Positions 1 through 64,000 of a DNA stretch of 64,000 bases are shown piece after piece; position 1 is the stretch's first letter, and each line of letters opens with the position of its first letter. Below the pieces are notes generated by a model that saw only the letters and a list, made by a program, of their open reading frames with translations, was not told where the DNA came from and did not search any database. Made by a program: the position numbers and the translations under genes. The stretch comes from Alphaproteobacteria bacterium (GTDB lineage: Bacteria; Pseudomonadota; Alphaproteobacteria; CAAGCB01; CAG-977). The DNA is taken from positions 34,690 through 98,689 of the forward strand of contig JAKSVU010000004.1 in the NCBI GenBank assembly GCA_024413465.1, read 5' to 3'.

Positions 1-967
1 TAGTTTATTTAAAGGCTTTTCTGGTTTGGTAAATGCTGTTTTACATCGTTTCATTAAAGAACAAAATAAAATATGTTCGATTGAAAGTATAGAAACAAGT
101 AATATTCCGCAATGGCTTTTAAATATATGGCAAAAGGAATATGGAATTGAAAAAACAAGAAAAATAGTTTCAGCTTGTTTGAAGGAAGCACCACTTGATT
201 TTACAGTAAAAGAAAATCCAGAATTTTGGGCAGAGAAATTGGAATGTAAGGTATTAGCAACAGGAACGTTGCGTCGCGAAAAATCTTGTTTGGTTTCTAA
301 TTTGCCAGGTTATGAAGAGGGGGAGTGGTGGATTCAAGATTTTTCAGCTTCATTGCCTGTAAAACTGTTTCAATCTGTAACAGGTAAAAAAGTTGCGGAC
401 GTTTGTGCTGCACCTGGTGGTAAAACAGCACAACTCATTTTAAATGGAGCAGATGTTGAAGCAATAGATATTTCAAAAAATAGAATAAAAAGGCTTGAAG
501 AAAATTTATCAAGGTTGAAATATTCGTCAAAAACAATAACTCAAGATGCGTTAGAATGGGCTTTGTGTCAAAAGAAAAAAAGTTTTGATGCGATTTTATT
601 AGATGCTCCTTGTTCAGCAACAGGAACCATTCGTCGTCATCCTGATGTTTTGTTTCACAGAAAATATGAAGATATTGAGCGCTTAAAGGATTTACAATAC
701 AATCTGTTAAAAGCGATGTTGCCTTTGTTAAAAAAGGAAGGAGTTTTGATTTATTGCGTTTGTTCTATTATTCCAGATGAAGGAGTGCAGTTAATAGATA
801 GAGTTGTTCAAGAACGTTTAGCTGAACGAATTTGTTTAACAAATGAAATACCATTAGAATTAATATCTCAGAAGGGAGATTTATTAGTCACACCAGATTG
901 CTATTCAGATGATGGAGGGTGTGATGGTTTTTTTGCAGCAAGATTAAAAAAGGTTGAAGAAGAATGA
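1..967 (+). CDS. rsmB: 16S rRNA (cytosine-C5)-methyltransferase, RsmB/Sun family, C-terminal part (5' end lies outside the window)
   Basis: Reading frame is open back to position 2. SAM-methyltransferase motifs DVCAAPGGKT, DAPCSATGTIRRHPD and the catalytic-Cys region YCVCS are present. Confidence 0.85.
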   Translation, partial: SLFKGFSGLVNAVLHRFIKEQNKICSIESIETSNIPQWLLNIWQKEYGIEKTRKIVSACLKEAPLDFTVKENPEFWAEKLECKVLATGTLRREKSCLVSNLPGYEEGEWWIQDFSASLPVKLFQSVTGKKVADVCAAPGGKTAQLILNGADVEAIDISKNRIKRLEENLSRLKYSSKTITQDALEWALCQKKKSFDAILLDAPCSATGTIRRHPDVLFHRKYEDIERLKDLQYNLLKAMLPLLKKEGVLIYCVCSIIPDEGVQLIDRVVQERLAERICLTNEIPLELISQKGDLLVTPDCYSDDGGCDGFFAARLKKVEEE

Positions 968-1563
968 CAAATAGAGCAATTTTATATCCATTTGATGAAG
1001 ATTATTATTCAGAAGATTTACCTGATTTTATATCTTGTATTAAGAAAATGAAAAAAAAAGGAGTTGTAACACCATTCATTACAGTTTCGAAGGAAGGTCG
1101 TATTTCAAAATTACTAAAAGGGGAAAAGTTGTATTATGACATCGTTTCAAATAATTTAAATATTGATCAAACAACATTTTCGTTATTTGCAGTTTTGAAA
1201 TTGATGATGGGGACATTCCCACAATTTAGGTATTTTAGGGTAAATAAAATTGAAGCGGTTCATTTTACAGATTTAAGATCAGTCTTGTTTTGGTCTAATC
1301 CTGCAAAAATGAATAGAATACCATATTTTGTTTCTTTGAATAGATTTACAAAAATGAATCGTGTTGTCAAAATAGCTTTAATTGACAGCATGATGTTAGT
1401 TTGCCATAATCAAGATGTGAATGTAAAGGTTCCGGACGTTTTGTTGGAGAAGACTTCTTTATATCCAGAGAAAAATGAGTTACTTGATTTTTGGGTAGAT
1501 AGATATGGCTTCTTAAATAGAAAGAAATCTCTAACAAAAATGACAGGTCTATTAAATAAATAG
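964..1563 (+). CDS. hypothetical protein (199 aa), no motif recognised
   Basis: Long ORF in an AT-rich background. ATGA start/stop overlap with rsmB suggests translational coupling. Contains an A9 tract at 1051-1059. Confidence 0.55.
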   Translation: MTNRAILYPFDEDYYSEDLPDFISCIKKMKKKGVVTPFITVSKEGRISKLLKGEKLYYDIVSNNLNIDQTTFSLFAVLKLMMGTFPQFRYFRVNKIEAVHFTDLRSVLFWSNPAKMNRIPYFVSLNRFTKMNRVVKIALIDSMMLVCHNQDVNVKVPDVLLEKTSLYPEKNELLDFWVDRYGFLNRKKSLTKMTGLLNK

Positions 1564-1572
1564 GATGATAAA

Positions 1573-2109
1573 ATGAAAATTATATTGATGATATTTTCTG
1601 TTTTTGTTTCGATGACAGTAAACGCAGCTCCAATCCAATCGGTGATTGTATCACAAAAAGTTGAACAAGTTGGAGTTTTTGATGATTGGAGTGCATTCGT
1701 TTATCAAAATGGAAAAGATAAGGTTTGCTATGTTTCTTCAATGCCTTTGAAGTCTGCTGGTGAATATACAAGACGTGGAGATGTTTATTTAATGGTTTCT
1801 GATAGACCTAATGAGGAAATATATGATACGGTAACTTTTATTGCAGGGTATACTTTTTCTCCAAGATCAGAAGCTGTTTTGCGAGTTGGAAATGTCAAAG
1901 CAAACTTGTTTACATCTGAAGATACGGCTTGGGCTAAAAATTTGAAAACTGATGAAGATATTGCAGTCGCAATGTCAAAGGCAGTCCGGGTTACAGTGCG
2001 TGGAAAAACGATGCAAGGAATTGAAACGTATGATACGTTTTCGATGAAGGGGTTTTATGATGCTAAAGAGGCTGTGAATAGATTATGTCGTCAACCAAAA
2101 CAAAAATAG
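1573..2109 (+). CDS. secreted protein, IalB-like (invasion-associated locus B family) by pattern
   Basis: Signal peptide MKIILMIFSVFVSMTVNA. About 180 aa with the FDDWSAF...KVCY pattern typical of IalB-family periplasmic proteins. The family call is from memory only. Confidence 0.5.
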   Translation: MKIILMIFSVFVSMTVNAAPIQSVIVSQKVEQVGVFDDWSAFVYQNGKDKVCYVSSMPLKSAGEYTRRGDVYLMVSDRPNEEIYDTVTFIAGYTFSPRSEAVLRVGNVKANLFTSEDTAWAKNLKTDEDIAVAMSKAVRVTVRGKTMQGIETYDTFSMKGFYDAKEAVNRLCRQPKQK

Positions 2110-2179
2110 TGTTAAATGAAAATTGTTTTTTTTTGTTTTTTTTGTTAATATACCTAAAAGTTTGATAAGAGGTTGATAA

Positions 2180-2608
2180 ATGACAGAAGAAGTTTGTAAT
2201 GATTTTATAGAAATGTACGAAGAAAATTTGGTGAATTTATTGGAAAACGGAGAAAAATCAGAGGATGATCCAAATGTTCGCATAGATGCTATGGTTGATA
2301 CAGTTATTCAAGCAAGACGAGAATTGGATCCTTCATTAACGTTAAAATTGAGATCTTTGGAGACTATGAAAGATTATAAACAATTTTTATTGTCTGAATA
2401 TAAGTTGTTTGGCGTTATAGATAAAAACAAGATAGGACCAATTTTTGCAGAATACCTGTTGTTTACAATGTTAAGTGATTATGAAGTTGAAGATCATATT
2501 GATTTTGAAGTATTTGGGGATGAATTAAATCTTGCTTATCAACAAATGCCTGCAGAATATCAGGATTTAAAAAGAATTTTTCCATGGGGAAAACTGATTG
2601 ATTTTTAA
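2180..2608 (+). CDS. hypothetical small acidic protein (142 aa)
   Basis: Clean ORF followed by an intrinsic terminator. Very acidic, with no signal peptide and no recognised motif. Confidence 0.55.
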   Translation: MTEEVCNDFIEMYEENLVNLLENGEKSEDDPNVRIDAMVDTVIQARRELDPSLTLKLRSLETMKDYKQFLLSEYKLFGVIDKNKIGPIFAEYLLFTMLSDYEVEDHIDFEVFGDELNLAYQQMPAEYQDLKRIFPWGKLIDF

Positions 2609-2630
2609 AAAAATTAGTTTAATTCAGAAA

Positions 2631-2664
2631 AAATAAAAAACTCTTGCATCGCAAGAGTTTTTTT
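2631..2664. terminator. bidirectional intrinsic terminator
   Basis: A-run, stem CTCTTGC (2641-2647), loop ATC, stem GCAAGAG (2651-2657), then a T-run. It sits between the + strand ORF ending at 2608 and the 3' end of the - strand tRNA. Confidence 0.75.
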
Positions 2665-2739
2665 TGGCTGGGGCGGCAGGATTCGGACCTGCGCATGACG
2701 GAGTCAAAGTCCGTTGCCTTACCACTTGGCTACGCCCCA
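2665..2739 (-). tRNA. tRNA-Gln (anticodon UUG), CCA encoded
   Basis: Reverse complement reads TGGGGCGTAGCCAAGTGGTAAGGCAACGGACTTTGACTCCGTCATGCGCAGGTCCGAATCCTGCCGCCCCAGCCA. It has a 7-bp acceptor stem with the U1-A72 pair typical of bacterial tRNA-Gln, anticodon stem ACGGA/TCCGT with loop CTTTGAC, and a T-arm ending GGTCCGAATCC. Confidence 0.9.
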
Positions 2740-2877
2740 AGAACAAGATTTTTTTATTCTTTTTTTTATTTATCGTCAAGAATTATTTTAAAAAAAATAA
2801 TTTTTTTTCAAAAATACAAATTTAATGGTCTTTAAAGATATTTTTGTGTAAATTATGAAAAAAAGGATGTTTCTATA

Positions 2878-3621
2878 ATGAGTATTTTTCAGTTTTTATT
2901 TAAAACATTAGATGATAAAACTAACGATAAATTAGGGGCATATCCTGAAAAGGTGCACGTTAATGCTATGCCAGAACGTAGATATTTAAAAACATCTCGT
3001 GTAATGGCTTTGCTTTCGGCTGCATTGTTGTGCGGATGCTTCATTTGGGGAATTTTGATATTTTTATTAGGACCGATGGTTTCAAATCAACCTCAACTTT
3101 ATGTTGTTAATAAAAGGTTTTTTAGATTGGATCCAGTTCAGAGAGATGAGGTTCTTGCAGATCCCAGTTATTACTTGATGGAAGAACATATAAAACAATA
3201 TATTCGATTAAGACATACTATTGTTCCAGATCAAGAAGAGATGGAATATCGATGGGCAGCAAAAAGTCCATTTAGATGGTTTTCATCAACAGGGGTTTTG
3301 TCTGGATTTGAAAATGAAAAAAATGAAGCTTTAAAATCCTTAGCAGAGGGGCTGACTACAGAAGTAAAAATTTATTTTGTTGAAAAATTATCAGAAGGAA
3401 TTTGGGTTGCAGAATTTGACAAAATTGAGCATTGGCCCGAAAATGAAAAACCGGTAGTTAAAAGATATAGGGTAATGTTGAATGCAGCTTTTGTTTCAGA
3501 TTTCTCTCCTCCTGGTACAGAAGAAAAAATAAAAAATCCATTAAAATTCCAGGTAATGGAGTACGCATTAGGAGCAAAAATTGTGAGAGATCGACAAGAA
3601 AATACACGTTTTATTGATTGA
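2878..3621 (+). CDS. VirB8-like bitopic membrane protein (type IV secretion VirB8 family by pattern)
   Basis: Short cytoplasmic N-terminus, one TM segment (ALLSAALLCGCFIWGILIFLLGP), then a ~180-aa periplasmic domain ending in NPLKFQVMEY. This resembles the VirB8 C-terminal NPLGFqVtsY motif. Confidence 0.55.
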   Translation: MSIFQFLFKTLDDKTNDKLGAYPEKVHVNAMPERRYLKTSRVMALLSAALLCGCFIWGILIFLLGPMVSNQPQLYVVNKRFFRLDPVQRDEVLADPSYYLMEEHIKQYIRLRHTIVPDQEEMEYRWAAKSPFRWFSSTGVLSGFENEKNEALKSLAEGLTTEVKIYFVEKLSEGIWVAEFDKIEHWPENEKPVVKRYRVMLNAAFVSDFSPPGTEEKIKNPLKFQVMEYALGAKIVRDRQENTRFID

Positions 3622-3647
3622 TTTGTGATTTTTGTCGTTATAGAGTA

Positions 3648-3669
3648 TTTTGCCATAATTTTGCCATAA
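3648..3669. repeat. perfect tandem direct repeat, 2 x 11 nt (TTTTGCCATAA)
   Basis: Positions 3648-3658 and 3659-3669 are identical. A degenerate third copy overlaps the TATAAT at 3673-3678. Confidence 0.85.
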
Positions 3670-3678
3670 TTTTATAAT
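3650..3678 (+). promoter_or_regulatory. sigma70-like promoter for the Cys-rich gene pair
   Basis: TTGCCA (3650-3655), 17-nt spacer, TATAAT (3673-3678). It lies 42 nt upstream of the ATG at 3720. Confidence 0.45.
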
Positions 3679-3719
3679 ATCCTAGACATAGAATTGTGTA
3701 AAAAGAGAGGTTTTAAGTC

Positions 3720-4946
3720 ATGAGAAAAATTGCATACAGTTTGGCTTTTTTTGGATTGATTATGTCTGGAGAAGCGTTCGCAGGATCTCCCTATTGTAGT
3801 GTTGTAGGAGCATCGTGTGGTGGTGTAGATGATAGAGTTGGACAGTGTAAATCATCATCCAATCCTGCTCAAAATGCTGGGTATTCAGGATACTGTTTCC
3901 AAAATTCTTGTGCAACAGGGTATATTTCAATCCCGGGAGGATCAGTGTGTTCATCTTCTGGTAATACAGCTTATGGTGGATCAACTTGTTGTAAATGTGG
4001 CCCGACAGATTGTGGAGGGGTTTGTTATGATTACAATAAATCGTATTGCAGTAATCATGGATCTGGTGGTACATCATCAAATGATGATAAATGTAATTTT
4101 GTAGATGGAACGTGTTCTGGACAAGCTTATAATGGTTCGTCAGGACATTGTACTTGTCAATCCGGAAATTGTAATGACGGAATGGAAAAACAGATGTTCT
4201 ATAAAGATAATCCCCATTTTTCAGGGAGCAGTTTCTATTGTGTCCCTTCATCTATAGGAGCATGTCCTAGTGAAGTTGCGACGTATTCTAGTTGTCCATC
4301 CGAATGTACAGAATGTTTGAAGTGTAAAGCCAATGGTGCAACAAAGTATATGTGTACACATTGTAAACAAGGATATATCTTGAATTCATGCGGGGCTGGA
4401 AAAGCTTCTATGTGTACTCCTTTTGATTGCGGTCCAGGATATTATTTAGAAGGTTCATCTTGTACTGGATCTTGTAAAGAATGTTCAGCAGGTTATTATT
4501 GTGATGGTCATGATAAAAAACCTTGTCCTGCAGGAGCTTATTCTGCCTCAGCAAGAGCATCAGCATGTACTTCTTGTCCACCGCAGACAACTTCTGTTAA
4601 TACGGGATCGACACAATGTTCATCATGTAAGACATTGTTCTCTGTAGCTCATGGACAATGTATTGAATGCGATCCTACTGGATGTAAGAATGCGACTTGT
4701 GATGATGGATATTCTTGGAATTCAAATAGCAAAAAATGTGAGGCGTGTTCTAATATAAGATTACCTGGAGATATTGGTACATGTGAAGAATGTGAAAACG
4801 GTATCTGTACTTTTGCAGATTGTCCGGAAGGTTATTCATGGAATGGAACATCATGTATTTCAGAAGAGACTGTTCAAAGTTGTGCACCTCCATTTGTGAA
4901 AGAAGAAAGTGGTAAATGCTGTATTGAACCAGTGTCTACACCATAA
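3720..4946 (+). CDS. secreted cysteine-rich repeat protein (408 aa) with furin-like / ephrin-receptor-like (GCC2/GCC3) / VSP-like CxxC modules
   Basis: Signal peptide MRKIAYSLAFFGLIMSGEAFA. About 50 Cys by hand count. Modules include CKECSAGYYCDG...PCPAGAYSAS...CTSCPP and CDDGYSWNS..KKCEAC. Confidence 0.8.
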   Translation: MRKIAYSLAFFGLIMSGEAFAGSPYCSVVGASCGGVDDRVGQCKSSSNPAQNAGYSGYCFQNSCATGYISIPGGSVCSSSGNTAYGGSTCCKCGPTDCGGVCYDYNKSYCSNHGSGGTSSNDDKCNFVDGTCSGQAYNGSSGHCTCQSGNCNDGMEKQMFYKDNPHFSGSSFYCVPSSIGACPSEVATYSSCPSECTECLKCKANGATKYMCTHCKQGYILNSCGAGKASMCTPFDCGPGYYLEGSSCTGSCKECSAGYYCDGHDKKPCPAGAYSASARASACTSCPPQTTSVNTGSTQCSSCKTLFSVAHGQCIECDPTGCKNATCDDGYSWNSNSKKCEACSNIRLPGDIGTCEECENGICTFADCPEGYSWNGTSCISEETVQSCAPPFVKEESGKCCIEPVSTP

Positions 4947-4966
4947 AATTTTAAGGAGAATATATT

Positions 4967-5974
4967 ATGAAAAAGATTTTATTGGCAATGATATTTATTT
5001 TCGCTTTTGTTCCTTATGGTGCAGATGCAGCTTCCCGTAAATTAGGGAATGGAAATGAAGATCGTAATGTGCAAGAATTTAACAAAAGAAGTAAGACAGA
5101 GAGAGATTTATCAGATCCATGTTTAAAAAAAAGATGTCATGGAAATTTGGTTTGTATTGTAGGAACAGATAACAAAGCTAGTTGTGGATGTACGCAAAAT
5201 AGTCATTGTGGTTTTGGTTGGAAGTGCAATACGTCAACAAATACCTGTGAAGTTTGTAATGCAGGTGAAAAGGGAACTTCCTGTAATTGTCCAGATTTAA
5301 AGCAAGCTGATGGACATGGTGCATGTGAATGTGTTGCAGATCCGTCTACACAATCATGTAGTATTGCAAAATATTTTGATGAAGATACTTGTAAATGTGA
5401 AAATTGTTATGCATCAGGTAAGGGGACATGTGGTTGTTCAGCATATCAAGAACCTCAAGATGGAATGTGTGTCGGAGAAACGTGCGAAGGAAAATTTGGG
5501 GTAGAATGTGTAAATTGTAATACAAATTTAACGGCGTGTACATCTTGTGCTAAGGGGTATTACTTGAATAGCAATACATGCCATAAATGCACGATAGAAA
5601 ATGGCTTATGTCTTGCTTGTGAATTTGTGAATAACAGCGTTAACTGTACAGAAGCAAATTGTGATGAGGGATATTCTTACGTGGTTGAAGGCGGCATTGG
5701 GGTTTGTAAGCAATGTTCAGAACATTGTGAAACTTGTCCAGCAAACGGAGGACAATGTTCTAAATGCGAAGAAGGTTACTATTTAAAAAATGGTGAATGT
5801 TTAGAATGTCCAAATGGTGGATACTGTGATGGTTCAACGCAAATAACATGTAATCCATCATATTATTTACAAGGTGAAGAATGTCTTGATTCTTGTGAGT
5901 ATACACAGTGTAAAGCTGGAACGACAAAAACAAGATGTGAAGAAGAAGGAAAAAATGGTTGCTGTTGCTATTAA
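4967..5974 (+). CDS. secreted cysteine-rich repeat protein (335 aa), paralogous in module type to the upstream gene
   Basis: Signal peptide MKKILLAMIFIFAFVPYGADA. About 47 Cys by hand count. Modules include CTSCAKGYYLNSNTCHKC, CSKCEEGYYLKNGECLECPNGGYCDG and NCDEGYSYV. SD-like AAGGAG upstream. Confidence 0.8.
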   Translation: MKKILLAMIFIFAFVPYGADAASRKLGNGNEDRNVQEFNKRSKTERDLSDPCLKKRCHGNLVCIVGTDNKASCGCTQNSHCGFGWKCNTSTNTCEVCNAGEKGTSCNCPDLKQADGHGACECVADPSTQSCSIAKYFDEDTCKCENCYASGKGTCGCSAYQEPQDGMCVGETCEGKFGVECVNCNTNLTACTSCAKGYYLNSNTCHKCTIENGLCLACEFVNNSVNCTEANCDEGYSYVVEGGIGVCKQCSEHCETCPANGGQCSKCEEGYYLKNGECLECPNGGYCDGSTQITCNPSYYLQGEECLDSCEYTQCKAGTTKTRCEEEGKNGCCCY

Positions 5975-5998
5975 TCAAGAGATGCCATTTGAAATGTG

Positions 5999-6035
5999 AA
6001 AAAAAAGAGCTCTAATTTTTAGAGCTCTTTTTTTT
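5999..6035. terminator. bidirectional intrinsic terminator
   Basis: Perfect palindrome AAAAAAGAGCTCTAA (6001-6015), loop TTT, TTAGAGCTCTTTTTT (6019-6033). It lies between convergent genes. Confidence 0.85.
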
Positions 6036-6594
6036 ATTCTTGTTCTTTTTTTTGATAGTATTGCGGCCATTGATTCTTTACCATTTCTCCGGAACTGTCC
6101 CAAGCAAGACAAGTATCGATCGGATCAGGTTTTGTTCCTCGGGCATATTTCATCATTCTGATTGGATAAATTGTCTGAAAAGCAGCTTGAGCAGTTCCTA
6201 TGATAAGTTCAAAAAGATGCGTACAACCTTGTTTAATTTGAATTTGACGATGAATATCTTTTGAGAACCCCGTTTTAATTTGTAAACCAACAAGTTTTTG
6301 ATAAACGACTTCAGTTAAAGGACATTGTTTATATGGGGCATTTTCTATATTGATTTCAATATTTTTAATAAACAAATCATCATCAACAGTTAAACGAATA
6401 TACATTTCATGGAAAGGTTCTCCCGCAAAAATAGTATGTGCAGGTCTATCTAAACAAGGAGTATCAAAACTGCGTAAATCTTTAAAATGACCTTCAATAT
6501 CCCATAAATCATCATCTCGTCGATATCCAACATAGTCTAAATGTCTAAAATATATTTCTTCACGTGTTATGTTATTTATTTTTGATAAAGGCAT
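6034..6594 (-). CDS. DUF2889-like protein (186 aa)
   Basis: Contains the GCTHLFELI motif and has the size and shape I associate with the DUF2889 family. Function unknown. Confidence 0.55.
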   Translation of the reverse strand: MPLSKINNITREEIYFRHLDYVGYRRDDDLWDIEGHFKDLRSFDTPCLDRPAHTIFAGEPFHEMYIRLTVDDDLFIKNIEINIENAPYKQCPLTEVVYQKLVGLQIKTGFSKDIHRQIQIKQGCTHLFELIIGTAQAAFQTIYPIRMMKYARGTKPDPIDTCLAWDSSGEMVKNQWPQYYQKKEQE

Positions 6595-6597
6595 TTT

Positions 6598-7665
6598 TTA
6601 ATCCTTTAAAACTGAAAAAATGAGATGTTTATCAATATTTTTAAAAACTTTGGCATTCCCTAAGCTCTGAAGTAAAACGAAATTTAATTCGTCATTTGTT
6701 GTTTTTTTGTCTTTAATCATATGATCTATTATATTTTGTGGAGATTTACATGGAAAACTTGTTGGAAGTCCGATTTTATTATAATGAAGAACCATTTCTT
6801 GAGTATAGTCAGGTAAATTTAATAAAGTTGCCAACTTCGATGCATAAATCATTCCTATTGCAACTGCGGTTCCATGCAAAAGTGTAAAATTAGATTCTGT
6901 TTCAAAGGCATGGGCAAACGTATGTCCAAAATTAAGTAAAGCTCGTTTCCCAGTTAATTCTCGTTCATCTTCTTCAACAACCATTGCTTTAATTTGACAA
7001 CATCTTTTAATCACGTATAAAAGTGTATCTTTTTTTAATGCAATGACATCCTTCCCATTTAATTTTAAGTATTCCCAGAAATTATTATCAAGGATAAAGC
7101 CATATTTAACAATCTCTCCATAACCCGCTAAAATTTGTTCTTTTGGTAGAGAAAAAAGAGTCTTTGAATCAATAACAACAGCTTTCGGTTGGTAAAAAGT
7201 TCCAATAAGATTTTTTCCAAAAGCAGTATTTATTGCAGTTTTCCCACCAACAGAACTATCAGTTTGAGATAAAAGTGTTGTTGGTACTTGTATAAAATTA
7301 ACGCCGCGTTCTAAAATGGAGGCACAAAAGCCTGTTAAGTCACCAATTACTCCACCACCAAGTGATATTAGAGTCGTAGACCTATCACATCCAGTTGAAA
7401 GTATTTTTTCAAGAACATATTCAGCGTATTTGAATGATTTTGTTTTTTCTCCAGCAGGAAGGATGATGGAATAAGCATTAAGGTGTTCTTTTATCGATTC
7501 TAGGTATAAGGGAGCAACATTTTCATCAGAAATAATGTAAGTTTTCCCTTTGATATATGGAGATAAAATCTTATTTATATCTTTTAAAATGTCATACCCA
7601 ATAAATATTGGATATTCATTATATTTTAATTTGACGTAGATTGATTCAATTTCTTGCATACTCAT
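6598..7665 (-). CDS. aroB: 3-dehydroquinate synthase
   Basis: Motifs GGGVIGDLTGFCAS, VPTTLLSQTDSSVGGKT and NFGHTFAHAFE. Operonic with aroK. Confidence 0.9.
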   Translation of the reverse strand: MSMQEIESIYVKLKYNEYPIFIGYDILKDINKILSPYIKGKTYIISDENVAPLYLESIKEHLNAYSIILPAGEKTKSFKYAEYVLEKILSTGCDRSTTLISLGGGVIGDLTGFCASILERGVNFIQVPTTLLSQTDSSVGGKTAINTAFGKNLIGTFYQPKAVVIDSKTLFSLPKEQILAGYGEIVKYGFILDNNFWEYLKLNGKDVIALKKDTLLYVIKRCCQIKAMVVEEDERELTGKRALLNFGHTFAHAFETESNFTLLHGTAVAIGMIYASKLATLLNLPDYTQEMVLHYNKIGLPTSFPCKSPQNIIDHMIKDKKTTNDELNFVLLQSLGNAKVFKNIDKHLIFSVLKD

Positions 7666-8200
7666 TTATCCTTGAAACAATACGACGCAAAACTTGTCCC
7701 ATGGCTTCATTATCATAAGGTATGGTAATGTCAGCTTGTTCGTAAAAGGGTCTTCTTTTTCCCATCAAATCTTTTATCACTAAGTCAGGACGATCCGTAT
7801 TTAGCATCGGACGATGAGTTCTGCCAGAAGTATTCCGAATAATTGTATTAATCGAAGCATCTACAAAAATGGAAACAGCTTTTTCTTTCGCAAGTTTTCT
7901 AGTATTTTCAGATAAAAATGAACCTCCTCCCGAAGATAATACACAGATAGGTCCATTTAAAAGTCGTGCCATAATTTTTTCTTCACCTCGACGAAATTCT
8001 TCTTCTCCAAATAATTTAAAAATATCACCACAGGAACCACCTGCAGCAATTTCTATTTCAGTGTCGCTATCTGTGAATGGAATGTTAAAAATGTTTGCTA
8101 ATCGCTTTCCAAGACTTGTCTTTCCCGCACCAGGCATGCCTACAAGCAATAATGTTTTAGTTAAAGGATATGGAAAATATATTTTTTTAGATTTATACAT
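7646..8200 (-). CDS. aroK: shikimate kinase
   Basis: P-loop LVGMPGAGKTSLGKRLA plus DSD and GGG motifs. Overlaps the aroB start by 20 nt. Confidence 0.9.
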   Translation of the reverse strand: MYKSKKIYFPYPLTKTLLLVGMPGAGKTSLGKRLANIFNIPFTDSDTEIEIAAGGSCGDIFKLFGEEEFRRGEEKIMARLLNGPICVLSSGGGSFLSENTRKLAKEKAVSIFVDASINTIIRNTSGRTHRPMLNTDRPDLVIKDLMGKRRPFYEQADITIPYDNEAMGQVLRRIVSRINEYARN

Positions 8201-8290
8201 TGAAACATCTCTTTCCTAACTTTATTTTAACTTGATTATGACATAAATGAAACTATTCAAGAATAGTTTTTTTATACAGGAATAAAAAAA

Positions 8291-8443
8291 ATGCGTCGAA
8301 AAAAAGTAAATTGGTTGTTTCATTTAATATTTATAGCCGTAGTTGGACTGGTTTCTTTTGTTTCCTTTTATGATTTTACACCAGAAGCTGAAGATGTTGA
8401 AGTTCATTTAACTTACGAACAATTACAAAAAATAAAAAAATAG
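8291..8443 (+). CDS. possible small membrane protein (50 aa), absent from the ORF track
   Basis: ATG at 8291 gives MRRKKVNWLFHLIFIAVVGLVSFVSFYDF..., a basic N-terminus plus one TM. Its TAG stop abuts the xerD ATG (TAGATG). Confidence 0.35.
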   Translation: MRRKKVNWLFHLIFIAVVGLVSFVSFYDFTPEAEDVEVHLTYEQLQKIKK

Positions 8444-9370
8444 ATGTCGGAATATATCCAATCTTTTTTAGAAATGATGCAAGCTGAACGTGGTGTTGCA
8501 CAAAATACGGTAGTTGCATATAACAGAGATTTAGTTGTTTTTGAAAAGTTTTTAGATACGCGTAAAAGAACATTTCGAAATGCAGATATAAGGGATATTC
8601 GATCTTTTACAGAATGGCTTGTTAAAAAAAATTTTTCAATTTGCACTCAGATGCGAAGATTGTCAGCTATCAGAGAATTTTATAAGTTTCTTTATACAGA
8701 AAATATAAGAAAAGATAATCCTACGGATTTGCTAGATTCTCCAAAAAAAAGACATTCTCTTCCCAAGTATTTATCAGAAGATGAAGTTTTTGCTTTGATA
8801 GAAGCAACGGAACATTTCCCAGATATAAAAAAGCAAAAAATGAAAGTGTTGATGGAATTACTTTATGCTTCAGGAATGAGAGTTTCAGAATTAGTTAGTT
8901 TACCCTTTACGGTGGCAAATTTAAAAGAAAATACATTATTGATTCGAGGAAAGGGAAATAAAGATAGGATGGTTCCCTTAACTAATGTTGCTAAAAAAGC
9001 ATTACAAAATTGGTTGCCTTGGAGAGAATTGTCGTTACCAAAGGGACGAAATTCAAAATGGCTATTTCCTCAAGAAAATGAAAGTGGTCATTTGAGTAGG
9101 TTTTCATTTTATAATTTGATAAAAGAACTGGCGGATATTGCGGGAATCGATAGAGATAGAGTTTCTCCACACGTTATTAGGCACTCTTTTGCTTCACATT
9201 TAGTTGATCACGATGCAGATTTAAGATCTGTTCAACAAATGCTGGGACATAAGGATATATCGACAACACAAATTTATACACATATACGTGCAGAAAGATT
9301 AAAAAAGACAGTTCAAAAGGCTCACCCTTTGGGAAATGAAAAATTTTTTTCAGATTTATTAAAAAAGTAA
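8444..9370 (+). CDS. xerD: tyrosine recombinase XerD (XerC/XerD family)
   Basis: N-terminal SAM-like domain. C-terminal catalytic pattern ASGMRVSEL, HVIRHSFASHL and LGHKDISTTQIYTH. D versus C assignment rests on the aroK-adjacent context. Confidence 0.8.
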   Translation: MSEYIQSFLEMMQAERGVAQNTVVAYNRDLVVFEKFLDTRKRTFRNADIRDIRSFTEWLVKKNFSICTQMRRLSAIREFYKFLYTENIRKDNPTDLLDSPKKRHSLPKYLSEDEVFALIEATEHFPDIKKQKMKVLMELLYASGMRVSELVSLPFTVANLKENTLLIRGKGNKDRMVPLTNVAKKALQNWLPWRELSLPKGRNSKWLFPQENESGHLSRFSFYNLIKELADIAGIDRDRVSPHVIRHSFASHLVDHDADLRSVQQMLGHKDISTTQIYTHIRAERLKKTVQKAHPLGNEKFFSDLLKK

Positions 9371-9406
9371 AGACTTAATTATTTTTAATCTGTATAATGC
9401 CTTCCC

Positions 9407-10609
9407 ATGAATATTATTACAAAGTATATGCTCAAACAAATGTTGTTTGGATTTGTGTTGATTACTACAGGATTGTTGATGATTGTGTGGTTATCGCAGT
9501 CTTTGCGTTTGTTTGAAATTTTGATGAATTCTAAAGTGTCAATTATGTTGTTTATACAATTAACGTTGATGCTAGTTCCCAATTATTTAGCAGTTATTTC
9601 TCCAATTGCTTTGTTTTCGGTGACATTATTTACGTATAATCGTTTGATTGCTGATCGTGAATTAACAATATTAAGAGCTGCTGGTCAAAGTCCAATGCAA
9701 TTAGCTCGCCCCGTTTTTATGATCGGTATTTGTGCAATGTTGGTGGGTTTTTACATTTCATTAGATGTTGTTCCAAGATCTGTTACGCGTTTTAAGGAAT
9801 TAAGTTGGAAAATTCAGCATGATGTTTCGCATCTTTTACTACAACCAGGTGAATTTAATGATGTTGGTCATGGTGTGACAATCTATGTAAGAACTAAGCA
9901 TGATAATGGTGATTTAGAAGGAATAATTATACGTAATAAAAAAGAACAAACTGATTCGGATGTCATTATTACTGCTCAAAAAGGGTCAATCGTTTATAAA
10001 AATGCAGTGCCGTTTATTTCTATGGAAAAGGGATCTCGTCAAGAAGTTGATAAGTCAGGTCGTTTTTCCATTTTATATTTTGATTCGTATAATATGAATT
10101 TTTTGTCTCCAAAGGAAAAAAACTGGCGACGTGCAAAACCAGCAGAGCGAAGTTTGAGTGAATTATTTTTTACACCAAAGGAAGATTTTCGCGATAAAAA
10201 AACGTATCATCAATTCAGAATAGAAGGTATTCGTCGTTTAACGCAACCTTTTTATAATTTGGCCTTTATGTTGATTGCTGTTACGGGGTTATTAACAGGT
10301 AATTTTAATAGGCAAGGACATGGAAAAAGACTTGTTTATACCGTTATTGCTATGGCTTTTGTTCAAATTATGGGGTTGGGAATTGAAAATTTAGCAATGC
10401 AGAAGTTATTTGTTTTGCCATTGATGTTTTTCCCTCCAATAATGGTAATATGCGTATGTCCGTATATTCTTAAACATGCTGGAACATTTGATACGACGAA
10501 ATGGGAAGCCTTTTATGAAAAATATTTTGTTCAAATTGAAAAAATTTGTAGTGATATATACGAAAAAATAAAATTATTTTTCCACTCTATTAGATTTAGA
10601 AAAAAATAG
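9407..10609 (+). CDS. lptF: LPS export ABC permease, LptF/LptG (YjgP/YjgQ) family
   Basis: 400 aa with N-terminal TM bundle, a central soluble domain and C-terminal TMs. Sits immediately upstream of lptD. Confidence 0.7.
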   Translation: MNIITKYMLKQMLFGFVLITTGLLMIVWLSQSLRLFEILMNSKVSIMLFIQLTLMLVPNYLAVISPIALFSVTLFTYNRLIADRELTILRAAGQSPMQLARPVFMIGICAMLVGFYISLDVVPRSVTRFKELSWKIQHDVSHLLLQPGEFNDVGHGVTIYVRTKHDNGDLEGIIIRNKKEQTDSDVIITAQKGSIVYKNAVPFISMEKGSRQEVDKSGRFSILYFDSYNMNFLSPKEKNWRRAKPAERSLSELFFTPKEDFRDKKTYHQFRIEGIRRLTQPFYNLAFMLIAVTGLLTGNFNRQGHGKRLVYTVIAMAFVQIMGLGIENLAMQKLFVLPLMFFPPIMVICVCPYILKHAGTFDTTKWEAFYEKYFVQIEKICSDIYEKIKLFFHSIRFRKK

Positions 10610-10613
10610 AAAG

Positions 10614-12848
10614 ATGATGAATAAGTGGATTTCTTTTTTTTGTTTTAGCTTGTGTTCATCGATTGTATATGCTGCCGATATCGATGAAAATACACCTGTT
10701 GATTTTTCAGCAGACGATTTGGAATTTCATCAACAAGAACAAGCAATGTATGCACATGGAAATGTTTCATTTGTTCAAGGAGATTCATTTTTTAAAGCGG
10801 ATAATGTCCACTATAGCGTAAAAGATCAACACTTAAAAGCTATTGGTAATGTTCAAATAACAACGCCAGATGGTGGTGTATTGCATGCAGATGAAGTAGA
10901 TTCAACAGATAATTTCAATAATGACGTTGTTGGAGAAGTTCGTTATGTTTTATCTGATCATTCAATAGCAACAGCTAAAAGAGGACAACGTTTAACAAAA
11001 ATCGATGAGGTTCATGGTGATTTTACTCAATTGGATGATACGCGGTATTCAACATGTGATTATTGTATAAATGGTTTACCGATAGAGGATGAGAGTCAGT
11101 ATACTAATAAGGAATTGGATGAAAAAGCAGAACGTTTTTGGGAAATTCGGGCTAAAAAAATAACACATTACTCAAATGAACATGATATGTATGCTGAAAA
11201 TATTTTCTTTTATGCAAAAGATGTTCCCATTTTGTGGATGCCTTGGTTAAAATATCCAGATCCTAGTGTAAAAAGAAGAACAGGTTTTTTAATTCCTGGA
11301 TATAAATCAAATGATAGAATGAAACATGGGGTATTATTACCATTCTACGTTGATATTAAAGAGTTGGTTCCATCAATGGATGCTGATTTTATTTATACTC
11401 CATGGATATCAAATGATGGTATATTATCTCTTTTAGAATATCGTCAAAAATTCAAAGATGCAGATTTATTTGCAAAAGGATCATTTATTGATCATAGAGG
11501 ATCTTTAGATTTAAATTTTGATTGGAGAATTAACGATATATGGCGATTTAAGGTCGATTTAGAGGAAGTTTCTTCAAGTTATTACAATGGTGTTTATGAT
11601 ATTAAATCAACAAGTGAACCTTGGTATACGTCAACAGTTGATTTACAAGCTTTGACTACAGATACTTATTTTGACTTAAAGGCTATAAAATATAGAAACT
11701 TAAGAACCAATGTTGATTCTGATACGATGCCAAAAGTTTTACCAAGAAGTGAATTTGTTCAGTATATTTCACCATTTGATAATAATAGTTATTTTACGCT
11801 AGGTGCTTCTACAGTTTCCTTGTATAGAGATAATCACGTTAATACTAACCGTGGATCTATTAATATTGCATACCATCTTCCTGGAATTACGCATTGGGGA
11901 TTAGTTTATGAAGGGGCTGTATCATTAGTTGGGAGTCAATATGATGTTCACAATTATGTCAAAGAGGATGGAAGTGTATTTTCTGGTCAACCAACGTCTG
12001 CGATGGCTCAAACTTCATTAAAAATTTCTTATCCATTTGTAAATATTGGAGAAAATTTTAATCAAGTAGTTGAACCAATCGTAATGGTTGTTGCTGCACC
12101 CAATCATATTCAGTCAAAAAATATTCCCAATGAAGATAGTAATAATTTAGATTTTTCAGATATAGATTTGTTTTCGGAAACACGATATACAGGTTATGAT
12201 AGAATTGAGGCTGGTTCAAGGTTGAATTATGGTTTAAAATGGTCGGCATACGATAATGTAGGTAGATCAATTTCCTTTTTAGTTGGCCAAAGTCATAAAT
12301 ATTCAGATAGAAATGAAGTGGATCTTTTTTCAGGAATTTACGAAAAGGATTCTGATGTTGTTGGTCGGTTTCAAGTAAATGATGGAAGATTTATTTCTTT
12401 GGCATATGCCTTTAGAGTTGATAAATCAAATTATAGATTTAATAGAAGTGATGTGACATTAGGACTAGGAAATGATCCGTTAAGATTGAATGTATCATAT
12501 TTGTATACAAAAGACAGAATGAAAGAAGTGGATAGGGGAATTAGAGAATCTTTTGAATATGCATTAACTTCTAAATTGACACAGAATTGGAGTTTAAATT
12601 TTGCTCAAACTCTTGATTTAAAATCAAAAGGGAAGAATGCAACTTCCACAAAAATTTCTGCAAGGTATGAAAATGAATGCTTTGCATTGGAATTTAGTTT
12701 TACAAAAGATTACTCTGTAGCGAATTATAAGTTAAATAAGAATGGGAAAAATATTGATGATTTAAATGCCCATCAATTAGAAAATTTAAGTTCGACCTCA
12801 TATGTTGTTTTTGTAGAAATAAAACCATTTGGAAGAATTGCTTTTTAG
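10614..12848 (+). CDS. lptD: LPS assembly outer-membrane protein LptD (OstA)
   Basis: Signal peptide, OstA-like N-domain (ADDLEFHQQEQAMYAHGNVSFVQGDSFFKADNVHY), a large beta-barrel-like C-terminus ending in F, and lptD-surA-rsmA context. Confidence 0.85.
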   Translation: MMNKWISFFCFSLCSSIVYAADIDENTPVDFSADDLEFHQQEQAMYAHGNVSFVQGDSFFKADNVHYSVKDQHLKAIGNVQITTPDGGVLHADEVDSTDNFNNDVVGEVRYVLSDHSIATAKRGQRLTKIDEVHGDFTQLDDTRYSTCDYCINGLPIEDESQYTNKELDEKAERFWEIRAKKITHYSNEHDMYAENIFFYAKDVPILWMPWLKYPDPSVKRRTGFLIPGYKSNDRMKHGVLLPFYVDIKELVPSMDADFIYTPWISNDGILSLLEYRQKFKDADLFAKGSFIDHRGSLDLNFDWRINDIWRFKVDLEEVSSSYYNGVYDIKSTSEPWYTSTVDLQALTTDTYFDLKAIKYRNLRTNVDSDTMPKVLPRSEFVQYISPFDNNSYFTLGASTVSLYRDNHVNTNRGSINIAYHLPGITHWGLVYEGAVSLVGSQYDVHNYVKEDGSVFSGQPTSAMAQTSLKISYPFVNIGENFNQVVEPIVMVVAAPNHIQSKNIPNEDSNNLDFSDIDLFSETRYTGYDRIEAGSRLNYGLKWSAYDNVGRSISFLVGQSHKYSDRNEVDLFSGIYEKDSDVVGRFQVNDGRFISLAYAFRVDKSNYRFNRSDVTLGLGNDPLRLNVSYLYTKDRMKEVDRGIRESFEYALTSKLTQNWSLNFAQTLDLKSKGKNATSTKISARYENECFALEFSFTKDYSVANYKLNKNGKNIDDLNAHQLENLSSTSYVVFVEIKPFGRIAF

Positions 12849-12861
12849 GAGACTATAAAAT

Positions 12862-14037
12862 ATGAAGAAAATTGTATTTGTTCTTTTATTATCGATGATT
12901 ATCTCTCCTGTTTCTGCAAAAGATGCAATAAAAGCAAGAGTCAATGACGATATTATTTCTGATTTCGATTTTGAACAAAGATTAAAGTTATTGGAATTGA
13001 CAAATCATTTACAAATAGATCAAGTTCAGGTACAAAAAAAAGTTTTAGATCAAATGATTGATGAAAAGCTTAAGTTTCAGGAAATGGTACAAAACGATAT
13101 TATTGTTTCTGAAGAAGACGTAAATAAAGCAGTTAATGATGTTATTCGTCAAAATAAATTAGATCCAAATGAATTGAGACGAAAAATGAGTGAAAAAAAT
13201 TTACCTATGTCATTAATAGAGGATCAAATTCGTTGTGACATGGGGTATGCACGTTCTATTCGTAAAAAATTTGGATTTAAGGCTCTTCCAACTGAAGAAG
13301 CTATTGATTTAAAACTAGATGAATTAAAAGATCAAGCAAAATTATTTCAATTTGAAATTGGGGAAATTGTTTTGCCATTTAAAGATTCAAACAGTGCTGA
13401 TAAAGTTTATGCGAAAGCTGTTAAGTTAATTATGCGTATGCGTGATGGAGAAACCTTTGAAGCTGTGGCTAAAAGTCAAAAAATGCCAAATGACGGCTAT
13501 GTGGGATGGGTAACTGATAAACAAATTAATAAAGAAATTTTTGAAGTATTAGAACATTTACAGCCAGGACAATTATCAAAGCCAATTAAAACAAAAAAAG
13601 CATATCATTTAGTTGTTCTTATAAATAAAAAAAATCCGATATCCTTGGAAGAACAAGAGGTCTTTGATTTAGCTCAAATGATTATTCCTAATGAAAAAAA
13701 GTTAGATGTTGAGAAAAATTTCAAATTAGTCAAAGGTTCATGTGAACGTTTTTCAGATATGGCAAAAGAATATGGTTATCGAAGAGGAATGGTTCCTTTA
13801 AATAATTTACCAAGTGATTATGCTAGGATAATAGAAAGATTAGATCTTTTAAATGTATCAAATCCTATATCGGTTCCTCATGGAAGCCTGTATTTAATGG
13901 TCTGCCAGAAGAAAAAAATGGTTCCATTACCTTCAAGAGAGCAAATAAAAGAACAATTGGAAAATGATTATTTAGAAAGAGAAGCTAACCGTTATTTTGT
14001 TCAACTTCGTCGAATCGCAAATATTGAGGTTTACTAA
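12862..14037 (+). CDS. surA: periplasmic chaperone / peptidyl-prolyl isomerase SurA
   Basis: Signal peptide, SurA N-domain and one parvulin-like domain (GYVGWV...GQLSKPIKTKKAYHLVVL). Conserved position after lptD. Confidence 0.75.
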   Translation: MKKIVFVLLLSMIISPVSAKDAIKARVNDDIISDFDFEQRLKLLELTNHLQIDQVQVQKKVLDQMIDEKLKFQEMVQNDIIVSEEDVNKAVNDVIRQNKLDPNELRRKMSEKNLPMSLIEDQIRCDMGYARSIRKKFGFKALPTEEAIDLKLDELKDQAKLFQFEIGEIVLPFKDSNSADKVYAKAVKLIMRMRDGETFEAVAKSQKMPNDGYVGWVTDKQINKEIFEVLEHLQPGQLSKPIKTKKAYHLVVLINKKNPISLEEQEVFDLAQMIIPNEKKLDVEKNFKLVKGSCERFSDMAKEYGYRRGMVPLNNLPSDYARIIERLDLLNVSNPISVPHGSLYLMVCQKKKMVPLPSREQIKEQLENDYLEREANRYFVQLRRIANIEVY

Positions 14038-14040
14038 TAA

Positions 14041-14874
14041 ATGAATTTAACGCCATTAAGAGATATTGTTCGAGAATTAACAGCTAAAAAGTCGCTAGGG
14101 CAAAATTTTATACTTGATGAAAGTTTATTAAATAAAATTGTTAATGTATCAAAGCAGAAAGATGAAGAAACATTTAGTCGAGGAACTATTATTGAAGTTG
14201 GTCCAGGTCCAGGTGGCTTGACGCGATCTATATTAAATTTAGGAGCTAATAAATTAATAGCGATAGAAAAAGATGAAAGATGTCAGTTTTATTTACAAGA
14301 AATAAAACAACAGTGTGAAGATCGTTTTTTTTTAATCAATAAGGATGCTTTAAAGATTGATTATGCAGAATTGACAAAGGGAAAAAGAGCTGTTATTTCG
14401 AATTTGCCATACAATGTTGGAACAGCTTTGTTACTAGGTTGGCTTAATCAAATAAATTTATTTTCAAGCTTTACATTAATGTTTCAAAAAGAAGTTGCGG
14501 AACGATTGGTAGCTGTACCTAAAACGTCTAATTATGGCAGATTATCTATCATAACACAATGGTTATGTGAAGTTGAAATAGCATTTATTGTTCCACCTGG
14601 GTGTTTTACACCTCCACCGAAGGTTACGTCTGCAATTGTATTTTTAAAACCGAGAAAACAGCCTTTATTTCCGGCTAATAAAAAAACGTTAGAAAGTTTA
14701 ACTTCACTTGCTTTCAATCAGCGTCGAAAAATGATTCGATCTTCATTAAAGTCTATTCCAAATATAGAGTTATTATGTGAAAAAGCAGGTATAGATATAA
14801 CTTCTCGTGCAGAGGAATTAACTATAGATCAATTTTGTAAATTATCTAATTTTGTGGATGAAGTAAAAGTATGA
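14041..14874 (+). CDS. rsmA: 16S rRNA (adenine1518/1519-N6)-dimethyltransferase
   Basis: Motifs LGQNFILDE, IIEVGPGPGGLT and ISNLPYNVGT. Confidence 0.9.
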   Translation: MNLTPLRDIVRELTAKKSLGQNFILDESLLNKIVNVSKQKDEETFSRGTIIEVGPGPGGLTRSILNLGANKLIAIEKDERCQFYLQEIKQQCEDRFFLINKDALKIDYAELTKGKRAVISNLPYNVGTALLLGWLNQINLFSSFTLMFQKEVAERLVAVPKTSNYGRLSIITQWLCEVEIAFIVPPGCFTPPPKVTSAIVFLKPRKQPLFPANKKTLESLTSLAFNQRRKMIRSSLKSIPNIELLCEKAGIDITSRAEELTIDQFCKLSNFVDEVKV

Positions 14875-15185
14875 TTTTGAAACAGCTAATTTTATCGTTT
14901 GCAAACGTATTATCTATTGCAATAGTTCTTTATGATAAAATATTAATAGCTTCCATTATTTTTAGTTGGTTAGAAGCTTTTAATATTCTCAATTTCTCAA
15001 ACAGATTGGTATATCAAATTTCTAAGGTGCTACATGTATTAACAAATAAGTATTTTAGCTGGTTTCGTAGATTTTTACCTCCTATCAATGGACTTGATTT
15101 TTCGCCAATTTTGGGATTTTTAGCATTGTCTTTCGTTGGAAATTTTTTATTGCGGGTGTTGTATGAATTTGCAAACTTCTTGTAA
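14871..15185 (+). CDS. YggT family membrane protein
   Basis: 104 aa, two to three TMs, with the LDFSPILGFLAL motif region. Confidence 0.6.
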   Translation: MILKQLILSFANVLSIAIVLYDKILIASIIFSWLEAFNILNFSNRLVYQISKVLHVLTNKYFSWFRRFLPPINGLDFSPILGFLALSFVGNFLLRVLYEFANFL

Positions 15186-15489
15186 ATACGTTGATATCGT
15201 ACCGGGTGGTGTAAAATTATTTGTTCGCTTATCTCCAAAAGCAAAAAGAGAGGGATTTGAGGGTATATATGTTGAACCTAATGGAGAAGAACGTTTAAAA
15301 ATTGCAGTGACAGCTCCTCCAATAGATGGAAAGGCAAATGAAGCTGTCATAAAATTAATTTCAAAAAAAGTAAAAATAGCAAAAAGTTTGATTCATTTGA
15401 TTATTGGTGAAACAGATCGAAATAAGATTTTTTTTATTGAGGGAAATATTGAACAAATTATTTCGGCTTTACAAGGAGAAGAAAATTGA
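15163..15489 (+). CDS. DUF167 (YggU) family protein
   Basis: Motifs VRLSPKAKREG...LKIAVTAPPIDGKANEAVIKLISK. Start chosen at the internal ATG (MNLQT...), which overlaps yggT by 23 nt; the track start is 15136. Confidence 0.7.
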   Translation: MNLQTSCKYVDIVPGGVKLFVRLSPKAKREGFEGIYVEPNGEERLKIAVTAPPIDGKANEAVIKLISKKVKIAKSLIHLIIGETDRNKIFFIEGNIEQIISALQGEEN

Positions 15490-16313
15490 TAATAAATGGT
15501 TTAGAAATTGCGAAGGATTGTCGAGCTAAATTAAAAGAAAAAATAGATAAAATGGAAATAAAACCGTGTTTGGCAGTTATTTTAGTTGGAGATGATCCTG
15601 CAAGTCAAATTTATGTTGCTAACAAAGAAAAAGCTGCGACAGAAGTCGGAATAATTTCCAAAATCTTTCGATTAGAAAAAACAACAAAAGAGCAAGATTT
15701 ACTGAATTTGATTGAAATTCTTAATCAAGATAAAAATGTGCATGGAATCTTGGTTCAATTACCTTTGCCAAAAGAAATTGATGAAAAAAAAGTTATATTA
15801 GCTATTTCACCAGAAAAAGATGTTGATGGTTTCCATCCGATGAATTTAGGTAAATTAGTTGCAGGAATAAAAGGGCTAGTAGCTTGCACTCCAAAAGGAT
15901 GTTTAAAATTAATTAAAAGTGTTCAAAGTGATTTAACTGGATTAAATGCAATTGTTATTGGAAGGTCTACAATTGTTGGGAAACCAATGGCTCAACTTTT
16001 ATTGCAAGAAAATTGTACTGTAATGATGACTCATTCAAAAACAAAAAATTTACCAGAACTTTGTCAACAAGCAGATATTGTTGTTGTTGCCGTTGGAAAA
16101 CCGAATTTTGTTCAGGGGAATTGGATAAAATCTAGTGCAATTGTTATTGATGTTGGAATCAATAGACTTGATACTGGAAAATTATGTGGAGATGTTGATT
16201 TTAATAATGTTTCTTGTGCAGCAATCACTCCTGTTCCAAAAGGTGTTGGGCCGATGACAATAGCAATGTTACTAGAAAATACATTGGAAGCCTTTGAAAA
16301 TCAAAACAGCTAA
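15486..16313 (+). CDS. folD: bifunctional methylenetetrahydrofolate dehydrogenase / methenyl-THF cyclohydrolase
   Basis: Motifs VILVGDDPASQIYV, GRSTIVGKPMAQLL and TPVPKGVGPMTIAML. Confidence 0.9.
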   Translation: MIINGLEIAKDCRAKLKEKIDKMEIKPCLAVILVGDDPASQIYVANKEKAATEVGIISKIFRLEKTTKEQDLLNLIEILNQDKNVHGILVQLPLPKEIDEKKVILAISPEKDVDGFHPMNLGKLVAGIKGLVACTPKGCLKLIKSVQSDLTGLNAIVIGRSTIVGKPMAQLLLQENCTVMMTHSKTKNLPELCQQADIVVVAVGKPNFVQGNWIKSSAIVIDVGINRLDTGKLCGDVDFNNVSCAAITPVPKGVGPMTIAMLLENTLEAFENQNS

Positions 16314-16849
16314 AATTTTTTCCTCTTTTTAGTTTTATTTTTTTTATTACGTTTTTTGTGTCGAAAATCTTCTGGAGGTTGAAAATATTCACACGCCCAA
16401 AATCCTCTATGATTTTCTTTTGCATCTAACTCATCAGGAATAAATTTTTGAGAATATTGCTTATATGCTACAGCATATCCATTGTAGACCATCCATTGAT
16501 TTAAACTTATATTTTTACCATCTTTTTCTATAAAACATTCTCCAATGGATCTTCCATAACGGTCGCGACTTTCTGATTTACAATTTAATTTATTTTTCCC
16601 CACAAATTTTTTTAGTTTTTCAGTAGCAATTTGTCCACAATGAGTATTTTTCCCAGAACATTTACAAATTTGTTTAGATTCCGGGGCATCTACACCTTGA
16701 AAGCGAATTTTATGTTCTCCAAATGAAATAGTATCTCCATCAATAATCTGATAGTTATAATGATTATAATATTCTGTACAACAAAAAGCTGTGATGATTG
16801 CAACAAGATATTTTATGAATTTTTTTAAAATATTTTTAGAAATAATCAT
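16310..16849 (-). CDS. secreted or membrane-anchored thermonuclease (SNase-like) with a Lys-rich C-terminal tail
   Basis: N-terminal hydrophobic segment. SNase motifs DGDTISF...IRFQGVDAPE and DRYGRSIGEC. Tail reads HKKRNKKNKTKKRKKF. Confidence 0.75.
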   Translation of the reverse strand: MIISKNILKKFIKYLVAIITAFCCTEYYNHYNYQIIDGDTISFGEHKIRFQGVDAPESKQICKCSGKNTHCGQIATEKLKKFVGKNKLNCKSESRDRYGRSIGECFIEKDGKNISLNQWMVYNGYAVAYKQYSQKFIPDELDAKENHRGFWACEYFQPPEDFRHKKRNKKNKTKKRKKF

Positions 16850-16994
16850 TTTTATTTTTTTTCATAAACAAAGCTTCTTACTGTTAAGATGATAATCAAA
16901 TTTTGAATAAATGAAATAAAAACAGACTTTTCAGTGACTATTTTTTTCAGATTGGATATAATTATCACAAATTTATATTTTTTAGGAGTTTAAT

Positions 16995-17711
16995 ATGAAG
17001 ACTTTTTTTAGTTTTTTAGTCCTTTCAATCGGTTTAGTTTTGGGAGGTTTTTTCCCAGGTTATTTTTATTACAAAACAATTCAGCATAACAGAACAGTTT
17101 CCGTAAAGGGATTAGCGGAAATGAACGTAGAGGCAAATTTAGCTATTTGGAAAATAAAATTTAAGACAACGGGAAATGATTTAAAAATCTTAAATAATAA
17201 GATGGGAAAAGACGCTGATGAGATTAATAATTTTTTGATTTCAAAAGGTTTTAGTCCAGATGAAATTATTTTAGGTCGTTTAAATTCAAATGACTTGATG
17301 ACGAATGCATATCGAGATGATCATGCTGAAAATTCTCGATATATCTTGGATCAAACGATTACAGTTAGAACTTCAAAAGTTAGAGAAACAGAGACATCTT
17401 TGAATGAAATAGGTTCGTTAGTAGCAAAAGGTGTTATTTTTGATTTTCAAGATTACGTAGCACCTGTTTCTTATTTGTTTACAGGATTAAATGATATAAA
17501 ACCTAAAATGCTTGAAGAAGCTACTAAAAATGCAAAACAAGCAGCAGATGAATTTGCAAAAAGTTCAAATAGTAAGGTTGGAAAAATTAAATCAGCAAAC
17601 CAGGGTGTTTTTTCAATTTTGCCACGAGATCAAACTCCAAACATAAATGAATCAGAACAAATTGAGAAAACAGTACGAGTTGTATCGACAATCGTTTATT
17701 ACATTGATTAA
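16995..17711 (+). CDS. SIMPL (DUF541) family periplasmic protein
   Basis: N-terminal TM or signal sequence, ~238 aa, overall SIMPL-like pattern (VSVKGLAE...A.LA.W, C-terminal AKQAADEFAKSSNSKVGKI). Confidence 0.6.
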   Translation: MKTFFSFLVLSIGLVLGGFFPGYFYYKTIQHNRTVSVKGLAEMNVEANLAIWKIKFKTTGNDLKILNNKMGKDADEINNFLISKGFSPDEIILGRLNSNDLMTNAYRDDHAENSRYILDQTITVRTSKVRETETSLNEIGSLVAKGVIFDFQDYVAPVSYLFTGLNDIKPKMLEEATKNAKQAADEFAKSSNSKVGKIKSANQGVFSILPRDQTPNINESEQIEKTVRVVSTIVYYID

Positions 17712-17728
17712 AAAGTTTTTGTGGGAAT

Positions 17729-18991
17729 ATGAATAAAATGAAAAAGCCAGAATTATTACTACCAGCTGGAACACCAGATGCTTTAAAAACAGCTTTTTTA
17801 TATGGTGCTGATGCTGTGTATGCAGGTGTCCCTTCTTTGTCATTAAGAGCTCAATCTGCTTTTGATGAAGGAACTTTATCTCAGGCAATTGAAGATGTTC
17901 ATAAGATAGGTAAAAAAATTTACCTAACATTGAATCTTTTTTCAAAAAATGATGATGTTGAAAAGTTAGATGATTTTGCAAAATTAATTTCAAGACTAAA
18001 TCCAGATGGGTTAATTATTTCTGATCCAGGTGTTTTTATGGTGATGAAGGAAAAAGTTCCACATATCCCCTTGCATGTTTCCACTCAAGCGAATGTAGGG
18101 TCTTGGCTAACTGTTAAATTTTGGCAGGATTTAGGAGCTAAAGTTTGTGTGTTAAGTAGAGAGACTTCATTTAAAGAAATTGCAGAAATAAAAGAAAAAT
18201 GTCCAGATATGAAAATTGAAATGTTTGTTCATGGGGCAATGTGTATGAGCTTTTCTGGTAGATGTTTGTTGTCTGCATTTATGACGGGGCGTAGTGCAAA
18301 TCGAGGGAAATGTGCTCATGCTTGTAGATGGGAATATAAACTCTATATGGAGGAAAAAGAACGACCAAATACATTTTTACCAATAGAAGAGGATAGTCGA
18401 GGAACATATATTATGAATTCTCGTGATTTATGTTTGATGCCTAAATTAAATGAAATATTATCAGCAGGAATTGATTTGTTAAAAATCGAGGGTCGAAATA
18501 AAACTCCATATTATGTTGCTCAAACTGCAAGGGCTTACAGAAAAGCAATTGATGATTGGTTTGAAAATCCAAATAATTGGGATTATTCAAAATATCAAAA
18601 AGAATTAGATACATTGCAAAATAGAGGATATACGTACGGATTTTTTGATGGAGTTCCAGGTCCCGAAGCTCAAAACTATGAAAGCGTGCAAAGTAATAGT
18701 AATTGGAGAAATGCAGGTGTTATCAGAAAATGGACTGAGGAAGGATGTTTATTCGAAATATATCAAAAAATAGAGAAGGGAACAAAACTTCATTTTTTGG
18801 TTCCAGATTCATTTGAGGAAAAAATCATTACATTAACAGAATTTATGGATGGTTTTTCACACAAAAATATTGATACATTATCACCAGGGAAAAAAGGACA
18901 AATGATTATTATCCCTAAAAGTTTATTCGCAAACTTTAATCTTTATAGTTTTCCTGAATTAACAGTTGCACGAATGCCTGTTTCACTATAA
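17729..18991 (+). CDS. peptidase U32 family protein (YegQ/TrhP-like)
   Basis: U32 signature region EMFVHGAMCMSFSGRCLLSAF with additional conserved Cys (CAHACRW). Confidence 0.8.
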   Translation: MNKMKKPELLLPAGTPDALKTAFLYGADAVYAGVPSLSLRAQSAFDEGTLSQAIEDVHKIGKKIYLTLNLFSKNDDVEKLDDFAKLISRLNPDGLIISDPGVFMVMKEKVPHIPLHVSTQANVGSWLTVKFWQDLGAKVCVLSRETSFKEIAEIKEKCPDMKIEMFVHGAMCMSFSGRCLLSAFMTGRSANRGKCAHACRWEYKLYMEEKERPNTFLPIEEDSRGTYIMNSRDLCLMPKLNEILSAGIDLLKIEGRNKTPYYVAQTARAYRKAIDDWFENPNNWDYSKYQKELDTLQNRGYTYGFFDGVPGPEAQNYESVQSNSNWRNAGVIRKWTEEGCLFEIYQKIEKGTKLHFLVPDSFEEKIITLTEFMDGFSHKNIDTLSPGKKGQMIIIPKSLFANFNLYSFPELTVARMPVSL

Positions 18992-19024
18992 GATGCAAAA
19001 AAAATTAGGATAGGATTTTAATCA

Positions 19025-19696
19025 ATGAAAAAGTTTTTCTTATTGTTTGTTTTTTTTCTGTCTGCTTGTGCTTTGAATCAGTCAGAAAATGGTGATTTAT
19101 CAGAAGGGTATCTAACCTTGGGTGATAAAATTCAGAATCAAATTGTTGAGTATGAAGAACAAGCAGTTTTAAAATTGCCAGATTCTTTGAAAGATATTAG
19201 TGAAAAAGATGTTTTTTTTGCTCAAGGGGAAATTGCAAATCGTGAACAAAATCAAAAGGGGGCAGGTTTCATAAAAAGTTATGAAACAGAAGATCATTCT
19301 ACGCTATTAACGGTTTTTGTTTATAATAATCTTGAATATGGTTTTTCATATGAAATATCACCTAATTTAGAGGAATTAATGAGTAAACATTTGTCAGAAA
19401 TACAAATGTATCAATCAACAGGAATTGGTGAAAACGTTAAATTAGGTAAAGTAGAAAAAACGGAAATTAAATGGAAAAAAAAGATATATAAACTGTTAGA
19501 GACTTCTGCTGTCTATGAAAAAGATGGAGATGATAAAAAAACATATGTGATGTTAGCTTCTGTTCCAGAATTATTTAGTTATGTTCGATTAAGATTTACT
19601 TACGATAATAACAAGAAAAGTCGTTCTTTTGTAGAAAGTAAAAGAAGAGTTTTGATGGCTCGTGTTTTAACAATGCTTTCGGAATTTGATAAGTAA
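19025..19696 (+). CDS. hypothetical lipoprotein (223 aa)
   Basis: Lipobox FFLSAC after a hydrophobic leader. No other motif recognised. Confidence 0.6.
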   Translation: MKKFFLLFVFFLSACALNQSENGDLSEGYLTLGDKIQNQIVEYEEQAVLKLPDSLKDISEKDVFFAQGEIANREQNQKGAGFIKSYETEDHSTLLTVFVYNNLEYGFSYEISPNLEELMSKHLSEIQMYQSTGIGENVKLGKVEKTEIKWKKKIYKLLETSAVYEKDGDDKKTYVMLASVPELFSYVRLRFTYDNNKKSRSFVESKRRVLMARVLTMLSEFDK

Positions 19697-19697
19697 T

Positions 19698-20123
19698 ATG
19701 AAAAAATTTATAATATTTTTATTTTTTTTCTTAACAGCTTGTACTTCATTTAAAGAATTTACCGTAGAACAACGAGTTGAAAATTTTTTAGATGAATTTA
19801 ATCAACAGTATCGGAAAAGAGATCTTCAAGGAATTGTTGCAAAAATAGATGAAGATTATCCGGATGCAAGTGATTTAAAACTGGCGATAGAAAATGATTT
19901 CAATGCTTTTATTTCAGTTGATTACTCAGTAAGTATAGAAAGTGTTAAGTATGATAAAATATTGAATACCTACACTATAAATGTTTTTTTTCAAAGAACA
20001 TCTAGAACCGTTCGATTTGGTACAGATAATTTCAGTGGAAAAGCAAAAATTACCTTAGTCGAACGCGATGGACAATTTTTTATAAGAAAGTTTGATGGAA
20101 TTTATGGAGCAATTTCTCCTTAA
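19698..20123 (+). CDS. hypothetical lipoprotein (~141 aa)
   Basis: ATG at 19698 gives MKKFIIFLFFFLTAC (lipobox). It follows the upstream TAA by one nt; the track start is 19686. Confidence 0.6.
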   Translation: MKKFIIFLFFFLTACTSFKEFTVEQRVENFLDEFNQQYRKRDLQGIVAKIDEDYPDASDLKLAIENDFNAFISVDYSVSIESVKYDKILNTYTINVFFQRTSRTVRFGTDNFSGKAKITLVERDGQFFIRKFDGIYGAISP

Positions 20124-20132
20124 AAAGAGGTT

Positions 20133-22652
20133 ATGAATATGACAGCCAATGATATTATCCAACTTTATTTTGACGATTATAAGAAAAAAAGACAAGAGAA
20201 TCCATTGCACATTGAAGATGGAATTTTGTCTCGTTTCGAGGAAAATCTCCCTATGAAGCCTTTAAATGAAGAACAGACAAAGGCTGTTGTTGAATTGATT
20301 TGTCAAAATGAAAAAGAAGATTTTTTTAAGCTCCTTTTAAATCAAGTGGAAGGGGGAACTTGTGGTTCTGCTAAAGTAAAAGCTAACTTCCTAAAAAAAA
20401 TAGCTTTGGGTGAAAAGGTTTTTAAAAATTTTTCAAGAATGGATGCTGTTAATCATCTAAGCTATATGAAAGGGGGATATAATATTCCTTGTTTGGTTGA
20501 TTTATTAGAGGTTGAAGACATTGCAGAAAATGTTGTTCAGAAATTATCTAATTTAGTTTTAATTCATCAAAATTTTGATCGAGTACTTGATTTATATAAA
20601 AGTGGAAATTTACATGCTAAAAATTTACTAAATTTGTGGGCTTTAGGAAGTTGGTATTCAAAGAGACCAAATTTACCAGAAGAAACAAAAGTTATTATTT
20701 TTAAGGTTCCAGATGAAATTGAAGCCTCAACAGATTTTTTATCTCATTCAAAAGGTGGGCATACAAGAACAGATATTCCTTTCCATGGAAAACATTATTT
20801 TATGAATAAAGACTTACTTGATGAATTGGATAGAATAAAAAAAGAAAATCCAAATATTCAAGTTGCTTTTGTTGCCGACAAAATTGGAACAAGTTCTTCT
20901 CGTAAATCTGGAATGAATAATGTTGAATGGAATGTTGGTATTGAAAATGAAGATACTCAGTTTTTACCTAATAAAAAGACTAGGGCTATTATTTTTGCAG
21001 GATCAGTTTTAGGACCTATCTTTGGAAAAACAGCTTCAGATATGGGAAGTATTATTCTTCGTGTAAATACCAATTTATTTAAAACGGGGGATATTGTTAA
21101 GATAAATTGGAAGTCTTGCTGTATTTTAGATAACGAAGAGAAAGTTATAGAACATTTTAACAATTTAAAATCTGTTGATTTTGAAATGATTAGAGCCGGT
21201 GGTGGTACTGTTTACAGAATGGGAAAATTGTTGACAGATAAAGCGAGAAAAGTATTAGGTGTAAAAACATCTCTTCCTTATCAGGTCGCTCAACAACTGA
21301 ATGAGACTTGTCCGATGACTGCTGGTCAAAAGGTTATTGCAAAAGCAGCCAATGTTTCTTCCGTTAAACCTGGACAGATTGTATATGCAAAAGTTGATAC
21401 AGTTGCTTCTCAAGATACAACAGGACCAATGACTGTTCAAGAAATAGAGGGGACGTTAGCAGCAACAGATTTTGCAGTTCCACTATTTTTACAATCACAA
21501 TGTCATAATGCAGCAATGGGTTTTAGAACAGATAGCGTTATAAAGAATAATTCTAAATTGGCTGGTTTTATAAAAAATATGGGGGGAATTGCCCTCGATA
21601 TGGGAGATGGAATTATTCATTCATGGTTAAATGAAATGGTGCTACCTGATACAATTGTTGTTGGAGGAGATTCCCACACAAGAGTTCCTACAGCATTAAG
21701 TTTTCCATTGGGATCTGGTGGTATAGCAGAAGCAGCAACTACAGGAGTGACTGAAATTTGTGTTCCAAAAAGTGTGTTGGTAAAAATAAAGGGAGAATTT
21801 TGTCAAGGAATTACGGTTCGAGATTTAGTAAATTATATTCCATATAAAGCTTTAAAAATTTATGGAAGGAATATTTTTGAAGGTTCTTTGATTGAATTTA
21901 GAAGAATTGGTCAGCCATTTAATATGATTGATGTTTTTAAATTAACTAATTCATCTGCAGAAAGAAGTGCAGCTGCGGCGTATTTTGAAATGGATGAAGA
22001 ATATGTTGCAAATTACGTAAAACAAAGTTCAATACCTGTTGTTCAAAGATTAATTGAAGAAGGGTATGATAATAATGGAGTTTTGATTTCAAGATTAAAG
22101 CAACTTGAAGAGTTTGTTAAAAATCCTGTAAAAATGAAGGCAGATAAAAATGCGATTTATGAAGTTGAATTAGAAATTGATTTATCAGAAATAAAAGAAC
22201 CCTTCATTGCTTGTCCACATACTCCAGATAATGTAAAATCCTTATCGAATTTGTCTGGAACTTTAGTTGATTTTGGATTTATTGGATCTTGTATGTCAGG
22301 AAAAGAAGATTTTGTAAATTTTGCAAAAATTATAGGACAAGATAAATTAAAAACTGAAGTCTGGGCAGCGACAACAACAAAAATTGTTAGAGAGAATTTA
22401 AAAAATGAATTGAAAATTCTTGAAAAAGCAGGCGTTCGTATTGAAATATCCGGGTGCTCTTTGTGTATGGGAAACCAAGAGCGAGTAAAAGGAAAGAAAA
22501 ATGTTTTAACAACATCTACGCGAAATTTTAAAGCTAGAATGGGAGATGAAGCATCTGTATTTCTTGTTTCAGCGGAGCTCGAAGCTATAAGTGTAAAATT
22601 AGGAAGATTTCCAACAGTAGAAGAATATTTTAAGGAAATATCAAATGTCTAA
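20133..22652 (+). CDS. acnB: aconitate hydratase B (AcnB type)
   Basis: AcnB-specific N-terminal HEAT-like and swivel arrangement (MKPLNEEQTKAVVELI, MKGGYNIPCLVDLL, GTSSSRKSGMNNV). Fe-S ligand regions GGDSHTR, FIGSCMSG and SGCSLCMGNQ. Confidence 0.9.
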   Translation: MNMTANDIIQLYFDDYKKKRQENPLHIEDGILSRFEENLPMKPLNEEQTKAVVELICQNEKEDFFKLLLNQVEGGTCGSAKVKANFLKKIALGEKVFKNFSRMDAVNHLSYMKGGYNIPCLVDLLEVEDIAENVVQKLSNLVLIHQNFDRVLDLYKSGNLHAKNLLNLWALGSWYSKRPNLPEETKVIIFKVPDEIEASTDFLSHSKGGHTRTDIPFHGKHYFMNKDLLDELDRIKKENPNIQVAFVADKIGTSSSRKSGMNNVEWNVGIENEDTQFLPNKKTRAIIFAGSVLGPIFGKTASDMGSIILRVNTNLFKTGDIVKINWKSCCILDNEEKVIEHFNNLKSVDFEMIRAGGGTVYRMGKLLTDKARKVLGVKTSLPYQVAQQLNETCPMTAGQKVIAKAANVSSVKPGQIVYAKVDTVASQDTTGPMTVQEIEGTLAATDFAVPLFLQSQCHNAAMGFRTDSVIKNNSKLAGFIKNMGGIALDMGDGIIHSWLNEMVLPDTIVVGGDSHTRVPTALSFPLGSGGIAEAATTGVTEICVPKSVLVKIKGEFCQGITVRDLVNYIPYKALKIYGRNIFEGSLIEFRRIGQPFNMIDVFKLTNSSAERSAAAAYFEMDEEYVANYVKQSSIPVVQRLIEEGYDNNGVLISRLKQLEEFVKNPVKMKADKNAIYEVELEIDLSEIKEPFIACPHTPDNVKSLSNLSGTLVDFGFIGSCMSGKEDFVNFAKIIGQDKLKTEVWAATTTKIVRENLKNELKILEKAGVRIEISGCSLCMGNQERVKGKKNVLTTSTRNFKARMGDEASVFLVSAELEAISVKLGRFPTVEEYFKEISNV

Positions 22653-24429
22653 ATCAATTGTTGATGTTGCATTGCCTGAAGAGGCAGCAGGAATCGCTTA
22701 TTCTTATGTAAAACAGGAATTAATTACTCCTTTTACAAATTGGATTGGAGATAATAGATTAAGAGAGCATGATTGGAGTTTGAGAGGTCGCATTGCCACA
22801 AATGGTGAAGTGATTAAGGATACTGTAGAAGTTGCAGGAAGCGATAAAAAAGCTATTTTAGTTAAGGGGCCAGGAATTACACCTACAAGAGAACAGACGC
22901 AACAGGTTTTAGATTCATTAAATGATAAAAGAAAACCTGAGGAGTTAAGTAAATTAGCAACAGGAACGCCTAATGGTTATATGCGGGGGCACTGGTTAGT
23001 TAAAGGAAATTTAGAAAGATATCAAAATCCAGGTATTTCGGATTTAATAGAAGTGGTTATTCCAGATTATTCAAACGCAGGAAAAGTCAAAACATTTTTT
23101 CTTGATGGAGGACGATACAAGGAAGGCCAATGTATTATACTTGATACAGATAGTGATGTTCGTGTTGAATTTAATCATAGAATTGTGAGAGAAACTGAAC
23201 ATTTAACAAAAGGATCTCCAGTCTATTTTAAGGTAACTCATAAGGCAGAAGTAGAAAACTTATGTGAAAGTGCAATTTCTGAAAATAAAGAAATAGTCTT
23301 TATGTCAAAGTATACAGTCCGTCCTAATTTAGATGGTGAAAAAAAGAAAATATATAATGATATTCGAGAAAAAATGGGATTAAAACGATTAGAGGGTAAT
23401 CAGGGTGATATTGTTGATGCAGCTTTTGCACGTGTGTTGGCTCATCCTAAAAAAGAAGATATTGTTGTTTTAGTTCCGGATCCTTCTTATGGACCTAAAA
23501 TTTCATCTGTAATTGAAGCTGTTTATTCGAAAGGATTGAAAAAACCAAAAGAAGAATTTTCAGTTTGTCGTTTTTCTGCAGGTAAAAGTGAGTATGGTGG
23601 TTTAAATCAAACTGTTCAGGAAGATGGATTTTATCAAGTATATGTAGGTGAAAAAGAATACAGAATTCCTGTTATTCAAGGGGATATGTTTGAGGAAATG
23701 CATTACGATTACAAAGATGCGGAAAAATACGTAGATCAAGTTTTTACTCAGTCTGAACAAAAAAATTATAATCAGATGATTTTTGCTTTTGATGAAAAAG
23801 ATTCGTATGATTTACCAGTAATTCATGCAGTTCGAGAAAAAGCCTACCATATGAAAAAAGTTGAAGGAATAGATTTTTCAATCAGAACTCCTGCAGATGC
23901 TGCAGTTTGTATGTTTACTCATCCTGAAAAAGGAAAAGTTTGTTATGCTTATGATAATTTGTGGGGAGATATTGTTTCAGATGCAATGGATCTTGGAGCA
24001 AGTATAGCTTCGATTAATTCAGTTATTTTGTTATCTGATGGAAGAATTTGGCCTGAAATGGGAGGAGCTGGAACGGCTCCAGATTTAGTCGAAAAATTTC
24101 ATAAGGATGGATATTTGAAATATAATCCGGTTCCTATTATCGAAGGGCTTGCTATAGGTTTTGCTAGTGCATCTAAAATAGAAAATGATGAAGATGAAAA
24201 ATTAAAAAAATATGCTGATGTTCTACATCAAGCATATATTGATGTTTTGAAACAAGGTTTTTCTACACCTGATTTGGTTGATAAATTAAAGGTAAAAAAT
24301 AAAACAGGAGTAGATACGTTATCATATTTAAAAGCTGTCAGAATTCGGATGCATGAACTTTTATCTGAAGATGAACAAGCTAAGGGATTAAAAGAAAAAT
24401 TTAAGAATGAAATGAGAGAAATAAGATGA
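22645..24429 (+). CDS. divergent, short (594 aa) isocitrate-dehydrogenase-like protein, closest in pattern to monomeric-type IDH
   Basis: C-terminal YDNLWGDIVSD (about 23950-23982) and EMGGAGTAPDLVEKFHKDGYLKYNP (about 24055 onward) match the metal/substrate and nucleotide-loop patterns of the IDH/IPMDH superfamily and resemble monomeric IDH. Start overlaps the acnB stop by 8 nt and the stop overlaps the gltA start by 4 nt. Confidence 0.6.
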   Translation: MSKSIVDVALPEEAAGIAYSYVKQELITPFTNWIGDNRLREHDWSLRGRIATNGEVIKDTVEVAGSDKKAILVKGPGITPTREQTQQVLDSLNDKRKPEELSKLATGTPNGYMRGHWLVKGNLERYQNPGISDLIEVVIPDYSNAGKVKTFFLDGGRYKEGQCIILDTDSDVRVEFNHRIVRETEHLTKGSPVYFKVTHKAEVENLCESAISENKEIVFMSKYTVRPNLDGEKKKIYNDIREKMGLKRLEGNQGDIVDAAFARVLAHPKKEDIVVLVPDPSYGPKISSVIEAVYSKGLKKPKEEFSVCRFSAGKSEYGGLNQTVQEDGFYQVYVGEKEYRIPVIQGDMFEEMHYDYKDAEKYVDQVFTQSEQKNYNQMIFAFDEKDSYDLPVIHAVREKAYHMKKVEGIDFSIRTPADAAVCMFTHPEKGKVCYAYDNLWGDIVSDAMDLGASIASINSVILLSDGRIWPEMGGAGTAPDLVEKFHKDGYLKYNPVPIIEGLAIGFASASKIENDEDEKLKKYADVLHQAYIDVLKQGFSTPDLVDKLKVKNKTGVDTLSYLKAVRIRMHELLSEDEQAKGLKEKFKNEMREIR

Positions 24430-25712
24430 CAGAACAGGTAAAGTTAGAATATCAAGGAAAAATTTTTGAATTTCCTGTTATGAGGGCCTCAACTGGAGAG
24501 GAATGTATAGATATTCGTGAGTTGCGTGCTAAAACAGGATTGACGACTTTAGATCCTGGTTTTGGGAATACGGCATCTTGTGAAAGTGGAATCACTTATG
24601 TAAATGGCGAAAAAGGTATTTTACGCTACAGAGGATTGCCAATAGAAATTGTAGCTGAAAATATGACGTTTGTTGAAACAGCTTGGATGTTGATTTATGG
24701 GCGGCAACCAACATTATCAGAAATGAAACAATTTTCTCAAAGATTGACAAACAATGAGTTACTTCATGAAGGGTTGTTGCACCATTTTGATGCATTTCCT
24801 GCAAATGGTCAACCGATGTCCATATTGTCGGCAGTAGTTAATTCTTTGATTTGTTATTCTCCTGAAATTATGGATACAACCAATGAAGAAGCTTTAAGAA
24901 ATGCGATAGCTGCGATTATTTCAAAAGTAAGAACTATTGCAGCTTTTTCATATAGAAAAGCTGTTGGTTTACCATATGTTTACCCAGATCCACAACGCAG
25001 TTATTGTGATAATTTTTTGCATATGATGTTTTCTTTACCAAATAAACCGCATCAACCAACTGAAGAAGCAATAAAAGCTTTAAATTTGTTTTTGTTATTA
25101 CATGCAGATCACGAACAAAATTGTTCGACATCAACAGTTCGAATTGTAGGTTCTGCTGAAACAAATTTATTTTCAAGTGTTGCAAGTGGCATTTGTGCTT
25201 TATGGGGAAGATTACATGGGGGTGCAAACGTAGCTGTTTTTGAAATGTTACAAAGTTTAGTACAAGAAAAAGAAACGGTTCCACAGTTTATTGAAAGGGT
25301 AAAAAAGAAAGAAGTTCGTCTTATGGGATTTGGACATCGTGTTTATAAGACATTTGATCCTAGAGCTAAGGTATTGAAGAAAGCAGTTTTAAATTTGTTA
25401 GATGCTGAACACGTTAGCGATCCTTTAATCGAAAAAGCCCAGGAATTAGAGCAATATGCTTTGGCTGATGACTATTTCAAGGAAAGAAATTTATATCCGA
25501 ATGTCGATTTTTATTCAGGAATTATACTTAGAGCTTTGAAAATACCTTTGAATATGTATACAGTTATGTTTGCTATTGGAAGAATGCCAGGTTGGATTGC
25601 TCATTGGTTGGAAGGTAATCAAGGAATTCGTCGTTTAGCTCGTCCAAGACAATTATATATTGGAAAAACTGAAACAAAGTTTGTCCCACTTGATTTACGT
25701 ATGCCAGAATAA
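24426..25712 (+). CDS. gltA: citrate synthase
   Basis: Signature GFGHRVYKTFDPRA plus LLLHADHEQNCSTST. 428 aa. Confidence 0.9.
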   Translation: MTEQVKLEYQGKIFEFPVMRASTGEECIDIRELRAKTGLTTLDPGFGNTASCESGITYVNGEKGILRYRGLPIEIVAENMTFVETAWMLIYGRQPTLSEMKQFSQRLTNNELLHEGLLHHFDAFPANGQPMSILSAVVNSLICYSPEIMDTTNEEALRNAIAAIISKVRTIAAFSYRKAVGLPYVYPDPQRSYCDNFLHMMFSLPNKPHQPTEEAIKALNLFLLLHADHEQNCSTSTVRIVGSAETNLFSSVASGICALWGRLHGGANVAVFEMLQSLVQEKETVPQFIERVKKKEVRLMGFGHRVYKTFDPRAKVLKKAVLNLLDAEHVSDPLIEKAQELEQYALADDYFKERNLYPNVDFYSGIILRALKIPLNMYTVMFAIGRMPGWIAHWLEGNQGIRRLARPRQLYIGKTETKFVPLDLRMPE

Positions 25713-25723
25713 GGTAAAAAAAA

Positions 25724-26710
25724 ATGTATGAAGATTTAACTGCAAAGAAAAATGAAATAGATAAATATCGTCCATTTCCAGATGATTTGAAAGAAAAAAT
25801 AAAACGGATTGTTTTGCTTGAAACAATTAGTTCTGGTAATTGTTTTGAGGGCGGTAGTTTAACCCCTAAAGAAATAGAAAGTATCTTATTTAAGGATGAA
25901 GTGGTTCCAGAGCATACTCTAACAGAACATATTCAAGCGATTAATATTGCAAAAGCTGTGGAGTTTGTTTATGAATTAGCACAGAAAAAAAATCGGCCTT
26001 CAGATGAAAATGATGTTAAAAATATCCACAGAGTTTTGGTCCAAGGGTTAGATGATAGAAATGCAGGAATGTATAGAGGCAAGAGAATAAAATTTCCTTT
26101 TTCTGATAAGGACTTGCCGGATAATATCCGTATACATAAATTGATGGATGATTTTGGCATGTGGTTATATACAGCAAGAACGTTGCATCCAGTTTCAATG
26201 GCTGCAGAAGCGCATCTTAAATTTCAAATGATTCAACCTTTTGCAGAATCAAATGGTGACGTTGCTAGAATGATTTTGAATTTAGTTTTAATGAAATATG
26301 ATTATCCTCCTGTTTTATTTTCACGAAGAGAAGTAAAGGAGTATTGGTCAAATCTTCAAAAGGCTATATTCGATCAAAATAGAGAAGATTATGATAAAAT
26401 GATTCATCGTGTTGTAAATAGAACAATGGATTATTACCTGAAGATATTAACAACAAAAAGCATAGATATTATTTCATCAGATCCATATTTTTTGAAAATA
26501 GGTCAGTTGGCTAAAGAATGTGGAGAACGTGTTTCAACAATTAGATATTGGACCAATATGGGATTAATTGAACCTGTTAAAAAAACATCTTCAGATTATA
26601 TGATTTTTTCATCAGATATTTTGAAAAAAATAGAAAAAATTAAAAATTTGAAAAAACAAAGACTTACTTTAGATGAAATTAAACAACAATTAAAGATGGA
26701 ACATTTATAA
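25724..26710 (+). CDS. Fic-domain protein with degenerate active-site motif fused to a C-terminal MerR-type HTH
   Basis: The Fic motif position reads QPFAESNGDVAR (26234-26269), versus the canonical HxFx(D/E)(A/G)N(G/K)RxxR. C-terminal IGQLAKECGERVSTIRYWTNMGLI is a MerR-like HTH followed by a coiled-coil-like tail. Confidence 0.7.
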   Translation: MYEDLTAKKNEIDKYRPFPDDLKEKIKRIVLLETISSGNCFEGGSLTPKEIESILFKDEVVPEHTLTEHIQAINIAKAVEFVYELAQKKNRPSDENDVKNIHRVLVQGLDDRNAGMYRGKRIKFPFSDKDLPDNIRIHKLMDDFGMWLYTARTLHPVSMAAEAHLKFQMIQPFAESNGDVARMILNLVLMKYDYPPVLFSRREVKEYWSNLQKAIFDQNREDYDKMIHRVVNRTMDYYLKILTTKSIDIISSDPYFLKIGQLAKECGERVSTIRYWTNMGLIEPVKKTSSDYMIFSSDILKKIEKIKNLKKQRLTLDEIKQQLKMEHL

Positions 26711-26725
26711 AAAGGTATTGTTCTT

Positions 26726-28297
26726 ATGTATCCCATTAAGACAGAGTTTGATAAAATTGATGAAATATCTATAGAAAATAGAGGAGATTACCTTTTTATT
26801 CCGTCGAATGTTTTTGAAGAATTGTCATATCAAGCTTTTAAGAGATTAGGACATTTTTTACGTACAGAACATTTAAAACAAATAAAAGCAATCGTAGATG
26901 ATTCACATTCTTCTGAAAATGAAAGGTTTGTCTGTAAACTTATTTTGAGAAATGCGGTACGAGCTTCAAAAGGTGTTTTCCCTATTTGTCAAGATACGGG
27001 AACAGCAATCATTTTTGGAGAAAAGGGAAATAAAATTCTGACGGATGGCGATGAAGATATTTTTTTATCCAATGGTGTAAAAAAAGCATATTTGGAAAAT
27101 AATTTTAGATATTCGCAAAATAAGCCAATAACATCTTTTTCAGAAAGCAATACAAAAAATAATTTACCGGCTTGTATTGATTTAAAAGTTTCTAAAGGTG
27201 ATGAATATCAATTTTTGATGATTGCCAAAGGTGGAGGATCAGCAAATAAAACTTTTTTGTTCCAGGAAAATAGATCTTTATTGGAAAAAGAAAAATTATT
27301 AGACTTTTTACAACAGAAAATAAAAGATTTAGGTGTTTCAGCTTGTCCACCGTATCATTTATCAGTTGTTTTGGGTGGATTGAGTGCAGAACAAAATTTG
27401 AAGTATGTTAAATTGGCTTCTGCTAAAGCAATGGATTGTATGCCAAAATCAGATATTGGTTTCCGTGATATAGAATTGGAAAAACAAATTTTTGAAAGAG
27501 CTAATCAAATAGGATTAGGGGCTCAATTTGGTGGAAAACATTTTTGTTTAGATGTTCGGTGTATCAGATTAGCAAGACATGGAGCATCTTTGCCCGTTGG
27601 TATAGGCGTATCTTGTGTTGCAGATAGAAATATTTTAGCAAAAATAAATAAAGAAGGTGTTTTTATAGAAAAATTAGAGACAGATCCTGAACAATTTTTA
27701 GGACAGGATAATTTAGATTCAGATCAAATTGATGTGGTAGATTTAGATTGTTTTGATATGAAGAAAAAGTGTGTTTTATTATCTAAATACAACGTTGGAG
27801 ATAAATTAAAAATTTCAGGGACATTAATTGTTGCAAGAGATATTGCACATGCACGATTTAGAGAAATGATAACAGAAGGAAAGTCTTTGCCTGATTATTT
27901 ATTTCAATATCCTGTTTATTATGCAGGACCTGCAAAGACTCCAAAAGGAGAAGTTGTAGGATCTTTAGGTCCAACAACAGCAGGACGAATGGATTCATAT
28001 GTTGAACTTTTTCAAAGATTAGGGGCTTCTCTTATTATGATTGCCAAGGGAAATCGATCAAAATCAGTTCTTGATTCCTGTTTGAAATATGGGGGATTTT
28101 ATTTAGGGACTCCTGGTGGAATTGCAGCAGAAGCGGCTAGTCATATTGTTTCCTGTGAATGTATTGATTTTGATGATTTAGGAATGGAAGCTGTTTACAA
28201 AATAAAGGTAAAAGATATGCCTGTATTCATTATTATAGATAATAAAGGTAATGATTTTTATGAACAAATTAAAAAAAATCCCTCAATTTTATCTTGA
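26726..28297 (+). CDS. fumA: class I (Fe-S) fumarate hydratase, single-chain
   Basis: Motifs PICQDTGTAIIF and GGGSANK, with C-terminal beta-domain motifs (GTLIVARDIAHAR, YYAGPAKTP). 523 aa. Confidence 0.85.
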   Translation: MYPIKTEFDKIDEISIENRGDYLFIPSNVFEELSYQAFKRLGHFLRTEHLKQIKAIVDDSHSSENERFVCKLILRNAVRASKGVFPICQDTGTAIIFGEKGNKILTDGDEDIFLSNGVKKAYLENNFRYSQNKPITSFSESNTKNNLPACIDLKVSKGDEYQFLMIAKGGGSANKTFLFQENRSLLEKEKLLDFLQQKIKDLGVSACPPYHLSVVLGGLSAEQNLKYVKLASAKAMDCMPKSDIGFRDIELEKQIFERANQIGLGAQFGGKHFCLDVRCIRLARHGASLPVGIGVSCVADRNILAKINKEGVFIEKLETDPEQFLGQDNLDSDQIDVVDLDCFDMKKKCVLLSKYNVGDKLKISGTLIVARDIAHARFREMITEGKSLPDYLFQYPVYYAGPAKTPKGEVVGSLGPTTAGRMDSYVELFQRLGASLIMIAKGNRSKSVLDSCLKYGGFYLGTPGGIAAEAASHIVSCECIDFDDLGMEAVYKIKVKDMPVFIIIDNKGNDFYEQIKKNPSILS

Positions 28298-28309
28298 GGG
28301 ATTTTTTTT
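28271..28309. terminator. bidirectional intrinsic terminator overlapping the fumarase stop codon
   Basis: AAAAAAAATCCCTCAA (28271-28286), 7-nt loop, TTGAGGGATTTTTTTT (28294-28309). The TGA at 28295-28297 lies inside the 3' arm. Confidence 0.8.
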
Positions 28310-28493
28310 AAGCAAAACAATCTACAATTTTGCCACATCCTTCTTTTGCGGCGGGAACTATGCTCTGAGAAATAAGATCAACGATAGCTTGATCTTGTTT
28401 TGAACCTGCTTTTGTTGCTTGCAATGCTAGTTGCTGAGCTAATTGGGCTTGTTGCATTGCCATCATTTGTTGGGCTACACTAGATAAATCCAT
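28308..28493 (-). CDS. small YjfB-like (putative motility protein family) protein, 61 aa
   Basis: MDLSSVAQQMMAMQQAQLAQQLALQATKAG...QAIVDLI resembles the Q-rich YjfB family. GGAG lies 8 nt upstream of the ATG at 28493; the track start is 28523. Confidence 0.5.
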   Translation of the reverse strand: MDLSSVAQQMMAMQQAQLAQQLALQATKAGSKQDQAIVDLISQSIVPAAKEGCGKIVDCFA

Positions 28494-28659
28494 GTTGTTG
28501 GCTCCTATCAAATAACTGTACACAACTATATTGTATTATATTTTTTTAATAATTTCATTATATTTTTTTAAAGAGACATGATATTCTCTGGCTATGTATT
28601 GATTTATCTTGTTTTTTTAAGTATAAAAATTCGTAGAATTATTTGTTTTTAGGTGTTTT

Positions 28660-30462
28660 ATGACAGATTTATCTCATATCCGTAATTTTTCAATTGTTGC
28701 TCATATCGATCATGGAAAATCAACATTGGCAGATCGATTAATTCAAACATGTGGTGGTTTGACAGAACGAGAAATGCATGAACAAGTTCTTGATTCTATG
28801 GATTTAGAAAGAGAACGTGGAATTACGATAAAAGCTCAGACAGTTCGATTGAATTATTTGGCAGATGATGGAAAACAATATCAGCTTAATTTGATTGATA
28901 CACCGGGGCATGTTGATTTTACGTATGAAGTGAGCCGTTCTTTGGCTGCATGTGAAGGTTCTTTACTTGTTGTTGATGCTTCGCAGGGGGTGGAAGCACA
29001 AACATTAGCAAACGTTTATAAAGCATTAGATTGTAATCATGAAATTGTTCCTGTGATTAATAAGGTAGATTTACCTGCAGCAGAACCAGAAAAAGTAAAG
29101 GAACAAATTGAAGAAGTTATAGGGGTTGATACTTCAAATGCTGTTGAAACATCTGCTAAGACGGGTATAGGTATTCATGAAGTCTTGGAAAGCATTGTAA
29201 AATATTTACCATCTCCAATGGGAGATGTAGATAAGCCATTAAAAGCAATGCTGGTAGATTCTTGGTATGATGCTTATTTAGGGGTAGTTATTTTAGTCCG
29301 TATAAAAGATGGCGTGTTGAAAAAAGGAATGAAAATACGCATGATGGCAAATGGGACAACTCATGATGTTGAAAAAATAGGTATTTTTACCCCTAAAATG
29401 AAAGACGTTGATTGTTTGCAGGCAGGAGAACTTGGTTTTATTACTGCAGGGATAAAAACAGTAGGAGATACGAAAGTAGGGGATACAATTACTGATGATA
29501 AAAAGCCTGCAGATGAACCTTTGCCAGGGTTTAAACCAAGTGTTCCAGTTGTTTTTTGTTCAATGTTTCCATTGGATACAAGTTATTATGACAATTTAAG
29601 AGAAGCTTTAGCGAAACTTCAATTGAATGATGCTAGTTTTGATTATCAGCCTGAAAAGTCTTTAGCATTAGGACAGGGGTTCCGTTGTGGATTTTTAGGT
29701 TTGTTGCATATGGAGATTATTGAGGAGCGTTTGGAACGTGAATTTAATTTGGAATTAATTACAACGGCTCCGTCTGTAAGTTATATTATGCACATGACAA
29801 ATGATGAGACTTTGGAATTACATAATCCAGCAGATTTTCCAGAATTGACAAAGATTAAATCTATAGAAGAACCTTGGGTTAAAGCGTCAATTATGGTTCC
29901 AGATGATTATTTAGGTGCAGTTTTACAATTATGTACAGAACGACGTGGAATTCAAAAGGATTTAACGTACGTTGGTAATAGAGCAATGGTTGTCTATAGC
30001 TTACCTTTAAATGAAATAGTCTTTGATTTTTATGATAGATTAAAGTCAATTACAAGTGGTTATGCAAGTTTTGATTATGAGTTATCAAATTATCAAGAAG
30101 GTGATTTGGTAAAAGTTACAATTATGGTTAATGGGGAGGTTGTTGATGCTTTATCATTTTTGGCGCATAGATCTCAATCAGAGTGCAGAGGTCGCCAGAT
30201 TTGTGAAAGGTTGAAAGATTTGATTCCTCGTCATCAATTTAAGATTCCAATTCAGGCAGCTATTGGTGGAAAAATTATTGCGAGAGAAGATATTTCTGCA
30301 TATAGGAAGGATGTTACTGCTAAATGTTATGGTGGTGATATAACCCGTAAACGTAAGTTGTTAGAAAAACAGAAAGAAGGTAAAAAGCGTATGCGTCAGT
30401 TTGGTAAAGTAGAAATACCTCAAACTGCCTTTATTTCTGCCTTAAAAATTGGAGATGAGTAA
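28660..30462 (+). CDS. lepA: translation elongation factor 4 (LepA)
   Basis: Motifs [28 protein letters not shown] and NKVDL, plus the LepA-specific C-terminus ([14 protein letters not shown]). Confidence 0.95.
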
Positions 30463-30465
30463 TTT

Positions 30466-31188
30466 ATGATACAACCACATATACAATTAGATAGTTTAGG
30501 CATAAAGTACGCTTTATTGGCAGGAGATCCTGCTAGACTGGATAAAATAGCATTACAGTTAGAGGATGTTGAAGAGTTAGCATATAATCGTGAATTTAGA
30601 AGTTTAAAAGGAACTTATAAGGGCATCCAAGTATTAGCAATGTCAACAGGAATAGGTGGTTCTTCAATGGCGATTGCAGTAGAGGAATTGTCAAAAATAG
30701 GTATAACAACAATGATTCGTATCGGTTCTTGTGGAGCCTTACAAAAAGGAATAAAAATTGGAGATTTAATCATAGGGGCTGGAGCTGTCCGAGACGATGG
30801 TGCTTCTAATGCTTATGTTGATGTTAAATTTCCAGCAGTTCCAAATACAGAAGTTTTAAGTGCAATTATAAAATCTGTTGAAGTTTACCCACATCATATC
30901 GGTATTATTCATAGTCACGAAAGTTTTTACATAGATGATAATGCAGAACAAGAAGCATATTGGTCCAAAAAAGGTGTGCTTGGGGCAGATATGGAAAGCG
31001 CAGCTTTAATGGTTATTGGAAGATTACGTGGTGTAAGAACAGCTTCAATTTTAAATAACGTTGTTGAATATGGAAAAAATACGGCAGATGCAATAAATGA
31101 TTATAGCGATGGTGTAAATCTATCTGCAGTTGGAGAACGTAAAGAAATAGAAGTTGCATTGAAAGCATTTTATTTGTTGGATTGTTAG
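30466..31188 (+). CDS. udp: nucleoside phosphorylase, uridine-phosphorylase-like (PNP/UDP family 1)
   Basis: Motifs AGDPARLDKIA, STGIGGSSMAIAVEEL, RIGSCGAL and MESAAL. Confidence 0.7.
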   Translation: MIQPHIQLDSLGIKYALLAGDPARLDKIALQLEDVEELAYNREFRSLKGTYKGIQVLAMSTGIGGSSMAIAVEELSKIGITTMIRIGSCGALQKGIKIGDLIIGAGAVRDDGASNAYVDVKFPAVPNTEVLSAIIKSVEVYPHHIGIIHSHESFYIDDNAEQEAYWSKKGVLGADMESAALMVIGRLRGVRTASILNNVVEYGKNTADAINDYSDGVNLSAVGERKEIEVALKAFYLLDC

Positions 31189-31191
31189 TAT

Positions 31192-32796
31192 ATGTTACGC
31201 ATTTCTGGTGTTCGATTAGAGATAAATGAGGAAAAGTATAAACAACATTTGGAAAATTTGACAGGTTGGAAAATTCAATCAGTCCAAATGGTAAAAAAAT
31301 CAGTAGATGCAAGAAATAAAAAACATTTGTGTTTTGAATATATTTTTGATGTCGAAGTATCAGAAGATGAACAAGTAGCTTTAAAAAAATCAAAATATAA
31401 AAATGTTGAGTTAACTCCTGTACTAGAAAAATATTTCCCTGAACCTGTGAATAATACTCAACAATTACGGCCAGTTGTTGTGGGAACAGGACCAGCTGGA
31501 ATGATGGCTGGTTTAGCATTAGCAAAAGCTGGATTAAAACCTATTTTGATAGAACGAGGTCAAGACGTAAAAAATCGAAAATTATCTGTTGAATTATTTT
31601 GGAAAACAGGGAAATTAAATTCTGAGTCTAACGTTCAATTTGGTGAAGGTGGCGCAGGAACGTTTTCGGATGGAAAATTAACAACAGGTATTAAGAAAGA
31701 TGCTTATACTTATTTTGTTTTAGACGAATTTATTCAATGTGGAGCTCCAGAAGAGATTTTATATTCAGGAAAACCCCATATTGGTACAGATAAATTAGCT
31801 CCGATGGTTGAAAATATAAGACAAAAAATTATAAATTTAGGGGGAGAGTATCTATTCAATACCAAATTGATTGATCTTGTTGTTAAAAATAATGAAATTA
31901 TCGGAATAAAAATTTTAAAGAATAATTCAGAACTTGATGAAATTTCAACAAAAAATGTTATTTTGGCTGTTGGACATAGTTCGAGAGATACATTTGAAAT
32001 GTTGTATAAGCGAGGAGTTTTTCTTGAACAAAAAGCCTTTGCTGTTGGAGTAAGAATTGAACATTTACAACGAAATATTAATTTAAGTCGATATGGAATA
32101 GAGGAGTTACCTGCTGTTTTGAGTGCTGCAGATTATAAACTTGCTGTTCATATAGGGATGGGGGATCAACAGCGAGGCGTATATACCTTTTGTATGTGTC
32201 CAGGAGGCTACGTTGTTGCAGCAACGTCAGAAGAACATAAAGTTGTAACAAATGGAATGAGTTATTTCGATCGTGCAGGGATAAATGCAAATTCAGCATT
32301 GTTGGTTGAAGTTAAAAAATCAGATTTTAAATCAGATCATCCTTTAGCTGGGATAGAATATCAAAGAAAAATAGAAGAAAATGCATATATTAATGGTGGT
32401 AAAAATTACTATGCTCCAATTCAAAGAGTTGAAGATTTTTTGGTAAATAAAGTTTCGAATTCTTTAGGTGAAGTTTCATCGACATATACTCCCGGAACAA
32501 ATTTTGTTGATATGAGAGCTATTTTACCTGTTGAAATAGTTCAATCAATCAAAATGGCAAAAGATGAATTAAATCAAAAAATGCCAAAATTCCTATACGG
32601 AGATGCAATATTAGTTGGAGCAGAAACAAGGTCATCATCTCCTGTTCGTATTTTAAGAGATATGCAAACCTTTCAATCCATATCTGTTTCAGGATTATAT
32701 CCTGCCGGAGAAGGTGCTGGGTATGCAGGGGGAATTATGTCTGCAGCAGTAGATGGCGTAAAATGTGCAGACAAAATTATTCAAAAGTATAAATAA
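31192..32796 (+). CDS. FAD-dependent protein (uncharacterised NAD(FAD)-utilising dehydrogenase family)
   Basis: Dinucleotide fold VVVGTGPAGMMAGLALA...IERG, FGEGGAGTFSDGKLTT, and C-terminal YPAGEGAGYAGGI. Confidence 0.7.
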   Translation: MLRISGVRLEINEEKYKQHLENLTGWKIQSVQMVKKSVDARNKKHLCFEYIFDVEVSEDEQVALKKSKYKNVELTPVLEKYFPEPVNNTQQLRPVVVGTGPAGMMAGLALAKAGLKPILIERGQDVKNRKLSVELFWKTGKLNSESNVQFGEGGAGTFSDGKLTTGIKKDAYTYFVLDEFIQCGAPEEILYSGKPHIGTDKLAPMVENIRQKIINLGGEYLFNTKLIDLVVKNNEIIGIKILKNNSELDEISTKNVILAVGHSSRDTFEMLYKRGVFLEQKAFAVGVRIEHLQRNINLSRYGIEELPAVLSAADYKLAVHIGMGDQQRGVYTFCMCPGGYVVAATSEEHKVVTNGMSYFDRAGINANSALLVEVKKSDFKSDHPLAGIEYQRKIEENAYINGGKNYYAPIQRVEDFLVNKVSNSLGEVSSTYTPGTNFVDMRAILPVEIVQSIKMAKDELNQKMPKFLYGDAILVGAETRSSSPVRILRDMQTFQSISVSGLYPAGEGAGYAGGIMSAAVDGVKCADKIIQKYK

Positions 32797-32823
32797 AAAA
32801 TCCCGCTATTAAGCGGGATTTTT
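32795..32823. terminator. bidirectional intrinsic terminator
   Basis: A-run, TCCCGCT (32801-32807), loop ATTA, AGCGGGA (32812-32818), T-run. It lies between convergent genes. Confidence 0.8.
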
Positions 32824-32841
32824 GAAATAGATAGAATATTA

Positions 32842-33456
32842 TTAACGAGAATAGTATTCGACAACCAAATTTGGTTCCATTTCTGTTGGATATGGAACAT
32901 CTGATAACTTTGGTACACGAACAAATTTACCAGAAAATCCTTTTTCATCCATTGCATAATAATCTGGAACTGTACGTTCTGCAGATTCAATTGCACTGGT
33001 AACAACAGCTAATTGACGAGATGATTCACGAACTGCAATTTCATCACCAACTTTTACCAAGTAAGATGCAATGTTAACGCGTTTTCCATTAACTGTTACA
33101 TGGCCATGGTTAATGAATTGGCGTGATGCAAATACTGTTGGAACAAATTTCATACGATAAACAATAGCGTCTAAACGGCTTTCTAACAAACCAATCAAGT
33201 TTTCAGATGTATCACCTGAACGACGAATTGCTTCAGCATAGTACTTATGTAATTGTTTTTCAGAAACGTTTCCATAATATGCTTTAATTTTTTGTTTAGC
33301 TAATAATTGTGTGCCATAGTCTGTTGGTTTGCTTTGACGTTGTCCATGTTGACCTGGACCATATTTACGTTTTTCAACTGGACTTTTTGCACGTCCCCAC
33401 AAATTAACACCTAAACGGCGGTTAATTTTAAATTTTGAAGCTAAGCGCTTTGACAT
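32842..33456 (-). CDS. rpsD: 30S ribosomal protein S4
   Basis: Full-length S4 pattern ([17 protein letters not shown]4 RNA-binding domain [11 protein letters not shown]...). Confidence 0.95.
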
Positions 33457-33581
33457 AAGGTTTCTCCTAATATAATTTATTATAATTGTCCCGATAGTTT
33501 GCTTTTTTTGGGAGCAACGTGACAGTCATCCTGTCAACTTTCTCAGGAATGTGCTAGATTATATAGGCAAAATAAGGATTG

Positions 33582-34742
33582 TCAAACGTTTTCTACGATT
33601 TCAATGGCAAAATTTACAGGGTTATACCTTAAACTGATTGTCCCGTTTTTTAACATTTCCGCATATTTACCAAAAATATCGTATTTCCAACCAGATAAAA
33701 AGGATATGTTTTTCAATTTTCCAGCTGCATAGAAATCAAGTTCATCAACGTTTGTAATTAATCTGTCTGCAATTTTGTGTTCAGATGCTTTTACCATCAA
33801 TAAAAGCTTTAGCATTTTTGATAAATTTTTTGCATTTCTAGGTAAATCAAAATGTTTTGTTGGAATAGGGTAAGTGGACGGATCTCGATTAAGTGTTTCA
33901 TTAATTTTTTCCAGAATTTCCTTACCTAGTTTGCTGTTTTCAAAACCTGTTGAAATACCGCGTAATCCAGATAATTGTTCAGGAGTATTTACTTGATTAA
34001 GTGCTATTTCTGCTAAAACTTCATCTCGCATAATATATTTTCTTGGACGATTTAATCTACGAGCTTCATTTTCACGTAAAACCGAAATTTCTTGCAGAAT
34101 AGCAAGAGTTTGTGGATTTTGTGAGTTTATTTTTATTTTCTTCCAATACTCGTAAGGACTAGGATCATACGTTTCTGGTAAAGTAAAAGGAAGAATGCAT
34201 TCTTCATACCAAGAAAATCTATCGGATTTTTCTAGTAATTCCTTCAATTTTTCATATATGTTTCGTAAGTGAGAAACATCTGCTTTTGCATAGGATATTT
34301 GTTTCGGATTTAATGGTCTTTTTGACCAATCTGTAAAACGCATCGATTTATCCAAATCTATGTCAAGTAGTATATGCACGATGTTTTGATAGCTTATTGA
34401 TTCTCCAAAACCACAAACCATTGCAGCAATTTGTGTATCAAAGATAGGATGAGGAACTTGATGGGATAAATGGTAAATAATTTCAATATCTTGGTGAGCA
34501 GCATGAAAAACTTTCATAATCTTTTCATTTTTCATTAAATTGAACAAAGGTGTTAAATCGATTTGTTCTGCTAATGGATCAATACATGCAATTTCATCAA
34601 TAGAAGCTATTTGAATAAGGCAAACTTGAGGCCAAAAAGTTCTTTCACGTATAAATTCAGTATCTATTGTGACGTAATCTTGTTTAGAAAGACGTTCACA
34701 AAGTTGAGACAAATCATCTGTATTATCAATTATTAAAGACAT
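33582..34742 (-). CDS. rnd: ribonuclease D
   Basis: DEDDy exonuclease motifs VTIDTEF, KVFHAAHQDIE and YAKADVSHL, plus an HRDC-like C-terminus. Confidence 0.85.
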   Translation of the reverse strand: MSLIIDNTDDLSQLCERLSKQDYVTIDTEFIRERTFWPQVCLIQIASIDEIACIDPLAEQIDLTPLFNLMKNEKIMKVFHAAHQDIEIIYHLSHQVPHPIFDTQIAAMVCGFGESISYQNIVHILLDIDLDKSMRFTDWSKRPLNPKQISYAKADVSHLRNIYEKLKELLEKSDRFSWYEECILPFTLPETYDPSPYEYWKKIKINSQNPQTLAILQEISVLRENEARRLNRPRKYIMRDEVLAEIALNQVNTPEQLSGLRGISTGFENSKLGKEILEKINETLNRDPSTYPIPTKHFDLPRNAKNLSKMLKLLLMVKASEHKIADRLITNVDELDFYAAGKLKNISFLSGWKYDIFGKYAEMLKNGTISLRYNPVNFAIEIVENV

Positions 34743-34867
34743 TTTTTTTGCCTAATGTATTTTCATTTGTTGCTTTGATATTTAGCCCATAATTTTTCAA
34801 AGAACAAATAAAATGTTTTATTAATTCATTTTTTATTTTATCATATCTCACTGAGGAGATGCATAGA

Positions 34868-35452
34868 ATGAAAAAAAGTACCCTTTTTTTTGCTTGTTTA
34901 ATTGTGATGATGACTTCAGATTGTTTTTCAAAATCTGCAAGATTAGGTGAATCTCAATCAAGATTTTCCCACGTAAAAAAGGCTGTTCGACAAATTCCGT
35001 GTGAAACAAATGATGAATGTCCTTTCGGAAAAGAATGTGTCGCTTCAATTTGTATCGAAATTTGTACAAAAAATTTATGTTCAGAAGGAAAATATTGTTT
35101 GCCAACAAAGACACACAATTACAGATGTGTTAATTGCTTGAGAAATAATCATTGTCCAGACAAGTTAGAATGTAATAAAAAGACGTATGAATGTGAACAG
35201 CCAGATCCATGTAAAAAAGCAATTTGTTCACCAGGTGCCCCGTTCTGTATTCCAGAGCCATATCAATCACTTCCGTATACGTGTGTTCAATGTACTTCTG
35301 ATGAACATTGTCCTCCGATTGGTGGAGTAGTTCGTCATTGTATTCAAAATTTCTGTTTGTTCGAAGGACAAAGTGCTCCTGCAGTTGTTGCTCCTCCTTC
35401 TGCGTTAGACAATGACGAAGATAATGAAGACGAAATGGAGCTAGAAGAGTAA
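34868..35452 (+). CDS. secreted cysteine-rich protein with acidic C-terminal tail (~194 aa)
   Basis: Leader MKKSTLFFACLIVMMTS. About 20 Cys in repeated ...DEC P..KEC / NHCP..LEC / DEHCPP modules. Tail DNDEDNEDEMELEE. GAGGAG lies 10 nt upstream of the ATG at 34868. Confidence 0.7.
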   Translation: MKKSTLFFACLIVMMTSDCFSKSARLGESQSRFSHVKKAVRQIPCETNDECPFGKECVASICIEICTKNLCSEGKYCLPTKTHNYRCVNCLRNNHCPDKLECNKKTYECEQPDPCKKAICSPGAPFCIPEPYQSLPYTCVQCTSDEHCPPIGGVVRHCIQNFCLFEGQSAPAVVAPPSALDNDEDNEDEMELEE

Positions 35453-37099
35453 TAATGCGATAACCTGAATTGTTAAAATTCTGAGTATAAGTGTAAGAGG
35501 ATAAACACTTGCATAACCAAGCATCGCTGCATCTGTTCCAGACATATTTAAGATGAACGTTAAAGTTGGTAAGCTAGATATACATCCAGATAGTGTGCCA
35601 CAAATTGTGAGATAGTTCATTTTCTTATAATATCTCATAAATACACCGACAGCCATCATTGGAAGGGCTGTGATTAATATACCTAACCCAATCATTGATA
35701 AGCCTAAAAAACTGCAAATTAAATTAAAGAAATATGCTCCAGAACTTAATCCTACGACAGCCAAAAAAAGAATTAATCCAAGGTCCTTGAAGGCAGATAA
35801 AACAATGGATGGGGTAAAGAAAACCATTCTTCCTAAAGATCCTCTATATGAAAGAAGTAGAGCTGTTAATAATGGTCCACCAGCAGTTCCTAGTTTTATA
35901 GTTGCATCTATTCCTGGAATTTTAAAAGGAATTAAACCAATAAATATACCAATAATCATGCCAACAAAAAATGGAATAAATCTAACAGCCGTAATTGCTT
36001 GCTTACTGTTTCCGAGGTAGCGAACAAGAGGAAGGACATCTGTTGATTTTCCTACAGCAATTATTTTATCTCCGTATGCTAGTTTAAAATCTGGTGTTGG
36101 AGAATGAGAAATACCGTTTCTGATAACTCTGGATATAACCCAATGTCTGCGTTCTCCCCCCATAATTGTTTTTAATGGTTTTCCCACGTGCATAGGTTTT
36201 GTTAATAAAATGGATTGAGATTGAATAGCTTTTTCACTTTCTTTCATTAAATCTCGTTCATTATCAACTTGGAATAAAATGGAAACAGTTTCAAAAATAG
36301 ATTGAGGTCCAAAAAGGAGAAGAATATCTCCGACTTGTAATTTTGTATGTTCGTGAGGAACAATGTAATCACTTCCTCTTTTCATACGACTGACAGCCAT
36401 TGAGTAATGGATCATTTTTAAAAAATGACCAATTTCAATCCCATTAAAATTTGGATTGTTTACAATGACGTTAAAACCTTGCATATTTGGATTATCTTTT
36501 GCTTTTCTTGCTTCATACAAGGCTACTTCATCAGCAATATTGATTTTGAAAATTGATTTTATGATGATGAATACAAAGATGCCACTTATAATAGCAAAAG
36601 GATAAGATAAAGCGTACATCATTCCTGTTTGGGGAAGTAAACTTAGATCTATTTTTAAATCAGTTAAAATTTGTTGACCTGCTCCCAAGGAAGGTGTGCT
36701 GTTTACTGCACCTGCGTATAAACCAACTGCTTGAGCAACATTAGCAAATCCTAATTTCCCAATAAGGACTGTAATGATGAAGCCAATTGCAACAACGGCA
36801 ATGGACATAATATTCATTAGGATCCCATCTTTTTTTAAAGAGGTAAAAATATTGGGACCAATTGTCATTCCAGTTGAGTAAATAAATAAAATCAAGCCAA
36901 ATTCGCGTAAAAAAGAAAGGACTTCAGAATTTAAAACAATTTGTTCCTTATTGAGAATATAGCCTCCAATTAAGCCTGCGAACAAGACACCACAAACACC
37001 AATGCTTATTCCCTTAAATTTCATTGAACCAAGTAAAATTCCAATGGAAGATGTTAAACAAATGCATAAAATTGTGATAACTGTTAAACTCATAGGCAA
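35441..37099 (-). CDS. YidE/YbjL (AAE, aspartate:alanine-exchanger family) transporter with two central RCK-C domains
   Basis: 552 aa in two TM halves separated by duplicated TrkA-C-like segments (LQVGDILLLFG, YGDKIIAVG). Confidence 0.8.
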   Translation of the reverse strand: MPMSLTVITILCICLTSSIGILLGSMKFKGISIGVCGVLFAGLIGGYILNKEQIVLNSEVLSFLREFGLILFIYSTGMTIGPNIFTSLKKDGILMNIMSIAVVAIGFIITVLIGKLGFANVAQAVGLYAGAVNSTPSLGAGQQILTDLKIDLSLLPQTGMMYALSYPFAIISGIFVFIIIKSIFKINIADEVALYEARKAKDNPNMQGFNVIVNNPNFNGIEIGHFLKMIHYSMAVSRMKRGSDYIVPHEHTKLQVGDILLLFGPQSIFETVSILFQVDNERDLMKESEKAIQSQSILLTKPMHVGKPLKTIMGGERRHWVISRVIRNGISHSPTPDFKLAYGDKIIAVGKSTDVLPLVRYLGNSKQAITAVRFIPFFVGMIIGIFIGLIPFKIPGIDATIKLGTAGGPLLTALLLSYRGSLGRMVFFTPSIVLSAFKDLGLILFLAVVGLSSGAYFFNLICSFLGLSMIGLGILITALPMMAVGVFMRYYKKMNYLTICGTLSGCISSLPTLTFILNMSGTDAAMLGYASVYPLTLILRILTIQVIALLLF

Positions 37100-37210
37100 A
37101 TCCTCAACTTTTTTACGATTCTATTGTAATTGATTGATTGATAAAAATAAAGGGTGAAACTTCTTTAATTTATTGTTTTTTTTGACGATTTAAGTTACTT
37201 TAATAAAAAA

Positions 37211-38551
37211 ATGAGGTTTGTCATGAAAATAGACATTCAAAATTTAAAAAATGATAAAATAATACTATATAACGTATTGAAGTGGATTGTTTTTTCAACC
37301 GTAGCTGGAGCAGTAACAGGATCCTTGATATGTTTGTTTTTATGTGGTTTAAAGTATAGTATTCACTGTGTACAAAATTTGCCTTCATGGCGAATTTTTT
37401 TAATTCCAGTTGGTATTTTTGCAAGTTATTATATTGTTAAAATCTTTGCTCCACAAGCAGCAGGACATGGAACAGATAAGGTGATTTCAGCTATTCATTA
37501 TAGAGCTTCTAGAATTCCTTTTGCAGTTGTGCCTGTAAAAATTATTTCAACAATTTTGACGCTTGCCTTTGGAGGTGTTGTTGGAACAGAAGGACCAAGT
37601 GTTCAAATCGGTGCTGGATTTATGTCCAAGATAGCAGTTCTGTTTAAATTGACTGAAAAAGAAAGAAAAAAATTGGTGATTTGTGGAACCTCTGCGGCAT
37701 TGGCTGCCGTATTCGGAGATCCGATTGCAGGAGCTATCTTTGGTGTTGAAGTTTTATTTGTTGGAGAGTTTTTTTATCCTATTTTATTGCCAGCAATTAT
37801 CAGTGGAGTTGTTTCATATTTTATTTGTATTCAATTTGGTATTGAATATATGACGATACATCTTAATATACCTGATTTAGGGTATTCTACATTTCTTTGG
37901 ATAATTTTTGCTTCTATTTTCTTCAGTTTAATTTGTGTCTGTCATATCAATATTGTTGAACAGATTTCGGTGCTTGTAAAAAAAATAAAATGTCCAATGC
38001 CAATTAAAATAGTTGTTTCATCTGTTATTTTGATAATTTCAGCTTTTTTTCTTGGTGAAGACATTTTGCGAACAGGTGAAGAAGGACTTGAACAAATTTT
38101 GTCTGGTGAAAAAGTGCAGTGGTTTTCATGGCTTTTAAAATCATTTTTGCTAGCAATTACTTTAAGTGGTGGTGGTTCAGGTGGCGTTTTGACACCAACT
38201 TTTTACGTTGGTGCAGCAACGGGAGCTTTTTTTGCGCATGTTTTTGGATTGGATACCGCTTTTTTCGGGGCATTGGGATTTGTCGCTTTTGTCGCTGGAT
38301 GTGTTAATACGCCGATGGCTGCTATCTTTTTAGCTATCGGAATGTTTGGCCCTATGATTGGACCGTATGCTGGTATTGTTTGTGTTTTGGTATATATGTT
38401 AGTTGGAACTAGAAGTTTATATCCAACGCAAATTTTAGTTCAGCCGAAATCAGATTCTTTTGTTTTAGAAAACCCAAATGATAAAAGAAGTTGGAAAATT
38501 AAACCGATTCCAAAGGTGAAATATAAGCATAAAATTCATTCAAAAAGGTGA
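37211..38551 (+). CDS. ClC-family voltage-gated chloride channel / anion:proton antiporter
   Basis: Motifs GHGTDKV, GTEGPSVQIGAG and GGVLTPTFYVGAA, with more than 10 TMs. Confidence 0.85.
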   Translation: MRFVMKIDIQNLKNDKIILYNVLKWIVFSTVAGAVTGSLICLFLCGLKYSIHCVQNLPSWRIFLIPVGIFASYYIVKIFAPQAAGHGTDKVISAIHYRASRIPFAVVPVKIISTILTLAFGGVVGTEGPSVQIGAGFMSKIAVLFKLTEKERKKLVICGTSAALAAVFGDPIAGAIFGVEVLFVGEFFYPILLPAIISGVVSYFICIQFGIEYMTIHLNIPDLGYSTFLWIIFASIFFSLICVCHINIVEQISVLVKKIKCPMPIKIVVSSVILIISAFFLGEDILRTGEEGLEQILSGEKVQWFSWLLKSFLLAITLSGGGSGGVLTPTFYVGAATGAFFAHVFGLDTAFFGALGFVAFVAGCVNTPMAAIFLAIGMFGPMIGPYAGIVCVLVYMLVGTRSLYPTQILVQPKSDSFVLENPNDKRSWKIKPIPKVKYKHKIHSKR

Positions 38552-38627
38552 ATTTCTTGTAATAATTGACTCAAAGCCTTTTTGTATACTAAACTATTAA
38601 GAGCTTTTCAAAAAGGAGAATTTTGAT

Positions 38628-39893
38628 ATGTCTTTTTTTAATGGAAAATTATTGGTTGCCCAAGGAGGTGGACCATCTGCTGTGATTAATCAATCATTGG
38701 TAGGTGTTGTTTTAGAGGCTAGAAAATTTCATCACATTGATTTAGTTTATGGGGCTGTTCATGGTGTGCGTGGAATAGTAAATGAGGATTTTGTTAATTT
38801 ATCAGGGGAAACTTCTCACAACTTAGAAATGGTTGCGGGAACACCTTCTTCTGCATTGGGAACAACAAGGGATAAACCGGATTTAAAGTATTGCCAACAA
38901 ATGTTAAAGGTAATGCAGGCTCATAATATTCGATATTTCTTGTATATTGGGGGAAATGATTCTTCAGACACTATCCGAATAATCAGTGAGCAGGCAAAAA
39001 AAGAAAAATATGAGTTGCGTTGTATTCATATTCCGAAAACAATAGATAATGATTTGATGTGTAATGATCACTGTCCAGGATATCCTTCTGCGGCAAGATA
39101 TGTTTCTCAAGCCTTTATTGGTTTAAATCGTGATAGTTGGGCTTTGGGTGGAACAGTTATTGCAGTTGTTATGGGAAGACATGCAGGATTTTTAACTGCA
39201 GCAGCGTCAATGGGGAAAAAATTCCCGGATGATGGGCCTCATTTAATTTATATGCCAGAAAGAGTTTTTGACGTAGATACTTTTGCAAATGATGTTCGTC
39301 GTGTTTATGAAAAATATGATCGATGTGTGATTGCTGTGAGTGAAGGTATTCATGATGCAGAGGGAACACCAATCATTACAAAATTAACACAGAATTTTTC
39401 GCGTGATGCTCATGGAAATATACAATTGTCAGGTTCTGGAGCATTAGGAGATACTTTAGCTCAAATTTTGCGTGAAAAAGTTGGTATTCAACGTGTTCGT
39501 GCAGATACGTTGGGATATATGCAGCGTTCTTTTGTTGGTTGTGTTTCTGATGTTGACCAACGTGAAGCTCGTGAAGTCGGTGAAAAAGCCGTTCAATTTG
39601 CAATGTGGGGAGACAGAGATGGTTCTGTTGCAATTAAACGGATAGGTTTCTATATGTGTGATTATGATTTAATTCCATTAGAAGATGTTGCTGCAAAAAC
39701 AAGAACAATGCCTGATGAATTTATTACGCCAGATGGAAATGATGTTACAGATGCATTTAGAATGTATTTGCGTCCTTTGTTGGGATCAAAAATGCCAGAT
39801 GCATACAGGTTAAGAGCGCATTTTGTTCCGAAAATTTTGAACGAAAATTTACCAACAAATGCAGAAAAACAACCTAAATTGCCACAATGGTAA
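38628..39893 (+). CDS. pfp: 6-phosphofructokinase family, probably PPi-dependent
   Basis: YIGGNDSSDT has Asp where ATP-dependent enzymes have the second Gly of GGDGS. PKTIDNDL and MGRHAG are also present. 421 aa. Confidence 0.8.
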   Translation: MSFFNGKLLVAQGGGPSAVINQSLVGVVLEARKFHHIDLVYGAVHGVRGIVNEDFVNLSGETSHNLEMVAGTPSSALGTTRDKPDLKYCQQMLKVMQAHNIRYFLYIGGNDSSDTIRIISEQAKKEKYELRCIHIPKTIDNDLMCNDHCPGYPSAARYVSQAFIGLNRDSWALGGTVIAVVMGRHAGFLTAAASMGKKFPDDGPHLIYMPERVFDVDTFANDVRRVYEKYDRCVIAVSEGIHDAEGTPIITKLTQNFSRDAHGNIQLSGSGALGDTLAQILREKVGIQRVRADTLGYMQRSFVGCVSDVDQREAREVGEKAVQFAMWGDRDGSVAIKRIGFYMCDYDLIPLEDVAAKTRTMPDEFITPDGNDVTDAFRMYLRPLLGSKMPDAYRLRAHFVPKILNENLPTNAEKQPKLPQW

Positions 39894-39898
39894 AATAG

Positions 39899-39928
39899 AA
39901 AATCCCCAAAAATAAAGGGGATTTTTTA
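39899..39928 (+). terminator. intrinsic terminator of pfp
   Basis: AATCCCC (39901-39907), 9-nt loop, GGGGATT (39917-39923), then TTTT. Confidence 0.75.
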
Positions 39929-39956
39929 TTGATAAAAAAAGGGAATATAATATAAT
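39929..39956 (+). promoter_or_regulatory. near-consensus sigma70 promoter
   Basis: TTGATA (39929-39934), 16-nt spacer, TATAAT (39951-39956). Predicted transcription start is near 39963. Confidence 0.55.
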
Positions 39957-40014
39957 TTTCATTATCAAATTAAGTAGTTTAGTTTGAATGTGCCTGAAAA
40001 TAGGTGCGATGGCC

Positions 40015-40171
40015 TTCACAAGCCAATTTTACTCATATCGGTATTGGATAAAAATGCCGTTAATTTGTGTTTTACACAAAATTTTATCCCTAACCTCACG
40101 GTTGGGGATGTCTGCTTTGAATGTTTGTTCAGAAGAAGTGGACGGCTATCAGTATGAGTATGGTTTGTGAA
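40015..40171 (+). ncRNA. unclassified structured RNA element (candidate cis-regulatory leader or sRNA)
   Basis: Closing helix: TTCACAA (40015-21) with TTGTGAA (40165-71), G22.U64, CCA (23-25) with TGG (61-63), 4-nt bulge, TACTCATA (40030-37) with TATGAGTA (40153-60). Further pairs: GATA/TATC, and GCCGT (40056-60) with ACGGC (40142-46). Three internal hairpins include the apical CCCTAACC-TCAC-GGTTGGGG (40088-40107). Confidence 0.45.
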
Positions 40172-40209
40172 ATCCCCGACCGCCTGTTATTGGCGGTTGA
40201 GAGGGATTT

Positions 40210-41668
40210 ATGAAGAAATATATATCAATATTATTTATGTTGCTGATGTTGATTACTACAAAGGCAATTTGGTTAGAATTTCAGACTAAAGTAAAAATTT
40301 ATACAGATATACAGACTGATACAAAGATATCTTTAATTTACAAAAAGAAATTAAATTCAAAAGCAATACGATTAGAAAGTACACAAAATGTTGCATTTCG
40401 TTTAAAGGGGCGTACGATCTCCTATTTTAAAGTTAATGTTCCAGAAAATGTAAAAGTTAATTATGTAAAAATATTTGGATTAAAAAGGCAAAAAATAGTT
40501 TTGTCTGAGAATAACGAATTTGTTGGTAAAATTTACGGTTTTCCACGCTTCTATGGTATAGTTTTGTTAGGTTTTTTCTTTTTATTTTTGATATTTTTCG
40601 TCATTAAAAGGTTTTCTTATCATATTGAAGATATGAAAATTAAACCAAGGTTATATTCTCTTGATTTATTTAGAGCATTTATAGCGATAATGGTTCTTTT
40701 ATTTCATGCACAAATTCATGGTATATGGGGTATAAAAAATGAATTTATTAGAAATAATATATCGTTAGGTGCTGTGTATATGGATGCATTTTTTATTCTA
40801 TCAGGATTTTTACTATGTTATCTATATGAAGGTAAAATGAAATTAAATTCACCTGATGATATTAAGCTATTTCTTTTTAAAAGATTTATTCATATATATC
40901 CTAATTATATTGTTTACATGGTAGTTTCGATAATATTGTTTCCAAGTATATTTAAAAAGGATGTTTTTTTTTGTTAATTTCCTTTGCTTACAATCATTTT
41001 TCCCAACATTATGGAATTATAATGGAAATGGTGGATTATGGTTTATTTCATGTATATGTTTGTGTTATTTGCTTTTTCCAATAAGTATATGGATTTCTCA
41101 AAAATTTTCATTTAAAGTTGTTCTTTGTGTTTTGTATTTTTTAATTTTTTTTTCAAATAATATAAATGGACTTTATTCACAAATTGGTTTTTACTATTCA
41201 CCGATTTATAGGTTTTTAATTTTTTTTGTTGGAGTAGAGATTGCAAAAATTCATTTAGAAAGAAGGTTTTTATTTCCTATAAAAATGTTACTATGCTTGT
41301 TAATGTTCCTATGTATATTATTTGGTTTTTTACCGAAAATGGATTTTGTTCCCAATGTTAAATTTGGATACAACTATACTTTTTACGCAATATTTAGTGT
41401 TCCGCTTTTTTCAATTCTTATACTATGTTTAGTAAATATAAATAATATTTCATTTTGTAGATTTTGTAAGACACGATTTATTGATTTTTTATCAAAAATT
41501 TCATATTCCATATATTTGTGGCAAGGGCTTCCTCTAGGATATAAAATTATTTTTAATGGTGAGTGTTCTTTAGTTAAATTGGTTTTGTATACATTATCTT
41601 TTGCAGCTTGTGCATATTTTATTATTGAAAAGCCTGGTGCAAAATTGTTGAAAAAATGGATAGGATAA
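40210..41668 (+). pseudogene. acyltransferase family 3 (OafA/O-acetyltransferase-like) gene interrupted by a frameshift at a T9 tract
   Basis: Two overlapping ORFs (40210-40977 and 40961-41668) together make one multi-TM acyltransferase-3 protein (RLYSLDLFRAFIAIMVLLFH... in ORF1, remaining TMs in ORF2). The frames switch at T9 (40964-40972), and T8 would give one ~485-aa ORF. Confidence 0.7.
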
Positions 41669-41699
41669 AAAAGAGGAGTTCAAAACTCCTCTTTTTTTT
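41667..41699. terminator. bidirectional intrinsic terminator
   Basis: A-run, AGAGGAGT (41672-79), loop TCAAA, ACTCCTCT (41685-92), T-run. It lies between convergent genes. Confidence 0.8.
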
Positions 41700-43164
41700 A
41701 TTTTTCTAGATTTTGTTCGATGTATTTATTCAATAATTGAACACCGAAACCAGAAGATCCTTTTGGACAGAATATATTGTCCTTTTTAGCCATTGTAACG
41801 CCAGCAATGTCAATATGAGCCCACTTAACGCCGTCCTTAATGAAGTTCTTTAAAAATGCTGCTGCAGTGCAAGAGCCAGCATCACGAACGTTTGTTGAAT
41901 TTCTGATGTCCGCAATTTGAGAAACGACCATATCATCAAATGCTTTGCATAATGGTAATCTCCATACTTTTTCATCAGTTATTGTGGCTGCTTGTTCAAG
42001 TGATTTAGCAAGTTCATCATCATTTGCAAATAGACCAGCATATTCAGAACCAAGAGCAATAATAATAGCACCTGTTAACGTTGCTAAATCAATAACAATA
42101 GGGGCTTTAAAACGTTCTTGTGCATACCATAAAGCATCTCCTAAAACTAATCTACCTTCAGCATCAGTATTAATTACCTCCACTGTTTTTCCTGAAAGTG
42201 AAGTTACAATATCTCCGGGATGTTGAGATTTATCAGAAGGAATATTTTCAACAAGAGCCATAATACCAACAATGTTAACTTTTGCTTTTCTCATTGCCAA
42301 CGTTTGCATTGTTCCTAAAACGGTTGCAGCTCCAGCAAGATCTTCTTTCATATCTTCCATGCCGTTTGCTGGTTTTAAACTGATACCACCAGAATCAAAA
42401 CAAACACCTTTACCAACTAAAACAGCATGAGTACTTTTGTCTTCAGGAACACCTTTCCATTGGATAACAACAAAACGAGGAGGATTAATACCACCTTTTG
42501 CAACAGCAAGCATTAAATTAAAACCTTTTGATGCCAAAGCTTTTTCATCATAAACTTCAACAGAGAGACCGTATTTTGATAATTCTGAAGCACGTTCAGC
42601 TGCTTTTATTGGTGTCATAACGTTAGAGGGTTCATTTACCATATCTCTAGCAGTATGAATCCCTTTGTTTAACGCAAAGTATTTTTCATATTCAGCTTGT
42701 GCTGTTCTAAAATCTTTAGTTAATAAATAAAATTCAGAAACCGAAAAATCATCTTTCACGTCAGTTTTATATTTATTAAATTTATAGGAAGTAATTTTTG
42801 CGCCAAATCCAATGAGTTCAGCTTTTAACGTATCACAAGCAAAAGAAACGGAAGTAGCTTTGTGAAGAGCTGTTAACTTATAAGCATGAGCTCCGATTTC
42901 TTTCATATGTTCTTCGGTTTTATCATCTTGTTTTCCTAATCCAAGACATAAAACTTTTGGATATTCATTTTCTTCAAGGGATGTAAACAAATAGGATTGC
43001 CCAAGTTTGCCTTTGAATGATGCAGATACGAGAGCTTTCATCAAGTTCCCCTTAAAATAAGCATCAATTTTTCTTGCTGTTTCAGAGAGAACATCATTTT
43101 CATATACTCCCACAATTAAAAATTCAGTTGTAGAAGTTCTTTTTTGCTTAAATAAAATTTCCAT
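41698..43164 (-). CDS. pepA: leucyl aminopeptidase (M17)
   Basis: Motifs VGKGVCFDSGGISLKP and NTDAEGRLVLGDAL. Confidence 0.9.
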   Translation of the reverse strand: MEILFKQKRTSTTEFLIVGVYENDVLSETARKIDAYFKGNLMKALVSASFKGKLGQSYLFTSLEENEYPKVLCLGLGKQDDKTEEHMKEIGAHAYKLTALHKATSVSFACDTLKAELIGFGAKITSYKFNKYKTDVKDDFSVSEFYLLTKDFRTAQAEYEKYFALNKGIHTARDMVNEPSNVMTPIKAAERASELSKYGLSVEVYDEKALASKGFNLMLAVAKGGINPPRFVVIQWKGVPEDKSTHAVLVGKGVCFDSGGISLKPANGMEDMKEDLAGAATVLGTMQTLAMRKAKVNIVGIMALVENIPSDKSQHPGDIVTSLSGKTVEVINTDAEGRLVLGDALWYAQERFKAPIVIDLATLTGAIIIALGSEYAGLFANDDELAKSLEQAATITDEKVWRLPLCKAFDDMVVSQIADIRNSTNVRDAGSCTAAAFLKNFIKDGVKWAHIDIAGVTMAKKDNIFCPKGSSGFGVQLLNKYIEQNLEK

Positions 43165-43299
43165 TTTTTTTGCCTTTTATTGTTATCAAAATTTTATATA
43201 TTCTATGTGTCAATGATTTAAAAACAATGAATGAATTATCATTTTTACTAGATTATTTTTTTGAATTTGCTAAAACATCTAGTGAAAGAAGGTTTTCTT

Positions 43300-44298
43300 A
43301 TGCAAGATTTACAAATTAACGTTCCTGAGATGCAAGGTTTGGTTTTTGCTCTTTTACTTGATGGAAAGGGAGGAGCTAAAAATTTATCTAGATTAGAGGT
43401 TGAACAGTGGACTCCTGATAAAGGTTTTTTATGGTTACATTGGGATTCTTCAGCCACAGACACAAAATCATATATGATGCAGAAAAGTGGTATTCCTGCG
43501 TTGGTTTTGGAAACTTTGTTAGAAGAGGAAGAAGATCGTCCAAGATGTATGTCTTTTGGAGATAATTTATTGTTATTTCTTCGTGCAATTAACTTAAATG
43601 CTGGTGAAGAATTAGATGATATGATTTCTTTACGTATATGGTGTGAAAAAAACAGAATAATCACGTTGCGTGAAGATCCTATGGGATTTATGTGGGAAAT
43701 CAAAGAACACTTAAATATTGGTGCTGGACCTAGAGACGTTGGGGAAATGTTAGATGAAATTTTATCTTTGACTTTGGATAAAATTGTTGAAGCGGTTTCA
43801 GATATTGAAGATAATATCGATACCGCAGAAGATAAAATTTTAGATGATATTGAAGATGATGAGATGATGTCAAAATTATCTGAATTTAGACGTAATTTGA
43901 CAGAAATGCGTCGTTATTTGGCACCACAAAGAGATGCTATGGAATTAATGTCTCGTCAAATGTTATCTTGGTTAACAGGAAAGGATAGATTCTTTTTACA
44001 TGAAAATGCAAATAGAATGCTCCGTATTATTGAAGATATCGATAGTTTGCGTGAACGTGCAAAAATTAATATTGATGAAATAGCTAACAGAGGTCGTGAA
44101 CAGATGCAACAAAATATGAATACATTATCTGTTTTGGCTGCAATATTTATTCCTCTGACGTTTATCACAGGTTTATTTGGAATGAATGTTGGTGGTATTC
44201 CTTGGCAAGATAAAGCAGGCTTCTTAATAACATCTGTTATCCTAATTTTATTAGGTGCTATTTTAGCGATTATTTTTAAAAAATTGAAATGGTATTGA
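43300..44298 (+). CDS. zntB: CorA-superfamily divalent-metal transporter, ZntB-like
   Basis: N-terminus ...GLVFALLLDGKGGAKNL is ZntB-like. GMNVGGIP motif between two C-terminal TMs. ATG at 43300 has a GAAAGAAGG SD; the track start is 43261 (TTG). Confidence 0.7.
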   Translation: MQDLQINVPEMQGLVFALLLDGKGGAKNLSRLEVEQWTPDKGFLWLHWDSSATDTKSYMMQKSGIPALVLETLLEEEEDRPRCMSFGDNLLLFLRAINLNAGEELDDMISLRIWCEKNRIITLREDPMGFMWEIKEHLNIGAGPRDVGEMLDEILSLTLDKIVEAVSDIEDNIDTAEDKILDDIEDDEMMSKLSEFRRNLTEMRRYLAPQRDAMELMSRQMLSWLTGKDRFFLHENANRMLRIIEDIDSLRERAKINIDEIANRGREQMQQNMNTLSVLAAIFIPLTFITGLFGMNVGGIPWQDKAGFLITSVILILLGAILAIIFKKLKWY

Positions 44299-44299
44299 C

Positions 44300-45250
44300 A
44301 TGATGGATACTATATTAGCTAATGTAAATCAAAAAAGATTAGAGCAAGCTGCTGATTTATTAAAACAGGGAAAGTTGGTTGCTTTCCCAACAGAAACAGT
44401 TTACGGGTTAGGGGCTGATGCAACGAATGATGAAGCTGTTGCGAGTATTTTTGAAGCAAAAGGACGTCCACAATTTAATCCATTGATTGCGCACATTTCC
44501 GATATAGAATGGATTTATGATTTTGTTGAAGTTTCTCCATGTGCTAAAAAAATAGCAGAAGCATTTTGGCCGGCACCTTTAACGTTAGTAATGAATAGAA
44601 CGTCGAATTGTAAAATTTCTTTACTGGTTAGTGCAGGTTTAGATACTGTTGCTGTTCGTTTTCCAAGACATTCAGTTGCTCAGCAAATGATTAGACTTTT
44701 GGGAAAACCTGTTGCAGCTCCAAGTGCCAATATATCTGGAACAGTTAGTCCAACAACAGCAGAACACGTTTTTCAAGGTTTGTCAGGCAGAATTTCAATG
44801 ATTTTAAATGATGGTCCTTGTGCTGTTGGTGTTGAGTCTACAGTTTTGGATGTTCGAACTGATCAACCTGTTTTATTGAGAGCTGGTGGTTTAGCTGTTG
44901 AAGAAATTGAAGCAAAAACAGGTGTAAAAATACTATTTCCAGATAAAGATCCTGAATTGCCACGTTCTCCAGGTCAATTATTAAGTCATTATGCTCCTAA
45001 ATTGCAGGTTCGTTTAAACGTCATTGAACCAGAAGAAGGAGAAGCTTTTTTAGGGTTTGGATCTGTAAAAAATGCAACGCTAAATTTAAGTGAGAAGGGG
45101 GACTTAAAAGAAGCCGCATCCCACTTGTTTGCATACATGAGATTATTGGATAAGACAGAATATAAAAGAATCGCTGTAAGTCCTATACCTATGAACGATT
45201 TAGGACTTGCGATTAATGATAGATTAAAAAGAGCTGCTTACCCACATTAA
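44300..45250 (+). CDS. tsaC: L-threonylcarbamoyladenylate synthase (Sua5/YwlC type, with Sua5 C-domain)
   Basis: Motifs FPTETVYGLGADATN, RPQFNPLIAH and APSANISGTVSPT. 316 aa. Confidence 0.85.
   Translation: MMDTILANVNQKRLEQAADLLKQGKLVAFPTETVYGLGADATNDEAVASIFEAKGRPQFNPLIAHISDIEWIYDFVEVSPCAKKIAEAFWPAPLTLVMNRTSNCKISLLVSAGLDTVAVRFPRHSVAQQMIRLLGKPVAAPSANISGTVSPTTAEHVFQGLSGRISMILNDGPCAVGVESTVLDVRTDQPVLLRAGGLAVEEIEAKTGVKILFPDKDPELPRSPGQLLSHYAPKLQVRLNVIEPEEGEAFLGFGSVKNATLNLSEKGDLKEAASHLFAYMRLLDKTEYKRIAVSPIPMNDLGLAINDRLKRAAYPH

Positions 45251-64000: not shown

Follow-up and report, generated by a model that had tools for sequence, protein, structure and literature searches.

In our opinion, positions 39929-40209 of the window (the whole stretch of DNA analysed here, 64,000 nucleotides) are best read as a self-contained expression module, in which a sigma-70-type promoter is followed by a structured 5' leader of about 250 nt belonging to the mRNA of an acyltransferase, and this leader belongs, as a divergent member, to an uncatalogued family of leaders that gut and rumen Alphaproteobacteria carry in multiple copies. 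As to its function, the best reading is a riboswitch-like attenuator with a putative effector and with OFF as the default state; we would put the probability of this reading at roughly two in three. The initial annotation had described here a promoter-driven, structured RNA with a possible switch sequestering the Shine-Dalgarno sequence (SD). The observation is confirmed, and the interpretation is supported, in each of its main points, by comparison with relatives.

The unit is delimited upstream by the intrinsic terminator of pfp (39899-39927, stem ATCCCC/GGGGAT followed by a T-run; this and all features below are on the + strand), which is also kept at the same locus in the relatives L056, L345 and L346. 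The promoter lies directly behind it (39929-39956), with TTGATA at 39929-39934, a 16-nt spacer and TATAAT at 39951-39956; it had been called near-consensus, and indeed 11 of 12 consensus positions agree. The spacer contains an A7 tract (39934-39940), which is A8 at this place in L345. From the end of the -10 box to the first conserved hairpin, P0, there are 33 nt; about 45 of 71 copies of the family have a corresponding distance of 28-39 nt. Sequence and profile searches find a single copy of the element within the 64 kb. The intergenic gap had been presented as the only one over 200 nt in the window, which depends on the gene calls: a crude map of open reading frames (ORFs) leaves four more internal stretches of at least 240 nt. 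Among these four ORF-free stretches, one contains a tRNA and another a plausible 71-aa ORF.

That the RNA is highly structured is borne out by folding. The minimum-energy fold of 39960-40215 has -96.7 kcal/mol, against -59.4 +/- 4.4 kcal/mol for shuffled sequences (z = -8.42; none of 200 shuffles folds as well), while the minus strand of the same segment reaches z = -4.75 only. In this fold, the predicted transcript start coincides with a 5' hairpin, P(-1) (39965-39987), and in the alignment of relatives its position is taken by a hairpin of variable sequence. P0 follows (39990-40007, GUGCCUG-AAAA-UAGGUGC); as helix 1 of the family it is 92% paired, with compensatory changes in six of seven pairs. 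Next comes a small GGC/GCC hairpin, H5' (40011-40024), the loop of which contains the 5' arm of P1. As family helix 2 it is 96% paired and three of its four pairs show compensation; between L056 and L346 a G-C pair is replaced by A-U. In typical members H5' and P1 form a pseudoknot, and in the window H5' competes with an extended P1.

The long-range closing helix of 19 bp, with its one G.U pair and 4-nt bulge, is found as it had been described. Its 5' arms (40015-40037) comprise P1 (40015-40025, family core 40017-21) and P1b (40030-40037), the 3' arms (40153-40171) comprise P1b (40153-40160) and P1 (40161-40171), and RNAduplex gives -23.5 kcal/mol for their pairing. In the family P1 is 97% paired and all five of its pairs are compensated. 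The helix had also been extended by GATA/TATC and GCCGT/ACGGC pairs. This extension is not supported: both in the minimum-energy fold and in relatives the same bases form a separate hairpin, P2 (40039-40059, stem CGGUAUU/AAUGCCG at 40039-40045/40053-40059), which corresponds to family helix 5, where the alignment is imperfect. Three further hairpins had been placed inside, and two of them remain where they were, P3 (40064-40080, UUUGUGU-UUU-ACACAAA in the minimum-energy fold; family helix 6, 86% paired, with compensatory changes in 10 of 10 pairs) and P4 (40086-40109, also in the minimum-energy fold). The 5' arm of P4, AUCCCUAACC, resembles an anti-SD and its 3' arm, GGUUGGGGAU, mimics an SD; as family helix 7 it is 95% paired, and its CCCC/GGGG core is invariant. 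The third hairpin is not 40115-40135 but P5 at 40110-40143, which fold and alignment show to be remodelled: a stem (40110-40118/40135-40143) closes a loop in which the most conserved string of the family is kept as AUGUUUGUUCAGA (40121-40133).

The hairpin at the 3' end (40170-40209) sequesters the SD, as had been proposed. Its 5' side is AAAUCCC plus CGACCGCC (40170-40184); a loop (40185-40191) separates it from the 3' side, where GGCGGUUG (40192-40199) is followed by a bulged AGA and then by GGGAUUU (40203-40209). This last string overlaps the SD GAGGG and adjoins the AUG. The pairing of AAATCCC (40170-40176) with GGGATTT thus encloses CGACCGCC/GGCGGTTG, and the whole sequestor has 15 bp and -22.7 kcal/mol. 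Its outer helix covaries in the family (C-G 26, U-A 13). We also considered GGCGGTTG (40192-40199) as an ops-like element, since it resembles the ops element GGCGGTAG, and rejected this: the string forms the 3' arm of the inner hairpin and covaries there, and L056 has GGAGGGU in its place. The initial annotation had further noted that the C-run can pair with GGGGAT. Read from the sequence, this alternative helix (within 40100-40181) extends to 10 bp, 40100-40109 (GGUUGGGGAU) with 40172-40181 (AUCCCCGACC); it is mutually exclusive with both P4 and the sequestor, and it is conserved and covarying in the family.

Relatives were not easily found. The single window sequence, run with nhmmer against 55 pfp loci, gave no match because synteny is lost beyond very close strains, and a search of metagenome contigs with window-specific 16-mers returned 120 chance matches and 0 family members. 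Viral contigs gave one chance match only, so that this is not a phage element. A 66-sequence acyltransferase alignment was needed to recover the relatives, a 2-sequence alignment having given none. From metagenome-assembled genomes of gut and rumen Alphaproteobacteria, 88 pattern matches in GTDB genomes then gave 84 copies that are distinct from one another, and a genome carries at least 5-7 of them. A 73-copy profile (nhmmer) matches the window at 39990-40232 with E = 1.3e-13 and 48.9 bits, and the isolated intergenic region with E = 1.1e-14. Each copy has its own promoter upstream and a different gene downstream, and all are co-oriented with that gene. The common architecture consists of the 5' hairpins P(-1) and P0, the long-range P1/P1b, the internal P2 to P5 and the 3' hairpin of anti-SD and SD. 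In most relatives this 3' hairpin also contains a GC stem with a U-run terminator (terminator-like U-runs in 42 of 60 platforms); no U-run follows it in the window copy. Pairing of the SD with a C-rich anti-SD (CUCYCC-like) before the start codon is seen in 55 of 60 relatives, and AAAUCCC/GGGAUUU takes its place in the window.

Rfam 15, searched in gathering and E-value modes with the window and 12-13 related loci, canonical copies included, contains no family that matches the element, be it a known riboswitch, T-box, 6S, SRP, RNase P, tmRNA, EAR, JUMPstart or an alphaproteobacterial sRNA; the best sub-threshold hits were unrelated and had at most 19 bits. This agrees with the earlier remark that no known RNA class is recognizable here. 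Neither the main texts of Fremin & Bhatt 2021 (PMC8040213) and Weinberg 2017 (PMC5737381) nor keyword searches yielded a description of the leader family. If confirmed, it is a large, pseudoknotted class of regulatory RNA that is absent from Rfam.

The helices are carried by strong covariation in relatives. Among 50 leaders 85% of the cells are paired, compared with 40-52% when the partners are slid, and compensatory changes occur in 53 of 70 pairs, a number reached by 0 of 500 shuffles; the pairs were counted on a MAFFT alignment with imperfections in P1b and P2. For the domain we used profile-HMM anchoring, pair counts and a comparison of arms from the same copy with arms from different copies. 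In this last test, which has 54 distinct arms, P1/P1b arms of the same copy pair with -18.0 kcal/mol on average and those of different copies with -6.3 kcal/mol; in 57 of 71 copies the best partner is the arm of the copy itself. Between L056 and L346, P1b shows three compensatory changes. Moreover, G.U and U.G pairs exceed A.C and C.A pairs, 310 to 94 in the closed fold and 29 to 5 in the alternative helix, which points to an RNA on the + strand.

The mechanism we favour is built of four segments: the 5' arm of P4 (UCCCC) as segment 1, its 3' arm (GGGGA, the SD mimic) as segment 2, the anti-SD as segment 3 and the SD as segment 4. In the closed fold, pairing of 1 with 2 and of 3 with 4 would block translation and, in relatives, would terminate transcription too. 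Formation of 2:3 would break the terminator stem and occupy the anti-SD, allowing expression. We infer the switching and its direction, as well as an effector (small ligand or protein) that would bind to the closed fold at its conserved P4/P5 core and set the balance, with OFF as the default. Two features generic to riboswitches are present, namely an aptamer-like domain with covariation and a mutually exclusive platform, the energetic accessibility of which is uncertain. The part of the earlier riboswitch proposal that stands is the mutually exclusive pairings that include the SD, conserved and covarying as they are; "riboswitch" itself is kept as a working model with a putative effector.

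This design resembles the four-segment attenuators (trp leader; PyrR, TRAP, T-box), where 1:2 and 3:4 (terminator) likewise compete with 2:3 (antiterminator), with segment 1 as the anti-antiterminator. It differs from them in that the family has no conserved leader peptide and no match to T-box or PyrR sites, that segments 1 and 3 mimic an anti-SD while 2 and 4 mimic an SD, and that segments 1 and 2 lie inside a large closing-helix domain. A leader peptide or mini-ORF was indeed considered and rejected: the longest leader ORFs have 26-80 codons with scattered ends, the ORF from the conserved AUG varies from 7 to 84 codons, and the 60-aa leader ORF of the window (39988-40170) is not conserved in relatives. 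The other obvious comparison is with riboswitches on terminator and SD platforms. Second-messenger riboswitches (c-di-GMP-I/II, cGAMP) are found at many sites in a genome, in front of surface and adhesion genes. The family shares with them a pseudoknotted multi-helix 5' leader with strong covariation, mutually exclusive helices that include SD and terminator, and several copies per genome before genes that are related in function and not homologous. Unlike them, it has no Rfam 15 match and its ligand is putative, its regulon includes orphan and type ISP DNA methyltransferases, and its domain is unusually large, about 200 nt, with helices that vary among copies in one genome.

One may object that the leader is simply a constitutive structured 5' UTR, whose fold and SD hairpin dampen translation or stabilise the mRNA with neither effector nor switching. 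The ligand is putative, and the closed, sequestered state is strongly preferred in thermodynamic folding, with an advantage of 22 kcal/mol for the window copy and a median advantage of 12 kcal/mol across the family. In the antiterminator state of the window, furthermore, the freed 5' arm of P4 is able to pair with the SD again. For these two reasons an SD-free state is not predicted at equilibrium. However, the 2:3 helix covaries (GGU/ACC 19, GAU/AUC 10, GUU/AAC 3; 92.5% paired), and it is kept with unrelated sequence, GGGCGGAUUU:AAAUCCGCCC, in the L056-type allele at the same pfp-pepA locus (L056, L346); a pairing that was never made would hardly be preserved in this way. In relatives the 2:3 helix overlaps the base of the terminator stem. 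We therefore consider the constitutive UTR unlikely.

A second objection concerns the window copy in particular, which could be degenerate: a decaying leader remnant on a pseudogene, with no regulation left. The copy shares with the family the profile match, P1/P1b, the CCCC/GGGG of P4, the anti-SD:SD pairing and the promoter with a co-oriented gene. It lacks the conserved internal loop of P5 (ACGUAUGUYCAGA as 5' strand, the P5b stem and UUAAAGGUCA as 3' strand), of which only AUGUUUGUUCAGA is kept; the HMM alignment spans P5 with a gap. Because P5b and the UUAAAGGUCA strand are missing, we file it as a divergent variant, not as a canonical member, and it may be an attenuated or simplified one. 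The gene behind it encodes an Acyl_transf_3 membrane acyltransferase with an N-terminal extension of about 140 aa (40210-41668, Pfam). It is frameshifted at a T9 tract (40964-40972), and a protein search with the 255-aa ORF of the window at 1e-20 found no close homologue. Yet a slip from T9 to T8 restores the reading frame, giving a continuous 485-aa ORF that is colinear with L345, L056 and L346. L345, an independent sample, has a leader of 100% identity in front of an intact acyltransferase gene (482 aa), whereas divergence is seen in the coding sequence beside that leader. All helices of the window copy, its anti-SD:SD pairing and its 2:3 helix are still perfect. Decay of this copy is thus also improbable in our view.

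The genes behind the leaders raise a different question. Acyl_transf_3 genes follow at least five other family copies, and the genes as a whole encode acyltransferases, PEGA lipoproteins, autotransporters, LicD-type enzymes and methyltransferases (EcoRI-like, N4/N6 and type ISP). Such a list is typical of phase-variable repertoires, and the element could act at the DNA level, with its inverted repeats of 10-12 bp (GGTCGGGGAG ... CTCCCCGACC) serving as invertase or recombinase sites and the structure being secondary. Strains that share the 5' flank and leader differ in the module that follows, the breakpoint lying immediately behind the anti-SD, and three leaders are chimeric (L152, L189, L218); covariation of an inverted repeat is, besides, symmetric. 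An alternative 3' module, 'X', stands behind some leaders and ahead of type I R-M operons; it may be an island boundary or a second type of platform. The likeness to contingency loci and invertons of gut bacteria extends to O-acyltransferase, LicD/LicC-type enzymes, autotransporters, lipoproteins and DNA methyltransferases as cargo, to homopolymeric tracts (T9 in the window gene, A7/A8 in the promoter spacer, T5-8 between SD and AUG in relatives) and to the short inverted repeats. However, the segment is inverted in 0 of about 70 full-length copies, and contigs of 8 runs contain no strand-changing joints, although contigs drop minor variants and a rare inversion is possible. The promoter lies outside the repeats. 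No regulator or recombinase recurs beside the copies, the upstream genes being assorted housekeeping genes. What is conserved is an RNA fold with G.U-tolerant covariation, the 29 to 5 excess in the 2:3 helix included, and P1/P1b and other helices, which a recombination site does not need, covary as well. An inverton was rejected on these grounds, and a DNA-level element in general seems very unlikely to us.

The initial annotation had suggested that many dispersed copies would mark a palindromic repeat. The relatives are indeed multi-copy, but all copies are promoter-leader-gene units in one orientation. With REP, MITE and other palindromic repeats the family has in common a structured intergenic sequence in many copies in related genomes; it differs in being single in the window, in consisting of co-oriented promoter-leader-SD units and in having long-helix arms that are unique to each copy and compensated. 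A MITE or REP repeat was rejected accordingly.

Very unlikely too, in our opinion, is an independent, trans-acting small RNA gene of about 210-250 nt that ends at the 3' hairpin and is not a leader. The own promoter and the strong 3' hairpin would suit such a gene, and gut metatranscriptomes contain leader-only contigs, one of which (282 nt) covers a relative's leader alone; these are assembled contigs, and DNA carry-over is possible. Leader-only contigs speak for the expression module too. Nevertheless, both in the window and in 55 of 60 relatives the SD forms part of the 3' hairpin, which adjoins the next AUG; all copies are oriented like their downstream gene; and the hairpin of the window has no U-run. 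Still harder to believe is an EAR- or put-like RNA for processive antitermination, or a site at which a factor of the NusG/RfaH type is loaded, with RNA polymerase reading through the terminators of surface-structure operons. It would agree with leaders upstream of genes of the surface-polysaccharide type and with a complex pseudoknot directly 5' of a terminator. Against it, EAR and JUMPstart models give no match, most downstream units are apparent single genes, and sequestration of the SD implies translational control as well. As for the thermosensor offered in the initial annotation, the SD is buried in a hairpin, but a 15-bp sequestor of -22.7 kcal/mol within a very stable whole fold, the constant temperature of gut hosts and a conserved 200-nt upstream domain that would be superfluous make it barely credible.

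Returning to the attenuator, one may go further and speculate, though we regard this larger proposal as rather unlikely, that the leaders are a new class of effector-sensing RNA switch which in uncultured gut Alphaproteobacteria coordinates a contingency regulon (surface decoration, adhesins, and DNA methyltransferases or restriction systems) and which may at the same time serve for portable expression. It is precisely at the anti-SD that the conserved core stops and that the downstream modules of strains begin to differ; recombination at or within the leaders would then swap the genes behind a regulated promoter. Such a portable leader would make the family an RNA-regulated analogue of integron and expression-site systems.

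If the class is confirmed, it occurs in an uncultured and little-studied lineage of the gut, each genome having at least 5-7 copies of it. Its design of SD mimics and anti-SD mimics in four segments is compact and testable, and the family supplies dozens of natural 'compensatory mutant' copies inside single genomes. The cell surface and the methylome are shaped by the genes behind the leaders, and these genes decide on phage sensitivity, immune recognition and colonisation; the identity of the effector would reveal the signal by which these bacteria jointly remodel their surface and their restriction-modification repertoire.

The structured leader in the 316-nt gap between the stop codon of the pyrophosphate-dependent phosphofructokinase gene (pfp, 38628-39893, PF00365) and the Acyl_transf_3 gene starting at 40210 belongs, as a new and divergent member, to a riboswitch-like leader family that appears to be undescribed. 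The initial annotation had read this gap as a promoter-driven structured RNA able to sequester the Shine-Dalgarno sequence (SD); what it observed is real, far exceeding chance, and its reading is supported. The promoter (TTGATA-16-TATAAT, 39929-39956), behind the pfp terminator (39899-39927), matches 11 of 12 consensus positions. The plus strand folds at -96.7 kcal/mol against -59.4 ± 4.4 for shuffles (z = -8.42), while z on the minus strand is only -4.75. The proposed fold stands in its essentials, with small details corrected: P1 (40015-25/40161-71) and P1b (40030-37/40153-60) together make a 19-bp closing helix, P2 (40039-59), P3 (40064-80), P4 (40086-40109) and P5 (40110-43) are internal hairpins, and P(-1) (39965-87) and P0 (39990-40007) lie on the 5' side. 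In the 3' hairpin (40170-40209, -22.7 kcal/mol) AAAUCCC pairs with GGGAUUU and, as claimed, buries the SD as far as the last base before the AUG.

A check for repeats found one copy of the element within the 64-kb window. Its assignment to no known RNA class also holds: none of the Rfam 15 models gives even a suggestive score with it, no Rfam family matches the canonical family copies, and we found no description of the family in the searchable literature. The sole Rfam match in the window is a tRNA gene (2668-2739, minus strand). A predicted 71-aa ORF (28308-28523, minus strand; MYSYLIGANNMDLSSVAQQMMAMQQAQ...), which looks like a real small protein, takes up most of a further 'gap', the 362 nt separating two long genes. 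A 60-codon ATG ORF (39988-40170, plus strand) crosses the leader and ends just 5' of the C-rich string that pairs with the SD (the anti-SD); comparable ORFs in relatives vary in length and end, and we treat it as incidental. There is no conserved leader peptide among the family leaders.

Acyltransferase homologues sharing the N-terminal extension led to loci whose upstream regions are built like the window leader, and the most conserved strings of those loci supplied a search pattern, ACGTATGTYCAGA...TTAAAGGT. It matched 88 stretches in GTDB contigs (one genome per species), almost all in gut or rumen Alphaproteobacteria MAGs and several per genome (at least 7 in UBA2903 and UBA6347, at least 5 in UBA6324 and RUG12246); 84 distinct copies were left once chance matches were removed. 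A 73-copy profile matches the window at E = 1.3e-13. Five CAVCSV01 contigs (L168, L178, L192, L210, L217) filed in a 'Limosilactobacillus gorillae' bin carry the alphaproteobacterial leader with typical genes and are probably mis-binned.

The covariation for which the initial annotation proposed a test in relatives is abundant. In a MAFFT alignment of 50 leaders (A5), 85.2% of cells are paired in the closed fold, against 40-52% with the 3' partners slid by 1-3 columns, and 53 of 70 pairs show compensatory changes (shuffles 34.5 ± 2.8; 0/500 as high). P1 is 97% paired, with all five pairs compensatory (for example C-G 24, G-C 12, A-U 9). The sequence of P1b changes from copy to copy and was therefore tested alignment-free: arms of the same copy average -18.0 kcal/mol in RNAduplex versus -6.3 for different copies. 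There are 54 distinct 5' arms, and 57 copies find their best partner, out of 71 possible, in their own arm. Covariation extends to a small 5' hairpin (GAGC/GCUC); since its loop contains the P1 5' arm, the two form an H-type pseudoknot.

The 3' part of the leader resembles an expression platform. The anti-SD (CUCYCC), 3' of P1, pairs with the SD (GGRGAG) in 55/60 copies; the outer helix of this hairpin covaries (C-G 26, U-A 13), and in 42/60 a U-run comes after an inner GC hairpin, the arrangement of an intrinsic terminator. In family copies (for example L063 1930-1946, L141 780-799) a run of 5-8 T between SD and AUG also provides the terminator U-tract; orthologous leaders have it at different lengths (5, 6 or 7 T). 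The alternative pairing of the C-run with an internal hairpin, likewise proposed initially, is borne out by the P4 3' arm, an SD mimic (GGUCGGGGAG) complementary to the anti-SD and the base of the terminator stem (CUCCCCGACC). This 2:3 helix (40100-40109 with 40172-40181 in the window) is 92.5% paired, a single position being G.U 18 times, and its flanking positions covary (GGU/ACC 19, GAU/AUC 10, GUU/AAC 3, GUU/AGC 5). From this anatomy and covariation we infer a four-segment attenuator, in which P4 (1:2) and the sequestor/terminator (3:4) would compete with 2:3 and the default state would be OFF. The closed state is favoured by 22 kcal/mol in the window (family median 12), and in the window 2:3 state the released segment 1 can pair with the SD again; hence any switching must be kinetic or effector-driven.

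Trans-acting sRNA, thermometer, constitutive UTR, decayed remnant and processive antiterminator were weighed as rivals. Recombination around the leaders is real, and one may ask whether the leader is itself a DNA inverton or recombination site. We disfavour this: neither inverted copies (among about 70) nor strand-changing joints (in contigs from eight runs) were seen, the inverted repeats do not enclose the promoter, and leader pairs show a G.U asymmetry. The excess of G.U/U.G over A.C/C.A cells (310 vs 94) fits selection on a plus-strand RNA. At L152, L189 and L218 the 5' and 3' arms of P1/P1b mismatch each other and match arms of other copies, so that these are either recombinants of paralogous leaders or MAG assembly chimeras. 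Contigs from other samples share the 5' flank and leader of L196 but depart from it after the anti-SD, where they enter another module, 'X'. This conserved module of about 160 nt replaces the leader 5' half in three loci (L150 2055-2700, L144, L148), is followed by a small HTH_17-like ORF and genes for type I R-M (hsdM, hsdR), and has a weakly similar inverse copy after the anti-SD (CTCCCCG followed by CTATG...AAAGCG..) in eight other loci, among them L177, L187, L189, L193, L208, L218 and L223. The L150 unit is bracketed by a 17-nt complement (GAGGTTGCTTTCAAAGG / CCTTGGAAAGCAACCTC). Module 'X' may mark the boundary of an island, act as a second type of platform or form a long-range RNA helix.

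The pfp product of the window (32% G+C) shares 83-91% identity with proteins from gut and rumen Alphaproteobacteria MAGs, 'Acetobacter sp. CAG:977' among them; in those species the gene order downstream of pfp is not kept. The order CLC-pfp-[leader]-acyltransferase-pepA(-)-CorA is retained in three strain-level relatives, L056, L345 and L346. The L345 leader is identical to 39960-40209; the sole differences lie in the promoter spacer, namely one A/T change and A8 (L345 47-58) versus A7 (39934-39940), which gives a -35/-10 spacing of 17 versus 16 nt in these two sequences only. Its intact 482-aa acyltransferase is a mosaic, window-like at the N-terminus and L056-like thereafter, the coding DNA departing from the window directly after the start codon. 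In L056 and L346 the leader is of a second type, unrelated in sequence and too divergent for the 73-copy profile, and the acyltransferases behind it share about 25% identity with that of the window. This second type is likewise strongly structured (z = -6.7); between the two loci, three substitutions in P1b are compensatory, and in the small 5' hairpin a G-C pair is exchanged for A-U. The 3' arm of its equivalent hairpin (GGGCGGAUUU) matches the anti-SD/terminator 5' arm (AAAUCCGCCC) with perfect complementarity over 10 nt; thus the structure of the 2:3 helix, not its sequence, is conserved. The pfp-pepA interval (38628-43164 in the window) is a hypervariable slot: the leaders and acyltransferases found there across the four loci represent at least two unrelated types and four alleles (25-73% identity), respectively.

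The window copy retains all helices, the anti-SD:SD pair and the 2:3 helix. Its P5 is remodelled, the conserved 5' strand persisting in a loop as AUGUUUGUUCAGA while P5b and the UUAAAGGUCA strand are absent, and no U-run follows its 3' hairpin; the window leader is thus divergent and probably a translation-only variant. The acyltransferase frame is broken exactly at T9 (40964-40972; ORFs 40210-40977 and 40961-41668), and with T8 the frame runs on as a single 485-aa ORF, colinear with its homologues. The break reflects either slipped-strand phase variation, this copy being an OFF variant, or an error in assembling the homopolymer.

Promoter-like TTGnnn-17-TAT(C/T)CT sequences stand at a set distance in about 45/71 copies, the -10 ending 28-39 nt 5' of P0; the window promoter, at 33 nt, agrees. 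Leader-only contigs occur in gut metatranscriptome assemblies (for example 282 nt ending at a relative's start codon), which indicates presence only, DNA carry-over being possible. The genes upstream of the leaders are a mixed housekeeping set in which no regulator or recombinase recurs. Pfam assigned the 58 downstream proteins to EcoRI_methylase, Acyl_transf_3 and PEGA lipoproteins (6 each), Autotransporter (4), N6_N4_Mtase (3), type ISP/IIG enzymes (2), LicD plus cytidylyltransferase (1) and LicC/LicA-like (1), the others including Cys-rich secreted proteins, one pilin-like protein and unknowns. The genes behind the leaders thus belong to surface-decoration and DNA-methylation classes, both of which are phase-variable in other bacteria.
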